Part shown: in pieces, positions 1-64,000 of the stretch | How positions within the stretch are numbered: position 1 is the stretch's first letter | Layout: every line of letters begins with the position of its first letter | Source of the DNA: Candidatus Bipolaricaulota bacterium | GTDB taxonomy: Bacteria; Patescibacteriota; Patescibacteriia; UBA11705; DATKZF01 | Reading direction: 5' to 3' | Length of the DNA stretch: 64,000 nucleotides | NCBI GenBank assembly: GCA_035528115.1 | Contig: DATKZF010000003.1 | Location: forward strand, 487,089 to 551,088 | Program-made: the position numbers and the translations under genes | The notes under the pieces: generated by a model | Databases searched by the model: none | What the model was told of the DNA's origin: nothing | What the model saw: the letters and a program-made list of their open reading frames with translations, nothing else

Positions 1-1
1 T

Positions 2-1342
2 ATCGACGACAAGGTTAAGAAAGGACAAATCATGGCTGACGGACCGTCAACGGAAAACGGTGAATTGGCGCTGGGTCAAAACGTCTTGATCGCTTACATG
101 GCCTGGGAAGGCAACAATTACGAAGACGCCATGATCATTTCGGAAAAATTGGTTCACTTCGATAGATTTTCTTCCGTTCATATCGACAATCATATTATTG
201 ATATTCGAGACACCAAGCTCGGACCCGAACAGGTCACCTCGGATATTCCCAATATCAGCGAAGACAAATTAATGAATCTTGACGCCGAAGGCATCGTGCG
301 CGTGGGCGCGGTGGTTTCTTCCGGCGACATTTTGGTCGGAAAAATCACGCCCAAAGGCGAAACCGAATTATCGGCCGAGGAAAAATTGCTGAAAGCCATT
401 TTCGGAGAAAAGGCCAGAGACGTGCGCGACACCTCGCTTCGTTTGGAGCATGGCGAGCACGGCAAAGTGGTGGACGTGAAAATATTTTCTCAGGAAAACG
501 GCGACAAACTGTCTCCGGGAGTACTCAAATCCATTCAGGTTTCCATTGCCAATTTGAGAAAAATTCAGGTCGGCGATAAATTGGCCGGCCGTCACGGCAA
601 CAAAGGCGTCATTTCCAAAATCGTGCCCGTGGAAGACATGCCGTTTAGCGAAGACGGCACGACAATTGACGTTATCTTGACGCCGCTGGGCATTTGCTCC
701 CGTATGAACTTGGGGCAGGTTTTGGAAACCCATTTGGGATTGGCCGCGCAAAAGCTCGGTTATAAAGTGGCCACGCCCGTGTTCAACGGCATTACGGAAA
801 AAACCATCAAAGAAGAATTGGTCAAAGCCGGTTATCCGGAAAGCGGCCAATTGACTTTATATAACGGCAAAACCGGCGAAGCGTTCGAGCATCAGGTGAC
901 GATCGGCATCAATTACATTTTGAAATTGAATCACATGGTGGAAGACAAGATTCACCAAAGATCAATCGGCCCTTACTCGCTGATCACTCAGCAGCCGCTC
1001 GGAGGCAAAGCGCAATTCGGCGGACAAAGATTCGGAGAAATGGAAGTCTGGGCGCTCGAAGCTTATGGCGCGGCGCACACTTTGCAGGAAATTTTGACCA
1101 TTAAATCCGATGACGTTGTGGGCAGAGCCAAAGCTTACGAATCAATTATCAAGGGAGAGCCGATTAAGCGGCTGAACGTGCCCGAATCCTTCAATGTCTT
1201 GGTCAGAGAATTGAAAGGCCTGTGCTTGGATGTCGAATTGCTCAAAGACGGAAAATCCATCGACTTGGAAAAGGAAGAAGAGTTTAGGGACAGAAGCGAG
1301 AGGCATCAACAAGTCGAGACCGCCAAAGAGCCGGTCGAGTAA
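2..1342 (+). CDS. rpoB: DNA-directed RNA polymerase subunit beta, C-terminal portion (5' end lies outside the window)
   Basis: Colinear with the E. coli RpoB C-terminus: [61 protein letters not shown]. The reading frame is open from position 2. Confidence 0.95.
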
Positions 1343-1375
1343 TTTAATCTTCATTTAATAATTACTTCTATATTT

Positions 1376-4300
1376 ATGAGCGAAGCATTAAAAATAAGAG
1401 ACTTTGATTCCATAAAGTTGAAGCTCGCCTCTCCGGAAGAAATCAAATCATGGTCTCACGGCGAAGTGACTCGGCCGGAAACCATCAATTACCGAACGCA
1501 AAAACCGGAAAAGGACGGCTTGTTTTGCGAAAAGATTTTTGGTCCCAGTAAAGATTGGGAATGCTATTGCGGCAAATATAAAAAAATCCGTTATCGCGGC
1601 ATTGTTTGCGACAAGTGCGGGGTGGAAGTGACTCGCTCGATTGTCCGCCGAGAAAGAATGGGGCATGTTGAATTGGCCACGCCGGTCACTCATATTTGGT
1701 TTTTGCGCGGTGTGCCGTCAAAAGTCGGTTTACTGCTGGATATGTCCATTCAGAAATTGGAAAAGGTGGTTTATTTCGCCAACTTCATTGTCATTGACGT
1801 TGATGAAGAAGGCAAAAAAGAAGAAATAGAAAATTTGAAAAAAGAATACAAATCAAGGAAAAAAGGCATTGACGGACAATTCAGCCAGCAAGTCAACGCG
1901 GCCAAAAACTCCGCTCAATTAAACGACAAAGAGAAAAAGAAGAAGTTGATTGAACTCAACAAATGGAAAGAAAAAGAATTGGAAGATTTGGAAAGCAATT
2001 TCGAGCAAACACAGAAAGAATTGAAAGATTTGGTGCCTTTGCAAATACTGGCTGAAAGCATGTATCAGGATTTGTCTTTGAAATACGGCCACATTTTCGA
2101 CGCCGGCATTGGCGCCGAGGCCGTCAGAAAGTTATTGCTCAAGGTGGATCTCGATCAGCTGATCAAAAAGCTGGATTCCGAAATTAAAAAAGAAAAAGCG
2201 ACCAAACAGAAAAAATCGATCAATCGCGTCAAGCTTTTGAAGAGTTTGCGCCGCAATAAAATTCAACCCGAATGGATGGTTCTGACCGCGGTGCCGATCA
2301 TTCCTCCGGATTTGCGTCCCATGGTGCCGCTCGATGGCGGACGTTTCGCCACCTCCGATTTGAACGACTTGTACCGTCGAGTGATCAGCAGAAACAATCG
2401 TTTGAAACGTTTGCTGGAACTGCGCGCGCCGGAAGTTATTTGTCGCAATGAAAAAAGAATGTTGCAAGAAGCCGTGGACGCTTTGATAGACAATTCCGCC
2501 AGAAAAACAAAAACCACCACCGCTTCCACCGGCCAGAAAAGAAGTTTGAAATCCATTGCCGATTATTTGAAAGGCAAACAAGGCCGATTCAGGCAAAATC
2601 TTTTGGGTAAAAGAATCGACTATTCCGGCCGAAGCGTTATTGTGGTCGGGCCGAATTTGAAACTTCATCAATGCGGTCTGCCGAAGAAAATGGCCTTGGA
2701 ATTGTTTAAGCCGTTTATCATTTCCAGATTAATCAAACAAGAATACGTTCATAATATCAGAAGCGCCAATCGCTTCATCGAAGCCGATCGTCCCGAAGTC
2801 TGGGATATTTTGGAAGAAGTTGTCTCGGGCGCGCACGTGCTTTTGAACAGAGCGCCGACCTTGCACAGATTGGGCATTCAGGCGTTCCAACCGGTTTTGA
2901 TCGAGGGCAAGGCCATTAAACTGCATCCGCTCGTTTGTTCCGCTTTTAACGCGGACTTTGACGGCGACCAAATGGCCGTGCATGTGCCTCTGACCGAAGA
3001 AGCCAAAAAAGAAGCCAGGGAAAGAATGTTGTCAACGCGCAATCTTTTAAAGCCGGCCACGGGTTTGCCGGTGGCGGTGCCCGCCATGGACATGATCTGG
3101 GGCTGTTATTACCTCACGTCTTTTAAAGACAATGATCATCCGAAAGCTTTCTGCGACACCAAGGAAGCCAAGATCGCGCATGCCTTGGGCAAAATAGGGC
3201 TGCAAGATAAAATTCTGGTCAAGGTCAAAAGCTCGGCTGATTTGGCGGTTAAAATCAAGAATGAAGAAGTGACTGAGACCACGGTGGGCAGAGTCATTTT
3301 CAACGAAATTTTGCCGGACGGATTGCCGTATTATAATGAATTGATCGATAAGAAAAAGTTGGGACAAATTGTCAGCTTGACTTTGGATATTTACGGCTTT
3401 GAGCTGACGGCCGAACTGCTGGATAAAATCAAGGAATTGGGTTTTGATCAATTGACGAAATCAGGATATTCCTGGGGCATGGACGATTTGCCGGATCTTA
3501 TCGGTAAAAAAGAATTGATTACCGAAGGCAACGGCCGAGTCGATGAAGTGCAAATGCAATTTGAAACCGGTCTTTTGACTGAAGATGAAAGATACAGCAA
3601 AGTCATTGAGATTTGGACTGACATCAAAGAGAAAGTGGTCAAACTCAGCCAAAACAGTTTGAATCCCGACGGCCCGGTTTATACCATGATCACTTCAGGT
3701 TCCAGAGGTTCCTGGGGGCAATTGACTCAAATGATGGGCATGAAGGGTTTGGTGACCAATCCATCCGGTCAGATTATCGAATTGCCGGTCAAAGCCAATT
3801 TTAAAGAAGGGTTTACCGTTCTCGAATATTATATTTCCACTCACGGCGCCAGAAAAGGTTTGTCCGATACGGCTCTGCGCACGGCCAATGCCGGTTATTT
3901 GACCAGAAGATTGGTGGACGTTTCCCAAGACGTGATCATCGTTTCCGATGATTGCGGCGATAAAGGCGGCGCTCTGTTCACCAAGGAAGAAAGCGATGTT
4001 ATCGGCCAGAGTTTGGTTGCCAGAATTACGGGCAAATACATCATGGAAGATATCAAAGATCCCAAGACCGGAGAGGTCATAGTCAAAAAGGGCGAGGTCA
4101 TTACTCATGACGTGGCCAGAGAATTGGAAAACATTGAATTGGACAAGGTGAAAGTGAGAACCGTGCTTAGTTGTAAATTGAGCAGAGGCTTGTGCCAAAA
4201 ATGCTACGGCTATGATTTGGCTTATAACAAACCCGTGGATATGGGCACCGCTGTCGGCATTATCGCCGCTCAGAGCATCGGCGAGCCCGGCACTCAGCTG

Positions 4301-5263
4301 ACCATGAGAACTTTCCATACCGGCGGCGTGGCCGGACAGGATATCACTCAAGGTTTGCCTCGAGTTGAAGAAATTTTCGAAGCGCGTCCGCCAAAGAAAA
4401 AAGCTTTGCTCAGCGAAGTGGACGGCGCGGTGACAATCATTGAAAAACCCAGAATCATTCAGGGTCCCAAAGGCGAAATCATCGCTCAGACCGCGTTCGG
4501 CGAAAGAGTGGTGAAAATTTCTTATCAAGATAAAGAAGTTGATACTTATAATTTCAAAGATCCGGCAGCCGTCGAACTGAAAGTCAAAGATGGCGACAAG
4601 GTCAGAGTGGGCGAAGTGCTTTTCTTGTCCGGCAAGAAAAAAGTCAAAGTGGTGCGAGACGGCAAGGTGGAACTCAAAGACAATAAAATCCTGATTTCGA
4701 ATGAGATGGCCAAAGAAAAAGAATACATAATTCCGGCCGGCACCACCCTTTGGATCAAAGACGGGCAAGCGGTCAAAAAAGGAGATCAATTGACCGAAGG
4801 CAGCATCAATTTGGATGAATTGTACGCGCTCAAAGGCAAGCAAGCGGTGCAAGAATACATTTTGAACGAAATTCAATATATTTATTCTTCGCAAGGTCAA
4901 AGATTGAATGACAAACACGTTGAAGTCATTTCCAGGCAAATGTTCTCCAGGGGTTACGTCAAAGATCCGGGAGACACTTATTTGCTGGAAGGCGAGATCG
5001 TGGAAAAAGCGGAATTGGAAGAGGCGAATCAGCAGGTTAGAAAAGGCGGCAAACTGGCTGTCAGCGAGGAAATATTCTTGGGCATTTCCAAGGTTTCGTT
5101 GACCACCAAGAGCTTCTTATCCGCCGCGTCTTTCCAGGAAACGGCCAGAGTGCTGATCAACGCCGCGGTCACGGGCAAGGTTGACCGATTGGAAGGCTTG
5201 AAAGAAAACGTCATCATCGGCAGGTTGATTCCGGCCGGAACAGGTTACGTGAAAAAACCTTAG
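1376..5263 (+). CDS. rpoC: DNA-directed RNA polymerase subunit beta'
   Basis: Contains the [14 protein letters not shown] catalytic motif, [20 protein letters not shown], and a zinc-binding CxxC...CxxC N-terminus. It sits 34 nt downstream of rpoB. Confidence 0.95.
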
Positions 5264-5269
5264 TGATTT

Positions 5270-5296
5270 CCGGCCGCTAATTCGCGGCCGGTTAAA
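5270..5296 (+). terminator. Hairpin CCGGCCGC-taattc-GCGGCCGG plus T-rich tail after rpoC
   Basis: An 8-bp perfect GC-rich inverted repeat lies directly after the rpoC stop codon. Confidence 0.6.
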
Positions 5297-5332
5297 TTAA
5301 TTCGAGCGGATAATTATTTTTAATTCGAACGT

Positions 5333-7180
5333 ATGAAAAATAACATCGCCAAAAATATTATCATTTTCATCGTGGTGTTTTTCATTATCGCCGCCATCTT
5401 CAGTTTGTACAATATTTCCTCGCAAGAGGTGGAAAATATCGGGGTGTCTCAGCTCATTTCCGAAATAGACAGCGGTCAAGTGAAAACAATAGGCGTGGAA
5501 GGCGATAATATCAATATCGCTTTGCAAGACGGTCATTTGCAGAAGTTGATGAAAGAGCCGACCGAATCTTTCTCGGATATCGTCAATAACTACGCGATTG
5601 ACCCGGCAAAATTATCGGGCATTGACATCCAAGTGGTTGAAGCGGAAGGCTGGGCTTTCTGGGCTTCGGCAATTTTGCCATATCTGCTGCCGTTTTTATT
5701 GATCGTGGCTTTTATTTGGTTCATGATGAGGCAGCTTCAGGGAGCGAACACCAAAGCCATGTCTTTCGGCCAAAGCCAGGCCAGAGAATTCAGCGCTCAA
5801 GGCAAAAACAAAATCACTTTCAAAGACGTGGCCGGAGTTATCGAAGCCAAAATCGAACTGGAGGAAGTGGTGGAATTTTTAAAGCATCCCAAAAAATTTC
5901 TTGATCTGGGAGCGAAGATTCCAAAAGGAGTTTTATTGATGGGCCCTCCGGGCACGGGCAAGACTTTGTTGGCCAGAGCAGTGGCCGGTGAAGCCAATGT
6001 GCCTTTCCTGAGCATTTCCGGATCGGAATTCGTGGAAATGTTCGTGGGCGTGGGAGCGTCGCGCGTTCGAGATTTATTTAAAAAAGCGAAAAAGAGCGCG
6101 CCGTGCATTATTTTCGTGGATGAAATCGACGCGGTGGGACGTCAGCGAGGCGCCGGACTGGGCGGTTCGCACGACGAGAGAGAGCAGACCTTAAATCAAA
6201 TTTTGGTCGAGCTGGACGGCTTTGACGCCAATACCAATGTTATCGTGATGGCCGCCACCAATCGCCCGGATGTTTTGGATCCGGCTTTGCTTCGCCCGGG
6301 CAGATTTGACCGACGGGTCATTCTTGATTTGCCGGACATTAAAGACAGACAGGCTATTTTGAACGTTCATTCCACCGGCAAGCCGTTTGATAAAGATATC
6401 AATTTAAGAAAAATAGCGGAGAGAACTCCGGGCTTTTCAGGCGCTGACTTGGCCAACTTATTAAACGAAGCCGCGATTTTAACGGCGCGACGGGACAAAT
6501 CCCAAATCGGCATGGATGAAGTCTTGGAAAGCATTGAAAAAGTGCTTTTGGGACCGGAAAGAAAAAGTCGGGTGCTCTCTGATGAAGAGAAAAATGTCAC
6601 GGCTTATCATGAGGCCGGACACGCTGTCGTGGCGCATCTTTTGCCCGGCACTGACCCGGTGCAGAAGGTATCCATTATTTCCAGAGGTTCGGCGGCCGGT
6701 TATACTTTGAAATTGCCGACAGCGGATAAAAATCTTCATAAAAGATCGGAATTTATTTCGGACTTGGCCATTTTTTTGGCCGGGCACACGGCTGAGAAAA
6801 TCATTTTCGGCGAGGTGACTACCGGAGCTTCGAATGATTTGCAAAAGGCCACCGAATTGGCGCACGACTTGATCACGCGATTCGGCATGAGCGATCATTT
6901 GGTGCCCAGAATTTACGGAGGAAAAGAAGAATTGGTTTTCTTGGGCAGAGATATCAGGGAGCAAAGAAATTACAGCGAAAAAGTGGCTGAATTGATTGAT
7001 CATGAAATTGACGGTCTGATTTCTGCCGCCATCAAAAGCGCGGAGCGGATTATAAACGACCATAGAGATAAATTGGACAAACTGGTGGCGCATCTTATGG
7101 AAAAGGAAACGATCGAAAGAGAAGAATTCGAAAAATTGATGGGGCCAAAAGAAGCCGTTGAAAACAAACAAGACAAATAA
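5333..7180 (+). CDS. ftsH: ATP-dependent zinc metalloprotease FtsH
   Basis: Two N-terminal TM helices, Walker A GPPGTGKT, a second AAA region and the HEAGHA zinc-binding motif. Confidence 0.95.
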
Positions 7181-7183
7181 TAG

Positions 7184-7211
7184 AAAAAGGCCGCTGACTT
7201 GGCGGCCTTTT
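7184..7211 (+). terminator. Hairpin AAAAAGGCCGC-tgacttg-GCGGCCTTTT after ftsH
   Basis: Perfect inverted repeat followed by a T run. It overlaps the 5' end of the ORF-track call 7199..8017, which argues for the downstream ATG at 7220 as the true start. Confidence 0.65.
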
Positions 7212-7219
7212 CAATTGAC

Positions 7220-8017
7220 ATGAAAAGAATCAAAGCCTTAATAATGATGCTGGCGCTATGCGTTGGCCTGGGCGCCTGCTCGGTTCAGGTGACTAACGAA
7301 GACGTTTCGACGGATTTTGACGCCAAGATAATCAAGACGGTCGAGTTCGAAGATTGGCGGGAAATCGAGCCCGGTTTGGCGATCAAACAATATTTGTTTG
7401 ATGACAAAATCACCATGACCGCGCTGAAATATTTCGGCGACAATTTCGACTGGGCGATCGCGCAAGATGTTGAGTCGCCCAAAACCGTGGCTGATTGGCA
7501 AAAAGCGCTAAAGGCCAAGGTCGCGATCAACGGGGGCTATTTCGACGAAAACAACGGTTCTACCGGCTATTTGTTGATTGACGGCCAAGAATACGGGAGA
7601 CCGAGCCGTGACGGGCAAAACGGCTATACGGGCATGCTGACCATAAAGGACGGTCGGCCGAGTTTGCGTTATTTGCCTGAAAATAATTACGCCGAAAACG
7701 AAAAATCGGATTTCGCCTTGCAGACTTTTCCCACGCTGATCAATAACGGCTCGAGCTTGATTGCCGTCGATAGTGGTAAAACCGCCAGACGACAGGTCTT
7801 GGCGCAAAACAAGAACGGAGAATTTTTCATCATCGCGGTCGAAGGTTTTGTCAGTCTGTATGAATTGGCCGATTGGCTGGCGAACTCGGAATTGGATTTG
7901 TCCATCGCTATCAATCTTGATGGCGGGCCTTCGGTCGGTTTGAGCGTTTATGTTGATGATTTCAATTATAATCTGGAATCGGCTTTCGTGCCCAACATTA
8001 TTTTCGCGACAAATTGA
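7220..8017 (+). CDS. Lipoprotein of the phosphodiester glycosidase (DUF2233, NAGPA-like) family
   Basis: Signal peptide with lipobox LGAC; the INGGYF and NLDGGPSVG motifs are typical of the DUF2233 phosphodiester glycosidase family. Confidence 0.6.
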   Translation: MKRIKALIMMLALCVGLGACSVQVTNEDVSTDFDAKIIKTVEFEDWREIEPGLAIKQYLFDDKITMTALKYFGDNFDWAIAQDVESPKTVADWQKALKAKVAINGGYFDENNGSTGYLLIDGQEYGRPSRDGQNGYTGMLTIKDGRPSLRYLPENNYAENEKSDFALQTFPTLINNGSSLIAVDSGKTARRQVLAQNKNGEFFIIAVEGFVSLYELADWLANSELDLSIAINLDGGPSVGLSVYVDDFNYNLESAFVPNIIFATN

Positions 8018-8059
8018 TTCGCTTGTTAATAACTATTTTTTTTAAAGCAAAACTTTTGA

Positions 8060-8091
8060 TATAATAAAATTAACTTGACGTCAAGTTAATT
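8060..8091 (+). promoter_or_regulatory. TATAAT -10 element (8060-8065) immediately followed by a perfect 24-bp palindrome AATTAACTTGAC|GTCAAGTTAATT (8068-8091)
   Basis: Read directly from the sequence; located about 45 nt upstream of the 8133 gene start. Candidate operator overlapping the transcription start. Confidence 0.45.
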
Positions 8092-8132
8092 TTAAAATTT
8101 GAATAAAAACAAAAAATTAAATAAAAATAAAT

Positions 8133-9209
8133 ATGCCATTGTACAGAATCATATTAAGGAGAGCTTGGCAGATCAGTTGGAAAAGAAAGTGGCTCTGGTT
8201 TTTGGGTTTTTTTGCCGCGTTTTTAAGCAATGAAACCATCTATGAATCGATTATTTCCGGTTTTAACAGTCGGTTTTCCGGCCAGAGTTTTTCATTATTG
8301 ACCAAGAATTTTTTCGGCCAAGGAATCTTCGATATTTTTAATGTCAGCTTTTTGAAAACGTGGTGGACTTCCGGAGCGACCGGGTTTACTTATTTGTTGC
8401 TTTTGACCGTGGCCTTTGTTTCGCTTCTGTTGTTTTTCATTTTCATTTCGGTGATTTCCCAAGCCGGTTTGATCAAAGCGGCCATTGCCAGCGACGTTAA
8501 GCAGCCATACGGATTGAAACGAGCGCTCAGAGACGGTATTGATCATTTTTGGCCGGTGTTGGGCTTGAACATCGTGACCAAAGGGGCGTTGTTCGGGATT
8601 TTGGCCGTGATCGCTTACGGGGTTAGCTTGTTGATCAAGGTTTGCTCCATAAATGCCATAGATTATATCTTGACGGCATTGTTTGTTTTGATTCTGGTTT
8701 TCGGTTCGCTTTTAATTTATTATTTGACCATTTACGGCACCGCCTTTATCGTTTTGCGCGGAAAAAAGATTTTTTCCAGCATCAAGCTGTCTTGGAGTTT
8801 GTTTTTTAATAATTTTTTGATCAACTTGGAAATGGCTTTGATCCTGTTTTGCTCCGTGGTGATCTTGTCCATTCTTTTAATCGCCGCGCTGTTTATTTTA
8901 AGCGCGCCGTTGATACTTTTGACCTTGCTTCTCGGCGTGGCCGCGGCCGCCAAGGGAGTTATCGTCATTGCCGCGCTCTGGGTGGTTTTGGTGGTGTTGA
9001 TGGTCTTTTTCTTCGGCTCATGGTATTCGACTTTTCAGATTTCTTGCTGGGCCATATTATTCGAGGAGCTGGCTTTGAAAAGAGGCAGATCGAAAATAGC
9101 CAGAATATTCGATTCAATGAAAAATTTGGTTAAAAAAACTCCGGCGAAGAAAAGAAAACCGGTTGTCAAACCTTTGGCCAGACGGACATATAATAGAAAG
9201 AAAAAATAA
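8133..9209 (+). CDS. Polytopic integral membrane protein (8 or more TM helices) with a basic K/R-rich C-terminal tail; function unknown
   Basis: Hydrophobic-helix periodicity throughout; the C-terminus is KKTPAKKRKPVVKPLARRTYNRKKK. Confidence 0.5.
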   Translation: MPLYRIILRRAWQISWKRKWLWFLGFFAAFLSNETIYESIISGFNSRFSGQSFSLLTKNFFGQGIFDIFNVSFLKTWWTSGATGFTYLLLLTVAFVSLLLFFIFISVISQAGLIKAAIASDVKQPYGLKRALRDGIDHFWPVLGLNIVTKGALFGILAVIAYGVSLLIKVCSINAIDYILTALFVLILVFGSLLIYYLTIYGTAFIVLRGKKIFSSIKLSWSLFFNNFLINLEMALILFCSVVILSILLIAALFILSAPLILLTLLLGVAAAAKGVIVIAALWVVLVVLMVFFFGSWYSTFQISCWAILFEELALKRGRSKIARIFDSMKNLVKKTPAKKRKPVVKPLARRTYNRKKK

Positions 9210-9222
9210 AATATTCAATAAA

Positions 9223-9247
9223 AAAAGGGCTTTGGCCCTTTTTTGTT
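9223..9247 (+). terminator. Hairpin AAGGGC-tttg-GCCCTT plus T run
   Basis: Inverted repeat followed by TTTTTTGTTTTT after the membrane protein gene. Confidence 0.55.
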
Positions 9248-9287
9248 TTTAAAAATCCTTGGAATTTTTTTATGGGAAAAAATGCGG

Positions 9288-9314
9288 AGAGCGGAAAGGC
9301 AAGCTTTCCGCTCT
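9288..9314. repeat. AGAGCGGAAAG-loop-CTTTCCGCTCT hairpin; first member of a dispersed hairpin family
   Basis: 11-bp perfect stem. Related copies are at 12812-12833, 12943-12965 and 32327-32359. Confidence 0.6.
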
Positions 9315-9372
9315 TTATGTCCTTTGTTTTTTCGACTGTGCTGTATACGACAGAGGAATTTAAATAACGGCA

Positions 9373-10509
9373 TTATTTTTTTCGCCAGAGAGTGATTACT
9401 CGCTCAATATGCTGGCCGGGTCGAAAATACTCCCAGGTATTCAGGCGGTCAAATGAATTTTTAAGCTCAGCCGAGATATTGACGTTGAAAATTCTTTCTT
9501 TGGTTTTAATTTTGGGAAAAATAAAGACGATGAACGCGCCGGGCGCCAAAATATTATTCAATGAATCGAATGCTTTCAAATATAAATTTTTTAATTCCTT
9601 GATCATCAGGAGTATTTCACTTTCTTTTTCCTTGCCGTACAGCGGCTTGCCCAAAAAAGGCTCGGTAATCACGGCGTCCGGAATGAAGGGCAGATCCTTT
9701 TTGGTCGCGATTGAAGCGTCCAATCTTTCGATAATGATTTGGGAAGATATATTGAATTTCAGTTTCAACCAATCAATGTTTTTTTCGCACTTTTTCAAGG
9801 TCTCCGAATTGATGTCGCTGCCGATGATTTTTTTTACGCCGGACAAAGCCGCTTGTTGCAAGATCGTGCCGAAGCCGCAAAACGGATCCCAAATCGATTC
9901 AGGTTTGACCGGCAATAAATTGACGGCCATCTGCGCGACTTTCGGGGGCAACATGCCAATTTTGGCATCGAATTCCGGCCGGCCGAAATCAAGTCGGTTC
10001 CATCTTTCAAAATCTTGAACGGCCGCGGAGCGGCCGAGCAAGAAATCGGTTCCGTCAAAGAAAACACACAGCTCGACGCCGTCTTCAATCAGTTTGTTTT
10101 TGGCCACGCTGACCGATGACAAAGCGTTGCCCACGGCTCGCACAAAACGGCAAGGCCTGTTTTCTTTGATCAGTTTTTTGATTTCTATGCCGAGCTTATA
10201 AAGCTTCAGATATTTTCCCGTGTAATCGCTCAAGCCGAAAACCATTTTATTTTTTGATGATAAATCTTCTATCAAGACGGCGAGTTTGGCCGGCTCGAGC
10301 TTTTTTTCTCGGTCGATTATTTCACCGAATTTCACGCAGCCGCCCAAACTCTCGAAAAGCGGTCGGTCGATCTTTTTTTGAGACGACAAAATCAGCGTGT
10401 CATTTTTTTCTGAGACAAGTTCGGTTTTTATCGCAGCCTTGGCCAGAACGCTCGCCAGCTCGGCTTTTGAAATCGCCGGAGTTTTTCCAAAGATGAAGAA
10501 ATATTCCAT
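9373..10509 (-). CDS. SAM-dependent RNA methyltransferase (UPF0020/Trm11-like putative N2-guanine methyltransferase with a THUMP-like N-terminal region)
   Basis: Motif I DPFCGFGT and an NPPY-like TEPFLGKP motif. The likely start is MEYFFIFG, preceded by TATAAT; the track's longer ORF would start inside that promoter. Confidence 0.6.
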   Translation of the reverse strand: MEYFFIFGKTPAISKAELASVLAKAAIKTELVSEKNDTLILSSQKKIDRPLFESLGGCVKFGEIIDREKKLEPAKLAVLIEDLSSKNKMVFGLSDYTGKYLKLYKLGIEIKKLIKENRPCRFVRAVGNALSSVSVAKNKLIEDGVELCVFFDGTDFLLGRSAAVQDFERWNRLDFGRPEFDAKIGMLPPKVAQMAVNLLPVKPESIWDPFCGFGTILQQAALSGVKKIIGSDINSETLKKCEKNIDWLKLKFNISSQIIIERLDASIATKKDLPFIPDAVITEPFLGKPLYGKEKESEILLMIKELKNLYLKAFDSLNNILAPGAFIVFIFPKIKTKERIFNVNISAELKNSFDRLNTWEYFRPGQHIERVITLWRKK

Positions 10510-10768
10510 ACTTTTTTCGATTATATAAAAGACTGCGCCATTGCCGTTGAGCACTTAAAATGTGTACCCAATACATTGAGCATTGAGTTGAGGAGAGAGA
10601 TTTTAGGGCCTCTGCATGACGTTACATGCCTTGACCCAAACATTTTTAATGCTGTATTGGTGAATGACGCAGTCTTTTATGGGTGATTTCAGCTTTTATT
10701 CTAACATTATGAAAAAAGTCGCGCAAGTTGATGCCAAAAAAGGCATTGAAATGACCTTGGCGATTGAT

Positions 10769-10797
10769 TGACAGAAACGTTGAAAATTGTTAAACTT
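10769..10797 (+). promoter_or_regulatory. Sigma-70-like promoter for infB: TTGACA, 17-nt spacer, TAAACT
   Basis: Read directly from the AT-rich intergenic region, 20-45 nt upstream of the infB ATG. Confidence 0.45.
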
Positions 10798-10818
10798 ATT
10801 TATGTTATTCAATAAAAT

Positions 10819-12801
10819 ATGAATGTAGCCGAATTGGCCAGAATATTAAAAGTGGGAACCAGAGATCTTTTGGAAACATTGCCGAAGCTTGGTTTTGATT
10901 TGGGCAAAAAGTCGATTAAAGTCAATGACAAAATGGCTCAGCAGATCATCGTGGCTTGGCGCGAATATGACAGAAAAATGCGGCAGGAAGAGCAATACCT
11001 CAAAGGCAAGGACAAGGACGCGGCCAAGGACGAGGAACCCAAGGGAGAAGTGGAAATTCCGCCGGTTTTAACGGTGCGTGATTTTTCTAAAATTTTGAAT
11101 TTGCCGGTGACCGGTGTGATTTCGGAATTGATGAAAAACGGAGTCATGGCTTCGGTCAATCAAAGAATAGATTTCGATACGGCGGCCATCATGGCCGAAG
11201 AATTGGGCTACACTCCGATTTTAAAAGATGAGGATGCGGGAGTTGAATTGAATCAGGATCTGAAATTGAAAAATATTTTCGAAAAGGAAAAAGAATCGCT
11301 CGAAAGTCGGGCGCCCGTAATCGTGGTCATGGGACACGTTGACCACGGCAAAACCAAATTGCTCGACGCCATTCGCAAAACTCACGTGATGGAAGGCGAG
11401 GCCGGCGGCATCACTCAGCACATTGGCGCTTATCAGGTTAATAAAAAGGGCAGGCAAATCACTTTTATCGATACGCCCGGTCATGAGGCGTTTACAGCCA
11501 TGAGATCGAGAGGCGCGAAAATAGCGGACATCGCCATTTTGGTGATCGCCGCGGATGACGGCATTAAACCGCAGACGGTTGAAGCCATAAAAATAGCTCA
11601 GGAAGCGGGTTTGACGATCGTGGTCGCCATAAATAAAATAGACAAGCCGGGCGCCAACGTTGAAAAAGTCAAACAGGATTTGACCAAATATAATCTTTTA
11701 CCCGAAGAATGGGGCGGCAAAATTATTGTCGCGCCGGTTTCGGCCAAAAATAATATCGGCATTGATGAATTGCTCGACAAAATTTTGTTCGTGGCCGACT
11801 TGGAAGCGGATAAAATCAGAGCCAATCCGAGCGGTGAATTCGTGGGCAGTATCATTGAGTCGCATATCGATAAAAACATGGGACCCGTGGCCACGGTATT
11901 GATTAAAAACGGCACTTTGAAAAAAGGAGAAAATTTATCGATTGACGGAGCGTACTTCGGCAAAGTCAGAGCCATGAAAAATTATAACGGCAAAGATGCG
12001 GATTTGGCCGGTCCGTCCATGCCCGTTCAGATCGTTGGTTTCAAAGTCGCTCCCAAAGTCGGAGACATCGTGGAAGCGGTCATGGATTTGAAAAAATCGA
12101 AACGCAAAGCGGATTATTTCAAGTTGTCAAAGCAGGAAGAATTCGTGCACATGCCTTCGCAAGAAGAAGATGATTCAACTTCGAACGTCACCAAATTGAA
12201 CGTGGTGATCAAAGCCGACGTACTGGGCTCGGAGGAAGCGGTTATCGAATCTTTGCAAAAAATTGAGAACAAGGAAATTAAAATAGATTTTGTTCAAAAA
12301 GGTTTGGGCAATATTACCGAGTCCGATGTGCTGGCCGCCGAGGCAAGCGGCGCCATGCTTTTGGGATTCAATGTCAGACCCACGGCCGAGGCTGAACTTT
12401 TGGCCAGAGACAAAGGCGTGGAAATTAAAATTTATAAAATTATTTACGAATTGATCGATGAGGTTAAAAATAAATTGAATGAAATTGTCAAACCTGAAAT
12501 AGTCAGGGAAAATTTGGGCAAGATGGAAGTGTTGGCATTGTTCAAAAAGACGGATAAGGGCCAAATCGTCGGCGGCAAAGTGATTTCCGGCAAAATCGAA
12601 GCCGGCAGCTCAGCTGCCGTTTTCAGAAAAGATGAATTCGTCGGCTTGGGTAAAATTTCCCAGTTGCAGGCGGGTAAACAAGAGGTTGCGGACGTGCCGG
12701 CCGGCCAGGAAGCGGGTATTCAATTTGAAGGTCAAACTCCAATCGAGGTTGGCGATGTGCTGGATGTTTATCGGGAAATAGAGAAAAAGAAAGTTATTTA
12801 A
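10819..12801 (+). CDS. infB: Translation initiation factor IF-2 (short form with a reduced N-terminal region)
   Basis: G domain VVMGHVDHGKTKLLD, DTPGHEAF, NKID; the domain order is colinear with bacterial IF-2. Confidence 0.95.
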   Translation: MNVAELARILKVGTRDLLETLPKLGFDLGKKSIKVNDKMAQQIIVAWREYDRKMRQEEQYLKGKDKDAAKDEEPKGEVEIPPVLTVRDFSKILNLPVTGVISELMKNGVMASVNQRIDFDTAAIMAEELGYTPILKDEDAGVELNQDLKLKNIFEKEKESLESRAPVIVVMGHVDHGKTKLLDAIRKTHVMEGEAGGITQHIGAYQVNKKGRQITFIDTPGHEAFTAMRSRGAKIADIAILVIAADDGIKPQTVEAIKIAQEAGLTIVVAINKIDKPGANVEKVKQDLTKYNLLPEEWGGKIIVAPVSAKNNIGIDELLDKILFVADLEADKIRANPSGEFVGSIIESHIDKNMGPVATVLIKNGTLKKGENLSIDGAYFGKVRAMKNYNGKDADLAGPSMPVQIVGFKVAPKVGDIVEAVMDLKKSKRKADYFKLSKQEEFVHMPSQEEDDSTSNVTKLNVVIKADVLGSEEAVIESLQKIENKEIKIDFVQKGLGNITESDVLAAEASGAMLLGFNVRPTAEAELLARDKGVEIKIYKIIYELIDEVKNKLNEIVKPEIVRENLGKMEVLALFKKTDKGQIVGGKVISGKIEAGSSAAVFRKDEFVGLGKISQLQAGKQEVADVPAGQEAGIQFEGQTPIEVGDVLDVYREIEKKKVI

Positions 12802-12811
12802 TTTCCTCCAT

Positions 12812-12839
12812 AGCGGAAAGTTTACCTTTCCGCTTTTTT
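12812..12839 (+). terminator. AGCGGAAAG-tttac-CTTTCCGCT hairpin plus TTTTTT (infB terminator; AGCGGAAAG family)
   Basis: Perfect stem followed by a T run, directly after the infB stop. Confidence 0.7.
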
Positions 12840-12942
12840 GTCCATTAAAAAAATTGAGAGCGGAGCGTTTTGCCTGGCAACAGGCGAGTTTTTCGTTGGA
12901 TTTGAATTTTGTTTTGGTTTAGGTCATTTTATTCCCTAAACC

Positions 12943-12965
12943 AGCGGAAAGCTTGCCTTTCCGCT
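12943..12965. repeat. Second AGCGGAAAG-cttgc-CTTTCCGCT hairpin, about 110 nt after the first
   Basis: Same stem sequence as 12812 with a different loop. Confidence 0.55.
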
Positions 12966-13046
12966 CTGTTCGCCTTATAGTCGGCACTTGCTCGCCAAGG
13001 CCGCTGTTTGCTATAATGAAATGGCTTTATTCATCACCTAAAATTT

Positions 13047-13370
13047 ATGGAAAAACATTTTACTGACGTCAATTTCGAAGATGAAGTTTTGAAATACGAA
13101 GGCCCGGTTTTAGTCGATTTTTTCGCTGAATGGTGCGGCCCGTGCAAGATGCAAGGCCCGATAATCGATGAATTGGAACAAGAAATGGATGGCAAGGCCG
13201 TTAAAATAGGCAAAATGGACGTGGACGCCAATCCCAAAACCGCGGAAAAATACGGAATTATGAGCATTCCGACTTTGATGATTTTTGTGAACGGCGAAGT
13301 CAAAGAAACCATGAACGGAGTGCACAATAAAGAAGATTTAAAAGGTAAATTGCAGAGTTTGCTTAAATAA
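13047..13370 (+). CDS. trxA: Thioredoxin
   Basis: WCGPCK active site; 107 aa; thioredoxin-fold consensus. Confidence 0.9.
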   Translation: MEKHFTDVNFEDEVLKYEGPVLVDFFAEWCGPCKMQGPIIDELEQEMDGKAVKIGKMDVDANPKTAEKYGIMSIPTLMIFVNGEVKETMNGVHNKEDLKGKLQSLLK

Positions 13371-13373
13371 AAT

Positions 13374-14354
13374 ATGGAAAACGAACAATACGATGTCATA
13401 ATAATCGGCGCGGGCGCGGCCGGTCTGACCGCGGCGATTTACGCGGGCAGAAGAGAGCTGAAAACCCTTGTTTTGACCAAAGACATCGGCGGCCAAGCCG
13501 CGATTACCGATGAGATTGAAAATTGGCCGGGAGAGATGTCCATTTTGGGCCCGGCGCTGATGGAGAAAATTAAAAACCAGGCTGAAAAATGGGGAGCTAA
13601 AATTGAATTTGACGAAGTTTCGAAAATAGAAAAAACCGGAGAATTTTTCACCGTTAAAACCGGCAGAGGAGAATTTTTAGGAACCGCGGTGATCCTGTGT
13701 TTTGGTTTGTCTCATCGGCGGCTGGGTATTCCCGGAGAAAAGGAGTTTGTCGGTAAGGGAGTGTCTTTTTGCGCCACCTGCGACGGCCCGCTTTTTCGAA
13801 ACAAGACGGTGGCCATAGCCGGCGGCGGCAATTCCGCCTTGGACGCGGCCGAATATTTGGCCAGGTTGGCGGAGAAGGTTTACATTATCATCAGAAAGGA
13901 CAGCTTCAGTGAGCGAGCGGAAACCGTCGCGGCTGACACAATCGCTGAATTGGAAAAACAAGGTAAAATCGAAATGAGATGGAATACGGACGTCAAAGAA
14001 ATCAAGGGCGATAAAACGGTCAAATCAATCATGCTTGAAAATACCAAGAGCGGCCAAGTCGAAGAACTGCCGATCAATGGAATATTCGTGGAGGTCGGCA
14101 TGATCCCGCAGACAAAGGCCATTGAAGGTTTGGTTGATTTGGACGAGCGCGGTCAGATTGTCATTGACCAAGCTTGCCAAACCAGCGCGCCCGGCATTTT
14201 CGCGGCCGGCGACGTCACCTGCAGTCCATACAAACAACTGGTTACTTCAGCGGGAGAAGGCGCCAAAGCGGCTTTGTCCGCTTACGCTTATTTGCGAAAG
14301 GCCAAAGGCGGACATGAGGGATCGTTGAGGGATTATAAGATGAAGAAAAAATAG
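13374..14354 (+). CDS. trxB: Thioredoxin-disulfide reductase
   Basis: FAD motif GAGAAGLTAA, redox-active CATCDGP, NAD(P) motif GGGNSA. It lies 3 nt after trxA, so the two form an operon. Confidence 0.9.
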   Translation: MENEQYDVIIIGAGAAGLTAAIYAGRRELKTLVLTKDIGGQAAITDEIENWPGEMSILGPALMEKIKNQAEKWGAKIEFDEVSKIEKTGEFFTVKTGRGEFLGTAVILCFGLSHRRLGIPGEKEFVGKGVSFCATCDGPLFRNKTVAIAGGGNSALDAAEYLARLAEKVYIIIRKDSFSERAETVAADTIAELEKQGKIEMRWNTDVKEIKGDKTVKSIMLENTKSGQVEELPINGIFVEVGMIPQTKAIEGLVDLDERGQIVIDQACQTSAPGIFAAGDVTCSPYKQLVTSAGEGAKAALSAYAYLRKAKGGHEGSLRDYKMKKK

Positions 14355-14417
14355 AGGTCATGGAAATACGGATGATTACGAGTTATATGGCATTATAAAA
14401 ACACCTAATTCACTATT

Positions 14418-14972
14418 ATGAAAGCGACAATACTACTTATCACCATAATCTTCCTCTTAACCGGCTGTAGTCAGAATAATGAAAATGTCATGCAAGTGGA
14501 TGAAACCCCCGATGTCCAAAGAGTCGTTTTGGATGAAACAAAGGCACCAAACACATACAATGACGAAGAATTAAATATTTCTTTTGAATTTCCATTAAAT
14601 TGGGAAATATATACACAAGAAAACGAGGAACACACTGTTTATTTTGAGCCTGAGGGTGATTACAATAGAACTATAATCTTTGATTATCAATCCGAAAGTT
14701 TTGACGAATACGAGAGGAGGGGCAATGTCGGTAAACCACCAAAAGCAGAGGATTACACGGAAGACTACCTGGTAAACTTCACGGAGAAATTAGCAGAAGA
14801 GATGTATTTCGCAGACAACCCAAACTATCCAGCTAGAATGTATCAAGGATTCGAGTCAGTCAAATACATAATAAAAATTGATGAAAAACACGTCATGTTT
14901 CGTCGAGAATATTGGTTGAACCAACAGGAAGAACAAGATCTAGTAGAAATATTAAATTCCCTTTCTTTCTAG
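14418..14972 (+). CDS. Acidic lipoprotein of unknown function
   Basis: Lipobox LLTGC. Its codon usage (ata/cta/tta/aca-rich) differs from the flanking genes. Confidence 0.45.
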   Translation: MKATILLITIIFLLTGCSQNNENVMQVDETPDVQRVVLDETKAPNTYNDEELNISFEFPLNWEIYTQENEEHTVYFEPEGDYNRTIIFDYQSESFDEYERRGNVGKPPKAEDYTEDYLVNFTEKLAEEMYFADNPNYPARMYQGFESVKYIIKIDEKHVMFRREYWLNQQEEQDLVEILNSLSF

Positions 14973-15169
14973 TAGTTTTTATAACACGATATAACAGCAT
15001 ATAACTGGCTCACTCTTGGTGCTGTTCTGACGAAAAATTGTAATACCAACGTTCGCGTAAATGCTTCGGCGGTGAGTCGCTGTCGCTCTATATTATACCG
15101 CCTCGCACTTCAGCTATACGCAAACGTCAGCTGAAATTGTGAAACATTTTATTCATTCACCAAACTCAT

Positions 15170-15580
15170 ATGAAAAAAACAGTAAGTCAATCATTGGTTT
15201 TTCTTTCCGGAGTAATCATCCTTGTTCTGGGAGGACTTAATATCCTGGCCTGGATTATTCTATTCAATGTAATTCAATCAATAAAAACACCCCCGCAATT
15301 CCTCATACCAATTTTAGAGGCCCTTATGGACGCATTAAAACATCCATTTCAAATAGTAATTTTATTACTAACCATGGTTTTAGGCATTGTTTTGGTGATA
15401 GCTTCAAAGAAAATGAAAAAGCCCGAAAAACTATTTCATTGGTCAGTGGCAGCACTAGTCATGGGATTAATCATACTTTTTGAGTTAAAAGGCGGGGGTA
15501 TTTTCGGTGGAATCACTGCCGGCATATTAAGCAGCGCAGGTGGAATATTTGGTTTAATTGAATCAACAAAAAAGACGTAG
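15170..15580 (+). CDS. Small membrane protein (3-4 TM helices) of unknown function
   Basis: Hydrophobic helices and a G-rich C-terminal segment; same atypical low-GC codon usage as 14418-14972. Confidence 0.4.
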   Translation: MKKTVSQSLVFLSGVIILVLGGLNILAWIILFNVIQSIKTPPQFLIPILEALMDALKHPFQIVILLLTMVLGIVLVIASKKMKKPEKLFHWSVAALVMGLIILFELKGGGIFGGITAGILSSAGGIFGLIESTKKT

Positions 15581-15717
15581 AAATACACGGCTTCAAAAAA
15601 CCGGGATAATTGATGGGAAGCGTGGATTAAAATATTAAATAAAAAATTAATTGAAAAGATTACAAATTTTATCTCGTACAATCCGTACGCAAAATCTTGT
15701 AAATCTTGTAACTAAAT

Positions 15718-16953
15718 ATGAACGCTTTTGAGAACGCCATGAAGCAGCTCGATAACGCCGCGCAAACGATAAATTTGGACAAAGATGTTCACGAAATGCT
15801 GAAAAGACCGCAAAAGACCATTGAGGTGAATTTGCCCGTGAGAATGGATGACAGTTCGTTGAAGTTTTTTGACGGTTATCGCGTGCAATACAATAATTGG
15901 CGCGGACCTTACAAAGGCGGCATCAGATATTTTCCACAGGTTGATTTGAATGAAGTGAAAGCTTTGTCTTTTTGGATGACCATAAAATGCGCGGTTTTGG
16001 ACATACCATTTGGCGGCGGCAAAGGCGGCGTGACCGTTGACCCCAAGAAATTGTCAGAAAAAGAATTGGAAAGTTTAAGCCGAGCATATATAAGAGCGAT
16101 TTATAATGACGTGGGTCCGGACAAAGACGTGCCCGCGCCCGATGTTTACACCACCCCGCAAATCATGGCTTGGATGACTGATGAATTTTCGAAAATAAAA
16201 GGCGAAGCGACTCCCGGTGTAATTACCGGAAAACCCATTGAAGCCGGCGGCTCGGCCGGACGCGACACGGCCACGGCTCAAGGCGGCTATTATCTCTTGA
16301 AGCATTTTATGGAAATGGAACAAAGAGAGCCGCAAAATCAGACCGTGGCCATTCAAGGCTTCGGCAATGCCGGTTCGGTCATGACTCAGTTATGCGAAAA
16401 AGACGGCTTAAAAGTGGTGGCGGTTTCCGACTCTCAAGGCGGAATTTTCAAAGCCGACGGCTTGGATATTTCAAAAGTCATTGAACATAAAGGGAAAAAC
16501 GGTTCGGTCCAAAATTTCGAAGGCGCGCAAAATATTTCAAATGAAGAATTGCTTGAACTTGATGTCCAATTTTTAATTCCGGCCGCTTTGGAAAATCAAA
16601 TCACCAAAGACAATGTCGATAGGATAAAAGCCAAAGCGATTTTGGAATTAGCCAACGGACCGATCGCGCCCGAGGCTGACGTGGCCTTATTCGAAAGAGG
16701 CATTAAGGTCATTCCCGATGTCCTGGCCAACGCCGGCGGAGTGACCGTTTCCTATTTCGAATGGTATCAGAACACGCATAATGAAAAATGGACGCGCGAA
16801 GAGGTTTTTGAAAAATTGAAACCGAAGATGATTGATAATTTCACGCAAGTTATCGAGCGATCGGAAAAATATCAAATTGATTATAGAAGAGCGGCGTTTG
16901 TTTTGGCGCTGGAGAGGCTGCAAGAATCCTGTAACATGAATCATGAAGCATAG
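15718..16953 (+). CDS. gdhA: Glutamate dehydrogenase (Glu/Leu/Phe/Val dehydrogenase family)
   Basis: Catalytic IPFGGGKGGV motif and Rossmann GFGNAGS. Confidence 0.9.
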   Translation: MNAFENAMKQLDNAAQTINLDKDVHEMLKRPQKTIEVNLPVRMDDSSLKFFDGYRVQYNNWRGPYKGGIRYFPQVDLNEVKALSFWMTIKCAVLDIPFGGGKGGVTVDPKKLSEKELESLSRAYIRAIYNDVGPDKDVPAPDVYTTPQIMAWMTDEFSKIKGEATPGVITGKPIEAGGSAGRDTATAQGGYYLLKHFMEMEQREPQNQTVAIQGFGNAGSVMTQLCEKDGLKVVAVSDSQGGIFKADGLDISKVIEHKGKNGSVQNFEGAQNISNEELLELDVQFLIPAALENQITKDNVDRIKAKAILELANGPIAPEADVALFERGIKVIPDVLANAGGVTVSYFEWYQNTHNEKWTREEVFEKLKPKMIDNFTQVIERSEKYQIDYRRAAFVLALERLQESCNMNHEA

Positions 16954-16957
16954 TTAC

Positions 16958-17124
16958 GAATTACAATTATCTAGTAGGCCGATTAATATATGTTACAAAT
17001 TACATTCATCAATAGTTTTAAGCCTGAGAATCTTGTGATTCGTAACAATCGCTTGAAAGCTAAATAGTCGATTGTAATACGTAACAAATAACCTAAAAGC
17101 TAAATAGAATTTTGTAATTCGTAA
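16958..17124. repeat. MITE-like element with no cargo, bounded by inverted repeats GTTACGAATTACAA ... TTTTGTAATTCGTAAC and containing internal partial copies
   Basis: The terminal inverted repeats are read directly. An internal 42-nt stretch (ACAAATAACCTAAAAGCTAAATAGAATTTTGTAATTCGTAAC) recurs inverted at 40480-40535. Confidence 0.6.
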
Positions 17125-17144
17125 CAAATCACTAATTTCATTAA

Positions 17145-17762
17145 ATGCATTACGAACTAATACTTCAAAAAAAAGGATATCACTTCATCGCCGGCATTGA
17201 TGAAGCCGGACGAGGGGCCTGGGCGGGCCCCTTGTTTGTCGGCGCCGTGATTTTGCCGCTGGGCGAATTGAAAAAATTCAAAGGCGTCGGGGATTCGAAA
17301 AAATTGACCGCGGAAAAAAGAGAAATTTGCGCCAAAACAATAAAAAAATATTGCGTGGCCTGGGCGATCGGCAGGGTCGAGTCCGGTGAAATCGATTCAT
17401 TGGGACTTCAAAACGCTCATTTGCTGGCGGTCGAAAGAGCGGTATTGGGGCTGGGCATCATGCCCGATTATGTGTTGGTTGACCGCATCGCCAAAGTGAA
17501 ATTTCCCATGCCTTTTGAAAACGTGATTAAAGGCGATGATAAATTCATTTCCGTGGGCGCGGCTTCGATTATGGCCAAGGTGGAAAGAGACGCTGAAATG
17601 AGCGAGCTGGAAAATAAATATCCCAATTATCATTTTAAAGAGCATAAAGGTTATGGCACAGGAGAGCACATGGACGAAATAGCCAAATTCGGCTTGTGCG
17701 ACCTTCATCGACGCTTGTTTTCCCCGATTAAGGAAATAGATAAAAAAATGCAGTTGTTTTAA
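17145..17762 (+). CDS. rnhB: Ribonuclease HII
   Basis: IAGIDEAGRGAWAGPLFVGAV matches the RNase HII active-site region (DEAGRG). Confidence 0.9.
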   Translation: MHYELILQKKGYHFIAGIDEAGRGAWAGPLFVGAVILPLGELKKFKGVGDSKKLTAEKREICAKTIKKYCVAWAIGRVESGEIDSLGLQNAHLLAVERAVLGLGIMPDYVLVDRIAKVKFPMPFENVIKGDDKFISVGAASIMAKVERDAEMSELENKYPNYHFKEHKGYGTGEHMDEIAKFGLCDLHRRLFSPIKEIDKKMQLF

Positions 17763-17782
17763 TGATTTGCTGTTGCTTGGAC

Positions 17783-17811
17783 TTGACAAGAAACAAAACC
17801 GGTGTTAATAT
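17783..17811 (+). promoter_or_regulatory. Sigma-70 promoter TTGACA, 17-nt spacer, TAATAT, followed by a GGAGGTGG RBS at 17843-17850
   Basis: Read directly; it drives the GC-rich ORF that starts at 17855. Confidence 0.5.
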
Positions 17812-17854
17812 ATCGACGTCATTTCACATCTCACAATTTGCGTGGAGGTGGCAG

Positions 17855-18274
17855 ATGTCCGATGACAGAAAATTCGAGGAGGCTTTCCCGGGAAGCTATG
17901 GACACTCGCAGCTCGATGAGGAGATTCCGAGCCAAGGTTCGGATCCCGAGTCCATGCTGCTTCAGGGCGGCCGAGAGCTTCGCCTTGACATGATCGGTGA
18001 TGAACTGGTCAGAAGGCTGACGCCGCGGGAGGAAAAGATCCTGCGCATGCGGTTCGGCATCGGCGAGGACGATGAGTCTCCGCTGAAGGACAAGGACATG
18101 TCGGAGGAAACTCGACGGCGCGTGGAATTGATCGAGCAGAAGTCGTTGAGGAATCCCCGCCATCCCTGCCAGAAGAATCAAGCCGAAGCTCGTCGCCGAG
18201 TGCTTGAGCTTTTGGCGAAATCCCGGCGCGATCTCCGCGCAGTTGTCGACATCGAAGAAGAAGCCGTGGGCTAG
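17855..18274 (+). CDS. Small protein made of a sigma-70 (RpoD-type) region 3.2/4 fragment, GC-rich and foreign-looking
   Basis: LTPREEKILRMRFGIG...TRRRVELIEQKSLRNPRHP is near-identical in pattern to RpoD LTAREAKVLRMRFGI...TRERIRQIEAKALRKLRHP, but the HTH turn TLEEVGKQFDV is replaced by EDDESPLKDKDMSEE. GC is about 58% with G/C-ending codons. Confidence 0.5.
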   Translation: MSDDRKFEEAFPGSYGHSQLDEEIPSQGSDPESMLLQGGRELRLDMIGDELVRRLTPREEKILRMRFGIGEDDESPLKDKDMSEETRRRVELIEQKSLRNPRHPCQKNQAEARRRVLELLAKSRRDLRAVVDIEEEAVG

Positions 18275-18296
18275 CAAGCACAGTTGTTAGCCTCTC

Positions 18297-18320
18297 AAGG
18301 ACTCGAAATCGGGTCCTTTT
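18297..18320 (+). terminator. Hairpin GGACTCG-aaat-CGGGTCC (one G-U pair) plus TTTT
   Basis: Directly after the stop of the sigma-fragment ORF. Confidence 0.55.
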
Positions 18321-18375
18321 AAAATTGTTTTAAGCCTTGAAAAAAAGGGTTGATTGGGATAGAATGTTAATGTTG

Positions 18376-18874
18376 GGTTACAAATTACAAATGAAGACGA
18401 ATAACACAAATGGTTACAAATATGCCTAATGATAAGGTCATATATCCGGAATTGAGTTATCAAATAGTCGGAATTTTGTTCGACGTGCACAATGAGATTG
18501 GAGGCAAAGTGAGCGAGAAAGTTATTTCGCGGGCAATCGCGTCGGATTTGGATAACTGTCATCTCAAGTATGAAAAAGAAATACAGGTCCCCGTTTTCTA
18601 CAAAGGAAAGCAGATTGGATATTATTTTCTTGATTTCTTAATAGAGGGGAAAATTGTGCTGGAAATAAAAAAGGGCTTTCGATTCGCAAATAAAGATTTT
18701 GATCAAATACATGATTATTTGCAGTCAACCGGTTTGAAATTGGGCATCTTGGCGATATTTTCGGACACAAAAGTAAAATTCAGAAGAATACTAAACGAGT
18801 ATTAATTTTTATTAAACAATGAATACAAATTTGTATTCATTTGTAACATTTGTACGGATTTGTAATTTGTAACC
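18376..18874. mobile_element. Mini-cassette bounded by perfect 16-bp inverted repeats GGTTACAAATTACAAA (18376-18391 and 18859-18874) carrying one GxxExxY-family gene
   Basis: Left inverted repeat GGTTACAAATTACAAA; right TTTGTAATTTGTAACC is its exact reverse complement. An 18-bp palindrome GAATACAAATTTGTATTC sits at the 3' side of the cargo. Confidence 0.6.
18410..18805 (+). CDS. GxxExxY-family small protein (TIGR04256-like, putative PD-(D/E)XK fold)
   Basis: Family-typical core VPVFYKGKQIG...DFLIEGKIVLEIK...QIHDYLQSTGLKLGILAIF and an N-terminal G..SE.V helix. Confidence 0.6.
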   Translation: MVTNMPNDKVIYPELSYQIVGILFDVHNEIGGKVSEKVISRAIASDLDNCHLKYEKEIQVPVFYKGKQIGYYFLDFLIEGKIVLEIKKGFRFANKDFDQIHDYLQSTGLKLGILAIFSDTKVKFRRILNEY

Positions 18875-18876
18875 TT

Positions 18877-21279
18877 ATGAAAAAGTATAATCATCAAAAA
18901 ATCGAAAAAAAATGGCAAGACTTATGGGAAGAAAAAGAGGTCTTTCAGGCTTTGGATTTTGATAAAACCGACAAGCCCAAATATTATTGTCTGATAGAAT
19001 TTCCTTATCCGTCAGGCCAGGGACTTCACGTGGGTCATCCGAGAAGCTACACGGCCATGGATGTCATTGTCAGAAAGAAAAGAATGGAAGGCTATAATGT
19101 TTTATTTCCCATCGGCTGGGACGCTTTTGGTTTGCCCACGGAAAATTACGCCATCAAGACGGGCATTCATCCGAAGCTGGCCACCTCGCAAAACATTAAA
19201 AGATTCACTCAGCAAATCAAAAGTCTGGGCTTGAGTTTTGACTGGTCAAGGGAAATAAACACCACCGATCCCAAATATTACAAATGGACGCAGTGGATTT
19301 TTTTGAAACTTTACGAAAACGGTTTGGCTTATAAAAAGAAAATAGCCATCAATTGGTGCCCGTCATGCAAAATCGGTTTGGCCAATGAAGAAGTGATAGA
19401 CAACAAATGCGAGCGTTGCGGCCATCAGGTGGAAAGACGAGACATGGAGCAATGGCTTTTGAAGATCACCGAATACGCCGATCGTTTGATTGAAGATTTG
19501 TCCACCGTGGATTATCCCGAGAGCGTCAGATCCGCGCAGATCAATTGGATCGGCAGGAGCTATGGCGCGGAAGTGGATTTTAAAATCAAAGATTCGGATA
19601 AGAAAATAACGGTGTTCACGACCAGGCCGGACACGCTTTTCGGCGCCACCTACGTGGTGCTTTCGCCGGAGCATGAATTGGTTTCAAAAATAACGGCCAA
19701 GGCTCAAAAAGCCAAGGTCGAAAAATACCAATTGGCGGCCAGAAAGAAATCCGATTTGGAAAGAACCGAAACCGGCAAGGAAAAGACGGGCGTTTTCACC
19801 GGCGCTTTTGCCATCAATCCGGTCAATGGAGAAGAATTGCCGATTTGGATCGCCGATTATGTTTTAGCCAATTACGGCACGGGCGCGATCATGGCCGTGC
19901 CGGCTCATGATGAGCGGGATTTTGAATTCGCGACCGCTTATAAATTGCCGATTGTGGAAGTGATTACAGGTGGAAATATAACCGAGCAAGCATACACGGG
20001 AGAGGGTGAATTAATCAATTCCGACTTTCTAAACGGTCTGACGGTCGAGGAAGCCAAAGACAAAATGATCGCTTGGTTGGAAAAAAACGAGGCCGGCAAG
20101 TACGCGGTCAATTATAAATTGAGAGATTGGGTTTTTTCGCGTCAACATTATTGGGGCGAGCCCATCCCGATCGTTTTTTGCAAAAAATGCGGGGAAGTGC
20201 CAATCCCGGAAAAAGATTTGCCCGTGGTTTTGCCCAAAGTCGATAATTACAAACCGACTGAGACCGGCGAGTCTCCCTTGGCGAATATTAAAGAATGGGT
20301 GAACGTCAAATGTCCGAAATGCGGCGGCCCAGCCAGAAGGGAAACTGACACCATGCCGAATTGGGCGGGCAGTTCCTGGTATTTTTTACGCTATTGCGAT
20401 CCGAAAAACGATAAAGCTTTTGCCGATCCGGACAAATTGAAATATTGGCTGCCCGTTGATTTGTACAACGGCGGCATGGAGCACACCACTTTGCATTTGC
20501 TGTATTCTCGATTTTGGCACAAATTTTTATACGATATTGGCCAAGTGCCGACTGCAGAACCGTACGCGGCGCGTCGCTCGCACGGCATGATTTTGGGCGA
20601 AGACGGCCAGAAAATGTCCAAATCCAGGGGCAATGTCATTAATCCTGATGGAATTATCAAAGAATACGGAGCTGATGTTTTGCGCGTTTATGAAATGTTT
20701 ATGGGGCCGTACGGCCAGGCCATTTCCTGGTCAACCAGCGGTCTTAACGGCGCGCGCCGATTTTTGGATCGGGTCTATAATTTCAAAGCGTTCAAAAACA
20801 ACGGTCATGAAGATGATCCGAACACTTTGATGCTTTTGCATCAGACCATAAAAAAGGTCACCGAGGACATCGATAAAATGAGATTCAATACTTGCGTTTC
20901 CGCTCTGATGATTTTGCTCAATGATTTTGAAGAGAAAAAAGTCGTGTCCAAAGACACTTGGAAAAAATATCTGATTTTGCTCTCGCCGTTCGCCCCTCAT
21001 CTGGCCGAAGAGCTGTGGAGTGAAATGGGTGAGAAAAGATCGATTTGTTCCGTGGCTTGGCCGGAGTATGACAAGGATAAGATCGTGGAAGAAAAAGTGA
21101 AAATCGTGGTTCAGATCAATGGCAAGCTTAAAGTGAGTTTTGAGGCCGAGGCCGGCATCTCCGAAGATGAGGCCAAGGAAGACGCTTTGGGATTGGAAAA
21201 GGTCAAGCAGGCGCTTAAAGATAAAAAAATAAAGAAAACGATTTTCGTTAAGGATAGGTTGATCAATTTCGTGGTTTGA
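18877..21279 (+). CDS. leuS: Leucine--tRNA ligase
   Basis: HIGH-type motif [14 protein letters not shown], editing domain and a zinc CxxC...CxxC. The ATG lies 2 nt after the right inverted repeat of the upstream cassette. Confidence 0.95.
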
Positions 21280-21336
21280 TTTTGAAATTTATTATTCAAT
21301 AATTGAAAAACGGTTTTTAAAAAACCGTTTTTGGGT

Positions 21337-21394
21337 GGAACCGCCATGCAGAGACGCGTCATGGCGCGTCTCTGCATGGCGGTTCTTTGTTTTC
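21337..21394 (+). terminator. Long perfect hairpin GGAACCGCCATGCAGAGACGCG-tcatgg-CGCGTCTCTGCATGGCGGTTC plus T-rich tail (AGAGACGCG family)
   Basis: 22-bp stem; a second short hairpin AAAAACGGTTTTT/AAAAACCGTTTTT precedes it at 21307-21333. Confidence 0.75.
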
Positions 21395-21448
21395 GTAAAT
21401 TTATGATAAAATAAAGTTGACTGATATTTTGTAAGTTTTTAGAAAATT

Positions 21449-22207
21449 ATGCAACTGATTCAAGATTTGCAAGCTCTGGGGTTAAATGACAAGGAGGCCA
21501 GAGTCTACGTATCCGCTTTGCAGCTCGGACTTGCCACGGTTCAAGATCTGGCCGAAAGCGCGGAAATCAACAGAACCACCACTTATAATCATGTGCGCAA
21601 TTTGATTGAGCGGGGTATGATTGTTTCCCATGAAAAGCAAGGCAAGATTTTTTTCGTGGCGGAAAAGCCTGAAAATTTTTACAAATTGATTGAGGCCAAA
21701 GAAGAAGAAATCAAAAAGCAGCAGCAAGTCTTTTTCGACATGCTGCCCGAGCTGAAGGCCTTGTATAATATTTCTCTGGAAAAACCCAAAATCAGACTTT
21801 TTGAAGGACTGGAAGGCTTGGAAGAAATGCAAAGGGACATTTTATACAGTCGCGAGCAAGTCATGTTCGGTTTTTATTGTTTGGATTTAGTCTTCGACGT
21901 TTTTCCCGATATTTACAAAAATTATTCCAAGCTCAGAGTTAAAGAAGGCATCAGGTCTAAAATCATTTACACCAAAAAGGCGGGGCAAATGTATTTCGAA
22001 GACGATGTCACGCGCCTGCGTGAGCGCAGGTTCGTGCCTTACGATTATTTTCCGTTTCAAAGCGACGTGACCATTTACGGTAATAAAATCGCGATCGCTT
22101 CGTTAAAAAACACATTGCACGGTATAATTATAAATAACGCGAAAATTGCGGAAAGCTTCAAACTTCTTTTTTCGCTGGCCTGGGAGGGCGCTAAAAAATA
22201 TAATTAA
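21449..22207 (+). CDS. TrmB-family transcriptional regulator
   Basis: N-terminal winged HTH LNDKEARVYVSALQLGLATVQDLAESAEINRTTTYNHVRNLIERGMI; TrmB-like architecture with a C-terminal effector domain. Confidence 0.55.
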   Translation: MQLIQDLQALGLNDKEARVYVSALQLGLATVQDLAESAEINRTTTYNHVRNLIERGMIVSHEKQGKIFFVAEKPENFYKLIEAKEEEIKKQQQVFFDMLPELKALYNISLEKPKIRLFEGLEGLEEMQRDILYSREQVMFGFYCLDLVFDVFPDIYKNYSKLRVKEGIRSKIIYTKKAGQMYFEDDVTRLRERRFVPYDYFPFQSDVTIYGNKIAIASLKNTLHGIIINNAKIAESFKLLFSLAWEGAKKYN

Positions 22208-22224
22208 TATGGGCTGCGAATAAC

Positions 22225-22977
22225 ATGCACAAATTGAAAACACAATTGATGGAATTCGGACTTTTCGAAAAAGAAGCCGAAGCTTATTTGAAATTGTTGT
22301 CGGCCGGAGAAGCGAAAATCAGCGAATTGGCCGCTTCGCCGGATGTTCTCGGGAGTTTTTTGGTGGCTTTGGATTCATTGGCCGACAGAGAATTGATCTT
22401 AAAAAATAAAGTCGGAGATGTTTTTTATTATCAAGCCAAAGACCCGGAACATGTGCTGGCCAGTCTTCAAGAGAAAAAGGCCAGAGCCGAATTAAGCCGC
22501 GATAAAATCGACAAGGTGATGCTTAATTTGAATTGGCTTTATACTCAATCCGGAGGCAAGAAAGAAAAAGCGGCCGGAGTTTATCAAGGTTACGAAGGCG
22601 TGCTGGAAATCAGAAAAAAGATTTTTGAAAAAAAACACCAGAATATTTACAACATCACGTCGCTTCACCAATATTTGCCCAGAGCGCATGTGGAATCCAT
22701 GCTGGAGAACGTCAATGAATCTTATTTGGCCATTGTGCCCCAGCGCGATGAAAAATATTTGAAGGAATTGGACGGCTTAACCGGTAAAAATTCCAAATTA
22801 AAAATCAAACTCGCGCCTGACGCCATGTGGCCGGATAAATCGGAGGTTTTGATTTTTGGAGATTACGTCGCTTTCGGCGATATTGAAGATGAGCAAAGAT
22901 TCGTTTTAATTCAAAACGAACTGGTGGCGCAAAACATGAAAACCATGTTTGAAAATATGTGGAGCGATTTAAAATAA
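22225..22977 (+). CDS. TrmB-like regulator, more divergent paralogue
   Basis: FEKEAEAYLKLLSAGEAKISELAA HTH pattern; adjacent and co-oriented with 21449-22207. Confidence 0.45.
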   Translation: MHKLKTQLMEFGLFEKEAEAYLKLLSAGEAKISELAASPDVLGSFLVALDSLADRELILKNKVGDVFYYQAKDPEHVLASLQEKKARAELSRDKIDKVMLNLNWLYTQSGGKKEKAAGVYQGYEGVLEIRKKIFEKKHQNIYNITSLHQYLPRAHVESMLENVNESYLAIVPQRDEKYLKELDGLTGKNSKLKIKLAPDAMWPDKSEVLIFGDYVAFGDIEDEQRFVLIQNELVAQNMKTMFENMWSDLK

Positions 22978-23135
22978 ATGTCCGGGAATCGTCTTTGGCG
23001 ATCCCCGGAATTGACGCGCGCCGAATTTGCGATTTCGGTAAAGGCCGCAGTGAAAGATTCCTTTCCCGCCCCCTTTCAGTGCCGGTACTTGGAACCTTTC
23101 GGGCACCAGATCGGTTGGGGTTTTAGCCCTGGTGG

Positions 23136-23408
23136 CTACCGGTTTTTGAATGCCAGCAGCACGCACAACCAATAGACGATCGCCACGCGCTTTGCGATTT
23201 CGCGTTTGCGGATGTCCATGGCGGTCCTTTCCCAGCCTCCGCCGGACAAGCCGGCGCTGCCCGCTCTAAAGCCGCCCTTGGGCGACGACTCGGCGGCCAC
23301 GTAGCGGGAGAGAGATTGTCTCTCCGGCGTACCGGTTAAGGCCTCCTTTCCGGCTTCGGTTGTGCGATTGGCAACTTTGCCCGGCACAACGGATTTTTCT
23401 GGGTCCAT
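23136..23408 (-). CDS. Hypothetical GC-rich small protein with a single C-terminal TM anchor
   Basis: RBS-like GAGGG upstream of ATG (MDPEKS...); C-terminus KRVAIVYWLCVLLAFKNR is hydrophobic; high-GC3 codons. Coding status is uncertain. Confidence 0.25.
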   Translation of the reverse strand: MDPEKSVVPGKVANRTTEAGKEALTGTPERQSLSRYVAAESSPKGGFRAGSAGLSGGGWERTAMDIRKREIAKRVAIVYWLCVLLAFKNR

Positions 23409-23586
23409 TCCTAGACCCTCAGGACCTCGGAGCTCACTTGAATCCTCCTGTCGATCTGGGCGCACGTGTCTGTATTATTATAACATAAAAAAGCGTAAAA
23501 ATTCGCAAAAAAATGCTCATTGGGAGTTGTTTTTATTTTTGGAGTAATTGCGGTATAATGTTTGTGCTAAAAACTTTCTGAATATT

Positions 23587-24678
23587 ATGAAAATAGCGCT
23601 TATTCACGACAATTTGGTGCAGGAAGGCGGAGCTGAAAAGGTGCTGGCCGCCTTGTGCGAGATGTTTCCGGAAAGTCCGGTTTTTACCTTGGTACATAAT
23701 AAAAATAAGACTCAGTCTTTTTGGGGCAATAAAGAAATCAGGACGTCTTTTCTTCAAAAATTGCCTTTTGGCGTCAGCAAATTTCAATGGTTTTTAATGT
23801 GGATGCCCGCGGCTACGGAAAAGCACGATTTGAGCGAGTTTGATTTGATCATCTCCAGCTGTTCGGATTTCGCCAAGGGCGTCATTACCAAGCCGACCGC
23901 CAAGCACATCTGTTATTGCCACACGCCCACCAGGTATTTGTGGATTGAAAGCCAGAAATACGTGGACACTTTGAGAAAAAATAGCTTGGTGAAAAAATTC
24001 CTGCCCATTGCCTTGAGCAAATTGCGCTTATGGGACAGAATGGCCGCTGACAGAGTGGATGTCTTCGTGGCCAATTCCAATGTGGTCGCGCAAAGAATAA
24101 AAAAATATTACGGACAAGACAGTCGAGTTATTTTTCCTCCGGTGGAAACCTCCAAATTTTTCATCAGCTCTCGGCCCAAAAAATATTTTTTGGCCGGTGG
24201 CCGGTTGGTGCCGTACAAAAGGTTTGACTTGGCCATTACCGCGTTCAATCGACTCAATATGCCGCTGAAAATATTCGGCGACGGTTCGGAAAAAAAGAAT
24301 TTGATGAAACTGGCCAAAAACAACATTGAATTTTTAGGTAAAGTTTCGGATTCTAAAAAGGCTGAACTTTTCGCGGACAGCAAAGCGTTCATCAATCCGC
24401 AGGAAGAAGATTTCGGCATCACCAGCATCGAGGCCATGGCCAGCGGCCGTCCAGTAATCGCTTTTCGAGCCGGCGGCGCGCTCGACACGGTCATTGACAA
24501 TGAAACCGGAATTTTTTTCGACAGGCAAAATTGGGAAGATCTCGCTTATCGCGTCCTGAGCTTTGACGAAAAATCGTTTGACCCTGAAACGATCAGAGCG
24601 CACGCTCAAAATTTCGATTTGGAAATATTCAGGAATAAAATGAAAGAATTGATTTCCAGCCAGCCGCTAATGGATTAA
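23587..24678 (+). CDS. GT4-family glycosyltransferase (glycosyl transferases group 1)
   Basis: N-terminal MKIALIHDNLVQEGGAEKV and a C-terminal GT4 donor-binding region (FGITSIEAMASGRPVIA). Confidence 0.85.
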   Translation: MKIALIHDNLVQEGGAEKVLAALCEMFPESPVFTLVHNKNKTQSFWGNKEIRTSFLQKLPFGVSKFQWFLMWMPAATEKHDLSEFDLIISSCSDFAKGVITKPTAKHICYCHTPTRYLWIESQKYVDTLRKNSLVKKFLPIALSKLRLWDRMAADRVDVFVANSNVVAQRIKKYYGQDSRVIFPPVETSKFFISSRPKKYFLAGGRLVPYKRFDLAITAFNRLNMPLKIFGDGSEKKNLMKLAKNNIEFLGKVSDSKKAELFADSKAFINPQEEDFGITSIEAMASGRPVIAFRAGGALDTVIDNETGIFFDRQNWEDLAYRVLSFDEKSFDPETIRAHAQNFDLEIFRNKMKELISSQPLMD

Positions 24679-24687
24679 CGATCCGAT

Positions 24688-25824
24688 ATGAAAAACATCG
24701 CCATCGACGTTCGGTGCCTCCTGGAGGAGCGGCTGACCGGCGTCGGAGAATACACTTTTAATCTTTTAAAGTCGATTTTCGATATTGATCGCAATAATCA
24801 ATATTTTTTATTTTACAATCAAAGCGAGCCGTTTTTGGGGCATATTAAAAAGCTGGAAGCTGAAAACGTCACGCTCTGCGGATTCAAGATTCCCAATAAA
24901 TTTTTGAATTTGTCGCTAGGGGTGTTCGGCCGGCCTTTTTTGGATTCGCTGGTCGAGACTCAATGCAAGACTAAAATTCATCAGTTTTTTTTCCCCAACA
25001 TCAATTTTTTGTCGGTATCCCCGCTATGCAAATATATGGTCACTTGCCATGATTTATCTTTTGAAATTTTTCCGTATTTTTTTTCAACCAGACAAAAATT
25101 ATGGCACAAGGCGGTCAGGCCAAAAAGAATCTTCGAGCGCGCGGAAAAAATAATTTCGGTTTCCGCCAACACTAAAAAAGATTTGATTCAAGAATACAAT
25201 TTGAACCCCAATAAAATAGAGGTTATTCATTCGGGCATTGATATTAATTTGGACAAGTCAAAAAACGGAGAAATAAAAAGAAAATACGATTTGCCCGAGC
25301 GCTACATTTTGAGCTTGGGCACTCTGGAGCCCAGAAAGAATATTGAAACGCTCATCCAAGCGTTTGCCATGCTCAAAAAGCAAACCGAGGCGCCTCACAA
25401 ATTGATTATCGCCGGCGGCAAAGGCTGGAAGTACAAAAAGATTTTCGAGCTGGCCGCGAAAACAGATTTGGCCAAAGATATAATTTTTATCGGCTACATT
25501 CCGGCGTCGGACAAACCCAATATTTTGGCGCTGGCCGATGTTTTCGTTTATCCGTCTTTTTACGAAGGTTTCGGTTTTCCGCCCATTGAAGCCATGGCTT
25601 CGAGATGTCCGGTTATTTCCAGCCATGTGGCCTCGTTGCCGGAAATTTGCGAGAACGCGGCGCTGTTGATCGATCCTTACAGCATAGTGGATTTGTTTTT
25701 CGCCATGAAGGAAGTTTTGCGAGACAAAAATTTGAGAGTCAGTCTGATCGGCAAAGGGTTCGTGCAATCTTCGAAATTTTCGTGGCCGGAAGCGGCGGAG
25801 AAATTTTTAAAATTGATAAATTAA
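24688..25824 (+). CDS. GT4-family glycosyltransferase
   Basis: EGFGFPPIEAMASRCPVISS donor-binding motif; GT-B fold pattern. Confidence 0.85.
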   Translation: MKNIAIDVRCLLEERLTGVGEYTFNLLKSIFDIDRNNQYFLFYNQSEPFLGHIKKLEAENVTLCGFKIPNKFLNLSLGVFGRPFLDSLVETQCKTKIHQFFFPNINFLSVSPLCKYMVTCHDLSFEIFPYFFSTRQKLWHKAVRPKRIFERAEKIISVSANTKKDLIQEYNLNPNKIEVIHSGIDINLDKSKNGEIKRKYDLPERYILSLGTLEPRKNIETLIQAFAMLKKQTEAPHKLIIAGGKGWKYKKIFELAAKTDLAKDIIFIGYIPASDKPNILALADVFVYPSFYEGFGFPPIEAMASRCPVISSHVASLPEICENAALLIDPYSIVDLFFAMKEVLRDKNLRVSLIGKGFVQSSKFSWPEAAEKFLKLIN

Positions 25825-26130
25825 TGCTACGGATAGTTAATTCTAATAGGACAAGCTATGTTTGGGTGTAATCGTTTGCTACGGATATGAACTTCCAAAT
25901 AGCTTGGCTATGCGAATAAATTTAAAATAGCGACAGCATGGCTGAAGCTATTGTCGCGGGCGCTCGGCCTGCGCGGCGATGCGCGCGAATTCTTCGTATG
26001 TGTTGAATCCCATGACGACCATGCGGTGGTAAGTATCGCCGTTGTCGTCCGCGTCAGCGAAGATGTGCGGAGATGAGTCCGGCGTGATTCGTTCTACCCA
26101 CGCCTGAGATCCGCCAGGGAATGACTGAAT

Positions 26131-26322
26131 TCAGGTTTGCGCGGCATGAGCGTTCTCCTTGCCGTTGGCCAGGGCGTTGTATTTGTTGATGCCCATGATA
26201 ACAGCCACTTCGCGGCCGTTTTCGCAGATGAAGCTGATGGGCGCTTCCGGTCGGCAGTGTTGGGGGAGCCTCTCCCGCAACTTGTCGATCGGAGTTCTGT
26301 CTCGGATAATGTCGCTTGGCAT
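26131..26322 (-). CDS. Phd/YefM-family type II antitoxin-like protein (62 aa) in a GC-rich islet
   Basis: AAGGAGG RBS 5 nt upstream; APISFICENGREVAVIMGINKYNAL matches the Phd/YefM beta-strand/helix core (ITRxGKPVAVLxSxEEYExL). Confidence 0.5.
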   Translation of the reverse strand: MPSDIIRDRTPIDKLRERLPQHCRPEAPISFICENGREVAVIMGINKYNALANGKENAHAAQT

Positions 26323-26379
26323 GGCGTCCTCCTTGGTTGATATGATAAAATTAGCATAGGACGGCGGGATTGACAAATT

Positions 26380-26604
26380 CATGGATCACATATCATGGAG
26401 CACATAGCACGTATCATGCCTGCCCGCCGTAGCTTAAGAGCGAAGGCGGGGATCACCTATCATGAAACAAAAGAACATGAGACGGAAAAACAGAGAAACA
26501 AGGCCGACGCTGTTGTCATCTCGACCGAAGCGGAGAGATCTTTTCCTAATTCTTCGGAATAGATTTCTCCATCCCCAATTTCTAATTTCCGGTTTCTTAT
26601 TACC
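26380..26604. repeat. Dispersed intergenic repeat, copy A, directly upstream of the GT4 gene at 26624
   Basis: Shares a roughly 110-nt core with 46322-46547 (CATGAAAC..AAGGCCGACGCTGTTGTCATCTCGACC..GAAGCGGAGAGATCTTTTCCTAATTCTTCGGAATAGATTTCTCC..TCCGGTTTC..ATTACC) and an ATCATGGATCAC head that also appears inverted at 40565-40612. Confidence 0.65.
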
Positions 26605-26623
26605 CATTATTGTTAAATAAATT

Positions 26624-27748
26624 ATGCGCATAGGCATTGACGCTCGAATGTACGGCAGTCAGCAGACCGGCATCGGCAATTACATTAAAAATCTGACCGA
26701 GGCGCTTTTTGAAATCGATCGAAAGAACGAATACGTTTTGTTTTTGAGAGAACCGCAATTTTCCGAATATCAAATCCCTTATGCGAACGTTAAAAAAGCC
26801 AAAGTCACCCCGCGTTGGTACGGTTATGGAGAACAGCTGATTTTGCCTTTTCAATTGATGAGGGAAAAAATCGATATCATCCATTTCCCGCATTTTAATT
26901 CTCCGCTTTTTTATTTCAAACCGTCCGTGGTCACCATTCATGATGTGACCCCTTATCACTTCCCGGGACATCGCATGTCGTCATGGCTTCGGCGAGCCGG
27001 ATTTCGGCTGATTTTCAAGAATTCGGTCAAAAGAGCCCGCCAAGTCATCTGCGTGTCGCAAAGCACAAAAAACGATGTGATCAAGTATTTTCACGTTCCT
27101 GAGGATAAGCTGTTGGTAACTCACCTGGGGGTAAAAAAGCATTTTCGAAAAATTGAAAATCATGGTATAATAAATAAGTTGAAAGAAAAATACGGGATAA
27201 AAAAGCCCTTCATTTTTTACGTTGGCGTGTGGAGAAACCATAAAAATTTGCCGGGCCTGCTGAAAGCTTTTCAATTGCTTAAAACGCGATACAAATTGGA
27301 CTATCAATTGGTGCTGGGCGGCAATGAAGATCCTCATTATCCGGAGGTTCGCCAGACTTGGGAAAAATTGGGTCTGGCCAAGGACATTGTTTTGCCCGGA
27401 TTCATTCCGGAAAAGGAATTGCCTCTTTTTTACAATGCCGCGGCCGCTTATGTCATTCCTTCGTTCATCGAAGGATTCGGTCTGATCGGCATTGAAGCCA
27501 TGGCCTGCGGCGCGCCGGTCGTTTCTTCAAACACCAGCAGTTTGCCCGAAGTTTTGGGAGACGTGGCCGAATATTTCAATCCCGAAGACGAAAATGAAAT
27601 GGCGCGAAAAATATTCGAAGTTTTAACGGACAATGACAAGCGTTCAAAAATGGTTGCCAAAGGGTTTGAACAAATAAAAAAATATTCGTGGGAAGATTGC
27701 GCTCGAAAGACGCTGGACGTTTACGAACGGATTTATAAAAATAAATAA
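26624..27748 (+). CDS. GT4-family glycosyltransferase
   Basis: MRIGIDAR...GIGNY N-terminus and EGFGLIGIEAMACGAPVVSS. Confidence 0.85.
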   Translation: MRIGIDARMYGSQQTGIGNYIKNLTEALFEIDRKNEYVLFLREPQFSEYQIPYANVKKAKVTPRWYGYGEQLILPFQLMREKIDIIHFPHFNSPLFYFKPSVVTIHDVTPYHFPGHRMSSWLRRAGFRLIFKNSVKRARQVICVSQSTKNDVIKYFHVPEDKLLVTHLGVKKHFRKIENHGIINKLKEKYGIKKPFIFYVGVWRNHKNLPGLLKAFQLLKTRYKLDYQLVLGGNEDPHYPEVRQTWEKLGLAKDIVLPGFIPEKELPLFYNAAAAYVIPSFIEGFGLIGIEAMACGAPVVSSNTSSLPEVLGDVAEYFNPEDENEMARKIFEVLTDNDKRSKMVAKGFEQIKKYSWEDCARKTLDVYERIYKNK

Positions 27749-27750
27749 TT

Positions 27751-30273
27751 ATGGCAAAGTCGGCCAAAATAAAAAAAACAACCGGAGTCAAAAAAGCTAA
27801 AATAAAAAAACCGGTTGAAAAAGCTTCGGCCAAAAAAAATTCGGCGAAAAAAACGGTTAAGAAAAAAATCGCGGCCAAAACAAAACCGGTCAAATCCAAA
27901 AAAAGGGTTGTGACAAAAAAAAGGACTGTCTCGCCGATTAAAGCAAGCAAGCGGACAGAGCTGGCCAAAAAAGATTCGTCGAAAGAATTGGCCAAATTGA
28001 TCGCCGGCGAAGCGATGTCTGACATCGGCGCTGATTTTATTTTAAATAAAGCTTCTTTGGAGAAAAAAGACAGGCCGAATGTTTTCGTTTACAATAAACC
28101 TCAACCGAAAGTATCAGCGCATTTGCTTGATTTGAAAAACAGAATAGAAATTATCGAGGAAGAGACGGATTCTTTCACGATTTCTCGCGATACTTGCGAC
28201 GATTTCGCGCCGGTCAAATTATTAAAAGAAGAATTAAGCGAGCAATTCACCAAACCCAAGCTTTTCATTTTGCCGCTCGGCTGGGTAAAGGCTTTGGCCG
28301 GATTTATTGTTTTTTCATTGATCGTGGCCGGTCCCATTCAAGCTTTCGGCAATTATTATAAATTGAATAAAACTAAAGAAAGCGTGATCGGCTTGGCCAC
28401 GGGCGGTTTGAATGATCTGAAAACGGCTCAGGACAGCGCGGCCGGGAAAAATTTGGCGAAAGCGGGACAATATTTCAGTAGCGCCGGCGGCAATTTCAGT
28501 TCTGCAAAAGAGCAATTGGACGATATCAATGTTTTGCTCCAACCGATTTTGAAAATGATTCCCGTCGAAGGCAAGACTCTCGGAGACGCCGAGAATTTAT
28601 TGATCGTGGGAGAAAATTTATCGGTTTTGGGCCGATCGATCTCGGAAATATTCGATTTTTTTTACAATGACTCGTCGTCAATCACGGTAAAAATCGCCCG
28701 CATTAAGGAAGATAGCGCGAATCTTTTGCCGATCGCCGAGGAGACCGCGGAAAAAATAAAAAAAATAAATCCGAACGCGGTGCCGGAAGAAAACAAAGAA
28801 CAATTCGAACAGGCCAAAGAATTGATTGAAAAATTCGTCGCCGATTTGAAAACGATAGATTCATTATCCGATTTTTTGCTGGAAGTTCTCGGCGATTCGC
28901 AGAAAAAAAGATATTTGGTGGTTTTCCAAAACGATCGCGAGCTCAGACCGACCGGAGGATTTATAGGCAGTTACGCGATGGTGGACATATATCAAGGCGA
29001 AATTAAGAATATCGACATGCCCGGCGGCGGTTCGTATGATTTGCAAGGCGGCTTGCTGGAAAAAATCATCCCGCCAAAGCCCCTTTTATTGATCAATAAT
29101 CGTTGGGAATTTCAGGATTCGAATTGGTTTTTCGATTTTCCTTCTTCCGCGCGAAAAATGGCCTGGTTTTACGAAGCGGCCGGCGGACAGACCGTGGACG
29201 GAGTCATCGCGATCAACGCCGGATTGATCGAGGAATTATTGGCGTATTTGCCGCCGATCGATTTATCGGAATATGGCAAATCAATCAATGCCGACAATTT
29301 TATTGACGAGATTCAAAAATCAGTGGAACTCGAATACGATCGGTCGATAAACAGGCCAAAGCAGATTTTGTCCGACATGGCGCCGAAATTTCTTGAAGCC
29401 ATTTTTGAGGCCAAAGAAAATAATTTGATGAACATCGCTCAAACCTTGAACCGGAGTTTCGCGAAAAAGGACATCATGATGTATTTGGACGATCCCGAGA
29501 TGGAAACGGCGGTCATGGATTACAATTGGGCGGGCGAGGTAAAGGAAACGTCCATGGATTATCTGGCCGTGGTGGCCGCCAATATCGGCGGTCAGAAAAC
29601 CGACGGGGCGATCAAACAAGACATGGAATTGGTTTCGTCAATCGACAATCGCGGATTCATTATCAATCATTTGACCGTTAAAAGACGCCATAACGGCTCG
29701 CCGGACAATGTTTTTGAGAACGCGACCAACAGAGTGTATTTGAAAATTTACGTGCCTCAGGGCAGTCAAATCATTAATTCCTCAGGTTTTTCCAAAATTG
29801 ATGCCGGAGAATTTTTTCCATTGGCCGCGGGCGCGAAGCAAGACGAGTTTTTGTCCGATGAAGAAAGATTGATCGGCGTGGACAAATTATCCGGCTTGCA
29901 AATTTACGAAGAAGAAGGCAAAACCGTGTTCGCTGATTGGGTGGAAACTAAAGTCGGCGAGGAGTCGCAAATTGAAATTTCGTACATGCTGCCTTGGCAA
30001 TTAACCATGCCGGAAAAGTCCGAGGGCCTCGGCGCGATTTTCAATTCGCTTTTCAAAAAAGATCAAGAAGCGAATTATTATTCTTTGCTGATTCAAAAAC
30101 AATCGGGCGCGAAAAGCCGGCTCAGCGCTTCGGTGATATTGCCGGGCAAACAACAAATAACTTGGACATACCCTCAGGATTTTATTTTGGACGGTAAATC
30201 AAAAGGAACGTTAAACGCGGATCTGGACACCGATCAAATGATCGGTTTGGTATTCGAACCTCAAAAAAACTAA
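27751..30273 (+). CDS. Membrane-anchored DUF4012-family protein with an N-terminal lysine-rich histone-H1-like tail
   Basis: KKxxAKK repeats, one TM helix, then YLVVFQNDRELRPTGGFIGSYAMVDIYQGEIKNIDMPGGGSYD, which matches the DUF4012 signature. Confidence 0.7.
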   Translation: MAKSAKIKKTTGVKKAKIKKPVEKASAKKNSAKKTVKKKIAAKTKPVKSKKRVVTKKRTVSPIKASKRTELAKKDSSKELAKLIAGEAMSDIGADFILNKASLEKKDRPNVFVYNKPQPKVSAHLLDLKNRIEIIEEETDSFTISRDTCDDFAPVKLLKEELSEQFTKPKLFILPLGWVKALAGFIVFSLIVAGPIQAFGNYYKLNKTKESVIGLATGGLNDLKTAQDSAAGKNLAKAGQYFSSAGGNFSSAKEQLDDINVLLQPILKMIPVEGKTLGDAENLLIVGENLSVLGRSISEIFDFFYNDSSSITVKIARIKEDSANLLPIAEETAEKIKKINPNAVPEENKEQFEQAKELIEKFVADLKTIDSLSDFLLEVLGDSQKKRYLVVFQNDRELRPTGGFIGSYAMVDIYQGEIKNIDMPGGGSYDLQGGLLEKIIPPKPLLLINNRWEFQDSNWFFDFPSSARKMAWFYEAAGGQTVDGVIAINAGLIEELLAYLPPIDLSEYGKSINADNFIDEIQKSVELEYDRSINRPKQILSDMAPKFLEAIFEAKENNLMNIAQTLNRSFAKKDIMMYLDDPEMETAVMDYNWAGEVKETSMDYLAVVAANIGGQKTDGAIKQDMELVSSIDNRGFIINHLTVKRRHNGSPDNVFENATNRVYLKIYVPQGSQIINSSGFSKIDAGEFFPLAAGAKQDEFLSDEERLIGVDKLSGLQIYEEEGKTVFADWVETKVGEESQIEISYMLPWQLTMPEKSEGLGAIFNSLFKKDQEANYYSLLIQKQSGAKSRLSASVILPGKQQITWTYPQDFILDGKSKGTLNADLDTDQMIGLVFEPQKN

Positions 30274-30276
30274 ATT

Positions 30277-32289
30277 ATGATCGATAAAAAATCGTACAAT
30301 CAAGAAGAAAAAAAAGACAAAGGCAAAGAAGCCGTTGAGTCGGCCGATAAATCGGGAAGATTCAGCAGAAAAGAAAAAAAACAGTCTAAAAAAAGGCATG
30401 GGTTCAGTTTTTTTTCCAAACCTTCGAAAGCCATTGAATCGATAGCCTCGATTTACAAGCAAACGGACGAATTGTTTAAAAATAATGCGCCGATTGACGG
30501 TGAGGTTAAGGAAGAAGAGCAAATCCTGGCGCAGATCATGGAAAAAAGAAAAATCAGAAGGAAAAGAATGATAATTTTTTCGGCATTGTGCGGATTGGCT
30601 ATTATCGCCGGAGCCAGCGTGTTCGGATTTTTCGTTTTCAACAAGCGCCAGCAATTTTCCGAAGATAAAATAAATATTGAAATTCTCGGTCCGTCCGAGG
30701 CGATTATCGGCCAGGAAATTTCATATCTGATTAATTATGAAAATAAAGGAAATATTGATATCGATGACGTCAATGTTTTTATCAAATTGCCCCAGGGTTT
30801 TGATTTGATCGAAAAAATACCTGAGACCGATGGCACCAATTGGCATTTTGACAAATTGAAAGTGGGGGAATCCGGGCAAATAAAATTAACGGGTAAGCTT
30901 ATTGATCGAGCTGATTCCGAACAAAAAATGGCCGTGACTTTGAGCTATCAGCCGGAGAATTTCAGCTCCGAATTTTCCACGGGTGAAAATTTTTACACCC
31001 AGCTTCTGCCCGCGGAAATAGACACTGAGGTTTCCAGTCCGGAAACGGCCGCGCCCGGGCAAAAAATCAATTTGGTTATTTCTTATCAAAACAATTCGGA
31101 GAACGATTACGATAAATTCATTTTGAAACTATCGGCGCCGGCTGATTTTCAAATGCTGTCCAGTCAGCCCCAGGCGACGAATAACGAATGGCTGATAGAA
31201 AACATCGGCGCCGAATCGGACAAGCAAGAAATATCGGTCGAGGGCAAATTCGGCGAAGACTTGAATTTGGCCGAAGTCGAAATTGAGCAAAAATTTTCTT
31301 TGCAGGTTTTGTATCCGGGCAAGCTCGATAATAAGTTTTTGCAAAAAGAAGAGGGATTTTCCATCAGGCTTTCGGATGAAGAAATTTTCACCTATTTGAT
31401 CATCAACGGCAAAACGGAAAACAGCAACACTTGTTTCGGCAATGATTTAACCGGCAGTATTATTTTCAAAAACACGGGCGATAAGTCATTTGAAAATTTG
31501 ACCGCGAAATTGATCATCGAGCAATCACCCGTGGACGTGCTGGATTGGCAAAATTCCAATTTCGCCGGCGGCGTTAAGGCGAATATCGAAAACGGCAAAG
31601 AAATAAAATGGAGCCTTTCCGGCTTGCAGGCCAACAGCGAAAAAGTCATTGATTTTAAAATCCCGGTGGCCAAGCTGAGCGCTTTGAGCGATTTTTCAAA
31701 TGACAGTCTTTCCGCGCAAAAGCTTAAATTCCATTCGACCCTGTCCTTTCCGGATGAAGCTCGAACAATCGACAGCTCAGCGCTCGAAATAGGTTTGAAC
31801 AGCGATTTGAAATTGGGCATCAAGGCTTTGTATTATGACGCCGAGGGCAATGCCTTGGGCTCAGGGCCTCTGCCGCCGCAAGCCAATAAGAAGACGGAAT
31901 ATGTGATTTATTGGGATATTTCAAACAATTTGCATGAAATAACGGACATAAAAGTCAAAACAAAATTGGCCGAGAAAGTCAGCTGGGTGGGCGAGCAAAA
32001 AATTGGCGTCGGACAAATGAATTTTAACGCGGACACAGGTGAAGTGGTTTGGGAAATAAACCGGTTGCCCAAAAATATCAATGAGTCCCACGCCAATTTC
32101 AGAATCGGCTTGCGACCGCTTTCGGAAGACATCAGCAAGCTGATGAAATTGACCGAGACGACCACCATTGAAGCCAAGGACGCGGTGACCGGGGAAACGA
32201 TCGTCATGTCGCTTAATCCGATCACCAGCAATTTGGAATTCGATGACAAGGGCAAGGAAAAGGGAGTGGTGATACAAGAAATAGAATAA
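30277..32289 (+). CDS. Membrane-anchored surface protein with DUF11-type conserved repeat domains
   Basis: Basic N-terminus, TM helix, and repeated segments resembling DUF11/TIGR01451 (GQEISYLINYENKGNIDIDDVNV..LPQGF; GQKINLVISYQNNSEND). Confidence 0.5.
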   Translation: MIDKKSYNQEEKKDKGKEAVESADKSGRFSRKEKKQSKKRHGFSFFSKPSKAIESIASIYKQTDELFKNNAPIDGEVKEEEQILAQIMEKRKIRRKRMIIFSALCGLAIIAGASVFGFFVFNKRQQFSEDKINIEILGPSEAIIGQEISYLINYENKGNIDIDDVNVFIKLPQGFDLIEKIPETDGTNWHFDKLKVGESGQIKLTGKLIDRADSEQKMAVTLSYQPENFSSEFSTGENFYTQLLPAEIDTEVSSPETAAPGQKINLVISYQNNSENDYDKFILKLSAPADFQMLSSQPQATNNEWLIENIGAESDKQEISVEGKFGEDLNLAEVEIEQKFSLQVLYPGKLDNKFLQKEEGFSIRLSDEEIFTYLIINGKTENSNTCFGNDLTGSIIFKNTGDKSFENLTAKLIIEQSPVDVLDWQNSNFAGGVKANIENGKEIKWSLSGLQANSEKVIDFKIPVAKLSALSDFSNDSLSAQKLKFHSTLSFPDEARTIDSSALEIGLNSDLKLGIKALYYDAEGNALGSGPLPPQANKKTEYVIYWDISNNLHEITDIKVKTKLAEKVSWVGEQKIGVGQMNFNADTGEVVWEINRLPKNINESHANFRIGLRPLSEDISKLMKLTETTTIEAKDAVTGETIVMSLNPITSNLEFDDKGKEKGVVIQEIE

Positions 32290-32326
32290 CGCAAAATAAA
32301 TTCCAAGTTCCAAATATCAAATGTAT

Positions 32327-32359
32327 TAAAATAGCGGAAAGCTTGTCTTTTCGCTATTT
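32327..32359 (+). terminator. ATAGCGGAAAG-cttgtc-TTTTCGCTAT hairpin plus T run (AGCGGAAAG family)
   Basis: Imperfect stem located after the 30277-32289 gene. Confidence 0.5.
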
Positions 32360-32591
32360 TATGATAATTGTTTTTTTACTTCCAATTTGGTTTGCCTGCG
32401 ATTGTATGTTTTTTTGCTGGCTATCTTTTTCGTCGGCCGATGCAAAACGCCGGATTTTTTGCGGGTTTTTCGGCGAAGGCTTTTGATTTTTTCTCCGGGA
32501 GAATCGTAAATTTTAACAATGATTTTCTTTTTCATAAAATTTTTTGTTTTGTTGAATTAATTATATCATGAATTTATTTTCGGCGCGCGGG

Positions 32592-32644
32592 CGTCCGGGG
32601 GCGGCCGCCCTCGGACGTAGAGACGCGCCATGGCGCGTCTCTAC
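32592..32644. repeat. Two consecutive GC-rich hairpins: CGTCCG..CGGACG and GTAGAGACGCGCC-atgg-CGCGTCTCTAC (AGAGACGCG family)
   Basis: The second hairpin is nearly identical to those at 21352 and 51584. Confidence 0.6.
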
Positions 32645-33752
32645 AACGCGCGTTCGCGCGTTCGTCCGCGCGCCAAATCAAAAAGCGGCCATGAAAGCCG
32701 CTTTTAGATTAGCATCAACCTGCCATTTTACCCGATCAAGATGCTGTTGCCAAAAAACTGGATAGTTGGAGAGAGATTTAAAGAACATCTATCTCGTTTT
32801 TGGCAAACAGTATGCTGACAGGGTAAATCGCTCGCGAATCCTACCCGAATTTAACTATACGATGTATGACTTATTACTTGTAACTTCAAATCGTTAATTA
32901 AATTCGGGTAGGCGGGAAAAACTAGTTTGTTTTTCCCACCGGCTTCACCACTTACGGTAGGTTACACCGCCTTGCTTTGCTGGCGAGGCTGACGAGGGCC
33001 GGACACACGTATGCCCGGGAGCGGTTATTAACGGATCTCTCCGTCACTCCAGAGAAAGGCTACACCCCAAGGATTACTCCCCGAAAGGTTCACCAGCCCG
33101 TTGGAGCCAACCGCTGCGCAAAGTCCCCCGGATGGACAATCAGCGCTGTCGCGCCTTCTTCACGTCGGGCGCCCATCACGGTCATACCCAACGCTGCCTC
33201 ATTATGAGCATCTCTACTCCATCTCCTTGTAGATTGCCCTTGCCATGGAACCGGTCTTCGAAATTAGTGAAGACCGTCCCCCAAGTTTTTTATCTTGTTA
33301 CACAACTCCTATGGCCGGCCGTTTTTCAAATAGGTCCGGCTTGTTCGAAGCGTTGCAAGGGGTGGGGACTCTTCAGGGAGAGATCCCCTGTGGCGGATGA
33401 GCGATGGACCCTTTTTGGCGTTGGAGCTGAAAGCTCCTGGGTCCTGCGGTCGCGTGTCGCGCGACGCTTCATCCGCCGTTTCCGGTCCGGCCATCCTGAT
33501 GGCCGGCTAGCCTCGTTCTGGGCGCACCCGGCTAGCTGGGCGCGTTCTTTATGAGCACTGATACTCTCCTTTCTCGGTGATAAAGAATGAGCGCGCGCTC
33601 CCTTAGCCTATTTGGCCGAAGGAGCCGCCGTACGCGCTCAGCCAGCCTGAGTCTCCAAGTTAATCTTCGAAAATCAGGTTGGCCGGAGACGTCCTAGGTG
33701 AGGTTGTCTCCGATGGGGGAAAGAACGAGGAGGGGTGGGGTGGGGGAAAGGG

Positions 33753-34100
33753 TTACTTCTTCTTGCTCTTCTTGCCCTTCTCCTTACGAGCCTGGGACTG
33801 CAGCCCGGTCTGGCCCGACTCGGAGCCCTTGCTCTGGAGTCGGATCTCGCGATCGTTGTCGGCCCGCGCCTTGCGCCGCGCCTCCTGGTCCGCCGGCCGT
33901 CCCTTGCGGACGCCGCCGGGGCGGTTGAATTCCATTTTTCGGCCCCCGCTCCAACTGCCCCAGGGGGAGCTGACGGAGGATCGTCGGTTGCACTCCTCGA
34001 TGCGCTTGAGCACGAGCGGTGGTGGCTCCACGGAGACGAGCACGCATTTCGTCTGGGTCGGGGTGGGATCGGATTCTTTCGTGATCGCAACCATGTTCAT
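33753..34100 (-). CDS. Hypothetical small basic protein (115 aa) with a lysine-rich C-terminus inside a GC-rich islet
   Basis: Strong AAGGAGGG RBS 5 nt upstream of ATG and a TTGACA -35-like element; the sequence is not low-complexity except for the KEKGKKSKKK tail. Confidence 0.35.
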   Translation of the reverse strand: MNMVAITKESDPTPTQTKCVLVSVEPPPLVLKRIEECNRRSSVSSPWGSWSGGRKMEFNRPGGVRKGRPADQEARRKARADNDREIRLQSKGSESGQTGLQSQARKEKGKKSKKK

Positions 34101-34939
34101 TCCCTCCTTGGGGTGGGGTGGTTGTGTGTCCCTGAAACTACGATGTAGATGAGCGTGCTAAAGAAAGATTTGAAGGGTCATATAAATTAATAATTACCCT
34201 TGTCTTTTTTAGCTTTCTCTCTCCTCTACATCCCGGTTTCAGCGACTCTTTAAGGAAAAAAATAGACAGAAAAGATTCTGCCAGATCGCGAATCACAGCT
34301 TCGCGATAGCCTTGAACGAAAATTATGCTTTGTTCAGGGCTTGGCTGACTCTCTCCCAAAAGTCCGCTTGGTTTTCAAAGTTTCATTGTGACTTGGTATT
34401 ATATCATAATTTAATGAATTTGTCAAGCGTGGACGTAAAAAGGATTCATATTTTATCTAAAATTACATAAATCAAGAAGGATTATTAAGAGATGGCTTGT
34501 TTCGTCTCGCGCATTTGGCGCTTCGACGACCCACTTTTTGACGCCAAAAAGTGGGCAACCTGCCTGCCGGCAGGCAGGAAAGCGCTGGGGGAAAATGATT
34601 CGTAAAGCGACAATTTAATGTTAACAATCTCGCGACGGCTCAGCATTTTCCCCCAGACCCCCGGTGCTATCCGCGCGTGATTCGTCGATATTAGGACTTT
34701 TGCCTTTTATCTGCCTCATTGTTTTACCAAGGTTCGATTTTAACCGGCCAAAGAGGCAGGTAGCCGGCTACCTGCTTTTGAGAAATTAAGGAACGCTGAG
34801 GAGACCCCTGACGAATGCAAGGGGACGACGAAGCGAACCGGACGTTAGTCCATAACCTGCCCCCCGACCTTTAAAATAAGCAATAAAAAGGGAGGGGGGA
34901 CAAGGGGGGAGGGTTAAAATTATGAGGTTTCATGGCATA

Positions 34940-34975
34940 AAAAAAGCCGCCCCATTCGGGGCGGCTTGAAATTGA
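34940..34975. terminator. Bidirectional hairpin AAGCCGCCCC-attc-GGGGCGGCTT flanked by A and T runs
   Basis: Lies directly 3' of the minus-strand sugar transferase gene. Confidence 0.65.
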
Positions 34976-34984
34976 CGTTTATTA

Positions 34985-36412
34985 TTAAATGGCCGATAAA
35001 CCTTTTAGCACCACCCATGGCGTTTTCAAGAAAATCCACAAATCAAGGCGATATGACCAATTTTCAATATAATAGATGTCCATTTTTGCTTCTTCGTCAA
35101 AGGGCAGATCCGATCGTCCGCTGATTTGAGCCAGACCCGTTAATCCGGGTTTTATATCCAAGGTTCGAGTTTGCTCCTGAGAATAATTGGCCACTTCTCG
35201 GGGCTGATGAGGACGCGGGCCGACCAGGCTCATGTTGCCGATCAGCACATTGAAAAATTGCGGCAATTCGTCAATGCTGAACTTTCTGATGAATTTGCCG
35301 ACCTTGGTCACTCGCGGATCTTTTTTGATTTTATACAACGCGCCCCGCGACGCCCGTTGTTCCTTGATCAATTTATTTTCATACTCAAGCGCCTTTTTTC
35401 CGGCCTTGGTATTTTCATCCGTGCTGAATTCATTGTACATGGATCTGAATTTGTAAACGAAAAATTTATTGCCGTATTGTCCGACCCTTTCATTTTTGTA
35501 AATTATCGGGCCGCGCGACGTGATTTTAATGGCCAGAGCTGTCAACAATAAAATGGGGGAAAGCAGTAGCAATAAAATGAATGAGAAAACAATGTCCGCG
35601 GTTCGCTTAATGATTTTTCTCCAGCCGTCGAGCGGAGTTTTTTTGATTTCAATCACGGGAATGCCTCCGATCATGTGGGATTCGATGTTCGTGGACCTGG
35701 CCTCAAAAGGGCCTGCCGCGTATTTGAAAACGATGTGATTGTATTTGGCGAAATTCAAAAGTTTGATGGAATCTTTTCTGGAAATGTTGGGATCGGATTG
35801 AATGATTTCGTCAATGAAATATTTTTTGTGCCATTCGACCAACTTGTCGAAGGCCGTCGAATCGATTTCTTTGATTTGTCCGATGATTTTGAGTCCGAGC
35901 GAAGATTCCTTGTTTATCGTGTCTTTGATCGTCTGGGTGTACGCGTTATAGCCTACCAGCACGACTTTGTTAGTGCCCCAGCCCGTTTTGTACAAATGAT
36001 TTTGAATCATTCTGATGATAAATCTGCCCAGCACGATATAGACAATGCTCAATATCCAGGCGGCCAGAACAATGAATCTGGATTCAAAGAGTTCTCGCAC
36101 GAAAAACATGTAAATGATAATGGCGGCCATGCCCGTGGAACAAGCCATGAAAATGCGCGCCAATTCATCGGTCAAGGTCGGTTTTTTGAAATTGTAAAGT
36201 CTGCTTATAAAGAAGAAAAGAATCCAGACGACGGAGACGACGAGCGCCGCGATAATGTATTTGTCAAAAGGCAAATCAAAAATTACCGGTCTTATCTCGG
36301 TAATTTCTTGCTTGAATCTTAAAAAATACGCGGTAATGGCGGCCAGCAACAATAAAATATAGTCTGTCGCCAACCTAATAAGGACGAAAATTAATTCGGA
36401 TTTTTTTATCAT
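34985..36412 (-). CDS. Polyprenyl-phosphate glycosyl-1-phosphate transferase (WbaP/CpsE-type bacterial sugar transferase)
   Basis: Four N-terminal TM helices; C-terminal catalytic domain with KFRSM and DELPQFFNVLIGNMSLVGPRP motifs. Confidence 0.85.
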   Translation of the reverse strand: MIKKSELIFVLIRLATDYILLLLAAITAYFLRFKQEITEIRPVIFDLPFDKYIIAALVVSVVWILFFFISRLYNFKKPTLTDELARIFMACSTGMAAIIIYMFFVRELFESRFIVLAAWILSIVYIVLGRFIIRMIQNHLYKTGWGTNKVVLVGYNAYTQTIKDTINKESSLGLKIIGQIKEIDSTAFDKLVEWHKKYFIDEIIQSDPNISRKDSIKLLNFAKYNHIVFKYAAGPFEARSTNIESHMIGGIPVIEIKKTPLDGWRKIIKRTADIVFSFILLLLLSPILLLTALAIKITSRGPIIYKNERVGQYGNKFFVYKFRSMYNEFSTDENTKAGKKALEYENKLIKEQRASRGALYKIKKDPRVTKVGKFIRKFSIDELPQFFNVLIGNMSLVGPRPHQPREVANYSQEQTRTLDIKPGLTGLAQISGRSDLPFDEEAKMDIYYIENWSYRLDLWIFLKTPWVVLKGLSAI

Positions 36413-37321
36413 AGCATGGGTTTTATTGGAAGATAAATGACTACTATCATTATGCCAGTTTTATCGGTGTCTGGCAATGTCATTTGGCTTCCAATGATCT
36501 AAATAAGCCTGTAAGCCGAATTCTGTGGCCTCCGCCAAGAATTCGAACGGCAGATTTTAGAACCTGTCGGCCGAAGCCTTGGCGAAGGTCGATGACCATC
36601 TATCTAGGTCCGACATTGCTGCCGGACTCAAGCGAGCTACCAAATTTGCTCTTGCACCTGATAGGGTTTACCACGCTTGGACGTTGCCGTCCAAGGAGAG
36701 AAGTATGATTTAAATGGTCACGTGAACAATTTAACTTTTTTTCTTCTCACTTTTCACCTTTGGCCGCGAAGCGGCCACCCTGAGTGAGGAGCAGTGCGAC
36801 GAATCGAAGGGTGTAGATGTATCCTTCGACTCGCTATGCTCGCTCAGGATAGTCGCTTCGCGACTAGTATAGTCTCTGTGGCACTGGCCGTCGGCCGAGT
36901 TTCTTTCGACCCTATCTCAGAAATAATTTTCTATTCAATTGGCGAATTTAGGCTGCAAATTGTTCAAAACTCGTCACCATAATAATCATATTATGCTTCT
37001 TCGTCTTTCACAATTTTCGCTCTAAATTCGCTCAATCTCATTACGAAACTTATGTCTGAGATAGGGTCTTGTTATCTCGGCATCGCCCGGACGTTATCCG
37101 GTATCATTTTTTATGGTGTTCGGACTTTCCTCCCTCCTTCGCTCCTTGCTGCGCTCGAGCTTCGAAGGGCAAGCCCTCTTAGTTTGCGAGGGGGGTTGCC
37201 GTTCTTGGCTTCAAACAAAGCAAGGAGCGAAGAAGAGCGGTCATCCGGCTTATTCAGATCAATGAAATTATAGCAAAAAAATGATGAAATGTCAATGGTA
37301 ATTTAAAAACCGCCAGCATGG

Positions 37322-38674
37322 CTAGCGGTTGAGGAAGTTACGAAAAGCGTCGGTCACGACCATCTGCTCGAGGCGCTCGCCACAAGTGATGATGCCAAGC
37401 TGCGCGTCCGGGAAGTGTGAGGTCGAGGAATTTGTGACTCCAAGCAGGAAGTCCTGCGCCTCGTCCGGCAGTTGACTGAAACTTCTGGCCGCGCCCGTCC
37501 CGCTTTTCCAGCCGTTGAAATTGACAACGTCGGGCTCGCACAGGTCCCAGTCAGCAATGCGAGCGGGCGGGTACGCGAAGCGCTCGCCGCGAAGTTGCCA
37601 GGTATCCACGACCGGGATTTTAGGTTGACTGTCGAGCACGTCCAGTTTCGTAAAGCACAGGAAGTTCGGCGCGCAGAGCCGAATTCCTTGTCGAAGGAGC
37701 GGGAGATTGAGCGGGCCGCAACGTCGAGGGCGTCCGGTGGTGACGCCGAATTCCGCGCCGCGTTGTCGCAGAGACTCTCCGGTGTCGGATTTGTCTTCGC
37801 CGGGAAAAGGCCCGCCGCCGACTCTGGTGGCGTAGAGCTTGGATACTCCGATCGTGAACGCGATGTCCATTATCGTCAATCCCGCTTGCGCGATCAGGCC
37901 GGCTGCGGTCGTTGATGACGAAGTGACGTACGGGTACGTCCCGAACAGCCGATCAAGCAGAGCTCCTTGGCCCGGTTCGATCAGGCCGATGTCGCCGTTG
38001 CGTTTGATTTCATCGATTACTCGTAAGGTGTCCGTGACGCGACCGCCCAGCTTTCGGACGGAGTCAATGACATTGTCCACTTCGCATTTTTCTTCGGGCC
38101 GGCCGCAGCCGCGCAAGATGGCGTTGGCGAGGTCGTACGCCAGCTTGAGCCTCTGTTCAGCTTTGTCGCCGCTCTCAAGCAGTTCAAAGAATGTCGGTCC
38201 GACCCGGAATGCCTGCATGGCGTAGGTCGGGCCGATGCCGCTGCCCGTGGTGCCGATACGGTCATTGCCCATGAGAATTTCGATGGCCGCTTCGACCGAA
38301 CGATAGATCGGCAAAACGACTTGAGCGCGACCGTCGATCAAGGTTGGCGAGACGTTGACTCCTTGGGCGCGCAGGTCCGTCATTTCTTTTTTCAGCGCGA
38401 CTGGGTCGATGACCATGCCAGCTGCCAAAATGGCCGTGATGTCGGGATCGAACACGGCCAGCGGCAGGTAATGGCTTTTTTGGAGTCGACCGAAGCTGTC
38501 TCTGTACGAATGGCCGGCATTGCCGCCGCCATTGGGCCGAATGGCCCATTTGATGCGCGGGTTGTGGCTCTGCTTCATCAGCTGAGCCAGACGCAGAGAG
38601 ACAGACCCTTTGCCGTTGTCTCCGAACGTCAAATCGGAGAGTAAAATGAACCTGCCGCGAAGATTAGGCATCAT
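37322..38674 (-). CDS. purA: Adenylosuccinate synthetase-family protein, divergent and GC-rich
   Basis: P-loop GDNGKGS (PurA GDEGKGK), GGGNAGHS (catalytic His), TTGSGIGPTY, YATRVGGGPFP, GVTTGRPRRCG, and the GTP-specificity motif TKLD. About 62% GC, in contrast to the AT-rich promoter TTGACT-17-TAAACT upstream. Confidence 0.8.
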   Translation of the reverse strand: MMPNLRGRFILLSDLTFGDNGKGSVSLRLAQLMKQSHNPRIKWAIRPNGGGNAGHSYRDSFGRLQKSHYLPLAVFDPDITAILAAGMVIDPVALKKEMTDLRAQGVNVSPTLIDGRAQVVLPIYRSVEAAIEILMGNDRIGTTGSGIGPTYAMQAFRVGPTFFELLESGDKAEQRLKLAYDLANAILRGCGRPEEKCEVDNVIDSVRKLGGRVTDTLRVIDEIKRNGDIGLIEPGQGALLDRLFGTYPYVTSSSTTAAGLIAQAGLTIMDIAFTIGVSKLYATRVGGGPFPGEDKSDTGESLRQRGAEFGVTTGRPRRCGPLNLPLLRQGIRLCAPNFLCFTKLDVLDSQPKIPVVDTWQLRGERFAYPPARIADWDLCEPDVVNFNGWKSGTGAARSFSQLPDEAQDFLLGVTNSSTSHFPDAQLGIITCGERLEQMVVTDAFRNFLNR

Positions 38675-38751
38675 GGCCTCTCTTTCTTTGTATGTCATTG
38701 CCCATGGAAAGTTTAGAAGCTTTGAGGAGAAAAGTCAATCATTGCGCAATT

Positions 38752-38784
38752 AAAAAACAAGCCCTATTTTAGGGCCTGTTTTTG
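38752..38784. terminator. Bidirectional hairpin GCCCT-atttt-AGGGC with flanking A and T runs
   Basis: Lies between the convergent 3' end of 38801-39403 and the promoter region of the purA-like gene. Confidence 0.45.
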
Positions 38785-38800
38785 ATATATTGAGCTTTTT

Positions 38801-39403
38801 TTACGCTTCCGGGTATTTGGTGATATCGATTATTTTGCCGTCGTCATCCATTAAGATAATGACTGTCGGCTCCATGTCAGTGTCATTGGGAAAGGCTTGA
38901 ACTTCCCACATGTAATGATAATCAAGTCCGTTATATCTCAGCAAAGAAACGATCACTATCGCGTCCGGGTTGGCCGCTTTGAAAGCGTCGATTTCGCTTT
39001 TAGCCAGATTATAGATGGCCGGGCTGTCGGTCTTTAAGGCTTCGCCGCCTTGCTGTTCATAAGAACATTCGCCTTGATCGGTCGAGCTGACGACCATTTC
39101 TTGCTTGACCGTCAGATATTTGATTTTGTTTTGCGATGGCGAGCAATAGTAGAAGAACCAAGCGTTGCTCGTGCCTTCTTCATTGAGCGGCGATTGAAAA
39201 GTCTTTTCCACGACCGCGTCGGACGCCCATTTTTTCGCTTCAAGGTCGGCGACTTTTTTGGCTTCCAAGATGGTCATCATGGTTTTTCCCGGAGTCACCA
39301 CTTCAGGTTGCGCTGTTTTGTTTACAACCGGAGTTTTTTCGGCGCAAGCCGCTCCCGAAAGAACCAGAGCCGCCATTGCTAAAACGAAAATTGCTTTTTT
39401 CAT
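38801..39403 (-). CDS. Secreted protein of unknown function (signal peptide, predicted AXA-type cleavage)
   Basis: N-terminal MKKAIFVLAMAALVLSGAACA signal peptide followed by a small acidic domain. Confidence 0.45.
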   Translation of the reverse strand: MKKAIFVLAMAALVLSGAACAEKTPVVNKTAQPEVVTPGKTMMTILEAKKVADLEAKKWASDAVVEKTFQSPLNEEGTSNAWFFYYCSPSQNKIKYLTVKQEMVVSSTDQGECSYEQQGGEALKTDSPAIYNLAKSEIDAFKAANPDAIVIVSLLRYNGLDYHYMWEVQAFPNDTDMEPTVIILMDDDGKIIDITKYPEA

Positions 39404-39406
39404 AGT

Positions 39407-40390
39407 TTATTCGTTAATTATTAACCCTATGTTTTTTTTGACTCTCGCTAATGTTTTTTCGGATATTTTTTTCGCTTCGCGCAAGCCTTGTCCCAGAATT
39501 TTTTGCGCTTCTTTATCATCGACGTTTCTCATTCTTTCTTGAATCGGAACCAGGAATTCTATGATTTTTTCAGCCAAATCTTTTTTGAATTCCGAATAAG
39601 CCGCGCCTTTGTACTTTTTTTCAATTTCTTTGATTTCTTCCCCGGAAACCAGATGGTAAATGGTCAGCAAGTTTGAAAGCGCGGGTTTGTCTTTGGCATA
39701 AACGATGTCAGAACCGGAATCAGTGACCGCTTTCATTATTTTTTTTCTGACGACTTCCGGCGTATCGGTCATGGCGATGTAATTCAATTCGGATTTGGCG
39801 GACTTGCTCATTTTTTGGGTCGGATCGTCAAGTCCCATGACGCGAGCGCCTAATTTCGGCACGATCGGTTCGGGAATTTTGAAGGTGTCGCCGTAAATTT
39901 TATTGAATTTTTTGGCGATTGTTCTGGTCAATTCCACGTGCTGGATTTGGTCCTCTCCCACGGGCACGACATCAGTGCCATAGAGTAAAATGTCGGCCGC
40001 CATCAGCACCGGATAATCAAACAGGCCGGTATTGATGTTTTCTTTGTGCTTTTGGGACTTGTCTTTGAATTGCGTCATGCGCTCCAGCTCGGCCATTGGC
40101 GTGATGGTGTTTAATATCCAGGCCAGCTCGGCGTGCTCAGGCGCTTGCGATTGAATGAACAGTGAGCATTTTTTAGGATCAAGGCCGGCGGCGAGATAGA
40201 GCTTTGCCAAATTATAGGTATTTCTTTTCAGCTTTTCCGGATCTTGATAAACCGTCAAAGCATGCAAATCAACGATGCAAAACAAACAATCATACTCATT
40301 GATGAATTTGATCCAATTTTTGATGGCGCCGAAATAATTGCCCAGATGAATTACGCCGCTCGGCTGAATGCCGCTGAAGACTCTTTTCAT
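39407..40390 (-). CDS. trpS: Tryptophan--tRNA ligase
   Basis: Class I N-terminal GIQPSGVIHLGNYFGA and KMSKS. Confidence 0.9.
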   Translation of the reverse strand: MKRVFSGIQPSGVIHLGNYFGAIKNWIKFINEYDCLFCIVDLHALTVYQDPEKLKRNTYNLAKLYLAAGLDPKKCSLFIQSQAPEHAELAWILNTITPMAELERMTQFKDKSQKHKENINTGLFDYPVLMAADILLYGTDVVPVGEDQIQHVELTRTIAKKFNKIYGDTFKIPEPIVPKLGARVMGLDDPTQKMSKSAKSELNYIAMTDTPEVVRKKIMKAVTDSGSDIVYAKDKPALSNLLTIYHLVSGEEIKEIEKKYKGAAYSEFKKDLAEKIIEFLVPIQERMRNVDDKEAQKILGQGLREAKKISEKTLARVKKNIGLIINE

Positions 40391-40394
40391 ATTA

Positions 40395-40612
40395 CGAATT
40401 ATTACTTCTAATAAGCTAGCCTTGGTTTTAGGTTTTGTGAATCGTTACGAATGATTACAAATACGTTTATGTTACGAATTACAATATTCTATTTAGCTTT
40501 CAGGTTATTTGTTACGAATTACAATATTCTCAGGCATAAAGCTATAGGTGAATGTAATTTGGAAAAATGCTCCATGATACGTGATCCATGATCTATGGTA
40601 ACGTCTCGTAAT
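40395..40612. repeat. Intergenic array of GTTACGAAT(G)ATTACAA repeat units, plus an inverted copy of the 42-nt repeat ACAAATAACCTGAAAGCTAAATAGAATATTGTAATTCGTAAC and an inverted partial ATCATGGATCAC head
   Basis: The GTTACGAATTACAAT motif occurs twice in tandem (40493, 40523). The 42-nt stretch at 40480-40535 is the reverse complement, with 2 mismatches, of 17080-17124. The stretch 40565-40612 is the reverse complement of the head of the repeat at 26380. Confidence 0.6.
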
Positions 40613-40650
40613 AATATTTTACCAAATCCAAGCCTCATTTGTCGAGGAAA

Positions 40651-42384
40651 TTAAACTTCAATGACCACGGGCAAAATCATGGGTCGGCGTTTGGTTTTTT
40701 TGAACAAAAACGCGCCGATTTCATTTCTCAGCCTGTTCTTTATGTCATTGGCATCTGCCGGAGTGTTGTCGTTGTTGTCCTTGGCTATTTTTTTCACCAG
40801 CGCGCGAGCCGCTTCGACCAATTCTTTGCTTTCTTTCATGTAAATGAAGCCTCTGGAAATAATATCCGGACTGCCGATCAGCGCGCCCGATCTTTTGCTG
40901 AGGGTGGCGATGACGACAAACATGCCGTCTTCCGACATTTGTCGGCGATCGCGCAAAACTATATTGCTGACGTCGCCCACGCCCAGTCCGTCAACCATGA
41001 CGTATTCGGTGGGCACTCGTTCTTTGGTCAGATTTCCCTTGGCTTGCCCGCCTTGTCTGGCGAATTCAATCACTTGGCCGTTATCGGCCACCAGAATGTT
41101 TTCTTTGGGCATGCCCAGTTGTTCGGCTATGTCGGCGTTGGCTTTGAGCATGTAGTGATTGGCTTCGATTGGGATATAATATTCGGGTTTCAATAATCTG
41201 ATCATCATTTTCAAGTCTTCTTGCATGGCGTGTCCGCCGGCGTGGACATCCATCAATTGGTAATGATAAACCTTGGCGCCTTGTCTGGCGAAGGTATCCT
41301 TTAAGCTTTGGATGGTCCTTTCATTTCCGGGAATGACCGAAGAAGAGAAAATAATCGTATCGCCTTTGGCCACGGTCAGGAATCGATGATCGTTGTTGGC
41401 GATTCTCATCAAAACGGCATTGCTTTCTCCTTGCGCGCCGGTGCCGACGATCACTTGCTTGCTCTGCGGCAATTTCATGAAGTCATTTTGTTCGACAATG
41501 GTGCCGGGTTTTATTTTCATGTAGCCAAGTTCGGTGGCGATGTCGACGTTGGAGATCATACTGCGGCCGTCGAGATAAATTTTTCTGCCGAGCTTTTCGC
41601 AAATACTGATGATTTGCTGAACGCGATTTAATGACGAAGCGAATGTGCCCACGATAATTCTGCCCGGCGCGTCCGCGAATATTTTGCTGATATCTTCCGA
41701 TACTTTGCTTTCGGAAATTTGATAACCCGGTTTTTCCGCGTTGGTGCTGTCCGCCATCAACGCCATTACGCCTCTGGCGCCGAATTGGGCGATGCGGTTC
41801 AAATCCGCGGGCTTGTCGTTGATCGGGTTAAAGTCGATTTTAAAATCTCCCGTGTGAATGATATTGCCGACCGGCGTCGAAATGAACACGCCGAAGCTGT
41901 CCGGGATATTGTGATTGACTCTGAAAAATTCGACTTTGAATTTGCCCAGCTGAATGGCGTCCTTTTCCGGATCCACCATTTGAATATTGAGTTTGCCGGT
42001 GTGAAATTCTTCATGCCGTTTTTGAATGATGCCGGCCGTGAGCTTGGCCGTATAGATGGTGGGGTTGCCGAGCTCGGGAATAAGATAAGAAACGGCCCCA
42101 ATGTGATCATAATGGCCGTGAGTGATTATCACTCCTTTGATTTTTTTCACTTTGTCTTTCAAATAAGTGATGTCGGGAATGATAAAATCAATGCCCGGCA
42201 TGTTTTCTTCCGGGAATTGCAAACCAAGGTCAATGATAATAATGTCATTGCCGTACTCGATCGCGGTCATGTTGCGGCCGACTTCTTCGAGTCCGCCGAG
42301 CACGATGAGCCGCAGTTTGTTTAAGCTGGGTCTGGGGACCCATCTTTTTCTGGCAGAAGGGGCCTGTGTTGTTTTTTGTCTCAT
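40651..42384 (-). CDS. rnj: Ribonuclease J (metallo-beta-lactamase, beta-CASP)
   Basis: HGHYDHIGA motif, beta-CASP region and C-terminal domain; 577 aa. Confidence 0.9.
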   Translation of the reverse strand: MRQKTTQAPSARKRWVPRPSLNKLRLIVLGGLEEVGRNMTAIEYGNDIIIIDLGLQFPEENMPGIDFIIPDITYLKDKVKKIKGVIITHGHYDHIGAVSYLIPELGNPTIYTAKLTAGIIQKRHEEFHTGKLNIQMVDPEKDAIQLGKFKVEFFRVNHNIPDSFGVFISTPVGNIIHTGDFKIDFNPINDKPADLNRIAQFGARGVMALMADSTNAEKPGYQISESKVSEDISKIFADAPGRIIVGTFASSLNRVQQIISICEKLGRKIYLDGRSMISNVDIATELGYMKIKPGTIVEQNDFMKLPQSKQVIVGTGAQGESNAVLMRIANNDHRFLTVAKGDTIIFSSSVIPGNERTIQSLKDTFARQGAKVYHYQLMDVHAGGHAMQEDLKMMIRLLKPEYYIPIEANHYMLKANADIAEQLGMPKENILVADNGQVIEFARQGGQAKGNLTKERVPTEYVMVDGLGVGDVSNIVLRDRRQMSEDGMFVVIATLSKRSGALIGSPDIISRGFIYMKESKELVEAARALVKKIAKDNNDNTPADANDIKNRLRNEIGAFLFKKTKRRPMILPVVIEV

Positions 42385-42561
42385 AATGTTTTTTATGGAA
42401 GTTAAATAATTACAAATAATTAAATCCGTTAGGACAAGCTTGATTTTGGTTCTAAGAATTAATTACAAATAGTTACGAACAAACAAATTTATAAATTAGG
42501 AAAGTAATAAGTAATTGAAAAGGTGGTAGCTGTTTAGGTGGCTATCTAAAAAGCTAAGAAG

Positions 42562-44421
42562 CTACTGGTTTGAAGATTTCCATTTCCTCTTCGTGTTGAC
42601 GTACCATTCGCTGATTTTAGCGAAGCGATGCGCCGGAGTGATAATTTGATGAGTGGTCAGCCCGTTGATTTTTTTGCTTACCGGATAAGTGTAGGTGGTA
42701 TTGAACAAGAAAATCGCCGGAGCTTCTTCCGTAAGTATTTTTTGGAATTCAATATAATTTGTTTCCCGCTCTTTCGGATCCGTTACCGATCTGGCGTCTT
42801 CCAGGAATTTGTCGGCTTTCGCGTTTTTAAAGCAAGACAAGTTAAGTCCCGGATGCTTGCATTGGTCCGAATGCCAAAACGGAAACGGATCGGGGTCTTG
42901 CCCCAGAATTTCTCCGTAAAGCAGCATTTGATATGAGCGATCTTTGATGACGTTTTTTTGAATTTCATTGACGTCCAGAATATTGAGGTTTACTTTGACG
43001 CCGATTTGTTGCCAATACTGTTGAATATGCTTGGAGATTTTTTCGAAATCGGTTTGATTGGGCGCGGTGAGCGTAAATTCAAGGTATTCAGCGCCTTTTT
43101 TTCTGACTTGAAACGGATACGCTTGCTCGGAATCCTCGTTTTGATAATCGGTCAGCGCCCAACCCGCGTCATCCAGGATTTTTTTAGCTTGCTCGATGTT
43201 GAAGTCGTATTTTTTGATATCTTCGGTATAGCCGATATAGCCGGGCAGAATCGGGCTGTCAATAACAACGGCTGAGCCGGCGTAAACCGCTTCGGCCAGT
43301 TGCGGCTTGTCAATGGCATAGGCCAGCGCCTGTCTGATGTTTTTTTCTTTCAACGTTTTGTTGTCTCCGCCGACGTTTATGAAAATGGAAACATATTGCG
43401 GCAATGCGAACTCATTGAAATTAAGCCCTCGATTATTGAAAATTTCGGATTTGTATTTTTCGGGCAAGTAGCTGATGCCTTCGATTTTTTTGTTGTTGAT
43501 CGCGTCAATGGCGGAATTGAAATCCGGATAAAATTTAAAAGTTAATTTATCGATCAAAGGCGAAGTCCCATGGTACAAGTCATTTCTGATCAAGCTGACG
43601 CTTTTGAGCGAGCCGTTGGTTTCTTTGGTCAAAGATTTTATTTTGTAAGGCCCGCTGCCCACCGCCTTCAAATTCGCCTCGGCCAAATTGGTGTTGCCCG
43701 CGGGAATGTCCAGCCAGACATGTTCGGGCAAGATGCCGAAAGTCAGGGATTCCGCAAAGGGCGCGAAAGGATTTTCCAGCTTGAATTTTATGGTGGAGTC
43801 ATCTATTTTTTCCGTGGTGACGCCGGCAAAGTTGAAAATCAGAGGGCTTTTCGTTTGTGGATCCTTGATTCTTTCAATGGTGAAAATCACGTCGTCGGCC
43901 GTGAGTTTTTCGCGGTCATCCCAATATAAGTCAGGTTTTAATTTAAGAGTATATTCTTTTTGATCTTCGCTGATTGTCATGTTTTCTGCCAAGTCATTGG
44001 CCAGGACCTGTCCGGGTTCGAATTTCAAAAGTCCGGAAAATAGTAAAAAAGAAAGATCCAGGTCGACATCGTTTGTCTGCGCGAGAATCGGGTTGATGTA
44101 TTTCGGCGCTCCCACCAATCCTTCCGTGTATTCGCCTCCGGGAGCCGCGACCAGTTCTGAATGAGTCATATAAACGTTGCCGGCCAAAGTCAGCCCGCAA
44201 ATCGTCAAAACGCCCAGAAGAATTTTTATCGCCATTGATTCTTTTTTGGAAAAAAACTTGGAGATGTATTTCAATTGTTTTAAAGACGGAACCGCTTTTG
44301 ATTTATTCAAATCTTGCACCAGCTTTTGATCGATCTGGGTTTGATATTGCGCTTGTTTCAGCCGTTCCCGGCGTTTTTTATCGTTTTTACCACGATAAAA
44401 TTTGTGAAAAAAAACATTCAC
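42562..44421 (-). CDS. ABC transporter substrate-binding protein, family 5 (peptide/nickel, OppA/DppA-like), membrane-anchored
   Basis: N-terminal TM anchor, then an SBP family-5 fold pattern (about 560 aa extracellular). Confidence 0.7.
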   Translation of the reverse strand: MNVFFHKFYRGKNDKKRRERLKQAQYQTQIDQKLVQDLNKSKAVPSLKQLKYISKFFSKKESMAIKILLGVLTICGLTLAGNVYMTHSELVAAPGGEYTEGLVGAPKYINPILAQTNDVDLDLSFLLFSGLLKFEPGQVLANDLAENMTISEDQKEYTLKLKPDLYWDDREKLTADDVIFTIERIKDPQTKSPLIFNFAGVTTEKIDDSTIKFKLENPFAPFAESLTFGILPEHVWLDIPAGNTNLAEANLKAVGSGPYKIKSLTKETNGSLKSVSLIRNDLYHGTSPLIDKLTFKFYPDFNSAIDAINNKKIEGISYLPEKYKSEIFNNRGLNFNEFALPQYVSIFINVGGDNKTLKEKNIRQALAYAIDKPQLAEAVYAGSAVVIDSPILPGYIGYTEDIKKYDFNIEQAKKILDDAGWALTDYQNEDSEQAYPFQVRKKGAEYLEFTLTAPNQTDFEKISKHIQQYWQQIGVKVNLNILDVNEIQKNVIKDRSYQMLLYGEILGQDPDPFPFWHSDQCKHPGLNLSCFKNAKADKFLEDARSVTDPKERETNYIEFQKILTEEAPAIFLFNTTYTYPVSKKINGLTTHQIITPAHRFAKISEWYVNTKRKWKSSNQ

Positions 44422-44438
44422 AAAGTGTCAGTTTATTT

Positions 44439-44660
44439 TTAGAGAATGATTTGAAGGAAAGATGTTCCCAGGAACAGTATCGATAGAGCGATGGTGAGAT
44501 TGAATAAAGTTTTTTCAATGCCTCGCTTGGTTCTGTACACGGCGCCGCTGCCTCCGAATACTCCGGAAAGGCCGCTGCCGCGATTTTGCAATAAAATAAC
44601 GATCATCAGCAAAACGCTGATAACCATTTGCGAGATAATGATTATGTTTGAGTAATTCAT
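44439..44660 (-). CDS. secG: Preprotein translocase subunit SecG
   Basis: LLQNRGSGLSGVFGGSG signature between two TM helices; 73 aa. Confidence 0.8.
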   Translation of the reverse strand: MNYSNIIIISQMVISVLLMIVILLQNRGSGLSGVFGGSGAVYRTKRGIEKTLFNLTIALSILFLGTSFLQIIL

Positions 44661-44755
44661 ATGATATTGACAGCATATATTGAAAACGCGTTTTTGTCAA
44701 TAAGGTGAAAAAACGGTTTTGGGGAACTTTTTAAAAAGTGCTATAATATCAACTG

Positions 44756-45439
44756 ATGAATACCGAACAAAAATTGCGTGACAGACAGTGGTTTAAGTTG
44801 GCCATGATTGTATTGGGCGTTTTTTTAGTCATCATGCTTGTCGAATTGAAATTGCATAATCCTTTCGAAAAAATCAAATTGATAAATCAATCGTCGAATG
44901 AGGAAATTCTCGACATGACGAGCGTAGTTACTTCAAGCGATCCTTTCCTGGGCAATGAACAAGCCAAAATTCAAATAGTCGAATTCGGAGATTTCGCTTG
45001 TCCGTATTGCCGGCAGGCCGCGCCGATCATGCGATCATTGATGGCCGAGTATCAGGATAAGGTTTTTTTTCAATTCAGGGATTATCCGGTGGTGACGACC
45101 GAGTCGATGTGGCTGGCCATGGCCGCGGATTGCGCTGACGAGCAGAATAAATTTTGGGCTTTCTCGGACAAGCTTTTTCAAAATCAAGGAGAGGTCAGTG
45201 AAGAAACCATTTATAATTTGGCGAAAAGCGTAGGCTTAGCCACGGACAGATTTAAAAATTGTTTGACAACACAGAAATATAAAAGCGAGGTGGTCGAAGA
45301 TTTCAATGACGGAGAAGCTTTGAAAATTGAAGGCACGCCCACTTTTTTCATTAACGGCAGAAAAGTCAAAGGCGTCCCGGACGCCGAAATTTGGAGAAGT
45401 CTTTTGGATGAGCTGATCTCCTTATATGAAGAAAATTAA
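44756..45439 (+). CDS. DsbA-family thiol:disulfide oxidoreductase, membrane-anchored
   Basis: N-terminal TM helix and a thioredoxin fold with CPYC active site. Confidence 0.75.
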   Translation: MNTEQKLRDRQWFKLAMIVLGVFLVIMLVELKLHNPFEKIKLINQSSNEEILDMTSVVTSSDPFLGNEQAKIQIVEFGDFACPYCRQAAPIMRSLMAEYQDKVFFQFRDYPVVTTESMWLAMAADCADEQNKFWAFSDKLFQNQGEVSEETIYNLAKSVGLATDRFKNCLTTQKYKSEVVEDFNDGEALKIEGTPTFFINGRKVKGVPDAEIWRSLLDELISLYEEN

Positions 45440-45986
45440 TATGAGAGAAATAAGAATACACGGTCGAGGCGGACAAGGCACGGTGACCGCGGCGGAACTT
45501 TTGGCCATGGCGATTTTTCATGACGGCAAATATTCCCAAGCATTTCCATTTTTTGGCGTGGAGCGCCGAGGCGCGCCCGTTGAAGCTTACGTTAGAATAG
45601 ATGATAAGCCGATCAGATTGCGCAGTCAGGTTTATGCCCCCTGTTTTTTAATAATTATGGATATGAGTTTGGCCGAATTGCCGCAAGTGTTTCATGGAGT
45701 GAAAAAAGACGCTATGGTTTTGGTCAACAGCGAAAAAAAATTGAAATTAAAAAATTTCAAAGTTTTTAATGTGCCGGCCACGTCCATTGCCTTGGAAGCC
45801 ATGGGCAATCCGCTTTTGATAAACACTTCTTTAATGGCCGCTTTCGCCGCCATCACCGGTTTGGTCAAATTCGATTCTTTGGTCGAAGCGGTCAAAGACA
45901 GGCTCGCGCATAAAGGCGAAGAGGTGATTAAAAAAAATATCATTGCCATGAAGGTGGCGAAGAAATATATTGAGGAGAGCTTGTAG
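45426..45986 (+). CDS. porG: Pyruvate/2-oxoacid:ferredoxin oxidoreductase gamma subunit
   Basis: IRIHGRGGQGTVTAAELLAMA...FGVERRGAPV. Confidence 0.8.
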   Translation: MKKINMREIRIHGRGGQGTVTAAELLAMAIFHDGKYSQAFPFFGVERRGAPVEAYVRIDDKPIRLRSQVYAPCFLIIMDMSLAELPQVFHGVKKDAMVLVNSEKKLKLKNFKVFNVPATSIALEAMGNPLLINTSLMAAFAAITGLVKFDSLVEAVKDRLAHKGEEVIKKNIIAMKVAKKYIEESL

Positions 45987-46040
45987 CTGGTAGGGTGTAG
46001 CTGGTTAGGTGGCTACCTAATAACCTAATAAGCTACAAGC
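45979..46040. repeat. Imperfect palindromic element GCTTGTAGC...TTAGGTGGCTACCTAA...GCTACAAGC filling the porG-porD intergenic region (GCTTGTAGC/TAGGTGGC family)
   Basis: It starts inside the last codons of porG. Related copies are at 42519-42567 and, split around a cargo gene, at 47741-47760 and 48136-48157. Confidence 0.65.
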
Positions 46041-46047
46041 TAATATT

Positions 46048-46326
46048 ATGAAGAACAAATTATCCACAAAACCCGGCACAACCAAATTGAACAATACGGG
46101 CGATTGGCGGACTTATAAGCCGGTGGTTGATCATAAGCGTTGTATCGCCTGCGGCGTTTGTTCCCGCGTTTGTCCGGAAGGGTGCATTTTTTCAGTGGGA
46201 GAAAAAATGCTTCAAAAAGGCGGTAAAGTTTTTTTCGAACACGATTTGGACTATTGCAAGGGCTGCGGTATTTGCGCGGAAGAGTGTCCGGTCAAGTGCA
46301 TTGAGATGGTTCGGGATAAATCATGA
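46048..46326 (+). CDS. porD: 2-oxoacid:ferredoxin oxidoreductase delta subunit (2x[4Fe-4S] ferredoxin)
   Basis: CIACGVCSRVCP and CKGCGICAEECP cluster motifs. Confidence 0.8.
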   Translation: MKNKLSTKPGTTKLNNTGDWRTYKPVVDHKRCIACGVCSRVCPEGCIFSVGEKMLQKGGKVFFEHDLDYCKGCGICAEECPVKCIEMVRDKS

Positions 46327-46547
46327 ATCATGGATCATGAAACGAAAGAATATGAGACAGAAAGACAGAGAAACAAGGCCGACGCTGTTGTCATCTCGAC
46401 CTCTCGACCTTGCTCGGGGCAGGCCGAAGCGGAGAGATCTTTTCCTAATTCTTCGGAATAGATTTCTCCAACCCCAATTTTTCCGCCAAAGGCGGATCCG
46501 CCTCGGGCGGATAATTTCCGGTTTCCGGTTTCCGGTTTCTCATTACC
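46322..46547. repeat. Dispersed intergenic repeat, copy B (with insertions), upstream of porA
   Basis: Same core as 26380-26604; it carries an extra (TTTCCGG)x3 tract. Confidence 0.65.
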
Positions 46548-46569
46548 ATACATCACATTTGTAACTATT

Positions 46570-46588
46570 CCTGCCTGCGGCAGGCAGG
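46570..46588. repeat. Palindrome CCTGCCTGC-g-GCAGGCAGG (second copy, CCTGCCTGCCGGCAGGCAGG, at 34559-34578)
   Basis: Read directly; the two copies share an identical 9-bp arm. Confidence 0.6.
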
Positions 46589-46640
46589 CGTAAAAAAATA
46601 AGGCAAAGGCAAGCTAATTAGTTTTAAGAATTCGTAACGT

Positions 46641-47741
46641 ATGAAAAAATGCATCGAAGGCTCCGAGGCCATAGCCGAAACAATCAAACTCTGCCGGCCG
46701 GAAGTGGTGGCTGTTTTTCCGATTACGCCGCAGACTCATATAATAGAGCATTTGGCTCAATATAAAGCGGACGGAGACGCTGATTATGAATATATCAGAG
46801 CGGAGAGCGAGTTTTCCGCGGCTTCCATTATTTTGGGCGCGGCCGCCATGGGCTCCCGCGTTTACACGGCTTCCAGTTCGCAAGGACTGCTTTTGATGAC
46901 TGAGGTGATTTACAATATCGCGGGCATGCGTTTACCCGTGGTCATGACCGCGGCCAACAGAGCCATTTCGGCGCCGCTGAACATTTGGAATGATCAACAA
47001 GATGTCATGCCGTTTCGGGACGCGGGTTGGCTGATGCTTTTCGCGGAAGACAATCAGGAAGCGGTTGATTTTCATTTGATGGCTTATAAAATAGCGGAAA
47101 GATTTTCTTTGCCGGCCATGGTTTGCGTGGACGGCTTCGTATTAACGCATACCTTTGAAACCGTTGATTTGCCTTCAAGCGCTGAGGTTAAAAAATTTTT
47201 GCCGCGATTTTCTCCGAAAAAAAATTCGGCTTTGGACGTGATTCGGCCGGTAAGTTTGGGGTGTTTTGCCACGCCGGACGATTATCAGGAAATCAGACTG
47301 GAATTGCACGAAGATTTATTGAAAACAAAAGAAGCTTTTTTATCGGAAGCCGTAAAATTCAAACAGATTTTCGGCCGACAATTGAATGTCTGTCAGTATT
47401 ACGGCCCGGCAAACGCGAAGACCGTGATTGTTTCCATGGGTTCGGTTTTGGGCACCATAAAAGAAGCGGTTGATGAGCTGAATAAAAAAAGCGGCCAAGT
47501 CGGCGTTTTGAAAATTACCATGTTTCGGCCTTTCCCGGAAAAAGAAATTTTTGATATTTTAAAAAACAGAAAAAAAGTCATTGTTTTGGACAAGTCGATT
47601 TCTCTCGGTCGCGGCGGAATTTTATTCAATGAAATCAAACAATGTTTGTCAGGATCAAAGGTTGAAGTGAAGGGAGTCGTGGAGGGATTGGGAGGCAGAG
47701 ATGTGACCATGGGATTTGTTTCTGAGCTTGTAGCTTTTTAG
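46641..47741 (+). CDS. porA: 2-oxoacid:ferredoxin oxidoreductase alpha subunit
   Basis: N-terminal GSEAIAE...CRPEVVAVFPITPQT and the domain order of POR alpha. Confidence 0.85.
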   Translation: MKKCIEGSEAIAETIKLCRPEVVAVFPITPQTHIIEHLAQYKADGDADYEYIRAESEFSAASIILGAAAMGSRVYTASSSQGLLLMTEVIYNIAGMRLPVVMTAANRAISAPLNIWNDQQDVMPFRDAGWLMLFAEDNQEAVDFHLMAYKIAERFSLPAMVCVDGFVLTHTFETVDLPSSAEVKKFLPRFSPKKNSALDVIRPVSLGCFATPDDYQEIRLELHEDLLKTKEAFLSEAVKFKQIFGRQLNVCQYYGPANAKTVIVSMGSVLGTIKEAVDELNKKSGQVGVLKITMFRPFPEKEIFDILKNRKKVIVLDKSISLGRGGILFNEIKQCLSGSKVEVKGVVEGLGGRDVTMGFVSELVAF

Positions 47742-48157
47742 CTTGTAGGTTGTAGGTGGCAAAATATGGAAAAACAAGTAATAAACAGTTATAAGGATTT
47801 GATTGTTTGGCAGAAAGCCATGGACTTGGTGGTTGCCGTTTATAAGCTTACGGATAAGTTCCCAAGAGAAGAAGCGTACGGGCTTACTTCTCAGATGCGA
47901 CGCAGCTCCATTTCCATTCCTTCAAATATTGCGGAAGGAAGAAGGCGCGGAACAAGAAGAGAGTACAGGCACTTCTTAATTGTCGCGTATTCATCGGGAG
48001 CTGAGCTTGAAACTCAACTTGAAATCGCGAAAAGATTAAATTTTTCGGAAGATATCGTTTATAATGTCGCTGCTGATTTATTAGAGGAGATTATGAAAAT
48101 ATTAAATTCAATGACGTCGTCGCTTTATGTCTAAAGCCACCTAATCAGCTAACAAGC
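47741..48157. mobile_element. Cassette bounded by imperfect inverted repeats GCTTGTAGGTTGTAGGTGGC (left) and GCCACCTAATCAGCTAACAAGC (right) carrying a four-helix-bundle gene, inserted between porA and porB
   Basis: The outer 6 bp (GCTTGT) and inner 8 bp (TAGGTGGC) of the two arms are perfect reverse complements. An empty abutting-palindrome version is at 45979-46040. Confidence 0.55.
47766..48134 (+). CDS. Four-helix-bundle protein (TIGR02436, the 23S rRNA intervening sequence protein family)
   Basis: YKDLIVWQKAMDLVVAVYKLTDKFPREEAYGLTSQMRRSSISIPSNIAEG...GAELETQL matches the family consensus closely. Confidence 0.7.
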   Translation: MEKQVINSYKDLIVWQKAMDLVVAVYKLTDKFPREEAYGLTSQMRRSSISIPSNIAEGRRRGTRREYRHFLIVAYSSGAELETQLEIAKRLNFSEDIVYNVAADLLEEIMKILNSMTSSLYV

Positions 48158-48162
48158 TCATT

Positions 48163-50613
48163 ATGAAAATAAAAAAAACAACTCTCGCCATATTATTACT
48201 GGTCATCATGTCCGCGATGTTTGGATTTTCGGAGTTGGCCAAAGCCGCCGACTTGCGCGAAGCCATTCCGAATTTGAAAATTTCCATTCCCACTTTGCAG
48301 GAAGGGTTCCAACAGCCGGTGGTGATCAGCAAATGTCCCAAGGACAAACCCAATTGCGCGCCAAACGAGAAGCAGGCGTTCGCTTCGATTCCGTGGATCG
48401 CGCAGTATGTCAGCGCCATTTACAAATACGCGCTCGGTCTGGCCGCGATAATGGCCACGATTTCCGTGATGATCGGCGGCGTCTTGTACCTGACATCGGC
48501 AGGCAATCCTCAGCGCATCGGCACGGCTAAAAACATGATTATCGGCGCCATCTCGGGCATGGCCATTATTATTTTTTCTTATGTCTTTTTAAATTTGATC
48601 AATCCTGAACTGGTGAAATTAAGCCCGATCGAAATACAAACCGTGCTCGAAGAGCAGCTGGCCACGGGTCAAAGTTGCAGCAGTTTGGGTGGACAATTTT
48701 TAGTGCAGGTCGGCGCTGAAACGACCGATCCCAGTAACGCTTCCAATCACAGTAAATATTTGTGCGGCTCTTATTATCCGGTGTCCGTGGCCGCGGGCGC
48801 GGCCGGTTCGGCCGGAGGATCATGTCTCGGAGATTTTTGTCCGACCGGCAGTTGCGTTGAATTTGAAGGCAATACCCAGTGCGTTAACGCGCTTTTTTAC
48901 GGAACCATCAAGAGAACGGGTTTGGGCAGAATTATTGATAAAATAACCTTGATGGGAATAACTTCGGATAATGAAGTGGTGACGATTAAAGAATATCCGA
49001 TCAGCGGCACGGATTCATATATTATTCCGTTGACCGGAGATATCGACGCCAAGGTCAGAAACGCGCAAAAATTTTTCTTTTTGATTGAAATCAATGATAC
49101 CGACAATTGGGCGTATTGGGCGAAATTCCAAGCCACCAAAAATCAAAGCTTAATGGATTTGATCGGAGACAGAATTGCCGGAGCCTTTACCCCTACATGG
49201 GATGATGACGTTCCCGCTGTCAGAAGCTATAAAGATTCCAATAAGGCGATATTGGGCACGGCTCTGCCCATTCCCGTAGAACTTAGTCAGGCTCTGGGCA
49301 AAGCTTGCGAGACTTGCAGGGTTTTTGAAAGAGATCCGGAGACCTGGCAGCACTGGACGGCAAAGCCGTTTTGCAAGTTTTGGACGGCCGAAGAAGTGCT
49401 GGGCATCATTGGGGCAAACGGCGGACTGGGCATCAGAGTGAATTTCGACACGGATGATTTCCCTGAAGATTATACGAAGGTTGAAGCGGATGAATTGGCT
49501 ATTTACAACACCATGCCTTGCGGGCCGATCTATGGCTGCGATTTGAAATACGAAGAAAATAGCGCATATACGCAGTATGATCCGAAAAAAACCAAAGCCG
49601 AATGCGAAGCAGCCGCGAAATCGTCAGCCGGTCAGACTGTCGGCGGCGGTTCTTGTCAAATAAACGAGGTCTGGACCACCAAAAATGATCCTGACGGCAA
49701 TCCATTGGTTTGCCTGCCGGCGGGCGGTGTGGGTCAATATGAATGGTCCGGCGGCAAGGAAGGAGAGGCCATTGATAACTCTAACCTGGTTAATCCAAAA
49801 GATGTGCAACATTTTGGCGTGGAATTGCATAGTCGATATGCGAGTCTTGGCACTCAATTACCGACCGTGTCTTGCGTTGACGGCACCAAACCGACTTGGT
49901 TGGACGCGCAAGGAGCTTGGGACGCGGTGGGTTGCGAAAAAACTACGGGGGATGTCTATTATTGTTCGGGCAGATGTTTGGGACCGGATAAACAGGTTTC
50001 GTCTACGCCGGGTTCAAAATGCATTGGCGGTGTTTCTTGCTTCCCGTTCAACGGTCAAAAATTGATTTGCAATATGTCATCGCAGACTTGTCAATTCGGC
50101 GTCTGGGGAGATTATTGCGCCAGCGATATTCACTGCGACACTAGTTCCGGCTTTACTTGCAATATGGATCTGAAGGCTTGCGTTAAGAACGGCGCCGGGC
50201 AGCAGTGGCAAGCATGTTCGAGTGATGCTGATTGCGGCGGTTCATTGAAATGCTTATATCCTGCTTATATTGATTCGGATAATGGCGGTTGCGGCACATT
50301 TCCGGAAAGTTTTCCTGAAGCCGCGCGAGGTTCATGGGAAGACGTCAATTATGGTAGCAGCACTAATAATAGAAAAATTTGTTGGGATCCGGCGAAAAAT
50401 AATGACGTAAATGGCCTTTGCGATTGTGAAGCGAATCTTCAATGCGGGTCGGACAATGAGAAATGGTCGGATGCGGAGTTATGTAATACGGACGGTTTGA
50501 ATTATTGCTCTTCGGTTATCGAGGGCGCTAGGTGCGATACGGACAAAGACACGCCGCTGGCCGGAGGATATATTTGCGATGAAAGAAATTATCTAATTAA
50601 AAAAATTCAGTAA
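48163..50613 (+). CDS. Large cysteine-rich extracellular protein with signal peptide and an N-terminal two-helix hydrophobic hairpin resembling a VirB2/TrbC-type pilin module (inference)
   Basis: Signal peptide MKIKKTTLAILLLVIMSAMFG. The hairpin LGLAAIMATISVMIGGVLYLTSAGNPQRIGTAKNMIIGAISGMAIIIFSYVFL is followed by about 650 aa with more than 40 Cys, including repeated C-x-S-D-x-x-C units. The gene sits between porA and porB. Confidence 0.55.
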   Translation: MKIKKTTLAILLLVIMSAMFGFSELAKAADLREAIPNLKISIPTLQEGFQQPVVISKCPKDKPNCAPNEKQAFASIPWIAQYVSAIYKYALGLAAIMATISVMIGGVLYLTSAGNPQRIGTAKNMIIGAISGMAIIIFSYVFLNLINPELVKLSPIEIQTVLEEQLATGQSCSSLGGQFLVQVGAETTDPSNASNHSKYLCGSYYPVSVAAGAAGSAGGSCLGDFCPTGSCVEFEGNTQCVNALFYGTIKRTGLGRIIDKITLMGITSDNEVVTIKEYPISGTDSYIIPLTGDIDAKVRNAQKFFFLIEINDTDNWAYWAKFQATKNQSLMDLIGDRIAGAFTPTWDDDVPAVRSYKDSNKAILGTALPIPVELSQALGKACETCRVFERDPETWQHWTAKPFCKFWTAEEVLGIIGANGGLGIRVNFDTDDFPEDYTKVEADELAIYNTMPCGPIYGCDLKYEENSAYTQYDPKKTKAECEAAAKSSAGQTVGGGSCQINEVWTTKNDPDGNPLVCLPAGGVGQYEWSGGKEGEAIDNSNLVNPKDVQHFGVELHSRYASLGTQLPTVSCVDGTKPTWLDAQGAWDAVGCEKTTGDVYYCSGRCLGPDKQVSSTPGSKCIGGVSCFPFNGQKLICNMSSQTCQFGVWGDYCASDIHCDTSSGFTCNMDLKACVKNGAGQQWQACSSDADCGGSLKCLYPAYIDSDNGGCGTFPESFPEAARGSWEDVNYGSSTNNRKICWDPAKNNDVNGLCDCEANLQCGSDNEKWSDAELCNTDGLNYCSSVIEGARCDTDKDTPLAGGYICDERNYLIKKIQ

Positions 50614-50615
50614 TT

Positions 50616-51530
50616 ATGACAGCCAATAATTCATACCATTCTCCATTTCAACACCTGATCAATCCCGGCCACACGGCTTGCGCGGGTTGCGGTTTGATGG
50701 TGGCCATGATTAATGTTCTCGACGCGCTCGGGCCGAACACCATTGTGGTCGGAGCCACGGGTTGCAGCGAAGTGACCACCAGCAAATATCCGCAAAGCGC
50801 ATTTAAGGTGCCCTGGATTCATTCGGTTTTCGAAAATCCGGCGGCCGTGGCCACGGGCATTGAGGCTGTTTTGAAAAAAAGAGGTCAAGATAAAGACATT
50901 AATGTGTTGGCTTGGGGAGGGGATGGCGCCATTTTTGATATTGGCATCGGTTTTATTTCCGCCGCATGGGAGAGGCGGGAAAATTTTTTGCTGGTGTGCC
51001 TCGACAATGAGGCATACATGAACACGGGCATTCAGTCCAGCGGCGCCACGCCGCTTGACGCTTATACCATGACCACGCCGTCCGGCGAAAAATCCTGCGG
51101 CAATGCGAATTTGAAAAAAGACATGATCAGGATCGCTTTGGCGCATGACGTAGCGTACGCGGCCACGGCCACCATCGGCGATTTGACCGATTTGACCAAT
51201 AAAGTTAAAAAAGCGGCGAAAATAAAAGGGCCGAAATACATTCAGGTTTTAACGACCTGCATTCCCGGCTGGAACGTGGAGCCGAAATTGTCGATCAATT
51301 TGGCCAGGCTGGCTCAGCAGACGGGCATTTATCCGGTTCTCGAATATGAATACGGTAAATTAACCAATGTGAAAAAAGTGGCCAAGGATCGGCCGAGAGT
51401 GGAAGAATATTTGAAGCCGCAGGGCAGGTTCAAGCATTTGTTTTCCAAAAGCGGCAAGTGCCAGAGCGGCATTGAAGCGATTCAAACGTTGGCGGATGAG
51501 AATGTGGAAAAGTACGGGTTGTTGAAATAA
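50616..51530 (+). CDS. porB: 2-oxoacid:ferredoxin oxidoreductase beta subunit (TPP-binding)
   Basis: CAGCGLMVA..., GCSEVTT and GDG TPP-binding patterns; starts 3 nt after the preceding gene. Confidence 0.85.
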   Translation: MTANNSYHSPFQHLINPGHTACAGCGLMVAMINVLDALGPNTIVVGATGCSEVTTSKYPQSAFKVPWIHSVFENPAAVATGIEAVLKKRGQDKDINVLAWGGDGAIFDIGIGFISAAWERRENFLLVCLDNEAYMNTGIQSSGATPLDAYTMTTPSGEKSCGNANLKKDMIRIALAHDVAYAATATIGDLTDLTNKVKKAAKIKGPKYIQVLTTCIPGWNVEPKLSINLARLAQQTGIYPVLEYEYGKLTNVKKVAKDRPRVEEYLKPQGRFKHLFSKSGKCQSGIEAIQTLADENVEKYGLLK

Positions 51531-51552
51531 AATAAATTAGGCGGCGGCCGCG

Positions 51553-51613
51553 AAAACGACGAATGAAAATTCGTCGTTTTATTGTAGAGGCGCGCCGCGG
51601 CGCGTCTCTACAA
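51553..51613 (+). terminator. Two hairpins after porB: AAAACGACGAAT-gaaa-ATTCGTCGTTTT and GTAGAGGCGCGCC-gc-GGCGCGTCTCTAC (AGAGACGCG family)
   Basis: Both are perfect or near-perfect inverted repeats. Confidence 0.65.
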
Positions 51614-51752
51614 TGGCGGCATCGCCGCCCGCGGCCGCCTTTTGACGCCTTTCAAAAATTGTGTTAAACTGATTCGCAAGGTGTTTAACTTCCCGACGAG
51701 AAAAAAAACGAAAAATTTCAAAAAACTTTTCGCCTCACTCGTCGCGTTTTCT

Positions 51753-54629
51753 ATGAGCAAAACCATAAAAATAAAAGGCGCCAGAGTAAACAATTTAAAA
51801 AACATCAGCTTGGAGATTCCCAGAAATAAATTGGTGGTCATCACCGGACTGTCCGGCTCGGGCAAGTCGTCTTTGGCTTTTGACACGATTTACGCGGAAG
51901 GACAAAGACGCTACGTGGAAAGTTTATCGTCTTATGCCCGGCAATTTTTGGATGTGCAGGACAAGCCCGATGTGGATCAGATCGAAGGCCTGTCTCCGGC
52001 GATCGCCATTGATCAAAAATCTTCCTCGAGAAATCCTCGTTCGACCGTGGGCACGATCACGGAAACCTATGATCTTTTGCGTTTGTTGTATTCGAAAATA
52101 GGCATTCCGCATTGTCCCAAATGCGGCCGGGAAGTGTCCCGTCAGACAGTTGAGGAAATAGTCGATAAAATTTGGGATATTGACCATCATTTGAATATTA
52201 TGGTGCTGGCCCCGATCATAAAGGATCAAAAGGGCAAGCATCATAATGTCCTGGAAGAATTGCAAAAAGCCAATTATTATCAAGTCAGATTGGACGGCAT
52301 TGTTTATAATATAGAAGAAGCGCTGGATCTGATCATGGATAAACAAAAAAGGCATACCGTCGAAGCGGTGGTTGATCGAGTCGTTTTAAGCGGCGACAAA
52401 GAAGAAAAAAAACAATTGGCCGAATCCGTGAAAATCGCCCTTGATTTGGGCGACGGGCTGGTGATCATTCAGCGATCGGATAGAGAAGAAGATGAAATAT
52501 TCAGTCAATATTATAATTGTCCCGTTTGCAACATCAGTTTGCCGGAAATCGATTTGAGAAGTTTTTCATTCAATTCTCCGAATGGCGCTTGCGCCGAATG
52601 CAGCGGTCTGGGCATTAAGCAGGAAGTGGATCCGGAATTGGTGATTTCCAATCCGAGATTGACGCTCGCCGAAGGCGCGATCAAGCCATGGACTAAAATA
52701 TTTTCCACGCAAACCACGAATTGGCAATTACTCGAGGCAGTTTCGCAAAAACACAAGTTTTCGCTTAACATTCCGGCCGGCAAGCTGTCTTCAAAAGCCA
52801 AAGAGGTGATTTTATACGGCACGGGCGGAGAATTATATCAGATCGGCAGCAAATCAATGTCGTTTGAAGGAGTGATTCCGTATTTGGAAAACAAATATAA
52901 GATTACGGATTCCGATTATATCAGAAAAGAAATCGAAAAATACATGCGCATGCATATTTGCCCGTCATGCGAGGGCAAAAGGCTAAAACCCGAATCTCTG
53001 GCCATAACGATCGGCGGGTTGAATATTTCGCAGGTGGCTGATTTGCCGATCAGTAAAATAATTTTGTACATCAATGAATTGGTGGACACGGCCGTCAAAA
53101 AAGGCGCTAAGATTTCGGTCAGAGGAAAATTGATCAAAGAAAAAATGGTTGAAAGATCCATCTTTATCGGCAAGCAAATTTTTAAGGAATTAAAGCGGAG
53201 GCTCGGTTTTATCGAAGACGTGGGTTTGAGCTATTTGACTTTGGATCGCAGCGCGAACACTTTGTCCGGCGGCGAAGCCCAGCGCATCAGGCTGGCCACT
53301 CAGATGGGCGCCAAACTCGCGGAAGTCGTGTATGTGTTGGATGAACCGACCATCGGTTTGCATCAAGCGGACATTCATAAATTAATCGGCACGCTTTTGG
53401 AATTAAAAGCGCAGGATAATACGGTGATTGTGGTCGAACATGATGAAACCACCATGATGGCGGCTGATCAGATAATCGATATCGGACCCGGCGCCGGCGT
53501 GGGCGGCGGGGAAGTGGTCGCTCAGGGCACGCCCGAGCAGATAAAAAAGAATCCGAAATCTTTGACCGGCAAATATTTGTCGGGCAAGCTTAAAATCGAA
53601 ACATTGAAAATCGATCGCCGAAAAAGAGGCAATGGCAAGAAAATTTCGATCAAAGGCGCGACCGCCAATAATTTAAAAAACATCAACGTTGACATTCCGC
53701 TCGGCAAGTTCGTCTGCATCACCGGCGTTTCCGGTTCGGGCAAATCCACTTTGATGAGCGATATTTTGTCCAAAGCCCTGGCCAAAACGTTTTATCGCTC
53801 CAAGGAAATGCCGGGCGAGCATAAGAAAATAGAAGGCATTCAATATTTGGACAAAGTCATTACCATCGACCAATCGCCGATCGGCCGCACGCCGAGGTCA
53901 AACCCCGCGACCTATACCGGTTTATTCACTTATATTCGAGATTTGTTCACTCAAATGCCGGAAGCGAAAATTAAAGGTTTTGACGCGGGCAGATTCAGCT
54001 TCAATGTCAAAGGCGGCCGGTGCGAAGCTTGCGGCGGCGATGGACTGGTTAAAATAGAGATGCAGTTTTTGCCCGATGTTTACGTGATTTGCGAAGAATG
54101 CAAAGGGAAAAGATATAATAAAGAGACTCTTGAAATTCATTATCGCGGCAAAAATATTTCCGATGTTTTAGACATGACCGTTTCTCAAGCCAAGGAATTT
54201 TTTCAAGACATTCCGATTTTAAATGAAAAGTTGTCAGTGCTCGAAGAAGTCGGTTTGGGATATTTGACGCTCGGTCAGCCGGCCACCACTTTATCCGGCG
54301 GCGAAGCGCAAAGAATCAAATTGGCCACGGAATTATCGAGATATTCCACAGGCAAAACATTGTATATTCTGGACGAGCCCACCACCGGACTTCATTTCGA
54401 CGATATCAATCGTTTGTTATTGATCTTGAATAAGCTGGTTGACAAAGGCAACTCGGTTTTAATCGTGGAGCATAATTTGGATGTCATCAGGCAATCGGAT
54501 TGGGTGATAGATTTGGGACCCGAAGGAGGAGAAGAAGGCGGCTACTTGGTGGCCGAGGGTTCTCCCGATCAGGTGGCCAAGGTTAAAAAATCCGTGACCG
54601 GGCAGTATTTGAAGAAAATGAGAGACTGA
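51753..54629 (+). CDS. uvrA: Excinuclease ABC subunit A
   Basis: Two ABC ATPase modules (GLSGSGKSSL, GVSGSGKSTL), zinc-finger CxxC pairs and LSGGEAQR signature motifs. The start is at MSKTIKIKGARVNNLKN. The ORF ends with TGA at the expected C-terminus (TGQYLKKMRD). Confidence 0.95.
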   Translation: MSKTIKIKGARVNNLKNISLEIPRNKLVVITGLSGSGKSSLAFDTIYAEGQRRYVESLSSYARQFLDVQDKPDVDQIEGLSPAIAIDQKSSSRNPRSTVGTITETYDLLRLLYSKIGIPHCPKCGREVSRQTVEEIVDKIWDIDHHLNIMVLAPIIKDQKGKHHNVLEELQKANYYQVRLDGIVYNIEEALDLIMDKQKRHTVEAVVDRVVLSGDKEEKKQLAESVKIALDLGDGLVIIQRSDREEDEIFSQYYNCPVCNISLPEIDLRSFSFNSPNGACAECSGLGIKQEVDPELVISNPRLTLAEGAIKPWTKIFSTQTTNWQLLEAVSQKHKFSLNIPAGKLSSKAKEVILYGTGGELYQIGSKSMSFEGVIPYLENKYKITDSDYIRKEIEKYMRMHICPSCEGKRLKPESLAITIGGLNISQVADLPISKIILYINELVDTAVKKGAKISVRGKLIKEKMVERSIFIGKQIFKELKRRLGFIEDVGLSYLTLDRSANTLSGGEAQRIRLATQMGAKLAEVVYVLDEPTIGLHQADIHKLIGTLLELKAQDNTVIVVEHDETTMMAADQIIDIGPGAGVGGGEVVAQGTPEQIKKNPKSLTGKYLSGKLKIETLKIDRRKRGNGKKISIKGATANNLKNINVDIPLGKFVCITGVSGSGKSTLMSDILSKALAKTFYRSKEMPGEHKKIEGIQYLDKVITIDQSPIGRTPRSNPATYTGLFTYIRDLFTQMPEAKIKGFDAGRFSFNVKGGRCEACGGDGLVKIEMQFLPDVYVICEECKGKRYNKETLEIHYRGKNISDVLDMTVSQAKEFFQDIPILNEKLSVLEEVGLGYLTLGQPATTLSGGEAQRIKLATELSRYSTGKTLYILDEPTTGLHFDDINRLLLILNKLVDKGNSVLIVEHNLDVIRQSDWVIDLGPEGGEEGGYLVAEGSPDQVAKVKKSVTGQYLKKMRD

Positions 54630-54783
54630 TTAATGATTATTCGCAGCCATTTGTGGCAAACCCATAAACCAAAAACCAAGGCAAGCCATTCAGACGCTAT
54701 GATTTGTAATGTGTTTGTAATAAATATGACGCTAAGGCTAGCTAAGTAGCCGCAATAATTCGTAACGTGTTTGTAACGTATTT

Positions 54784-54812
54784 AAAAAGCTGTCTATGTT
54801 TAGACAGCTTTT
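54784..54812. terminator. Bidirectional hairpin AAAAGCTGTCTA-tgtt-TAGACAGCTTTT
   Basis: Perfect 12-bp stem between convergent uvrA and the REC gene. Confidence 0.7.
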
Positions 54813-55255
54813 TTCGTGGTTTTCCTTTTTTTCGAGAAAAGGCTTATGATCAAATCGATCAATCTTGCCGGACGCAGGGGCTTGTCGATGTAAGCGTCGG
54901 GCTCAAACAGCGGCGAGGTCAGAGCATTGATGTCCGGTCCAATGCCGGTCATGATGATGATCACCGGAGTTTGTCCATCCTTTTTTTCTTCCAGACGGAT
55001 GTTCTTGCATGCCTCCCAGCCGTTCATGGCGGGCATCATCACGTCCAGAAGGACGATATCCGGACAATGCTCGCGGTAGAGTGTTACCGCTTCGCATCCG
55101 TCGGCAGCTTTGAGCAGCTCTGCCTCGGGGAAGGCGCGACTAAAGATGGTTCCCATCATGTCTACCAGAAATTGGTCATCGTCAGCCACCAGGATGCTGG
55201 CGGGAATTGCTCCGGCGACAACCCTTTGTACCCATTTTATTTTCGGATCTCCCAT
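54800..55255 (-). CDS. Stand-alone response-regulator receiver (CheY-like REC) domain protein
   Basis: ILVADDD...LLDVMMPAMNGWE...IIMTG REC motifs with the phospho-acceptor Asp; no output domain, and no kinase in the window. GC-rich codons. Confidence 0.7.
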   Translation of the reverse strand: MGDPKIKWVQRVVAGAIPASILVADDDQFLVDMMGTIFSRAFPEAELLKAADGCEAVTLYREHCPDIVLLDVMMPAMNGWEACKNIRLEEKKDGQTPVIIIMTGIGPDINALTSPLFEPDAYIDKPLRPARLIDLIISLFSKKRKTTKKAV

Positions 55256-55337
55256 GCCGCCACCTCCTTGTTTTTTGGGGACGATAAAAAGAGCTTATGA
55301 TAAATAAAAAAAATTGGCAAGTCGCCAATTTTTTGAG

Positions 55338-55658
55338 TTATTTGATTTCTCTAAGTCTTTTATGAGTGGTTCTAAGATGCCCAAGTTTCGCCCGCCTGAC
55401 TTTGTATTCTTTGGCTGTCTCTATTTTTTCAATAACCGGTGAATGCAAGGGGAAGATTTTTTCAACTCCGATGCCGTCCGAGACTTTTCTGACCGTGATC
55501 GTGGCTCCGATTTCAGAGCCATGTTTTCTGGCCAAAACCAAGCCTTCAAAAATCTGGACTCTTTCTTTTTCTTCTCCTTTGGGTGTTAACTCTTTGATTC
55601 TTTGATGCACCGCGACCACTTTGCCGGGCTGAACTTCAGGGTAAATATCTTTTTTCAT
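55338..55658 (-). CDS. rplS: 50S ribosomal protein L19
   Basis: 106 aa; IFEGLVLARKHGSEIGATITVRKVSDGIGVEKIFPLHSP matches L19. Confidence 0.9.
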   Translation of the reverse strand: MKKDIYPEVQPGKVVAVHQRIKELTPKGEEKERVQIFEGLVLARKHGSEIGATITVRKVSDGIGVEKIFPLHSPVIEKIETAKEYKVRRAKLGHLRTTHKRLREIK

Positions 55659-55810
55659 AGGGTTACAAATTACGAATGTTTTGTAAAAAGGTTACCAATG
55701 GTTACGAATTTACAAATAATTTTTAGTTTATTATAAATTTTATCTCGTATGCTAAAGCCTGTACATCTTGTAACTAACAGATATGATTTTAGCTTTTTGG
55801 AGAGAAATTG

Positions 55811-56368
55811 TCAAGCATTCTCAAAAATGATTTTTTCGCAGTCTTTGACCGCTTGTTTGAGCTCGTTTTCTTTGTTTTTTACAATGAAATCGGCATGTTT
55901 GGCCATGGCCAGCTCGGCAGGCAGTTGCTCCAATCTTTTTTTCAATTTTTCGGGATCCATATTCCTTTTTTCGATCCTTTTTTTCAAAATTTCCGAGTTG
56001 GGAACCTCAAGGAAAATTTTGATTATGCTCTTTTGTGAAAATTCGTTTTTATCAATGGATAAAGGGTCAATGGTTATCAACGGTGTTTTGCCGGCCTGCC
56101 AAATTTGTTCAATTTCCTTGAGAGCTTTGCCGTAATAATTGCCGTAAACCAAATCCCATTCCAGCAGCGCGTTTTTATCGATCAATTTTTTGAAATCCTT
56201 GACGGAGATAAAATTATACTCGCCCGCTACTTCTTTGGACTTTCTACGAGGCCTGGTGGTGTAAGTCATGGGCCGCGCCAATTCGTCCGGCTGGTTTTTT
56301 AGGAGTTTGTTGACAATGGTTGTTTTTCCCGAGCCTGAAGGGCCGGAAATCAAGATCAATTTTTTCAT
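55811..56368 (-). CDS. gmk: Guanylate kinase
   Basis: P-loop GPSGSGKTT and YTTRPRR motif. Confidence 0.9.
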   Translation of the reverse strand: MKKLILISGPSGSGKTTIVNKLLKNQPDELARPMTYTTRPRRKSKEVAGEYNFISVKDFKKLIDKNALLEWDLVYGNYYGKALKEIEQIWQAGKTPLITIDPLSIDKNEFSQKSIIKIFLEVPNSEILKKRIEKRNMDPEKLKKRLEQLPAELAMAKHADFIVKNKENELKQAVKDCEKIIFENA

Positions 56369-57978
56369 AAATCCAAAAAATCTTTTCTATGAGCTTGAAT
56401 AAAGGCCGCGGCTTCTTCTTTTGAGGATATTTTGTCGCTGAGTTGCTCTTCGCGCAAACGCTTTTTAATCTCGCTGATCCAAGGCCCTCCTTTTTTGCCT
56501 TCAAAAAGTTCCATGATTTCGCCGCCATTCAATAATTCGACCGGAGTGTCGATTCTGGCCGCCAGAGTCGCTTTGATTTTCTCCATTCTTTTTATCAGCG
56601 CTTTGAATTTATCCGTGGAAGGCGAGCCGTCGGGGCGGAGCGAGCCGAGCGCGTCCAAATAATGAAGCATCATTAGGCGTTGGCCTCGGGAACCCATGAA
56701 ATATTTTTCAATCGTTGTTGCTTTAAGCGTTGCCGGGTCGCCAGCGGTGGCGATCATGTGATTTTCAATCAGAAATTTGACGCGCTCGACTTGTTTTCTG
56801 GAAAATCTTAATTTGCGTAAAATGGTTTCCGACATTTTGGCGCCGACATTCTCATGGCCGTAAAAAACGATTTTTTTCTTGCCATCTTTTTCTATTTCTT
56901 TTTTGGTCGCTGGTTTGCCCACATCATGCAATAAAACTGCCATGATGAACGACCCGTCGATTTTGGCTTCCGGAAATTGCGCTTTGAATTCCGGAGAATT
57001 TATTTTTTCAATCATTAATTTAGTGTGCTCGATGACATCGCCTTCGTAGTGATGTTCCGGCGGCTGTTCGCAGCCTTTGAGTTTGTCTATTTCTGGGATT
57101 ATTTGTTCAAAGACGCCGGCTTTGTCGAAAAGTTCAAAAGCGAGAGAAGGATTGGTTTCAAGGGCTTTGAGCATTTCTTTTCTGATAGTGTCTTCGGGCA
57201 CGACTCTTTCGGTTTGCCCCTCATTGTTTGTTCTGGTGTCATTTAAATGTTTGGCGTTTTCCACGATGGCTTGCCAGGTTTTCGGTTCTATTCGAAAATC
57301 AAGCTGGCAGGCAACGCGAATGGCGCGCAAAATTCTGGAATAATCTTCTTTGAATCTCTCGTTGGGGTCGCCGACCGCGCGAATGATTTTATTTTCCAAA
57401 TCTTTTCGGCCGCCGAAAGGATCAATTAATTTTCCTTCGCGCGCGTCAAAAGCCATGGCATTGATGGTCAGGTCTCTGCGGCTCAAATCGGTTTCAATCG
57501 GCAAGTTCGGATCATATTGGACTTCAAAATCTCTTTTGCCGCCGCCGCCGGTGGACATTTCAGTGCGCGGAAAAGCAAAGTCCATGGCTTCGGTCAAGGT
57601 CGAGTCCGCGGGCATGAATTTGTTGACGCCGAAGTTTTTTCCGGTCAGATCTAGGCTGCCTTTTTCTTTGGTCAGAGCTTTTTCCAATTGCGCTTGCGTG
57701 ATTTTACCCAAAACAAAATCATAGTCTTTGGACGGTCTGTCCAAAAACGAGTCTCTGACAATGCCTCCGACCATGTAAATTTTTAATTCGGGAAGTTCGG
57801 GATTGGTAATGAGGTCATCGATAGTTCTTTTTACGGACGGCTCGTCCAAAATTCTTTGACGGAGTTTGTCTTCGATTCGTTCTTGTTTTTTAAAAATATT
57901 TTCGAAGAATTTCATATAATTTCCACCCCACTTTCTTGTCCGCCGTAGCGTTAGCGAAGGCGGGAGTGGGCATGGCAA
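56365..57978 (-). CDS. cca: CCA-adding tRNA nucleotidyltransferase with HD domain (poly(A) polymerase/CCA family)
   Basis: Pol-beta NTase motif GGIVRDSFLDRPSKDYDF and HD motif LLHDVGKP. Overlaps gmk by 4 nt. Confidence 0.8.
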   Translation of the reverse strand: MPCPLPPSLTLRRTRKWGGNYMKFFENIFKKQERIEDKLRQRILDEPSVKRTIDDLITNPELPELKIYMVGGIVRDSFLDRPSKDYDFVLGKITQAQLEKALTKEKGSLDLTGKNFGVNKFMPADSTLTEAMDFAFPRTEMSTGGGGKRDFEVQYDPNLPIETDLSRRDLTINAMAFDAREGKLIDPFGGRKDLENKIIRAVGDPNERFKEDYSRILRAIRVACQLDFRIEPKTWQAIVENAKHLNDTRTNNEGQTERVVPEDTIRKEMLKALETNPSLAFELFDKAGVFEQIIPEIDKLKGCEQPPEHHYEGDVIEHTKLMIEKINSPEFKAQFPEAKIDGSFIMAVLLHDVGKPATKKEIEKDGKKKIVFYGHENVGAKMSETILRKLRFSRKQVERVKFLIENHMIATAGDPATLKATTIEKYFMGSRGQRLMMLHYLDALGSLRPDGSPSTDKFKALIKRMEKIKATLAARIDTPVELLNGGEIMELFEGKKGGPWISEIKKRLREEQLSDKISSKEEAAAFIQAHRKDFLDL

Positions 57979-58005
57979 CGAAGCCGACTGAAAGTCGGGC
58001 AGAAA

Positions 58006-58944
58006 TTAGAGTTTTTTAAAAAAATCATCTAAATCCCCATCAAGAGCAATTTTATATTCCAACTTATCTCCATTCAAATCCTCAAACGACAAATAATAGG
58101 CTTGCAAAAACATGCGGACTATTTTGGCCGGCTTGTATTTTTTCGTTTTGTACAGCGGATCGCCGACCACCGGGTGGTTTAGCGCCAGAAAATGCACTCT
58201 GATTTGATGCGTTCGGCCCGTTTTCGGCGAGACATCGACCAGCGAGTATTTCGGGCTGGTTTTGATGACTTCATATTCGGTCAAAGCGCTTTTGCCGAGA
58301 GTTGAATTAAACGGATGAGCCGCCATGGCGCCGCTTTGCGCGCTTCTGCCCACGCGAAAAGACATTTCATCCTCGAGCGAATCCGGTCGGCCGTAAATGA
58401 GAGCGTAGTATTTTTTGGTGATGAGCCTTTTTTTGAATTGCGATTTCAAATGCTCGAACATTTTTTGATTCTTGGCGATGACCATCAGGCCGGAAGTTTC
58501 TTTGTCTAGGCGATGAACAATGCCGGGGCGATTCGGGTCTTCTCCCACTTTGGCGATGGAAGGATGTTTTTTCATCAGCCAGTCGACCAATGTTTTTTCA
58601 GCGCTCGTTTTAGTCGGATGAACCAAAAGATTCGCCGGTTTGTAAATGATCAGCCAGTCATCCTTTTGGTCGAGAATTTTAATTTTTTTGAGAATCCCCG
58701 CGTTCTGATTTTCTTTCGGCGGTTTTTTCAATACGTCCGCCGGCCGGGACGCCGTTTCTTTTTTTATTTCGACAAGGTCTCTCGCCTTTAAAAAGCGGTG
58801 AGCGGTCGCCTTTTTTCCGTTAACCTCAATCAAACCGGCCAAAATACGTTTCTTTATTTGGCTGCGGGTCGACTCAGTCAGCTTTTTATTGAGGAATTTA
58901 TCCAGGCGCCAACCGTGGAATTGTTCGTCTATCTTATATTTCAT
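58006..58944 (-). CDS. RluA-family 23S rRNA pseudouridine synthase (RluD-like, with an S4 domain)
   Basis: HRLDKETSGLMVIAKN catalytic motif and an N-terminal S4-like region. Confidence 0.85.
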   Translation of the reverse strand: MKYKIDEQFHGWRLDKFLNKKLTESTRSQIKKRILAGLIEVNGKKATAHRFLKARDLVEIKKETASRPADVLKKPPKENQNAGILKKIKILDQKDDWLIIYKPANLLVHPTKTSAEKTLVDWLMKKHPSIAKVGEDPNRPGIVHRLDKETSGLMVIAKNQKMFEHLKSQFKKRLITKKYYALIYGRPDSLEDEMSFRVGRSAQSGAMAAHPFNSTLGKSALTEYEVIKTSPKYSLVDVSPKTGRTHQIRVHFLALNHPVVGDPLYKTKKYKPAKIVRMFLQAYYLSFEDLNGDKLEYKIALDGDLDDFFKKL

Positions 58945-59013
58945 GAATCCAGTCTATCATTTCCGCTGAATTTTTTCAATTGAAAAACGACGATCGTGAG
59001 ACAATCGTCGCTA

Positions 59014-60003
59014 TTAGGCGGCAAAATCGAAAATTTGCTTTTCGATGTCCGCTCGAGGGATCAGGCCTTCCCCGGACTGATTGACCAGCCTTAGAATGGT
59101 CTGGTTGTCGAGTCCGTTACTTGCGAGAATCTCTTTCGCTTCCTTCCTGCTTAGGATACCTTGTCCGCGCAGACTGGACATGGCCTTGAGCAGAGTCTCT
59201 TTGTCTTCTCCCACGGCGGCCATGAAGGCGGATAGAATCCATTTGCTGGTTTGCTTGATGGAAAGCAGGGCGTCGCAAATTCTGTCCACGTTCCAGTTGT
59301 TTGCCAGCAATGAAACGACGATTCTGCCCGCAGTCCACTTGGCCGGTCCGAACAGCTGGCGATAGAGGTGCGAAGCGATATTGTAGTCGCTCCACTTGGC
59401 GCTCTCCAGGGCGCGGATTATTCTCGAATCTTTCCAGCCGGCCGCTTGCAGCGCTCGGAACGTTTGATCCGGACCGATTTTCGTGTCCCCGAACGCCTTG
59501 ACGATCCGCATGTCGCCCCAGCCGATGATCGAAAGGATGGAAACAATGATGTCAAAGGTGTCGAATTTCCAAATGTTGGCAACTAGCTCGTCGTCCGTCC
59601 AGACTCGCGACAAGGCTTTGCAGATCCGACGCAAGGCTTTTTTTCGCGTCTTGTCCGGCAATTTCGTGCCCGGCTTGTCCTCCGTGAAGCCGATCTGGTA
59701 GCACAGGAGAAAACTATCGTGCAGAAAATACAAGCCATTTGCGACCATAAGCAGTTCCACCAGGTATTTTTTCTCAATGGCGGAGTGCCGCAAGGCGCGC
59801 ACGATCTTGGCGTCGAACCAGCCGGCCGCGAAAAGGTCATTGACGATCTCGATGTTTCGCCTTTTCTCTTCAAGCGACCCCGGGGTTTTGGAAAAACCCA
59901 GGCCGGCGAGCAGGGTTTGATCGATTCTGGCGATATTTGCCGGGTGTTTTTTCGCCAGTCTGTCCGCTTCGCGCAGAGTTTTTTTCAGTATCGCCAAATC
60001 CAT
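59014..60003 (-). CDS. Repeat protein with 6 or more copies of a roughly 30-aa motif a-G-W-x-D-x-R-I-(V/I)-R-A-L; function unknown
   Basis: AAGWFDAKIVRALRHS, IIGWGDMRIVKAFGDT, AAGWKDSRIIRALESA, KWSDYNIASHLYRQL, KWTAGRIVVSLLAN, NWNVDRICDALLSI; AAAAAGGAGGGGGAC RBS before ATG. Confidence 0.45.
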   Translation of the reverse strand: MDLAILKKTLREADRLAKKHPANIARIDQTLLAGLGFSKTPGSLEEKRRNIEIVNDLFAAGWFDAKIVRALRHSAIEKKYLVELLMVANGLYFLHDSFLLCYQIGFTEDKPGTKLPDKTRKKALRRICKALSRVWTDDELVANIWKFDTFDIIVSILSIIGWGDMRIVKAFGDTKIGPDQTFRALQAAGWKDSRIIRALESAKWSDYNIASHLYRQLFGPAKWTAGRIVVSLLANNWNVDRICDALLSIKQTSKWILSAFMAAVGEDKETLLKAMSSLRGQGILSRKEAKEILASNGLDNQTILRLVNQSGEGLIPRADIEKQIFDFAA

Positions 60004-60078
60004 GTCCCCCTCCTTTTTGCCGTACAGATAAGTTAGCATGAATCCATAATTAAAAAAAGCCGGCTTGGTGAAGCTGGC

Positions 60079-60552
60079 TTAAAATCCGGGAGGCAGATTG
60101 GGATTGATGGCTTGAGACAATGACCTTCTGAAGGCGAGGAAGCTTTCCGGCGTTCGAAAGAATTTCGCCATGTCGGTTATCCTGCCATGGCCATTGCCGT
60201 AAACCGCCAAAGTGGCGACGGAGTTCTCTCCTGCTTGAATGCTGTGCCATACATCCGGCGCCAGACTCAACTGACAAATGCTGTCGTTATCTAATTTCTT
60301 TGGGGGCATGGCGACACATTGGTGATTTCCATCTTTGTCCCAGAGATGCACAACGACGCTGTTGTTTCCGCCGGTGACCGTCAAAAAAGCCATTTCTCCT
60401 TCATTGTAGGCTCCGTCGGCGTATTGAGTGCCGGGAGAGATCATTTGAATCGACGGGAGCCCATCCGGCCCGTCGTCTATTTTAGGGTAGGAGTGGCTGG
60501 GGGAGCAGACGAGGAGGCATCCTCCTAACAGTGTTTGTTTCGTTGCGCCCAT
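60079..60552 (-). CDS. Small cupin-like protein, possibly a WxcM/FdtA-like sugar 3,4-ketoisomerase fold (weak)
   Basis: AAAGGAGG RBS. PDVWHSIQAGENSVATLAVYGNGH resembles the P.VWH..........VLAS.Y segment of FdtA/WxcM-type cupins. Only weak similarity is seen by eye. Confidence 0.35.
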   Translation of the reverse strand: MGATKQTLLGGCLLVCSPSHSYPKIDDGPDGLPSIQMISPGTQYADGAYNEGEMAFLTVTGGNNSVVVHLWDKDGNHQCVAMPPKKLDNDSICQLSLAPDVWHSIQAGENSVATLAVYGNGHGRITDMAKFFRTPESFLAFRRSLSQAINPNLPPGF

Positions 60553-60645
60553 CGTTTCCTCCTTTGTTCTGAAAGGAAGTTTACTTGGCCGGTCGGGTTT
60601 TGTCAATTTAAAAGCGGCGGATTGATAAGACAATCGCCGCTTGAG

Positions 60646-60831
60646 CTATTTGGATGTTTTGATTTTTTTTCTGGAAGAAATCCCCGTGCCGAGAATTACC
60701 GAGCTTAGGAACATTCCTCCTCTCCCGATGGTCAGCGACAATCCGGGAATACCAAAGGAAACGCTGATGCCGTTACGTGAAAAACTCAGCCACAAGTTAC
60801 GGCCAAGTCTGACGTGTGTTCTGAAATTCAT
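60646..60831 (-). CDS. DUF4236-family small protein, copy A (61 aa counting from the internal Met)
   Basis: MNFRTHVRLGRNLWLSFSRNGISVSFGIPGLSLTIGRGG...ILGTGISSRKK matches the DUF4236 pattern (M.FR..I.LG.G.RLN.SK.G.S.S.G.PG...........G.PGTG.S). Coordinates could be off by 1 nt. Confidence 0.5.
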   Translation of the reverse strand: MNFRTHVRLGRNLWLSFSRNGISVSFGIPGLSLTIGRGGMFLSSVILGTGISSRKKIKTSK

Positions 60832-60880
60832 GTTGCCTCCGTTTAAAAGCGGCGGATTGATAAGACAATCACCGCTTGAG

Positions 60881-61066
60881 CTATTTGAATTTTTTGATTT
60901 TTTTTCTCGAAGAAACACCCGTGCCCGGAATGCCCGTATTGAGAAAAATTCCTTTTCTGCCAATGTTAATCGATATGCCTGGGATGCCGATAGAGAAGCT
61001 GACGCCGTTTTTTGAAATATTCAAGCGCGCATTGCGGCCGAGCCTGATTCTTTTTTGGAAGCGCAT
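60881..61066 (-). CDS. DUF4236-family small protein, copy B (61 aa)
   Basis: MRFQKRIRLGRNARLNISKNGVSFSIGIPGISINIGRKGIFLNTGIPGTGVSSRKKIKKFK; tandem paralogue of copy A. Confidence 0.6.
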   Translation of the reverse strand: MRFQKRIRLGRNARLNISKNGVSFSIGIPGISINIGRKGIFLNTGIPGTGVSSRKKIKKFK

Positions 61067-61129
61067 GACTTTATCTCCTTTTCAAGAAAAGAGGCGGCTT
61101 GGATTGTCCAAACCGCCTCATGTCATTGA

Positions 61130-61663
61130 TTACTCCTTCTTGCGGCCGGCGTCCTTTTCCGGAGCCTCTTCGAGAACCTTGATCTTGGTGATGGCCTCGA
61201 AGGCCGGCTCGAGCTGCTGGAGCAGGGTTGCCATCATTTCACGGCCCGTGCCCTGCATGCAGTACTCGGCCACCTTGGCCACGGTCTCGCAGTTGGGGAT
61301 GAACCCGTACTGCGTGGACAGGTAGTGCACCGCGCTGGCCACGAACAGCGGCTCGAGCATGTGGCCGAGCGCGGTGTCGAAGAACTTGGGGTAGGTGTCG
61401 CCCAAGGTGCGGCGCAAGATGCCAATCATCAAGTCGCACGCTTCTTCGGATCCGGCGATCTTGGCGCCGTGCTTGAGGTTGACTGTGACAGCATGGAGAG
61501 TCTGATTGGGCTTGTCGGTCATGCTGGACATGGTGGTTTCTCCTTGGGTGGTGGTTTGTTTATCGGTCTGCGGTATTTCGCCGAGCGCCTGGGCTGCGTC
61601 CTCTCCTGCAGCCTCGCCGAGCGCTTCGGCGATTCTTTTTTTGACATCCTTGACACTGCTCAT
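61130..61663 (-). CDS. Hypothetical protein (about 177 aa) with very GC-rich, G/C-ending codons; foreign-looking
   Basis: GGAAGGAG RBS. The ATG overlaps the upstream gene's stop (TAATG). Codons are dominated by ctg/gtg/gcc/aag/ttc/cac, unlike host genes. No recognisable domain. Confidence 0.4.
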   Translation of the reverse strand: MSSVKDVKKRIAEALGEAAGEDAAQALGEIPQTDKQTTTQGETTMSSMTDKPNQTLHAVTVNLKHGAKIAGSEEACDLMIGILRRTLGDTYPKFFDTALGHMLEPLFVASAVHYLSTQYGFIPNCETVAKVAEYCMQGTGREMMATLLQQLEPAFEAITKIKVLEEAPEKDAGRKKE

Positions 61664-62217
61664 TAATTTTCTCCTTCCGTTACCGCATCCTCTTTTTTTT
61701 CTTTCTTCTCCTCCTTCTTGGTTCCCTTCTCCTTGCCCCCATTCTTCCTGAGGGCTTTCTCTTTGTCTTGCCGCGAAAGAATGCTCTCCATGAGAGCATC
61801 GATGACGATTTGGACTGATAGCCATGAGTCGCATTGCCCCAGCTCACGAATGACATCATCGTCATCAATGACTGAAGTCTTGACGTGGTCTTTTAGCGAA
61901 TCTCCCAGAATAAGGTAGCATAAGTGGCAATGCGGGCAGATTTTGATGAAGTCGCCGGCAAACTTCATGATGATATAGTAGTGACTCCTGCACTCATAGC
62001 ATGGCTGAGCGGTGAAGAAATGGACAGCCTTGCTTGGGTTGCCGGCCGCGTTTTCGATTCGTCTTTTCAAAGCGCTAATGATGGCTTCTCCATTGATTTC
62101 CCACGGATTCTTGTGTGAAAAATAGTTAATAAGCTCTTTTCTTACGTTAATGTCCATGTCTTGAGCTCCTTTGTCTCCGCGGGTTTTTAAGTTATCAATG
62201 AACATGTAAGGAAGCAT
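61663..62217 (-). CDS. Hypothetical zinc-ribbon protein (CxxC...CxxC) with a K/E-rich C-terminal tail
   Basis: CYECRSHYYIIMKFAGDFIKICPHCH; the tail is KEKGTKKEEKKEKKED. A TATAAT lies immediately upstream of the ATG, so the transcript may be leaderless. Confidence 0.4.
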   Translation of the reverse strand: MLPYMFIDNLKTRGDKGAQDMDINVRKELINYFSHKNPWEINGEAIISALKRRIENAAGNPSKAVHFFTAQPCYECRSHYYIIMKFAGDFIKICPHCHLCYLILGDSLKDHVKTSVIDDDDVIRELGQCDSWLSVQIVIDALMESILSRQDKEKALRKNGGKEKGTKKEEKKEKKEDAVTEGEN

Positions 62218-62333
62218 TATAACAATTTAAAAAATGATGTCATTAATATGTTAAATTTAATTATTGATATTTGTCTTTATTTTGTCTAAAATTAAATAAA
62301 ATGCTCGAAATATAAAAATATTGTTCGTAAAAA

Positions 62334-62361
62334 TTGACAAAAATTATTAATTTGATATAAT
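62334..62361 (+). promoter_or_regulatory. Consensus sigma-70 promoter TTGACA, 16-nt spacer, TATAAT for the TrmB-like gene at 62368
   Basis: Perfect -35 and -10 hexamers read directly from the sequence. Confidence 0.6.
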
Positions 62362-62367
62362 AAATGC

Positions 62368-63192
62368 ATGGAAATTAAAGCGGAACAAATCAAACTGATC
62401 AGCGAATTGAAAAAGGCGGGATTAAAGCAAAAAGAAGCGGAGATTTATGCCGCTCTTTTGGAATTGGGCGGCGCTTATCCGTCCAAAATCGCGGAATACA
62501 CGAAATTGAACAGAAGCACGGCTTATAAAATTTTGGAGGAATTGGCCATTAAAGGCCTGGTTTCTGAATTGCGAAAAGGAAAAAAACTTTACTATCAGAT
62601 TGAAAAACCCGAAAAATTGGTTAGGTTCGCCGACAGTCAGATCAGGCTCGCGGAAAATCGTTTGGAAAATGCCAAAAAGATATTGCCGGAAATAGAAGGA
62701 TTGTTTACCTTGACTCCTCATAAACCAAAGGTAATGTTTTATGAAGGGCTTGACGGCGTGCTCAAGGTTTACGCCGATCATGTTGAAGTGAAAGAAACTT
62801 ATGAGATGTTGGCTTATTCAAACGCCGCCGAGTATTTGAAATTCATTCCCAAAAAAGACCAGGAAGCATATACGAAGAAAAAGGAGAAATTGAAAATTAA
62901 AACAAGAGGCATTGTGCCGGATACGGTGATTGATAAAAGTTACAATAAAGTCGCTTACGCTAAAATCGAAAAAAGCATTTGGCCAAAGATCCGCTATATT
63001 CCGGCAAAGATGTTTCCTTATCATGGCGAAGTTACAATTTACGGCAAAGATAAGGTCTCTTTGATAAATTTCAGAAAAGGAGCGTATGTCGGCGTTATTA
63101 TAGAAGATCAAGACATTCACGACATGATGGCCATGATTTTTGAGCTGGCTTGGGCCGGTGCCAAGGAATTCGAGAAAGAGAAAAAAGTTTGA
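62368..63192 (+). CDS. TrmB-family transcriptional regulator (third paralogue)
   Basis: KEAEIYAALLELGGAYPSKIAEYTKLNRSTAYKILEELAIKGLVSE winged HTH. Confidence 0.6.
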   Translation: MEIKAEQIKLISELKKAGLKQKEAEIYAALLELGGAYPSKIAEYTKLNRSTAYKILEELAIKGLVSELRKGKKLYYQIEKPEKLVRFADSQIRLAENRLENAKKILPEIEGLFTLTPHKPKVMFYEGLDGVLKVYADHVEVKETYEMLAYSNAAEYLKFIPKKDQEAYTKKKEKLKIKTRGIVPDTVIDKSYNKVAYAKIEKSIWPKIRYIPAKMFPYHGEVTIYGKDKVSLINFRKGAYVGVIIEDQDIHDMMAMIFELAWAGAKEFEKEKKV

Positions 63193-63201
63193 TTTTTGGA
63201 G

Positions 63202-64000
63202 ATGACAATGATATCATTGAATAAATCAAAGAAAAATATGACTCAAACATTCATTAAAGACTTCAAAGAATTCATCGAAAAACAGGTTTCAATCAAAGGC
63301 TGGGTTTATAATCTGCGCTCATCGGGCGCGATTATGTTTTTGCAGATTCGAGACGGCTCGGGCTTTGTTCAGACCGTGGTGTCCAAAAAAGAAGTTGACG
63401 ACAAGGTTTGGATAGAGGCGCAAAAGATTACCACGGAAAGTTCGGTTGAATTGACCGGCAAAGTGACCGAGCATCCCAAGCAAAAAGGGGTTTTCGAATT
63501 GCAAGTTTCAGCAGTTAAAATTATTCAAATCGCCGCCGAATACCCGATCGGAAAAAAAGAGCACGGCCCTGAATTTCTTTTGGACAACCGGCACCTGTGG
63601 CTGCGCGCTCCCAAACAATGGGCTGTTTTGCGCGTTCGAAACACCATTATCAACGCGACTTACGAATATTTGAATAAAGAAGGTTTTATAAAAATTGATT
63701 CGCCGATTTTAACGCCCGTGTCTTGCGAAGACACCACCACTTTATTTGAAACCGATTATTTTGATTTGGGCAAAGCTTATTTATCGCAATCAGGCCAGCT
63801 GTACATTGAAGCGGCCATATTTTCCGTGGGCAGATGCTTTGACTTCGGCCCGACATTTCGAGCGGAAAAATCAAAAACCAGAAGGCATTTGACCGAGTTT
63901 TGGATGATGGACGCTGAGGCCGCGTTTGTCGAGCATGAAGAGAATATGAAAGTGCAGGAAGGATTGATTTGCTTTATCATTGAAAAAGTTCTCGAGAGAA
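63202..64000 (+). CDS. asnS: Asparagine--tRNA ligase, N-terminal portion (runs past the window end)
   Basis: OB-fold anticodon-binding N-terminus and class IIb motif 2 FRAEKSKTRRHLTEFWMMDAE (AsnRS type); GGAG RBS. Confidence 0.85.
   Translation, partial: MTMISLNKSKKNMTQTFIKDFKEFIEKQVSIKGWVYNLRSSGAIMFLQIRDGSGFVQTVVSKKEVDDKVWIEAQKITTESSVELTGKVTEHPKQKGVFELQVSAVKIIQIAAEYPIGKKEHGPEFLLDNRHLWLRAPKQWAVLRVRNTIINATYEYLNKEGFIKIDSPILTPVSCEDTTTLFETDYFDLGKAYLSQSGQLYIEAAIFSVGRCFDFGPTFRAEKSKTRRHLTEFWMMDAEAAFVEHEENMKVQEGLICFIIEKVLER

Follow-up and report, generated by a model that had tools for sequence, protein, structure and literature searches.

A probable broken copy of a two-domain, Phd/YefM-like gene without a toxin partner

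Why does a small Phd/YefM-like open reading frame lie among glycosyltransferase genes without a toxin gene, and what is the segment that continues in its frame beyond a TGA stop and looks like a degraded second copy of it? The locus lies on the minus strand of the 64,000-nucleotide stretch of DNA analysed here (the window). The earlier note had offered three explanations: a decayed toxin-antitoxin module, a duplicated antitoxin acting as a decoy, or programmed read-through of the TGA. We hold with moderate confidence to a different answer, i.e., that the locus is a broken copy of a lineage-specific, two-domain Phd-like gene whose distal half is decaying, and that the gene encodes a toxin-less DNA-binding protein.

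The small gene and its intact orthologues

The first open reading frame (ORF1; Table 1) translates as MPSDIIRDRTPIDKLRERLPQHCRPEAPISFICENGREVAVIMGINKYNALANGKENAHAAQT. It proved to be 63 codons long, one more than first described, and it is preceded by the strong ribosome-binding site (RBS) that had been claimed for it. Its GC content at the three codon positions (0.56/0.43/0.75) is coding-like.

Table 1. Features of the locus and their positions in the window
Feature	Position	Strand	Remarks
Putative promoter	26348..26376	minus	-35 TTGTCA 26376-26371, 17-nt spacer, -10 TAATTT 26353-26348
Shine-Dalgarno AAGGAGG	26328..26334	minus	5 nt from the ORF1 ATG; read directly
ORF1	26322..26131	minus	63 aa; includes TGA at 26133-26131; read from sequence
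ORF1 product	26131..26322	minus	Orthologue of domain 1 of a 110-aa two-domain protein; Phd/YefM N-terminal-like half-domain
Duplicate of the gene's own initiation region	26143..26161	minus	CAAGGAGAACGCTCATGCC versus CAAGGAGGACGC-CATGCC at 26335-26318; repeat family D11
Short +1-frame ORF	26094..26147	minus	MPRKPEFSHSLADLRRG, then TAG; 17 codons; opened by the duplicated start
Domain 2 remnant	25951..26130	minus	60 codons; recognisable homology from 26100 (WVERIT..MVVMGFNTYEEF..)
Terminator-like hairpin	25918..25957	minus	Overlaps TAG 25950-25948, then UAUUUUAAAUUU; fold -12.1 kcal/mol, z=-1.4, weak

Relatives of the locus were recovered by searching with the flanking glycosyltransferase, not with ORF1. 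At two of them, L018 and L019, a single intact 110-aa gene occupies the same position and orientation, with both domains in one polypeptide that aligns collinearly with ORF1 and the segment downstream of it. The gene order there is GT0-GT1-[small ORF, opposite strand]-GT2(-DUF4012); the flanking glycosyltransferases are 63-75% identical to those in the window and about 91% identical between L018 and L019. An HMM built from the two intact relatives recovered ORF1 with 22 bits (E=8e-9 in a single-sequence search space), and by tblastn ORF1 was 39% identical to L018 over 44 aa. The two domains of the orthologues are themselves homologous (hhalign of their profiles, 85% probability, E=6e-6). Between L018 and L019 dN/dS was 0.24 for the whole gene (domain 1, 0.32; domain 2, 0.15), and domain 2 was the better-conserved half, with 78% identity compared with 57% for domain 1. 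The 110-aa gene is therefore a real gene, under purifying selection in the relatives.

Upstream of the gene, the TTGTxA-17-TAATTT layout of the putative promoter also occurs in L018 and L019, where AAAGGAG stands at the position equivalent to the AAGGAGG of ORF1, and a block reading TATG(T/C)TAATTTTA(C/T)CA is kept at all three loci. A consensus promoter scanner did not flag the putative promoter in the window. The JGI/NCBI annotation gives ORF1 in an 83-aa extended form; we favour the 63-aa start because the putative promoter falls within the extension. Since promoter and RBS are conserved, expression of domain 1 has probably been retained in the window.

More distant relatives have a GT1-GT2 gap of 54-152 nt without the gene, and just three distinct members of the family were found among 5.8 billion proteins. 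Exhaustive searching of 1.84 billion representative proteins with phmmer gave no homologue of ORF1 beyond its two orthologues; what phmmer returned for ORF1 or the second copy was ORF1 itself and spurious repeats (ankyrin repeats and a plant GVNKYNRLGNGKEN repeat). Word-index searches with ORF1 and the second copy gave no match or the identical sequence only, the second copy found nothing in a metagenome scan, and neither blastn against phages and plasmids nor a scan of viral contigs found relatives. Judged by these searches, the small gene appears to be confined to a narrow Patescibacteria-like clade.

Toxin-antitoxin readings and the likeness to Phd/YefM

As the earlier note had stated, no toxin follows the second copy: the second stop and the stop of GT1 are 125 nt apart, with no toxin-like ORF between them. 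No toxin gene was found in the window or in any of the relatives; in the window, L018, L019 and L061 alike, the small gene is flanked by glycosyltransferase genes only. The sole upstream ORF near it, orf55 (26395-26562, plus strand), was examined as a possible partner and rejected: most of it falls within an intergenic element that is repeated, and neither Pfam nor PADLOC matched it. The note had also proposed looking in relatives for an intact toxin-antitoxin pair; what the relatives have is a single two-domain gene and no toxin. Because the intact orthologues, too, stand without a toxin, with nothing else between the two glycosyltransferase genes that also flank the window copy, the locus is not a decayed toxin-antitoxin pair.

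The ORF1 core had been described as Phd/YefM. It is Phd/YefM-like, although the natural sequence stays below threshold. Against curated cutoffs of 29.8 bits for PF02604 and 20.8 bits for TIGR01552, ORF1 scored 17.0 bits (E=0.005) and 16.1 bits (E=0.005), the L018 protein 16.9 bits and 18.8 bits (E=7e-4), and the L019 protein 14.9 bits on PF02604. No natural member passed a curated Pfam or NCBIfam threshold. Nevertheless, PF02604 was the sole Pfam match for all three orthologues (E 0.005-0.02), and the Pfam and NCBIfam matches of the natural proteins were to the Phd/YefM family only. A pooled consensus of the six half-domains exceeded the TIGR01552 cutoff (25.5-28.9 bits) and fell just under that of PF02604 (26.5-27.3 bits, E 3-5e-6). 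Domain 2 alone gave no Phd match, and this includes the second copy in the window, so that of the two segments for which an HMM check had been proposed one matched below threshold and the other not at all.

The family profile, searched against PDB sequences, had as its top match the YefM-type antitoxin Rv2865 (3g5o) with E=0.67; the half-domain profile did not recover Phd/YefM from the PDB, its top match being a spurious one to HPr kinase, and Foldseek found no meaningful match in the PDB. AlphaFold2 models were of low confidence (pLDDT 53.7 for ORF1 and 48.9 for a 110-aa orthologue); in these unreliable models each half has a helix-strand-strand-helix order compatible with the Phd/YefM fold, which the half-domains would share.

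The likeness is to one part of Phd/YefM antitoxins such as E. coli YefM, phage P1 Phd and M. tuberculosis Rv2865, i.e., the N-terminal module, which the half-domain consensus matches with E about 1e-6. Half-domains and antitoxins would have in common a helix, an ..NG.. strand pair and a ..V-I/L-M/V-G/S-x-x-x-Y helix. Because the consensus matches are limited to profile positions 1-53 of 74, there is no toxin-binding tail: the half-domains are of about 50 aa, the tail of ORF1 is of 11 aa, the 110-aa proteins end in a 15-aa basic tail, and none of these supplies the C-terminal toxin-neutralising region. According to the account in PMC1802561, the N-terminal module of known Phd/YefM members dimerises and binds operator DNA, and dimeric YefM recognises palindromes in the promoter of its own gene. 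Unlike the Phd/YefM homodimers, the 110-aa proteins fuse two modules in one chain, and unlike the antitoxin genes the small gene is monocistronic, lies antisense in a glycosyltransferase cluster and has no partner toxin gene.

A toxin-deleted remnant of a type II toxin-antitoxin pair, or an orphan antitoxin retained as a decoy with an anti-addiction or anti-defence role, would account for the Phd/YefM-like sequence signals, and solitary antitoxins are a subject of published discussion (PMC3874152). We find this barely credible here: the orthologues have neither a toxin nor space for one, the Phd/YefM match is N-terminal only and lacks the toxin-binding tail, PADLOC found no match, no phage, plasmid or viral-contig relatives were found, and the composition of the gene is host-like in the relatives. 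Another parallel is with solitary antitoxin homologues that act as stand-alone transcription factors. With these the small gene shares an antitoxin-like domain, freedom from a toxin and, in the relatives, a dN/dS of 0.24; it differs from them in its tandem domains and in its restriction to a single narrow clade, from which three members are known.

MraZ consists of two tandem AbrB-like repeats, a single-chain pseudo-dimer of a small DNA-binding fold that is normally dimeric. The 110-aa protein, a putative pseudo-dimer of another fold family, likewise carries two tandem copies of a half-domain whose usual working form is a homodimer. In the broken-gene explanation that we prefer, the intact form is the 110-aa protein, whose two tandem half-domains, homologous and about 50 aa long, both resemble the Phd/YefM N-terminal DNA-binding and dimerisation domain, and it may act as a single-chain pseudo-dimer of that module. 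The gene lies antisense between two glycosyltransferase genes and is transcribed divergently from the downstream one. We infer DNA binding and a regulatory role: its product may be a small transcriptional regulator that controls its own gene and possibly also the divergent glycosyltransferase/DUF4012 operon.

The linker and the segment beyond the TGA

In the window, the frame of ORF1 continues past its TGA for exactly 60 codons (IQSFPGGSQAWVERITPDSSPHIFADADDNGDTYHRMVVMGFNTYEEFARIAAQAERPRQ) to a TAG, and no start codon stands in frame before MVVMG, both as previously described. The reading of this segment as a degenerate second copy was borne out by way of domain 2 of the relatives. Within the window, BLASTP between the two copies matched solely VIMGINKYNALA and VVMGFNTYEEFA (shuffle p ~0.01, which is marginal), and a global alignment of the two units as DNA was not significant (z=1.6). 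A 20-nt core DNA repeat (repeat family D4) was set aside, shared amino acids and GC-biased codons accounting for it. We accept the second copy as real because the orthologues have two homologous domains and because the window segment is collinear with their domain 2 (hhalign, E=5e-4).

The second copy is the worst-conserved half in the window, with 18-24% identity to domain 2 of the relatives, compared with 29-39% for domain 1, and just 2-3 bits to the relatives' HMM, which points to relaxed constraint on domain 2. Its GC content by codon position (0.63/0.47/0.69) has a coding-like periodicity. The hairpin that overlaps its stop codon has a clear counterpart in the relatives, where at the same place after domain 2 a 13-bp terminator hairpin carries the stop codon in its loop and is followed by a U run (z=-3.4 and -3.6). 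The transcription unit in the window appears still to span both domains.

The linker between the domains contains a further feature, absent from the earlier note: an RBS and ATG (caAGGAGaacgctcATGcc) in the +1 frame, which overlap the 3' end of ORF1. They belong to a duplicate, about 19 nt long, of the gene's own initiation region, with 17/18 matches and one gap by local alignment (shuffle p=0.0004). The NAL and SL codons lie 49 nt apart in the window and 24 nt apart in the relatives, so that the window has 25 nt more. When aligned to SLIELKEYFDKWS of the relatives, the SLADLRR of the +1-frame ORF runs collinearly into the frame-1 WVERIT... sequence. Domain 2 of the relatives aligned over 40 columns with a chimera passing from frame 2 to frame 1 (hhalign, E=5e-4; weak support), compared with 13 columns for frame 1 alone (E=3e-3), and the stretch right after the TGA aligned to the relatives no better in the frame of ORF1 than in the +1 frame. 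An ungapped 11-mer test that compared the linker frames with the relatives did not reach significance, so our choice of ancestral frame for the linker is no more than suggestive.

An independent Logan assembly was base-for-base identical to the window across the region, which rules out an assembly error as the origin of either the stop or the frame structure. In the relatives the linker is free of stops, and the TGA is thus a lesion specific to this lineage. The earlier note also took TGA to be a genuine stop elsewhere in the window; it ends 5/36 long ORFs in the window, and therefore the standard code applies.

Programmed or leaky read-through of the TGA, giving a frame-1, two-domain protein of about 124 aa, is in our judgement highly improbable, although several observations speak for it: the two domains share a frame, with their MG motifs 183 nt (61 codons) apart, the intact gene does encode a two-domain protein, the terminator-like hairpin follows the second stop rather than the first, and the downstream segment has its coding-like periodicity. 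However, the TGA is not conserved in the orthologues, whose linker is uninterrupted, and cannot therefore count as a conserved recoding site; it is a normal stop in this genome, and no tRNA, tRNA-Sec included, was found in the window. Read-through would, moreover, place a Pro/Gly-rich stretch (IQSFPGGSQA) in the first half of the domain 2 helix, and this sequence aligns worse than the +1 frame does. The idea of a two-domain protein thus holds for the intact 110-aa form in the relatives, but its production by read-through in the window found no support.

A gene fission is also quite improbable. Here the duplicated RBS and ATG would have made a second cistron, so that the domains are separate and heterodimerise, with a 1-nt frame break, 16 codons on, that arose only very recently, is polymorphic or is bypassed by -1 frameshifting, in which case the junction peptide would read MPRKPEFSHSLADLRR(W/G)VERIT. 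The initiation-region duplicate is indeed non-random and equal in size to the 25 extra linker nt, has ideal spacing (AAGGAG, then 7 nt, then ATG), and overlaps ORF1 at its end, as a coupled cistron would; the 40-column alignment of the chimera points the same way. Against this, the +1-frame ORF ends after 17 codons in both independent assemblies, and domain 2 is strongly diverged. Nor were -1 frameshift signals found at CUC AGG CGU GGG UAG: there is no slippery heptamer (no X XXY YYZ at CGU GGG UAG) and no strong downstream structure, the regional fold being not unusually stable (z=-1.3).

We return to a broken gene. The window copy is interrupted in the linker by an extra segment of about 25 nt that duplicates its own RBS and ATG, then by the in-frame TGA, and an apparent loss of 1 nt lies about 45 nt further on. 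With these lesions, standard decoding yields domain 1 only, as the 63-aa ORF1. ORF1 has retained its conserved promoter and strong RBS and could still homodimerise like canonical Phd/YefM N-domains, and domain 2 would be an untranslated, decaying remnant; the coding-like periodicity, or the near-intact duplicate RBS and ATG, could each mean instead that domain 2 was translated until recently or is so still. The order in which the lesions arose is inferred, as is the continued function of ORF1. In its in-frame stop and frame break relative to intact orthologues, and in the faster divergence of the part cut off, the locus resembles the split or frameshifted pseudogenes that small genes leave in reduced genomes. 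It differs from them in that the lesion holds a non-random duplicate of the gene's own RBS and ATG, like an intermediate of gene fission.

It is unlikely, by our reckoning, that the whole locus including ORF1 is a dead pseudogene, with ORF1 open because GC-rich sequence has few stops. Four of the six frames are open over about 200 nt, ORF1 has no homologue beyond two orthologues among the representative proteins searched, and the better-conserved half of the gene is the one lost. Yet the promoter layout and strong RBS have been kept despite a large shift in GC, and ORF1 retains its 29-39% identity and its 22 bits to domain 1 of the relatives, a domain that evolves fast (57% identity between relatives whose glycosyltransferases are about 91% identical). 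Its GC3 of 0.75 against a GC2 of 0.43 also suits the annotated frame.

Base composition and biological meaning

The locus has a GC content of 55-58%, compared with 40-45% in its flanks. A foreign island acquired by horizontal transfer was considered and rejected: the gene is syntenic and ancestral, and the orthologues are host-like at 30-32% GC. The genome of the window is shifted overall to 45% GC and has many GC-rich islands. A structured non-coding RNA was rejected as well, with no Rfam match at gathering scores or at E<=1, weak fold z-scores of -1.3 and -2.0, and a GC periodicity that suits the coding frame. The GC-rich island here is thus best seen as a fast-evolving ancestral locus, not as foreign DNA.

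We put forward only tentatively, as rather doubtful, a broader proposal: that the 110-aa family is an undescribed tandem Phd/YefM fusion serving as a toxin-free regulator of an envelope glycosylation operon in ultra-small Patescibacteria, with the window copy undergoing fission through a templated duplication of RBS and start.

Because the gene is damaged, the direct biological importance of the window copy is modest; the locus is a case of a small gene being lost or split in one lineage. Genes with weak Phd/YefM matches should be compared with their syntenic relatives before they are labelled "orphan antitoxins" or "decayed TA modules". If our explanation is true, a DNA-binding module of toxin-antitoxin systems would have found a new use, in a reduced, Patescibacteria-like genome, as an internally duplicated regulator that stands alone.

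Layout of the locus and its intact orthologues

Evidence from the window alone would place the second copy only barely above chance. BLASTP aligned only VIMGINKYNALA of ORF1, the small ORF with a Phd/YefM-like core, with VVMGFNTYEEFA of the segment past its TGA (shuffling p about 0.01), and aligning both units globally as DNA gave z=1.6. ORF1 gave sub-threshold matches to the PhdYeFM_antitox (17 bits, cutoff 29.8) and TIGR01552 profiles (E=0.005 each), in keeping with its earlier description as Phd-like, but the second segment matched neither. Neither a word-indexed database nor 1.84 billion representative proteins, searched exhaustively with phmmer, yielded a homologue of ORF1; the few matches were repeat-protein artefacts.

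The arrangement of ORF, in-frame TGA and open codons was as described in the earlier note, except that ORF1 encodes 63 rather than 62 residues. GC contents by codon position (0.56/0.43/0.75 for ORF1, 0.63/0.47/0.69 downstream) both fit the annotated frame. The window is part of a JGI metagenome contig of 604 kb. An independent Logan assembly (SRR8554643) agreed with it at every base over the region, which rules out assembly errors as the source of the stop and frame structure. Of the 36 long ORFs in the window, 5 end in TGA; it is thus a true stop, as the earlier note stated, and the standard genetic code is in force. No Rfam match or unusual RNA structure was found at the locus. Only 125 nt separate the second stop from the end of the glycosyltransferase gene GT1, leaving no space for a toxin gene, and none follows.

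Public gene calls (JGI/NCBI) begin this ORF at an ATG that precedes the conserved -35/-10 promoter and lacks a ribosome-binding site (RBS); the 63-aa start agrees with the M-P-W start of relatives. NCBI labels the product a hypothetical protein and the MAG 'Candidatus Bipolaricaulota'; among the syntenic relatives whose labels are informative, Patescibacteria/Parcubacteria-type MAGs form the majority.

Comparison with the sequences of syntenic relatives, found by searching with the flanking glycosyltransferases and retaining the gene order GT0-GT1-GT2-DUF4012, is decisive. In four distant relatives (L008, L020, L021 and L027) the GT1-GT2 gap is just 54-152 nt and contains no gene. In the closest, L018 and L019, whose glycosyltransferases are 63-75% identical to those of the window and about 91% to each other, it holds a single, uninterrupted 110-aa ORF that has an RBS of its own and, just like the window locus, runs on the opposite strand (L018 product, MNRMPWDKVKANLFFLLKPDTKIIEIMRAGQTTAVIMGIEKFRELRIDQAEKLSLIELKEYFDKWSQRSSKAAIVSVNNREMIAIMGINLYRMRTRDFQLLKGGKNKTSG). 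The core ..A-V/I-IMGI..F/Y.. occurs twice in this single polypeptide and its halves, domains 1 and 2, matched in profile-profile comparison (85% probability, E=6e-6), so the protein represents an internal tandem duplication. Between L018 and L019 purifying selection acts on the gene (dN/dS 0.24 overall, 0.32 in domain 1, 0.15 in domain 2).

ORF1 and the downstream segment aligned collinearly with the 110-aa proteins, ORF1 scoring 22 bits with an HMM built from both relatives (E=8e-9, single-sequence search space). The promoter layout (TTGTxA, 17 nt, TAATTT) is common to all three loci. Past domain 2, the relatives' stop codon overlaps with a strong intrinsic terminator (z about -3.5); in the window a weaker terminator-like hairpin occupies the equivalent site, following the second stop rather than ORF1. 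Collinearity, HMM score, and promoter and terminator positions thus identify the window locus as an orthologue of a single two-domain gene, and the second segment as the degenerate copy that had been proposed. The suggestion of a decayed toxin-antitoxin pair did not hold, because the relatives have only the toxin-free 110-aa gene between GT1 and GT2; despite the Phd-like core, a toxin-antitoxin remnant or decoy is highly improbable.

Coordinates of features in the window
Feature	Position	Strand	Remarks
ORF1	26322-26131 (incl. TGA)	-	63 aa, MPSDIIRDRTPIDKLRERLPQHCRPEAPISFICENGREVAVIMGINKYNALANGKENAHAAQT
AAGGAGG ahead of ORF1	26334-26328	-	read from sequence
Initiation region of ORF1	26335-26318		CAAGGAGGACGC-CATGCC
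Open frame past ORF1 TGA	26130-25951	-	exactly 60 codons, IQSFPGGSQAWVERITPDSSPHIFADADDNGDTYHRMVVMGFNTYEEFARIAAQAERPRQ
TAG closing this frame	25950-25948	-	
Second RBS and ATG	26161-26143	-	+1 frame, within ORF1 3' end, caAGGAGaacgctcATGcc
ORF from duplicated start	26147-26094	-	+1 frame
GT1 glycosyltransferase gene	24688-25824		convergent with small gene
Public gene call	26131-26382	-	83 aa, ATG at 26382, HUT22618.1
GC-rich islands (55-67%)	17801-18350, 22951-23500, 32901-34200, 37301-38700, 61001-61750		mosaic in 45% GC genome
Repeated intergenic element	26459-26581, 46334-46480		
'orf55'	26395-26562	+	
~24-nt motif	26378-26403, 40592-40567, 46320-46343	+, -, +	
Inverted intergenic repeats	16993-17126, 40470-40564		
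RNase P RNA	36496-37181	-	
Tandem direct repeat	60607-60812, 60842-61047		

Linker lesions and divergence of domain 2

Compared with the intact orthologues, the window copy has its lesions concentrated in the inter-domain linker. From the ..NAL codons (..REL/KRL in relatives) to the SL.. codons (SLADL in the window, SLIEL in relatives) the window has 49 nt, against 24 nt for the relatives. These 25 additional nt match in position and size a second RBS and ATG that the earlier note overlooked, i.e., a near-exact duplicate of the ORF1 initiation region (17/18 matches plus one gap; shuffle test, p=0.0004). In the ORF1 frame, the extra sequence runs into the TGA three codons further on. SLADLRR then lies in the +1 frame and the remaining domain 2 (WVERIT...MVVMGFNTYEEF) again in that of ORF1, as though 1 nt were missing near 26100; with a net change of 24 nt the two cores are in frame, 183 nt apart. 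Using hhalign with the relatives' domain 2, the two-frame chimera aligned over 40 columns (E=5e-4) and frame 1 alone over 13 (E=3e-3), while an ungapped test of the linker frame against the relatives was not significant; this frame assignment is only weakly suggested. Whichever the exact history, standard decoding in the window gives no domain 2.

In a gene-fission intermediate the duplicated start would feed a second cistron; the ORF that it opens comprises only MPRKPEFSHSLADLRRG before a TAG, and we regard this reading as improbable. Read-through of the TGA is less probable still: the two-domain protein envisaged earlier does exist, intact, in L018 and L019, but we found no evidence for programmed read-through in the window. 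The duplicated initiation region is one curious detail of an otherwise ordinary damaged copy.

Of the two halves, domain 2 is the better conserved when L018 is compared with L019 (78% identity, against 57% for domain 1), yet the worse conserved in the window, where identities with the relatives are 29-39% for domain 1 and 18-24% for domain 2, the latter scoring 2-3 bits with the relatives' HMM (domain 1, 22 bits). This shows relaxed constraint on the window domain 2.

GC-rich islands and repeats

The relatives have 32% GC (30-32% in their small gene) and no comparable GC-rich islands. The window genome has 45% GC, with GC3 about 0.5 even in the conserved glycosyltransferases, and many islands, mostly with ORFs lacking Pfam matches. 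Foreign origin of the island at the locus was rejected, because the relatives carry an orthologous gene matching their own GC content; the simplest reading would be a lineage-wide GC rise, furthest advanced in fast-evolving, weakly constrained sequence. One listed island is adenylosuccinate synthetase; the others contain ORFs without Pfam match. The tandem direct repeat (about 206 nt, 76% identical) borders an island whose ORFs also have no Pfam match.

The repeated intergenic element (80% identity over 147 nt) contains a 14-bp hairpin, GGAGAGATCTTTTCC...GGAATAGATTTCTCC; its copy at 46334 has two additional GC-rich hairpin insertions, and most of 'orf55', probably not a gene, is located within the other. 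Logan contig L002 breaks at this repeat. The ~24-nt motif (ATCATGGATCAC(A/G)TATCATGGAGCA; related, ATCATGAATCATGGATCATGAAAC) is upstream of and co-oriented with three unrelated genes, for GT2, a class I Trp/Tyr-tRNA synthetase and pyruvate:ferredoxin oxidoreductase alpha subunit, and could serve the organism as a promoter or leader element. Of the inverted repeats (84-95% identical, with reiterated TTGTAATTCGTAAC-like units), one follows the glutamate dehydrogenase gene and the other precedes the gene for the tRNA synthetase. The match to bacterial (class A) RNase P RNA extends over 686 nt, against 367 positions in the model, indicating large insertions.

Probable relationship to the Phd/YefM module

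A profile search over 5.8 billion proteins yielded only three distinct family members: P0007 (L018), P0008 (L019/L061) and the window protein. Phd/YefM was the only Pfam or NCBIfam match of each natural orthologue, always under the curated cutoffs (PF02604, 29.8 bits; TIGR01552, 20.8 bits), and membership by curated criteria is not established. A consensus of five or six pooled half-domains, a heuristic that is no natural protein, scored 26.5-27.3 bits with PF02604 (E 3-5e-6) and 25.5-28.9 bits with TIGR01552 (E about 1e-6), spanning profile positions 1-53 of 74, i.e., the entire N-terminal domain. A consensus of domain 1 only scored 15.6 and 17.2 bits, respectively, and one of domain 2 only hit neither profile; a sharper signal on pooling would be expected if both halves derive from a Phd-like module. 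The top PDB sequence match of the family profile, the YefM-type antitoxin Rv2865 (3g5o), was non-significant (E=0.67), and AlphaFold2 gave low-confidence models (pLDDT 54 and 49), with which a fold search produced meaningless output. From the profile matches, homology of the half-domain with the N-terminal domain of Phd/YefM, which serves in DNA binding and dimerisation, is probable. The features that define an antitoxin, i.e., the toxin-binding tail and the toxin, are absent from the profile coverage and from the neighbourhoods of L018, L019 and L061.

Phd/YefM N-domains are described as binding, as homodimers, to palindromic operators in their own promoters (PMC1802561). Whereas those antitoxins have homodimeric N-domains, the 110-aa protein carries two modules in one chain with no toxin-binding tail, and such a tandem fusion would form a single-chain pseudo-dimer. 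The small gene is monocistronic, transcribed divergently from GT2-DUF4012 and under selection in the relatives; such placement is usual for a small local regulator, the role we infer. In the window, ORF1 has kept its promoter and strong RBS and could still work as a homodimer, with domain 2 most likely an untranslated remnant; given the damage to domain 2 the entire locus might be dead, although we consider this unlikely. At this locus a tandem Phd-like gene, lineage-specific and toxin-free, is found in a broken state, and its tandem architecture is a new variation on the known Phd/YefM module.

Follow-up and report, generated by a model that had tools for sequence, protein, structure and literature searches.

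A predicted 1.7-kb transcription unit with conserved ends and a fast-evolving, strongly folding interior in a small clade of Patescibacteria

With a probability of roughly 55%, we assign positions 32650-33750 of the window (the whole stretch of 64,000 nucleotides analysed here) to the untranslated 3' part of a ~1.7-kb unit, both mRNA and structured RNA, that is specific to a small Falkowbacteria-like clade of Patescibacteria. The predicted transcript runs on the minus strand from 34392 to 32680 and comprises a leader, a small basic open reading frame (ORF), and a tail of ~1.07 kb. The ends of the unit (promoter, leader, double hairpin, 3' stem-loop, and terminator) are conserved, while the interior evolves fast. 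The unit occupies one chromosomal site, downstream of a WbaP-like sugar transferase, and this site is empty in the nearest outgroup. No known RNA family matches this predicted transcription unit, which appears to be previously undescribed and limited to a small clade of these CPR bacteria. An earlier note, made from the DNA letters, had placed the region between strong terminator hairpins and a small basic ORF. The region is the 3' two-thirds of the predicted unit, which includes the small basic ORF and starts 640 nt upstream of the region, and not a free-standing RNA gene.

The promoter is a sigma-70 sequence on the minus strand (34426 to 34398), composed of TTGACA, a 17-nt spacer with TG, and TATAAT, and it matches the consensus at 12 of 12 positions. 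It lies 290 nt upstream of the small basic ORF and is kept in the homologous loci L002, L003, L009, and L011 in the form CTTGACA..TATGNTATAATNC. The predicted intrinsic terminator of the unit (32710 to 32676, minus strand) consists of AAAAGCGGC-UUUCAUG-GCCGCUUUU followed by UGAUUU, and the homologous terminators of relatives covary with it (helix 4 of the 3'-end alignment). Its arms had been read earlier as AAAGCGGC/GCCGCTTT (32676-32710), the second of two hairpins said to follow a 14-bp pair; both hairpins are present. We consider minus-strand transcription of the stretch very probable. The "strong terminator hairpins" placed by the earlier note at 32592-32644 fall outside the unit. They lack a U-tract, and one of these GC-rich palindromes, GTAGAGACGCGCCATGGCGCGTCTCTAC, recurs at 21338-21385 and at 51582-51613, both in other intergenic regions; for these two reasons we regard them as REP-like repeats and not as terminators.

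The GC-rich non-coding block that the earlier note extended over 32650-33750 is real and beyond chance, but its limits are 32913 and 33752 (840 nt, 57.6% GC versus ~45% in the host and on average in the window), positions 32650-32912 being AT-rich hairpins and conserved elements. With the ORF included, 32913-34120 is conspicuous in the window for a GC content of 55-71%: the upstream third of this stretch (33753-34094, minus strand) is the 113-aa ORF, and the remaining 840 nt form the block. Other GC-rich patches within the window are found in purA and at 23000-23460.

The claim that the region holds no convincing ORF is borne out. GC content by codon position shows no periodicity in 32913-33752. 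The adjoining ORF has values of 0.59/0.51/0.84, indicating that it is, or recently was, translated. A scan of the sense strand of the block detected no Shine-Dalgarno (SD) sequence followed by a start codon and an ORF of at least 15 aa, Pfam gave zero matches, and a protein-level comparison of the block with all genes of the homologous loci returned nothing below E 0.7. Searches of plasmid and phage collections with blastn found no DNA similar to the stretch. As a pseudogene test, the tail was negative for periodicity, Pfam matches, similarity to genes of homologous units, and blastn matches in plasmids and phages. These data support the conclusion that the stretch is non-coding and not recognisable as a decayed gene.

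The block folds strongly on the minus strand, with a minimum free energy (MFE) of -359.7 kcal/mol and a z-score of -9.1 against shuffles (plus strand, -2.9), a good MFE z-score being weak evidence of function when taken alone. The two halves of the tail give z-scores of -6.5 and -3.0 on the sense strand and of -2.4 and -1.95 on the antisense strand. As a positive control, RNase P RNA reaches -13.3. Three GC-rich coding genes of the window range from +1.4 to -4.0 and coding controls from the homologous loci from +2.2 to -1.7, so that all coding controls together span +2.2 to -4.0; the small basic ORF itself has a value of about 0 to +1. The second GC-rich non-coding block of the window (23000-23460) is not structured (z -1.2 and -1.9). 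In all 8 loci, the non-coding interior segments have sense z-scores between -3.0 and -11.6, each better than shuffles, and the sense value is at or below the antisense value in 16 of the 18 segments. Such a sense bias is expected if helices containing G-U pairs are selected on the transcript. The interior is also richer in GC than the host genome in 8 of 8 loci, by 10 points on average and over host GC contents of 33-48%, and the GC3 of the cassette genes is far above that of host genes.

To find relatives, we started from the adjacent WbaP-like sugar transferase and also scanned DNA for the invariant 3' motif. The 3' motif is unique enough as a pattern to retrieve homologous loci from metagenomes; one locus from the motif scan (L005) was dismissed as a chance match. 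Homologous units are present at seven independent loci: L002 (=L006), L003, L004 (=L007), L008, L009, L010, and L011. The transferases of these relatives, all of them Patescibacteria, are 68-74% identical to that of the window, and every homologous locus has the start of its unit a short way downstream of the transferase. In the outgroup loci L012 and L013, with a transferase 58% identical to that of the window, the site is empty and the transferase is followed directly by a GT4 glycosyltransferase gene, the empty site being the intergenic gap between the two. The initiating sugar transferase of L010 is separated by the unit from a co-directional series of GT4-GT4-GT4-DUF4012-DUF11 genes, and the genes downstream of the unit in this layout have their own promoter. 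The same block is inverted in the window and converges on the 3' end of the unit, which is intact. The leader and 3' motifs are 1.44 kb apart in the window, 1.45 kb apart in L009, and up to 4.45 kb apart in L008.

The leader (34101-34392, minus strand) is a conserved RNA of 290 nt with five predicted helices. P1 pairs 34355-34347 with 34278-34270 (GAGAGAGUC/GAUUCUCUC). In the leader alignment (A6), P2 pairs 34245-34221 with 34153-34129, and P4 and P5 are formed by 34208-34196 with 34178-34161. Across the 8 loci of this alignment, 91% of the cells are paired and 20 pairs are changed on both sides, a level reached by 0 of 500 shuffles and compared with 5-8 in slid controls; these counts, like those given below, rest on 7-8 related sequences (7 independent relatives), so they are supportive and are not probabilities, and shuffle controls overstate significance where sequences are related. 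Two invariant GGAGAGAG motifs are located at 34356-34349 and 34224-34217. This motif is found 5 times in the window versus 0.76 expected, and, counting both strands, 3 of the 5 copies are in the unit.

The leader also contains a terminator-like hairpin (34255-34282, minus strand; hairpin 34282-34265) of the form GGCAGAA-UCUU-UUCUGUC, followed by UAUUUUUUU. According to alignment A6, the loci differ in the stem sequence but share the loop GAUUCUCUC and the U-run. Since the loop and the 3' arm of this hairpin overlap the 3' strand of P1 (34278-34270), P1 and the leader terminator would be alternative pairings, as in an attenuator. Two features of attenuators are thus seen here in silico, namely a covarying structured leader and mutually exclusive terminator and anti-terminator pairings. 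Pairing of GAGAGAG with UUCUCUC in the leader would compete with the terminator and may decide whether the long form is made. A boxA candidate in the leader (AAUCUCUUUAGCA) was discarded, as it is not conserved among loci.

At the other end of the unit, a conserved 3' stem-loop occupies 32730-32824 on the minus strand. Its outer stem pairs 32824-32806 with 32748-32730, and the inner stems pair 32799-32796 with 32758-32755 and 32793-32786 with 32768-32761. In the corresponding alignment (A5, 7 loci), 94% of the cells are paired and 12 pairs are changed on both sides, compared with 0 of 500 shuffles at that level and 2-4 in slid controls. The loop is invariant (AUGUUCUUUAAAUCUCUCUCCAA) and harbors a boxA-like 11-mer, GUUCUUUAAAU (32786-32776), next to CUCUCUCC (32775-32768). 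The latter is complementary to the two invariant GGAGAGAG motifs of the leader; because the motifs are invariant, this pairing lies beyond a covariation test. The pyrimidine loop CUCUCUCC could pair with GGAGAGAG or SD-like sequences, either in the leader or in a target. On these comparative data, the leader and the 3' stem-loop are compact RNA motifs that are new and well supported.

A double hairpin follows the ORF at 33642-33712 (minus strand), with 33712-33705 paired to 33691-33684 in the first hairpin and 33682-33666 to 33658-33642 in the second. The element occurs in six loci and is also found after the first ORF in L002, L003, L004, L008 (twice), and L009. In this element 12 of the 21 pairs are changed on both sides, the copy in the window having the same stems and a different sequence. 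Closer to the 3' stem-loop, the tail contains an AT-rich long hairpin (32840-32912, minus strand), with 18 nt at 94% complementarity, or ~23 bp in the covariance-model alignment, and a loop of 26-37 nt. This is the 14-bp pair of the earlier note, in which the pairing itself had been recognised; its first arm was misplaced by 7 nt (32840-32853, not 32833-32846), and the structure is a local hairpin and not a long-range contact. L009 has a different perfect palindrome in the equivalent place, with the same GGGTAGG/CCTACCC ends. Next to it lies the hairpin 32911-32940 (minus strand; GGCGGGAAAAAC/GTTTTTCCCACC, read earlier as GGGAAAAAC/GTTTTTCCC), and then an interior module of 53 nt (32945-32997, minus strand; GCCUCGCCAGCAAAGCAAGG...GUGGUGA) that is 81% identical over its length to L008 4209-4261. 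The similarity extends to several frames and to both strands, which identifies it as a nucleotide-level and not a coding match.

Between this module and the double hairpin, ~640 nt (32998-33641, minus strand) form a variable GC-rich interior that is strongly foldable on the sense strand. It aligns with no relative, the closest ones included, and its fold is hence without covariation support. The proposal of a large structured RNA therefore holds in part: the region is unusually foldable and contains hairpins kept by compensatory changes in relatives, but covariation is confined to the end modules, and ~640 nt are unconserved. The covariation analysis proposed in the earlier note gave positive results for the leader, the post-ORF hairpins, the 3' stem-loop, and the terminator, the interior not being alignable.

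The boxA consensus is GYTCTTTAANA (PMC5725501), and a functionally tested boxA from a Legionella CRISPR leader reads GTTCTTTAAAA (PMC7862264). The 11-mer in the 3' loop, GTTCTTTAAAT (32786-32776), matches the consensus at 10 of 11 positions, differing at the last one, and also agrees with the Legionella element at 10 of 11. The relatives have the variants GTTCCTTAAAT, GTTCTTTAAAC, and GTTCTTTACAT, in which positions 5, 9, or 11 vary. The motif is predicted to be single-stranded, in a loop of ~17-23 nt. In common with the boxA sites of rRNA operons and CRISPR leaders, it would be single-stranded in a loop and belong to a strongly promoted transcript, untranslated over a long distance, on which Rho could act. 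BoxA elements are typically located ahead of long non-coding RNAs (PMC7862264). Known boxA sites act at the 5' end, whereas this motif, a candidate by its sequence, is found not in the leader but at the 3' end, with ~65 nt separating it from the terminator. The core 9-mer GYTCTTTAA shows no enrichment in the window, with 2 copies against an expected 1.7. Because of this position and the lack of enrichment of the core, the 11-mer as a Nus site remains a lead. If it is active, it may recruit NusB/NusE; so long an untranslated RNA would have to be shielded from Rho.

The small basic ORF (33753-34094, minus strand) encodes 113 aa, or 115 aa if it starts at 34100, and is preceded by a strong ribosome-binding site (RBS), AAGGAGGG, at 34109-34102. 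Searches of 5.8 and 1.8 billion proteins returned no homolog but the protein itself; one other match (P0002) was spurious and driven by repeats. Neither Pfam, PHROGs, PADLOC, nor NCBIfam contains a family for it, and its AF2 model is of low confidence (pLDDT 58). A small basic protein that starts with a zinc knuckle and has a GGAPxTGL motif is common to five relatives and forms a family with no members found beyond those 5. Its model shows the zinc knuckle and long helices, with Foldseek matches to small zinc fingers at E>2 only. The ORF of the window holds the same position as this protein, with no detectable relationship between the two. Some relatives carry extra orphan genes, of the ~65-, 105-, and 281-aa families, and L003, L008, L010, and L011, like the window, contain 0.9-1.7 kb without a credible ORF. 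An 11-bp complementarity between the RBS of the ORF and 33063-33073 was rejected, as 17% of shuffled queries equal it and it is absent in the five relatives tested.

We searched the whole window against Rfam 15 and found only RNase P RNA at gathering scores. In 32000-34800, matches up to E=10 are sub-threshold hairpin look-alikes at chance level (RsmW with 32 bits at a cut-off of 52, mir-6536, and Hammerhead_1 at E 9.3), with no intron model among them. Rfam gave no match in the relatives L003, L004, and L008, and a scan for tRNA and tmRNA was negative. The suggestion in the earlier note of a GOLLD/ROOL/OLE-like RNA, or of an intron or ribozyme, is thus not sustained by the search. The unit resembles OLE, GOLLD, and ROOL in having hundreds of nt without an ORF, a GC content above that of the host, dense predicted structure, its own promoter and terminator, and a narrow phylogenetic range. 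It differs from them in that no covariance model matches it, most of its sequence is unconserved among relatives, covariation is found in the end modules only, it is known from ~8 genomes, and it is predicted to be co-transcribed with a protein gene.

In its layout, the unit is closer to RNAIII of S. aureus, in which one transcript combines a small ORF with a long 3' domain of many hairpins. Pyrimidine-rich hairpin loops of RNAIII are complementary to purine-rich SD-like sequences, and its 5' and 3' regions can pair. The unit likewise joins a small ORF to a long hairpin-rich 3' part with a pyrimidine loop complementary to SD-like motifs, and the whole molecule may act at once as mRNA and as structured RNA. 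There is no homology in sequence or structure to RNAIII, however; the tail of the unit is twice as long and hypervariable, and its 5'/3' pairing is suggested solely by the invariant complementary motifs. A further likeness is with the Bacillus EAR RNA and ops/JUMPStart, RNA elements of polysaccharide gene clusters that promote read-through, given the place of the unit in L010 between an initiating sugar transferase and glycosyltransferase/DUF4012/DUF11 genes on the same strand. Here the differences are the lack of an Rfam match, a promoter and terminator belonging to the unit, the separate promoter of the downstream genes, and the inversion by which the unit, itself intact, has been parted from those genes in the window.

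The main rival to a functional RNA tail holds that only the ends of the unit are functional and that the interior is neutral filler, either acquired GC-rich DNA or decayed genes. We consider this unlikely, though a serious contender. It would explain why the interior cannot be aligned between relatives and why the units range in length from 1.4 to 4.5 kb, and the other GC-rich patches of the window suggest gene transfer. Relatives also have real genes (the 105-aa, 281-aa, and ~65-aa families) where the window has RNA only, and the interior could be dispensable on that count; the patches at purA and 23000-23460 may likewise be foreign DNA. Yet the tail shows neither a protein-level trace of a cassette gene (nothing below E 0.7) nor codon periodicity, and the interiors are GC-elevated in 8 of 8 hosts, including those of 33-37% GC, where neutral DNA should drift toward AT. 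The fold z-scores are strongly negative and sense-biased in 16 of 18 segments, whereas the other GC-rich non-coding block of the window is unstructured (-1.2, -1.9). The fold z-scores with their sense bias, the GC excess in 8 hosts, and the lack of a cassette-gene trace lead us to favor an interior that functions as RNA. Selection on the shape or stability of the RNA, and not on its sequence, would then keep the interior GC-rich and folded. A bolder extension of this functional reading would make the unit the founder of an RNA class, modular and very large (1.7 to 4.8 kb), found only in an episymbiotic CPR lineage of bacteria: a strongly transcribed, Rho-protected RNP scaffold that encodes its own small basic partner protein (in most members a zinc-ribbon one), with the leader and the boxA-like loop controlling synthesis and long-range pairing and with a structured, rapidly diversifying interior selected for shape and not for sequence. 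We regard this proposal as speculative and rather doubtful.

It is improbable that the unit serves as a platform for cassettes or a hotspot of insertion, either integron-like or based on some other site-specific mobile element, in which a fixed promoter-leader and an end element would enclose mobile cargo and the tail would be non-coding cargo. AT-rich conserved ends do flank a variable GC-rich middle, a structured element reminiscent of attC sites follows individual ORFs (twice in L008), and the outgroup site is empty; but genes for an integrase, a transposase, or a recombinase are absent from the annotated syntenic neighborhoods, the sequence shows no notable terminal repeats or target duplications, and phage, plasmid, and viral collections gave no match to the DNA, to the motif, or to the ORF. 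Moreover, the loci have inherited the first ORF family together with several modules. An integron-like cassette array in particular was set aside, as no recombinase is nearby and the post-ORF hairpins lack established attC features. A diverged copy of a known large RNA (OLE, GOLLD, ROOL, HEARO, a group I or group II intron, or another ribozyme) would account for the size, the GC excess over the host, and the dense hairpins, and is very improbable given the Rfam results, the 12/12 promoter and the terminator of the unit, and the absence of an interrupted gene; group I and group II introns were rejected on the same grounds. Equally remote is translation of the tail through small ORFs or a reassigned stop codon. 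One frame on the plus strand stays open over 197 codons, or 266 with TGA as sense, but its GC1/2/3 values are flat (0.55/0.58/0.59), it has no Pfam match, the genes of the host are intact under the standard code, and the sense strand offers no SD-led ORF of 15 aa or more.

Patescibacteria have tiny genomes with little spare DNA, and the regulatory and structural RNAs of these CPR bacteria are, to our knowledge, almost wholly unexplored. A small clade nevertheless appears to spend 1.7 to 4.8 kb on a mostly untranslated, GC-enriched, and strongly folding predicted transcript, with a promoter among the best in the region, three covariation-supported modules, and orphan proteins. If functional, the unit would represent a new large-RNA locus and provide, in its leader and its 3' stem-loop, a pair of compact and well-defined new motifs that are open to direct searches and tests, as well as an example of an RNA with conserved ends in which the structured core turns over. 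Should the interior be filler, the leader and 3' motifs would still be new cis-regulatory candidates.

An apparent internal triplication (CCCCACCCC at a spacing of ~375 nt) was abandoned, since the units are not alignable above shuffles. The SD-like sequence AGGAG marks no ORFs in the interiors of the units and is enriched there 2.7-fold.

The sugar transferase gene and the promoter of the transcription unit are separated by 545 nt without an ORF (window 34440-34985). Three perfect or near-perfect palindromes lie within this gap (34530-34555, 34559-34578, and 34756-34775), and its position is filled by a PDDEXK_3 (GxxExxY) gene in L003 and L010, two of the relatives' loci that carry a homologous unit. 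In addition, a perfect REP-like palindrome, GTAGAGACGCGCCATGGCGCGTCTCTAC, is found in three intergenic regions of the window (21338-21385, 32617-32644, and 51582-51613). In L001, a public Logan contig of the same locus, the breaks fall exactly at REP-like palindromes such as this one.

Repeats are also observed in the variable interior of the relatives' units. Two hairpins in L003 (approximately 14020-14090 and 14320-14410) have loops composed of tandem heptamers, ATCATGG/AGCATGG, in 5–7 copies, and these loops are flanked by the inverted repeats CCCC(A/G)TAGT..ACTGCGGGG. The interior of the L009 unit contains a direct duplication of approximately 150 nt. Furthermore, two orphan cassette protein genes are located in L004 (7718-8035 and 8161-9006) and are also present in L002, L003, and L008. 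Their products give weak matches to chromate-resistance-associated rhodanese-type models (ChrE, E 0.0018; ChrB_C, E 0.0023). The unit of the window carries neither gene. Immediately downstream of its terminator, a minus-strand ORF (32359-32535) encodes a strongly lysine/arginine-rich protein of 58 residues, for which no family match is found in the NCBIfam or PADLOC libraries.

A second ORF-less GC-rich stretch (23000-23460, 59% GC) is located upstream of the glycosyltransferase operon. Its foldability is ordinary (z of −1.2 and −1.9), in contrast to that of the unit's tail.

The bacterial class A RNase P RNA is encoded on the minus strand at 36496-37181 and spans 686 nt, compared with 367 nt for the model, with insertions of approximately 186, 80, 50, and 36 nt. 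The RNase P RNAs of two relatives measure 642 nt (L003, 9180-9821) and 469 nt (L004, 3362-3830), indicating that the insertion content differs inside the clade. The adenylosuccinate synthetase gene (37322-38698, minus strand) has approximately 60% GC and a GC3 of 0.70, in a genome of 45% GC. It shares only 54% identity with its L002 orthologue, compared with 65–80% for the genes alongside, and may represent a xenologous replacement.

Segment 23548-32289 of the window is inverted relative to L010 (14333-21428). In L010, the block of three GT4 genes, DUF4012, and DUF11 has the same orientation as the sugar transferase; in the window, the two are oriented oppositely. The source MAG is labelled 'Candidatus Bipolaricaulota' by NCBI. 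This label is probably a taxonomic misassignment, since the close relatives of the sugar transferase all belong to Patescibacteria or Falkowbacteria, and the set of genes in the window (DUF4012, DUF11, and an RNase P RNA with insertions) is consistent with CPR.

Follow-up and report, generated by a model that had tools for sequence, protein, structure and literature searches.

The window, by which we mean the whole 64-kb stretch of DNA analysed here, contains a noncoding block (36470-37270) between purA (37322-38698) and a gene for a Bac_transf sugar transferase (34985-36412), both of which are encoded on the minus strand. The sequence-only reading of this block had listed a series of hairpins, described the region as GC-rich and divergent, and proposed a structured RNA in which local stems are nested within long-range helices. 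All of these hairpins are present within a few bases of where they had been placed, and all of them belong to one gene, rnpB. The description 'GC-rich' applies only in part: the GC content of the block is ~47% as a whole but 37.5% at positions 36900-37099. The region is not divergent either: the RNA lies on the minus strand together with both flanking genes, so that the helices originally read are the complement of those in the real transcript, where they correspond to P3, P8, P9, and P12 and the extensions of these helices. The proposal of a structured RNA was borne out by its folding energy, since the minus-strand fold of 36490-37265 reached -343.8 kcal/mol against -220.6 ± 8.3 kcal/mol for dinucleotide shuffles (z = -14.8), and by a family match described below. 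Homology to a second block at 32650-33750, which had been raised as a question, is absent: a blastn comparison (word size 7) between 36470-37270 and 32300-34950 returned only chance matches of 9-17 nt with E values of at least 2.6. No tRNA genes were found in the 64-kb window.

A scan against Rfam, suggested as a check alongside the sequence-only reading, identified the RNA family. Using cmscan, we obtained a match to RF00010 on the minus strand (36496-37181; 142.8 bits at a gathering score of 100, E = 7e-44) that spans the full model (positions 1-367) and is the sole Rfam family match across the 64-kb window. At E <= 1, the block gave no other families except meaningless plant miRNA-type matches on its long hairpins. 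In the cmscan alignment, CR-I to CR-V all agree with the RF00010 consensus (GAGGAAAGUCCG, ACAGAGA, AAGGUGAAAA, AGAUAGAUG, and ACAGAAUUCGGCUUA). The RNA is a member of this family, and we regard it as close to certain that the block (36496..37260, minus strand) is rnpB, the gene for the type A bacterial RNase P RNA of a Patescibacteria (CPR) genome. RNase P RNA is a universal ribozyme whose task is to trim tRNA precursors. The locus should be annotated as an essential housekeeping gene rather than as an RNA of unknown type.

Of the two options offered by the sequence-only reading for the genetic nature of the RNA, that of an independent ncRNA gene agrees with what surrounds it, as the minus-strand rnpB has a consensus promoter of its own. 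This promoter (37267..37295, minus strand) consists of a -35 box TTGACA, a 17-nt spacer, and an extended -10 box TGcTATAAT, and it matches the consensus at 12 of 12 positions, with a TG ahead of the -10 box; the region has three promoter-like sites, where shuffles gave 1.6 ± 1.2. Transcription is predicted to begin near G37260, the first nucleotide of the P1 5′ strand, and the promoter ends 7 nt upstream of it (37267). A terminator-like hairpin of purA (37330-37308) sits just upstream of the promoter, and a second promoter-like site (36477-36449) precedes the sugar transferase gene. Taken together, the promoter, the purA hairpin, and the site in front of the sugar transferase gene argue that rnpB probably forms its own sigma-70 transcription unit, separate from purA upstream and from the sugar transferase downstream.

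The same evidence bears on the second option, a cis-acting leader or riboswitch of the sugar transferase or of purA, whose appeal lies in a highly structured block being located between two same-strand genes. This option is wrong, and what probability it retains is negligible: the match to RNase P RNA is full-length, the RNA has its own promoter and is preceded by the terminator-like hairpin of purA, the sugar transferase has a separate promoter-like site, no riboswitch or leader families scored above chance at E <= 1, and the RNA persists in relatives that lack purA.

The mature rnpB RNA would extend from ~37260 to 36496 on the minus strand (~765 nt), with ends that we infer from P1 pairing, the promoter, and homology. 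Its 5′ end was set at 37260 by the pairing of P1 and P2 and by homology to the related loci L126 and L146, with P1 in register. The register of P1/P2 agrees with cmscan in the short-P3 relatives L126 and L131 and with L146 in a six-sequence MAFFT alignment (hereafter A1). In the window RNA, the Rfam 5′ end is lost because cmscan fits P1-P3 into what is really the tip of a far longer P3; standard Rfam annotation thus finds the gene but sets its 5′ end ~80 nt too far in.

The secondary structure was assembled by placing the core helices manually from the model alignment and folding each insert separately. In the assembled structure, all core pairs, among them the six of the P4 pseudoknot, are canonical, and helices P1, P2, P5, P7-P15, and P18 are intact (the coordinates that follow refer to the minus strand). 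The 5′ strand of P1 (GAUCUGAAUAAGCC, 37247..37260) pairs with GGCUUAUUUAGAUC (36509-36496) over 14 bp; all 14 pairs are 100% paired on A1, and four of them show changes on both sides. The 5′ strand of P2 (GAUGACC, 37239..37245) pairs with GGUCAUC (36597-36591), again with 100% pairing and with one compensatory pair. CR-I (GAGGAAAGUCCG) occupies 37122..37133, and the 5′ strand of P4, AAG(U)CCG with a bulged U (37127-37121), forms six canonical pairs with CGGCUU (36518-36513), which is contained in CR-V (ACAGAAUUCGGCUUAC, 36511..36526). The 5′ strand of P5 (37118-37115) lies with J5/7 in 37087..37118, along with the 5′ strand of P7 (37106-37102; 90% paired on A1) and the P8 hairpin CCGGACGTTATCCGG (37101-37087), one of the elements already listed from the sequence; P8 is 100% paired on A1, with two compensatory pairs.

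Further into the specificity domain, the 5′ strands of P10 and P11 (36889-36880) join their 3′ strands at 36672-36664 (100% paired on A1). According to the cmscan alignment, J11/12 provides CR-II (ACAGAGACUAUAC, within 36867..36889) and J12/13 provides CR-III (AAAGGUGAAAAG, within 36675..36761). P14 (36696-36675) carries a GCAA tetraloop and is 97.6% paired on A1, with five compensatory pairs, and the 3′ strands of P7 and P5 (36663-36655) were placed by the model alignment. P15 is a 4-bp hairpin (GAGC/GCUC, within 36634..36663) whose loop, AAAUUUGGUA, holds the GGU (UGG) motif. P18 (GUCCGGCA-GCAA-UGUCGGAC) and, by the cmscan alignment, CR-IV (CUAGAUAGAUG) are both located within 36598..36627; P18 is 100% paired on A1, and six of its eight pairs have changed on both sides. 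P16, P17, and P6 are absent (0 nt in the cmscan alignment against 34 in the model). We do not treat the lack of P16/P17 as a defining feature because it has been reported to be common in CPR (PMC8172020).

The assignment to Patescibacteria is based on TrpRS homologues at 60-75% identity, which their sources name Patescibacteria, Falkowbacteria, Kuenenbacteria, and Parcubacteria. Relatives conserve the order RNase J - TrpRS - (hyp) - (purA) - rnpB - sugar transferase, and rnpB is still present where purA is missing. Rfam matches to rnpB at the same position measured 469 nt in L131, 599 nt in L126, 607 nt in L122, 307 nt in L128, and 310 nt in L129. A 714-nt homologue in L124 scores below the Rfam gathering score and was located by nhmmer; standard Rfam annotation misses it altogether. 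With a clade-specific P15 pattern, we recovered 18 more metagenome loci. The 26 rnpB sequences compared are between 316 and 1027 nt long (L144 being the longest), and their peripheral segments vary independently of one another. Within L144, the P3 and P19 extensions are paralogous. The span from CR-I to CR-V is 606 nt in the window and 849 nt in L144. In 105 type A genes, it has a median of 332 nt and does not exceed 588 nt; this background is composed of matches from many phyla to the pattern GAGGAAAGTCCGAACNCCA and hence selected by CR-I variant rather than sampled at random.

Conservation and covariation, likewise proposed as checks on the sequence-only reading, were both found: the RNA is conserved in relatives with compensatory changes. 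On A1, 39 pairs have changed on both sides, as opposed to 19.1 ± 2.9 in shuffles, with none of 500 shuffles reaching 39; 94.5% of cells are paired, whereas slid controls gave 32-45% pairing and 4-10 both-side pairs. These counts cover P1, P2, P7-P15, and P18 and leave out P3, P4, and P5, whose 5′ strands are misaligned (in four sequences, A1 misaligns CR-I, P3, and P5). As the columns of P4 are either invariant or misaligned, this helix was judged by canonical pairing alone, and the P3, P12, P13, and P19 segments were handled by pairwise segment alignments. Within the covered set, P1, P2, P8, the base of P9, P10, P11, the base of P12, P13, P14, P15, and P18 are 97.6-100% paired; for P1, P2, and P7-P11 taken together, pairing is 90-100%, and 14 pairs show changes on both sides. 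In relatives whose insertions are independent, the core is maintained by compensatory changes, which indicates selection. Nothing in these analyses pointed to a protein-coding remnant.

A decaying rnpB pseudogene, with the working RNase P supplied from elsewhere (either a second rnpB or a protein-only enzyme of the HARP type), would account for an RNA of twice the normal size, for the 5′ end misplaced by Rfam, and for the L124 homologue that falls under the gathering score. We nevertheless consider this very improbable. The conserved regions and core helices are all intact and canonical, the core is entirely free of insertions, the promoter is a perfect match to the consensus, and the core is preserved by compensatory changes in relatives that have acquired insertions independently. 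The scan covered 64 kb of a contig of at least 604 kb, and a second, compact rnpB could lie elsewhere in the genome.

In type A RNase P, the RNA acts together with the small protein RnpA: the specificity domain (P7-P14) binds the acceptor/T arm of the pre-tRNA, L15 binds its 3′-CCA, and the 5′ leader is cleaved at an active site centred on P4. The window RNA has the sequence and structure prerequisites for this activity. As a minus-strand transcript made from its own sigma-70 promoter, it would fold into the standard catalytic and specificity core, and this core should cleave the 5′ leader off pre-tRNAs, with the GGU motif of L15 available for pairing with the 3′-CCA of the tRNA. The extra hairpins at the tips of P3, P9, P12, and P13 and the P19-like arm would all point away from the active site. 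When approximate E. coli and B. subtilis RnpA sequences were used as tblastn queries, the 64-kb window gave no rnpA match, a result that carries no weight either way.

At ~765 nt, as against the usual ~370 nt, the RNA is about twice the typical bacterial length. The added length is distributed over P3 (~85 nt), P9 (163 nt), P12 (~80 nt), P13 (~35 nt), and a P19-like hairpin (~50 nt); all five insertions are found at terminal loops or tips of peripheral helices, and the core is free of insertions. P3 (37135..37238, minus strand) is a branched hairpin of 104 nt, where the consensus has ~20 nt (-56.2 kcal/mol, z = -7.2), and the element GAAGGGC-aa-GCCCTC of the sequence-only reading (near 37164-37179) sits close to its tip. 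The P3 extension is common to the window and L124 only; 27 of its 39 pairs are the same in the two, four differ on one side, two are compensatory, and six are broken in L124. These broken pairs, and the occurrence of the P9 insert in this genome only, are points against the rnpB model. The 64-nt P19-like hairpin (36527..36590, minus strand; -33.6 kcal/mol, z = -4.9), located between the 3′ strand of P2 and CR-V, again occurs in the window and L124 only, at 86% identity between the two (24 of 25 pairs kept, 23 of them without any change), being absent from L146, L126, L122, and L131.

P12 forms a 108-nt hairpin (36759..36866, minus strand; -60.4 kcal/mol, z = -9.0) that holds several of the elements first read from the plus strand: AGTCGC-ttc-GCGACT (36850-36866), TCGAAGG...CCTTCGA (36800-36810/36823-36833), GGCCGC-gaa-GCGGCC (36761-36777), and CCTGAGTGAG...CTCGCTCAGG, which is part of a 24-nt inverted repeat (36765-36788/36839-36862). 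The base of this hairpin is homologous to the 7-bp P12 of L146 and L131, and L126/L127 have its extension as well (87% identity; 32 of 38 pairs identical, three differing on one side, and three broken). P13 (36748-36698, minus strand) contains an inner hairpin with the loop UCACGUG; this addition occurs in all six sequences of A1, is nearly invariant in sequence, and has a stem that is 100% paired on A1, with one compensatory pair. L146, whose P1 is closest to that of the window, has an RNA of 416 nt without the P3, P9, P12, and P19 additions.

From this distribution, the additions appear to be of different ages—P13 subclade-wide, P12 belonging to one lineage, P3 and P19 to another, and P9 specific to this genome—and the mosaic points to repeated gain and loss. 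Most likely, the added hairpins are tolerated expansion segments that project outward from the core. They would be retained in the mature RNase P RNA and would be neutral rather than needed; a stabilising or protein-binding role is possible for some of them, especially for the conserved tip of P13.

In its core, the window RNA corresponds to known type A RNase P RNAs (RF00010; E. coli M1 RNA and Thermotoga maritima RPR), with which it shares CR-I to CR-V, the P4 pseudoknot, P1-P5, P7-P15, and P18, GNRA (GCAA) tetraloops on P14 and P18, the GGU in L15, and a separate transcription unit. It departs from them in length (~765 nt, type A RNAs usually having ~330-400 nt), in the great extension of P3, P9, P12, and P13, and in the extra P19-like arm. 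It also lacks P16, P17, and P6 and has a simple hairpin for P15, whereas E. coli possesses a P15-P16-P17 arm, a feature that is variable among bacteria. Moreover, the Rfam alignment of the window RNA misses the true 5′ strands of P1-P3.

Several of these departures have been described by Lui, Nielsen and Arkin (2021, PMC8172020), who found the RNase P RNAs of CPR genomes to be diverged, showing either 'large extensions of helices' or absent helices. In that study, many of the RNAs lacked P13, P14, P16, and P17, 10 of 35 scored too low for the Rfam thresholds, and the UGG motif was missing from two-thirds; a literature search combining RNase P RNA with Patescibacteria yielded nothing beyond it. 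The window RNA, which comes from the same group, resembles the published ones in its large extensions, the absence of P16/P17, the need for manual refolding, and the existence of sub-threshold members (here, L124). It differs in keeping P12, P13, P14, P18, and the UGG/GGU motif, which are often missing in theirs, and in being extended at five sites at once. The gene is therefore an ordinary rnpB of unusual size, large size being an already known peculiarity of CPR/Patescibacteria, and its size lies at the bacterial extreme. PMC8172020 does not contain a comparative series from within one clade like that of 316-1027 nt presented here, in which peripheral helices are seen to grow and shrink independently around an unchanged core. 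The clade thus offers usable material on how structured RNAs gain expansion segments and which additions a ribozyme tolerates. In the RNase P RNA of archaea and eukaryotes, expansion segments usually arise at P3 and P12, as formulated in the accretion model (PMC12974513). With those segments and with the expansion segments of rRNA, the additions described here share their position at helix tips and a core that is not remodelled; in contrast, growth is recent here, differs among close relatives within a single bacterial clade, and is not known to involve protein partners.

The largest addition lies in P9, whose conserved base, stem, and insert together occupy 36890..37086 on the minus strand (-80.7 kcal/mol for the whole segment, z = -11.4). 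The stem, GCCGAG/CUCGGC (37081-37076/36899-36894), forms with the base a helix that is 97.9% paired, with five compensatory pairs in the six sequences of A1. Its loop contains an AT-rich hairpin of 163 nt (36908..37070, minus strand), at the base of which we recovered the 14-bp long-range pairing GACCCTATCTCAGA/TCTGAGATAGGGTC of the sequence-only reading (36908-36921/37055-37068). This pairing extends further than had been noticed, to basal arms of 24 nt with 92% complementarity, and the insert as a whole is 75% self-complementary over 167 nt. The P9 segment has a GC content of 38%, compared with ~50% in the core. All five close relatives in A1 lack the insert, and their loop reads AUAAU-UAAUAAA, a sequence that is split here by ~163 nt.

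Since assembly errors can create palindromes, a hairpin present in one genome only might be suspected to stem from a spurious palindromic join in a metagenome contig. Such artefacts, however, give perfect inverted repeats, and the two arms are imperfect, both over 167 nt and over the basal 24 nt. In addition, the locus lies inside a 604-kb contig, JGI metagenome contig Ga0307379_10000002, and the neighbourhood is recorded on eight contigs (this refers to gene order and does not include the rnpB DNA of those contigs). An artefact is accordingly very hard to credit.

Helices of bacterial 23S and 16S rRNA can carry intervening sequences, and the P9 insert is, like these, a sporadic, strain-specific, AT-rich, long hairpin in the terminal loop of an essential RNA; its location and sporadic distribution both fit an element of this type. 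The hairpin might then be a selfish or intervening element of recent origin that is excised, for example by RNase III, leaving an RNase P RNA in two pieces. Its uniqueness to this genome among six close relatives, its position exactly in the terminal loop of P9, its AT-richness beside the core, and its long, near-perfect hairpin, resembling an RNase III substrate, would all agree with such an origin, as would the finding that AT-rich hairpin inserts in the rnpB genes of relatives share repeat motifs with intergenic hairpins. We still judge this to be unlikely. Neither the window nor 1.2 Mb of related loci contains a second copy of the insert, and a target-site duplication is not evident at its junctions; of the marks of a mobile element, inverted arms were present and multiple copies and target-site duplication were not, with about a tenth of the contig searched. 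The TTTAGRATTTAG repeat family of the relatives does not occur in the window. We are not aware of bacterial RNase P RNAs from which inserts are excised, nor of any element of the intervening-sequence type in rnpB. Were the P9 hairpin to be excised in the manner of an rRNA intervening sequence, the outcome would be a split bacterial RNase P RNA.

Beyond a tolerated expansion segment in P9, a wider and rather speculative interpretation is that the clade represents a natural series of rapid, rRNA-like ribozyme growth (from 316 to 1027 nt within a kept neighbourhood), in which hairpins would be gained, lost, and duplicated between helices, some of them seeded by intergenic AT-rich repeats. The P9 hairpin would then be the youngest of the additions and perhaps one that is excised.

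As to where the insert came from, the TTTAGRATTTAG repeat found in the inserts of relatives was considered as a source and rejected, since it matches nowhere in the window. The 3′ arm of the insert, UCUGAGAUAGG, resembles the 5′ strand and loop of P9 in L146, UCUGAGAUAAU, and this one comparison hints that the insert may have arisen by a local inverted duplication.

The largest RNase P RNA gene retrieved from a relative lies on a metagenome contig (L144, 9393-10419, plus strand): this rnpB is ~1027 nt long, and the distance between its conserved regions CR-I and CR-V spans 849 nt. The P3 and P19 extensions of this gene share the same residue at 85 of 127 aligned positions, as compared with 65 ± 3 for shuffles, and this similarity above shuffled sequences suggests that one arm was copied into the site of the other by duplication. 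Long CR-I to CR-V spans were also found in the background set of type A rnpB genes, namely in an Acidobacteriaceae MAG (L087; 588 nt), Candidatus Uhrbacteria (L102; 546 nt), and Saccharibacteria (L024; 533 nt). Neither the clade of the window nor CPR is therefore alone in carrying oversized RNase P RNAs.

Within the lineage-specific addition to P13, an inner hairpin (window positions 36704-36742, minus strand) is capped by the palindromic loop UCACGUG (GUUCACGUGAC). Despite belonging to an added segment, this loop is nearly constant across all six close relatives compared (the window, L122, L124, L126, L131, and L146), and might serve to bind a protein, to make a tertiary contact, or to form a kissing loop.

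AT-rich hairpin inserts and repeats were located at L124:15165-15339, L122:13673-13830, L144:9546-9740, L137:4260-4340 and 610-621, and L147:3590-3690. In relatives, the rnpB inserts are composed of TTTAGRA/GAAATTC-type repeats, and the same repeats form intergenic hairpins on other contigs; the motif is absent from the 64-kb window. The P12 insert of L124 matches L137 at 89% identity over 45 nt, a figure possibly inflated by low complexity. The rnpB homologue of L124, a Patescibacteria MAG (GCA_049319825.1), is 714 nt long (14925-15638, plus strand) and was located by nhmmer and synteny, with no Rfam report at the gathering score; under standard annotation, RNase P RNA would be listed as missing from this genome.

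Next to rnpB in the window lies purA (37322-38698, minus strand), present at the same position in the relatives L122, L126, and L131 and missing there in L124, L128, and L129. This patchy presence, together with a GC content of ~60% compared with ~43% in neighbouring genes, suggests that purA may have been gained beside rnpB through horizontal transfer.

A further block of elevated GC content (55-71%, against a genome value of ~43%) occupies positions 32930-34150. Nothing equivalent is present at the syntenic loci of relatives, and neither Rfam nor Pfam gives a match. The block contains a 115-aa ORF (33753-34100, minus strand) that is preceded by AAGGAGG and ends in a lysine-rich tail. It looks like foreign DNA peculiar to this genome, and is unrelated to rnpB. 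Downstream of the sugar transferase region, a 77-nt intergenic stretch (32744-32820) without tRNA or Rfam assignment is kept at 83-87% identity in L122, L126, and L135, and adjoins a perfect palindromic hairpin (32840-32912).

Finally, the window encodes a TrpRS (protein P0001; 39407-40390, minus strand) that is identical to a protein in an NCBI TPA MAG record labelled 'Candidatus Bipolaricaulota bacterium'. Every close homologue of this TrpRS instead indicates Patescibacteria, as does the gene content, with DUF4012 and a small genome; the label on this MAG is probably a misclassification.

Follow-up and report, generated by a model that had tools for sequence, protein, structure and literature searches.

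Closest described relatives of the locus

The best-described relatives of the gene reported here are the canonical adenylosuccinate synthetases (AdSS, PurA; EC 6.3.4.4), represented by structures of the enzymes from Escherichia coli (1CG0, 1CG1, and 1ADE), Bacillus anthracis (4M9D), and Helicobacter pylori (6ZXQ). In the H. pylori enzyme, IMP is contacted by Asp12, Asn37, Gly119, Thr121, Arg135', Thr230, Val264, and Arg294, and Lys15 contacts the beta-phosphate (PMC11571797). R303 contacts the 2'-OH of IMP as well as aspartate (PMC8342488). The catalytic Asp13 is 99% conserved in PurA; archaeal relatives carry Gly or Ser at this position, and phage PurZ has Ser there in 100% of cases (PMC12884076).

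The short archaeal PurA (Pyrococcus horikoshii 5K7X/2D7U; NF003295) shares the catalytic core with the long form but is only about 340 aa long and lacks two insertions. The PurZ and PurZ0 enzymes (succino-2-amino-deoxyadenylate synthase of dZ phages; 6FM1, 7ODX, and 7VF6) belong to the same superfamily and use the same two-step chemistry, in which a 6-oxopurine nucleotide is phosphorylated and aspartate is then added. PurZ is set apart by Ser in place of Asp13, a short archaeal-type architecture, dGMP as the substrate, a displaced equivalent of R303, and its occurrence in phages together with datZ/mazZ (PMC12884076, PMC8342488), and none of these features apply to the protein described below.

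The gene in question lies in a 64,000-nucleotide stretch of DNA (the window) and is an intact, unusually divergent copy of the known enzyme family PurA. In our reading, to which we assign a probability of about 0.68, it would encode a functional GTP-dependent AdSS of a small, fast-evolving Patescibacterial lineage and would be a resident of its locus.

The purA-like gene and its regulatory signals

Translation of the window revealed a single long ORF of 458 aa on the minus strand (37322..38698). Translation almost certainly begins at codon 10, an ATG at 38671, giving a CDS at 37322..38671 (minus strand; 59.3% GC) that encodes a divergent adenylosuccinate synthetase of 449 aa plus the stop. This start is preferred because the first ATG of the ORF lies just 11 nt past the -10 box, because the second ATG of an ATGATG pair lies 5 nt past AAAGAGAGG, and because the relatives all begin with MP..L.G(K/R)FI.

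A sigma-70-type promoter was found at 38710..38738 (minus strand), with the -35 box TTGACT at 38738..38733, a 17-nt spacer, and the -10 box TAAACT at 38715..38710; the promoter scan gave a match at 9 of 12 consensus positions. Since TTGACC-17-TAAGAT or TTGACC-17-TAACAT stands at the equivalent place, 38 to 49 nt 5' of the ATG, in all five relatives examined (L001, L004, L007, L008, and L012), we regard the promoter as conserved and not as a chance match. The Shine-Dalgarno region GAAAGAGAGG (38677..38686, minus strand) is located 5 nt 5' of the ATG at 38671, and the equivalent site of the relatives reads GGAAAGGAGGG.

The unit is bounded by hairpins on both sides. Upstream of the promoter, a terminator-like hairpin (CAGGCCCTAAAATAGGGCTTG, then a T-run) was read from the sequence at 38750..38778 (minus strand; 38761..38775 in the scan). 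It closes the upstream gene (38801..39403), which encodes a hypothetical 200-aa protein, and insulates the purA-like unit; the relatives carry equivalent hairpins 5' of the promoter. At the other end, the terminator scan placed an intrinsic-terminator-like hairpin, AACCGCTAGCCATGCTGGCGGTT and then TTTAAATT, at 37308..37330 (minus strand), overlapping the stop codon, and a hairpin with a T-run immediately 3' of the stop is present in all the relatives. The purA-like gene would be transcribed as a single-gene unit, with its own conserved sigma-70-type promoter and its own terminator.

Family assignment and fold

The original prediction, made from the DNA letters, had described a divergent, GC-rich gene of the PurA family, and this description was borne out. 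The match to PF00709 scored 320 bits, the cut-off being 27 (E=2.5e-95; protein residues 24-423, model positions 6-397 of 416), which is far beyond chance. All the motifs listed in the prediction (GDNGKGS, GGGNAGHS, TTGSGIGPTY, GVTTGRPRRCG, and TKLD) are found in the ORF translation, and the low overall similarity to canonical PurA that it had noted corresponds to about 35% identity. The protein missed all the NCBIfam PurA equivalog cut-offs, scoring 304 versus 402 for NF002223, 273 versus 395.6 for TIGR00184, and 232 versus 445 for NF010355, and its mean Kimura distance to other PurA was 1.47, compared with 1.06 among those PurA. The best solved relatives were the Yersinia and E. coli PurA (E of about 1e-62).

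With an alignment of 75 sequences as input, AlphaFold gave a model with a pLDDT of 90.4 and a pTM of 0.91 (an alignment of only seven clade sequences gave a pLDDT of 44). A Foldseek comparison with full-length PurA chains of bacterial, plant, and mouse origin, ligated E. coli structures among them, gave TMq/TMt values of 0.88-0.90/0.91-0.94 for the best chains, and the fold is that of the long (bacterial/eukaryotic) PurA form. With canonical PurA the window protein thus shares the full-length fold (TM of 0.83-0.94), PF00709, Asp13/His41, the contacts to IMP, aspartate, and guanine, the partner-subunit Arg143, and the GTP-specificity motif TKLD. It differs by GDNGKGS in place of GDEGKGK, G222P/A223G before Q224, I230R/D231L, W309P, and S414T/P417E. 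The short archaeal form is more distant (TMq of 0.66-0.69; NF003295 score of 146 versus a cut-off of 368).

A phage-type PurZ, which acts in the 2-aminoadenine (dZ) pathway, had been considered and set aside in the original prediction, and our comparison, which took in PurZ0 as well, agrees. The superfamily is shared and the P-loop is atypical, as such an enzyme would have it, but the PurZ profile NF038379 scored 84 bits against a cut-off of 300, the Foldseek TMq to 7VF6, 6FKO, and 7ODX was 0.60-0.64 (rmsd of 5-6 A), and the PurZ entries of the PDB were matched with E of about 1e-8 to 1e-10 versus 1e-62 for PurA. Asp13, R303, and TKLD are kept in a full-length architecture of 449 aa, and the chromosomal context is a housekeeping one. 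No Z-cluster genes (datZ, mazZ, dutZ, and dpoZ) were found within the 64-kb window, and the best matches in the phage database were 27-34% identical, with none above 34%. We regard the PurZ reading as having practically no chance of being correct. A role in a defence system was also rejected, as the PADLOC models gave no family at E<=0.01.

A narrow clade among Patescibacterial PurA

The closest homologues of the window protein form a clade of 8 clusters among about 15 billion proteins, set off from all other PurA by a drop in score from 511 to 300 bits. Clade members are 45-53% identical to the window protein and any ordinary PurA at most 36-40%; within the clade, P0004 and P0005 are 85% identical to each other and P0003 and P0006 88%. 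A scan of the GTDB representative genomes with a single protein gave no match; the alignment scan found the clade in one genome (L013, identical to P0005) among 185,579 GTDB species representatives and also returned two ordinary PurA merely sharing PNGGGNAGH. In a neighbor-joining tree, the clade had a bootstrap support of 100%, and its grouping with P0127 and P0125 had 82%. The purA-like gene would be part of a small and rapidly evolving branch of PurA that is restricted to a single group of Patescibacteria/CPR-like bacteria. The original prediction had named conserved contact residues, a place inside ordinary bacterial PurA, and a canonical purB partner as the marks of a routine gene; the contact residues turned out to be conserved, yet in the tree the protein falls outside ordinary bacterial PurA.

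The nearest sisters, P0127 and P0125, also carry the E14N substitution. The P0127 group comprises 13 clusters, one of which is named by NCBI 'adenylosuccinate synthetase [Patescibacteria group bacterium]'. These E14N Patescibacterial PurA have GDNGKG, RPNGG, K131-A132 ('KKAIG'), and small-genome hosts in common with the clade, but they retain K18, W309 or A309, and S414/P417 (P0125 also D231) and occupy other genomic positions; L011 is about 33% identical to the window protein.

Catalytic, contact, and substituted residues

Residues are numbered as in E. coli PurA and were compared with those of 143 diverse PurA sequences. Invariant in all eight clade members are D13, K16, N38, H41, G127, T128, T129, R143, Q224, T239, V273, T300, T301, R303, R305, K331, and D333. 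The Asp/His pair (D13 as the catalytic base and H41 as the catalytic acid) and TKLD (K331 and D333), which the original prediction had put forward in favor of genuine AdSS chemistry, are therefore kept, as is K16, the Lys at the transferred phosphate. Every IMP contact listed for H. pylori, the beta-phosphate Lys, and R303 are retained in the clade, and the IMP contacts N38, G127, T129, T239, V273, R303, and Q224 and the partner-subunit R143 are all conserved; following the E. coli literature, we take Q224 to be an IMP contact. At the aspartate site, T300/T301, R303, and R305 are invariant (motif TTGRPRR), with T301 and R305 presumably playing the roles described in the E. coli literature. The guanine pocket has K331 and D333 invariant and a conservative Thr in place of S414 throughout the clade, S414T being the sole change at a ligand position.

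The P-loop reads GDNGKGS, compared with the complete consensus GDEGKGK. The K18-to-Ser change flagged earlier was confirmed, Lys or Arg being present at this position in 137 of the 143 other PurA. The R131-to-Ser change is also real but less rare than had been supposed, since R131 is just 69% conserved among the 143 PurA (Lys in 31, Ser in 4). The rarer change, unflagged in the original prediction, is E14 to Asn, with Glu in 139 of 143; E14A in E. coli PurA reportedly lowers activity about 100-fold. The clade-specific substitutions include E14N, K18S, R131S/N/K, R147T, I230R, D231I/L, and W309P, of which R147 and D231 are, we assume, interface positions. At positions otherwise 90-97% conserved, the clade-wide changes are G8D, E14N, D21L, T42S, L43Y, G222P, A223G, W309P, S414T, and P417E, and they map in or near the P-loop, the 40s loop, and the Q224 loop. 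Overall, the window protein retains 63 of the 73 positions that are >=90% conserved in other PurA, which is below the 5th percentile (67).

Similar changes, partly in linked form, were encountered outside the clade. All four non-clade PurA without E14 are also without R131 (n=144; Fisher p=0.008), loss of R/K147 is associated with loss of D231 (144 non-clade PurA; p=3e-4), and P0154 combines K18Q, I230R, D231I, and W309P independently of the clade. We read the clade substitutions as coupled second-shell and subunit-interface changes that would not amount to a substrate switch. The proposal of an altered substrate specificity is weakened, since the contacts to IMP, aspartate, the guanine base, and the transferred phosphate are all conserved and since the unusual substitutions also appear now and then in other lineages of PurA, where they come as correlated pairs. 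With the near-invariant E14 and K18 changed and the ligand contacts kept, the clade may show, in the manner of a natural experiment, which of its conserved residues PurA can do without.

If the clade were a PurA paralogue that had acquired a new function, it would keep the chemistry of phosphoryl transfer and aspartate addition but change its kinetics, regulation, or specificity, for example, toward another 6-oxopurine nucleotide, another phosphoryl donor, or inhibitor resistance, and its fast evolution would be an adaptation in an episymbiont living on host-derived nucleotides. The clade-wide replacements around the three loops, the scores below all equivalog cut-offs, the gap in bit scores, and a divergence faster than that of the neighboring genes are all consistent with such a paralogue. 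We consider it unlikely all the same, since the residues touching the base, ribose, and 5'-phosphate of IMP, aspartate, and guanine are unchanged save for the conservative S414T, the same substitutions occur sporadically in otherwise ordinary PurA, conserved accessory neighbors are absent, and the E14N sisters adjoin guaB and purB, as ordinary enzymes of the IMP branch point do.

Synteny and residence of the gene

The gene order RNase J-TrpRS-(hypothetical)-purA-like-Bac_transf was kept wherever flanks were available among the seven clusters looked up (those named for synteny are the window, P0002, P0004, P0005, P0007, and P0121), and the slot lies between TrpRS and RNase P RNA/Bac_transf. Seven independently assembled contigs from several sources carry this gene between these flanks, on which ground an assembly chimera was rejected. 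The genes of the window are chromosomal housekeeping genes (rpoB/C, ftsH, infB, leuS, trpS, rnj, uvrA, gmk, and similar), no mobile-element genes were found flanking the purA-like gene, and no accessory genes are conserved beside it. The purA-like gene is resident and vertically placed and is no fresh insertion. The earlier picture, in which a foreign gene had been joined to a promoter of the host, is not supported: clade members share the slot and the layout of promoter, Shine-Dalgarno sequence, and terminator, and the promoter is thus ancestral to the locus. The gene would be a long-standing occupant of its chromosomal slot.

Base composition and divergence rate

The purA-like CDS is indeed GC-rich, although the figure of about 62% given in the original prediction has to be lowered to 59.3% (GC1/2/3 of 61/46/70%). 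The window has 45.4% GC and the neighboring genes 43-48%, with a GC3 of 53-60%; the 102 nt upstream of the CDS have 35% GC, in line with the AT-rich region predicted there. The rise in GC involves GC1, GC2, and GC3 alike and has sharp edges that coincide with the CDS. The L007 copy shows no GC excess over its own locus, and the L012 copy has a smaller one of +8 points; the odd composition is limited to the CDS of this one genome. Several further GC-rich ORFs with no Pfam match lie within the window. Other GC-rich ORFs are located at 17762-18274, 59014-60039, and 61130-61834 and in the stretch at 33.0-34.1 kb. For the GC-rich segment 32250..35000, an Rfam search with the threshold relaxed yielded sub-threshold matches only.

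If a housekeeping purA had recently been imported from an unrelated bacterium of high GC content and had landed behind a host promoter, this would fit a CDS with 59% GC, raised GC1/2/3, and compositional edges equal to its own, and also the presence of the other GC-rich ORFs. However, the closest relatives (45-53% identity versus at most 36-40%) are same-slot genes in related low-GC genomes, these genomes carry orthologous promoters and terminators, flanking mobile-element genes are absent, and the donor would need to belong to the same rare clade. Recent foreign import is largely refuted by synteny, and we rate it as very improbable. Our leading guess for the GC excess of the resident gene is that its allele was replaced with the homologue of some unsampled relative that is richer in GC; against this, no GC-rich donor is known, and fast divergence is also seen in L007, where the GC excess is absent, and in L012 (+8 points). 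A locus in which one gene deviates from the genome composition and promoter, terminator, and synteny are ancestral may be useful for the study of in-place allele replacement.

Between L012 and L001, RNase J is 85% identical, TrpRS 83%, and the PurA-like protein 48%; between the window and L001, the values are 78, 74, and 52%, respectively. The PurA-like protein has diverged 2 to 3 times as much as the housekeeping genes on its flanks, and between the window and L012 it has also diverged more than the adjacent hypothetical protein (42 versus 66% identity). This fast divergence could reflect relaxed constraint.

If selection were relaxed to the point of gene loss, the enzyme would be dispensable in nucleotide-scavenging episymbionts and its activity marginal or gone. 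Besides the divergence, the P0121 copy, which is without G40, P135, and D229 and has gained an insertion before TKLD, and the extreme rarity of the clade, with 8 clusters and one genome among the GTDB representatives, point in this direction. On the other hand, all eight members have an intact ORF of full length, promoter, strong Shine-Dalgarno sequence, and terminator are conserved in all lineages, and drift would be expected to shift the GC content toward the genome mean, from which it is here 14 points away. Moreover, seven members (the window and P0002-P0007) have more than 130 invariant columns, including all catalytic and contact residues, despite an identity of 45-53% to the window protein. 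We find such a route to loss rather improbable. Equally, we see little likelihood that two things hold together, namely that the clade is a functionally shifted PurA, in which the remodelled surroundings of the P-loop and the 40s loop (N14, S18, Y43, P222-G223, R230, and P309) could alter phosphoryl-donor use, regulation, or inhibitor sensitivity in host-dependent Patescibacteria, and that the gene is a hot spot for the replacement of alleles across lineages; the latter would account for both the 2- to 3-fold excess divergence and the 14-point GC excess.

Predicted function and purine pathway context

We regard the purA-like gene as a divergent representative of an enzyme family that is already known; its product most likely performs the normal IMP-to-AMP step. 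It would catalyze the reaction IMP + L-aspartate + GTP -> adenylosuccinate + GDP + Pi and so serve the interconversion of IMP to AMP, to be finished by adenylosuccinate lyase, in an otherwise nucleotide-scavenging organism. Patescibacteria are generally held to have shed nucleotide biosynthesis; at least one narrow lineage among them would retain an enzyme of the IMP-to-AMP branch in a strongly remodelled form. The understanding of purine metabolism is unchanged by this, unless the specificity of the enzyme proves to be altered.

A working AdSS has to be reconciled with scores under every NCBIfam PurA equivalog cut-off, the replacement of E14 and K18, the small number of highly conserved positions kept, a divergence well above that of the neighbors, the residues missing from P0121, and the failure to see purB across the window and 288 kb of loci. 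In the latter respect, the Pfam scan found no Lyase_1/ASL_C (purB) protein among the 36 ORFs of the window, and tblastn with approximate E. coli and B. subtilis PurB queries gave no match there or in these loci. A database search seeded with a Patescibacterial PurB showed that Patescibacteria commonly possess a well-conserved PurB; none of its best 120 matches, which extend down to about 59% identity, was on a clade contig. In the sisters, P0125 lies 20 nt downstream of guaB/IMPDH, and P0289, of the sister group, has a gene for adenylosuccinate lyase (Lyase_1 plus ASL_C) at a distance of 1.4 kb. This linkage of the E14N sisters to guaB and purB supports the same pathway role for the clade.

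The purA-like gene and its transcription unit

A single long open reading frame (ORF) occupies 37322..38698 on the minus strand, and all the PurA motifs quoted in the original prediction were found in its translation. The encoded protein matched Pfam Adenylsucc_synt over nearly the whole model (E=2.5e-95). Translation very probably begins at codon 10, the ATG at 38671, giving a protein of 449 aa, since only 11 nt separate the -10 box from the first ATG after it, the ATGATG pair has its second ATG 5 nt after GAAAGAGAGG, and MP..L.G(K/R)FI begins all the relatives at that point. The transcription unit is monocistronic. On the same strand, a hairpin with a T-run at 38778..38750 ends the upstream gene as its own terminator, and sequence scans placed the promoter of the purA-like gene (TTGACT-17-TAAACT) at 38738..38710 and a second hairpin with a T-run, overlapping the stop codon, at 37330..37308. 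Immediately beyond it comes a perfect TTGACA-17-(TG)TATAAT promoter (37295..37267), ahead of a class A RNase P RNA gene.

A rare clade with a conserved locus and promoter

Among 5.8 billion 90%-identity clusters, the only identical entry was an NCBI adenylosuccinate synthetase of a 'Candidatus Bipolaricaulota' MAG, followed by six relatives at 45-53% identity and then by a steep score drop to ordinary PurA (~35%). Searching 1.84 billion 50%-identity representatives with a profile added one member, P0121, with a score gap after the clade (874 and 512 bits, then 300). The clade was present in 1 of 185,579 GTDB species representatives (locus L013). Wherever the looked-up clusters (all those of the clade except P0003 and P0006) have flanks, the gene order SBP-RNase J-TrpRS-(hypothetical)-purA-like-(RNase P RNA)-Bac_transf was shared; given this synteny, import of the gene from an unrelated foreign donor is highly improbable. 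The genomes carrying it look like Patescibacteria/CPR because of their DUF4012 and T4SS-pilin-like proteins, many GT4 glycosyltransferases, and small low-GC contigs. The public labels of L013 (CAYPKD010000005.1, 'uncultured Gammaproteobacteria bacterium') and of the window protein ('Candidatus Bipolaricaulota bacterium') look wrong, since Patescibacteria are indicated both by gene content and by the closest PurA/PurB relatives.

Every relative examined had a TTGACC-17-TAAGAT/TAACAT promoter 38-49 nt before the ATG, a strong SD, and a terminator right after the stop codon. The promoter is therefore ancestral to the locus, and the gene, originally described as fused to a host-type promoter, did not join it recently. 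Relaxed selection or decay of the gene is unlikely as well, as the ORFs are intact, more than 130 columns are invariant in the seven-member clade alignment, and the expression signals are conserved.

In a neighbor-joining tree, which is distance based and thus open to long-branch effects, the clade had 100% bootstrap support and was grouped (82%) with P0127 and P0125, the only other sequences in it to carry E14N. The P0127 group comprises 13 clusters, one of them Patescibacterial by NCBI name. The location of guaB 20 nt upstream of P0125 and of purB (Lyase_1 and ASL_C domains) 1.4 kb from the sister-clade gene P0289 supports an ordinary IMP-branch-point function of the wider group. PurB is widespread across Patescibacteria and 60-73% conserved (among the matches listed, down to ~59% identity); purB was not found within the 64-kb window, nor in the 288 kb of the window plus fetched loci.

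Family, fold, and active site

The protein scored under all the NCBIfam PurA equivalog cut-offs (304 versus 402; 273 versus 395.6) and far under that of the PurZ model (84 versus 300). Its best solved relatives were the Yersinia and E. coli PurA (E about 1e-62), while PurZ and PurZ0 chains matched at only about 1e-8 to 1e-10. AlphaFold gave a pLDDT of 44 on the seven clade sequences alone, and a pLDDT of 90.4 and pTM of 0.91 on a 75-sequence alignment. The latter model had TM scores of 0.83-0.94 to full-length PurA structures, compared with 0.66-0.69 to short archaeal PurA and 0.60-0.64 to PurZ/PurZ0. Asp13, whose position is always Ser in phage PurZ (PMC12884076), is kept. A PurZ identity, considered originally, was excluded on the grounds of this Asp13, the PurZ model score, and the weak PurZ structure matches.

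An alignment was made of the clade, 143 representatives of diverse PurA, and E. coli PurA, whose numbering is used here. Throughout the clade, no change was seen at D13, K16, N38, H41, G127, T128, T129, R143, Q224, T239, V273, T300, T301, R303, R305, K331, and D333. These include the IMP contacts of the H. pylori enzyme (Asp12, Asn37, Gly119, Thr121, Arg135', Thr230, Val264, and Arg294) and the Lys holding the beta-phosphate (PMC11571797), as well as R303, a contact of aspartate and of the IMP 2'-OH (PMC8342488). The retained TKLD argues for GTP. Clade-specific changes were G8D, E14N/Q, K18S/D, D21L, T42S, L43Y, R131S/N/K, A142F, R147T (most members), G222P, A223G, I230R, D231I/L, W309P, S414T, and P417E. 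The window protein has kept 63 of the 73 residues that reach 90% conservation or more in other PurA, for which the 5th percentile is 67 and the minimum 60.

Such substitutions also occur outside the clade. R131 is missing from all four of the other PurA that lack E14 (p=0.008), and loss of R/K147 accompanies loss of D231 among PurA (p=3e-4), both tests ignoring phylogeny; the non-clade P0154 combines K18Q, I230R, D231I, and W309P independently. We take R147 and D231 to lie at the PurA dimer interface, and E14 and R131 to stabilise the ligated active site. Because of these presumed roles, we read the pattern as probable coupled second-shell and interface changes rather than a new substrate; a functional shift of the clade is possible but doubtful. 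The best-supported reading is that the gene, resident at its locus under its own conserved promoter, encodes an adenylosuccinate synthetase that probably works and uses GTP, and that it belongs to a Patescibacterial PurA clade which is restricted to one lineage and evolves fast. NCBI already names the protein adenylosuccinate synthetase. Within this known enzyme family it is divergent, and it stands out by its unusual P-loop, its unusual rarity, and the local GC excess of its gene.

Rate of divergence

In some lineages, divergence of the purA-like gene is far more rapid than that of the genes around it. The RNase J, TrpRS, and PurA-like identities to locus L001 were 78, 74, and 52% for the window and 85, 83, and 48% for L012, versus 82, 72, and 72% for L004; the rate was ordinary within the P0002-P0006 group. 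Bac_transf of L007 was 74-78% identical to that of other genomes and its PurA-like protein only 45-52%. The most divergent member, P0121 (L012, 5341..6741), has GANNSYHGG in place of GGGNSGHS (G40->Y), P135->Q, D229->G, and an insertion of ~12 residues ahead of TKLD. The RNase J and TrpRS encoded beside it share 83-85% identity with those of L001. Decay or a functional shift is possible for P0121.

GC composition

The GC anomaly noted originally is real, although the content measured was 59.3% (GC1/2/3, 61/46/70%) and not 62%. The window has 45.4% GC, the neighbouring genes 43-48% (GC3, 53-60%), and the 102 nt upstream of the coding sequence 35%; in 200-nt steps, GC changes sharply at its edges, with 0.46 on one side, about 0.60 within, and 0.41 on the other. 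An assembly chimera was excluded, the identical protein with the same flanks occurring on seven separately assembled contigs. The excess over the flanks was 14 points in the window only and 0-8 in relatives; the fast-diverging genes of L007 and L012 have no excess and a smaller one (+8 points), respectively. Residence at the locus does not explain the excess, and the GC3 of 70% is not a relic, given the deep divergence among these genomes. The simplest account would be that a homologue took the place of the resident allele, coming from a relative that is richer in GC and has not been sampled; against it stand the lack of a known donor and the fast divergence in L007 and L012 without an excess of this size.

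Three kilobases from the gene, the 33000..34100 stretch has 51-71% GC in 200-nt steps (60% across 33001-34000) and overlapping ORFs on both strands. The only ORF scanned there (33679-34152) had no Pfam match, and the stretch had no Rfam family at threshold and was only patchily homologous to the corresponding syntenic part of the relatives' loci. ORFs with 53-57% GC and GC3 of 66-69% were also seen at 17762..18274 (+), 59014..60039 (-), and 61130..61834 (-), without Pfam matches; the first weakly matched MzaA in PADLOC (E=1.4e-6). This genome may hold several GC-rich islands that share an origin.

Neighbouring elements

The RNase P RNA (36496..37181, minus strand) is unusually expanded, with 686 nt versus 367 model positions and insertions of ~186 nt (after model position ~93), ~110 nt (in the hairpin at model 136/137), 36 nt, and ~50 nt. 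Upstream of the purA-like gene, the 200-aa product of 38801..39403 (minus strand) carries a signal sequence resembling that of a lipoprotein (MKKAIFVLAMAALVLSGAAC...) and was matched by neither Pfam nor PADLOC. It is kept beside the purA-like gene in L004 (57%) and L012 (66%) and absent in L001/L013. An ~85-nt element at ~32741..32825 is 84-88% identical in DNA to L001, L004, L007, L008, and L013, while the intergenic DNA around it does not align with those loci. It forms a long stem (CACACTGTTGCCAA...TTGGCAAGCAGTGTG) whose loop (TTGGAGAGAG.TTTAAAGAACA) is invariant, and it had no Rfam or tRNA match. A role as a small RNA or regulatory hairpin, so far undescribed, is possible.
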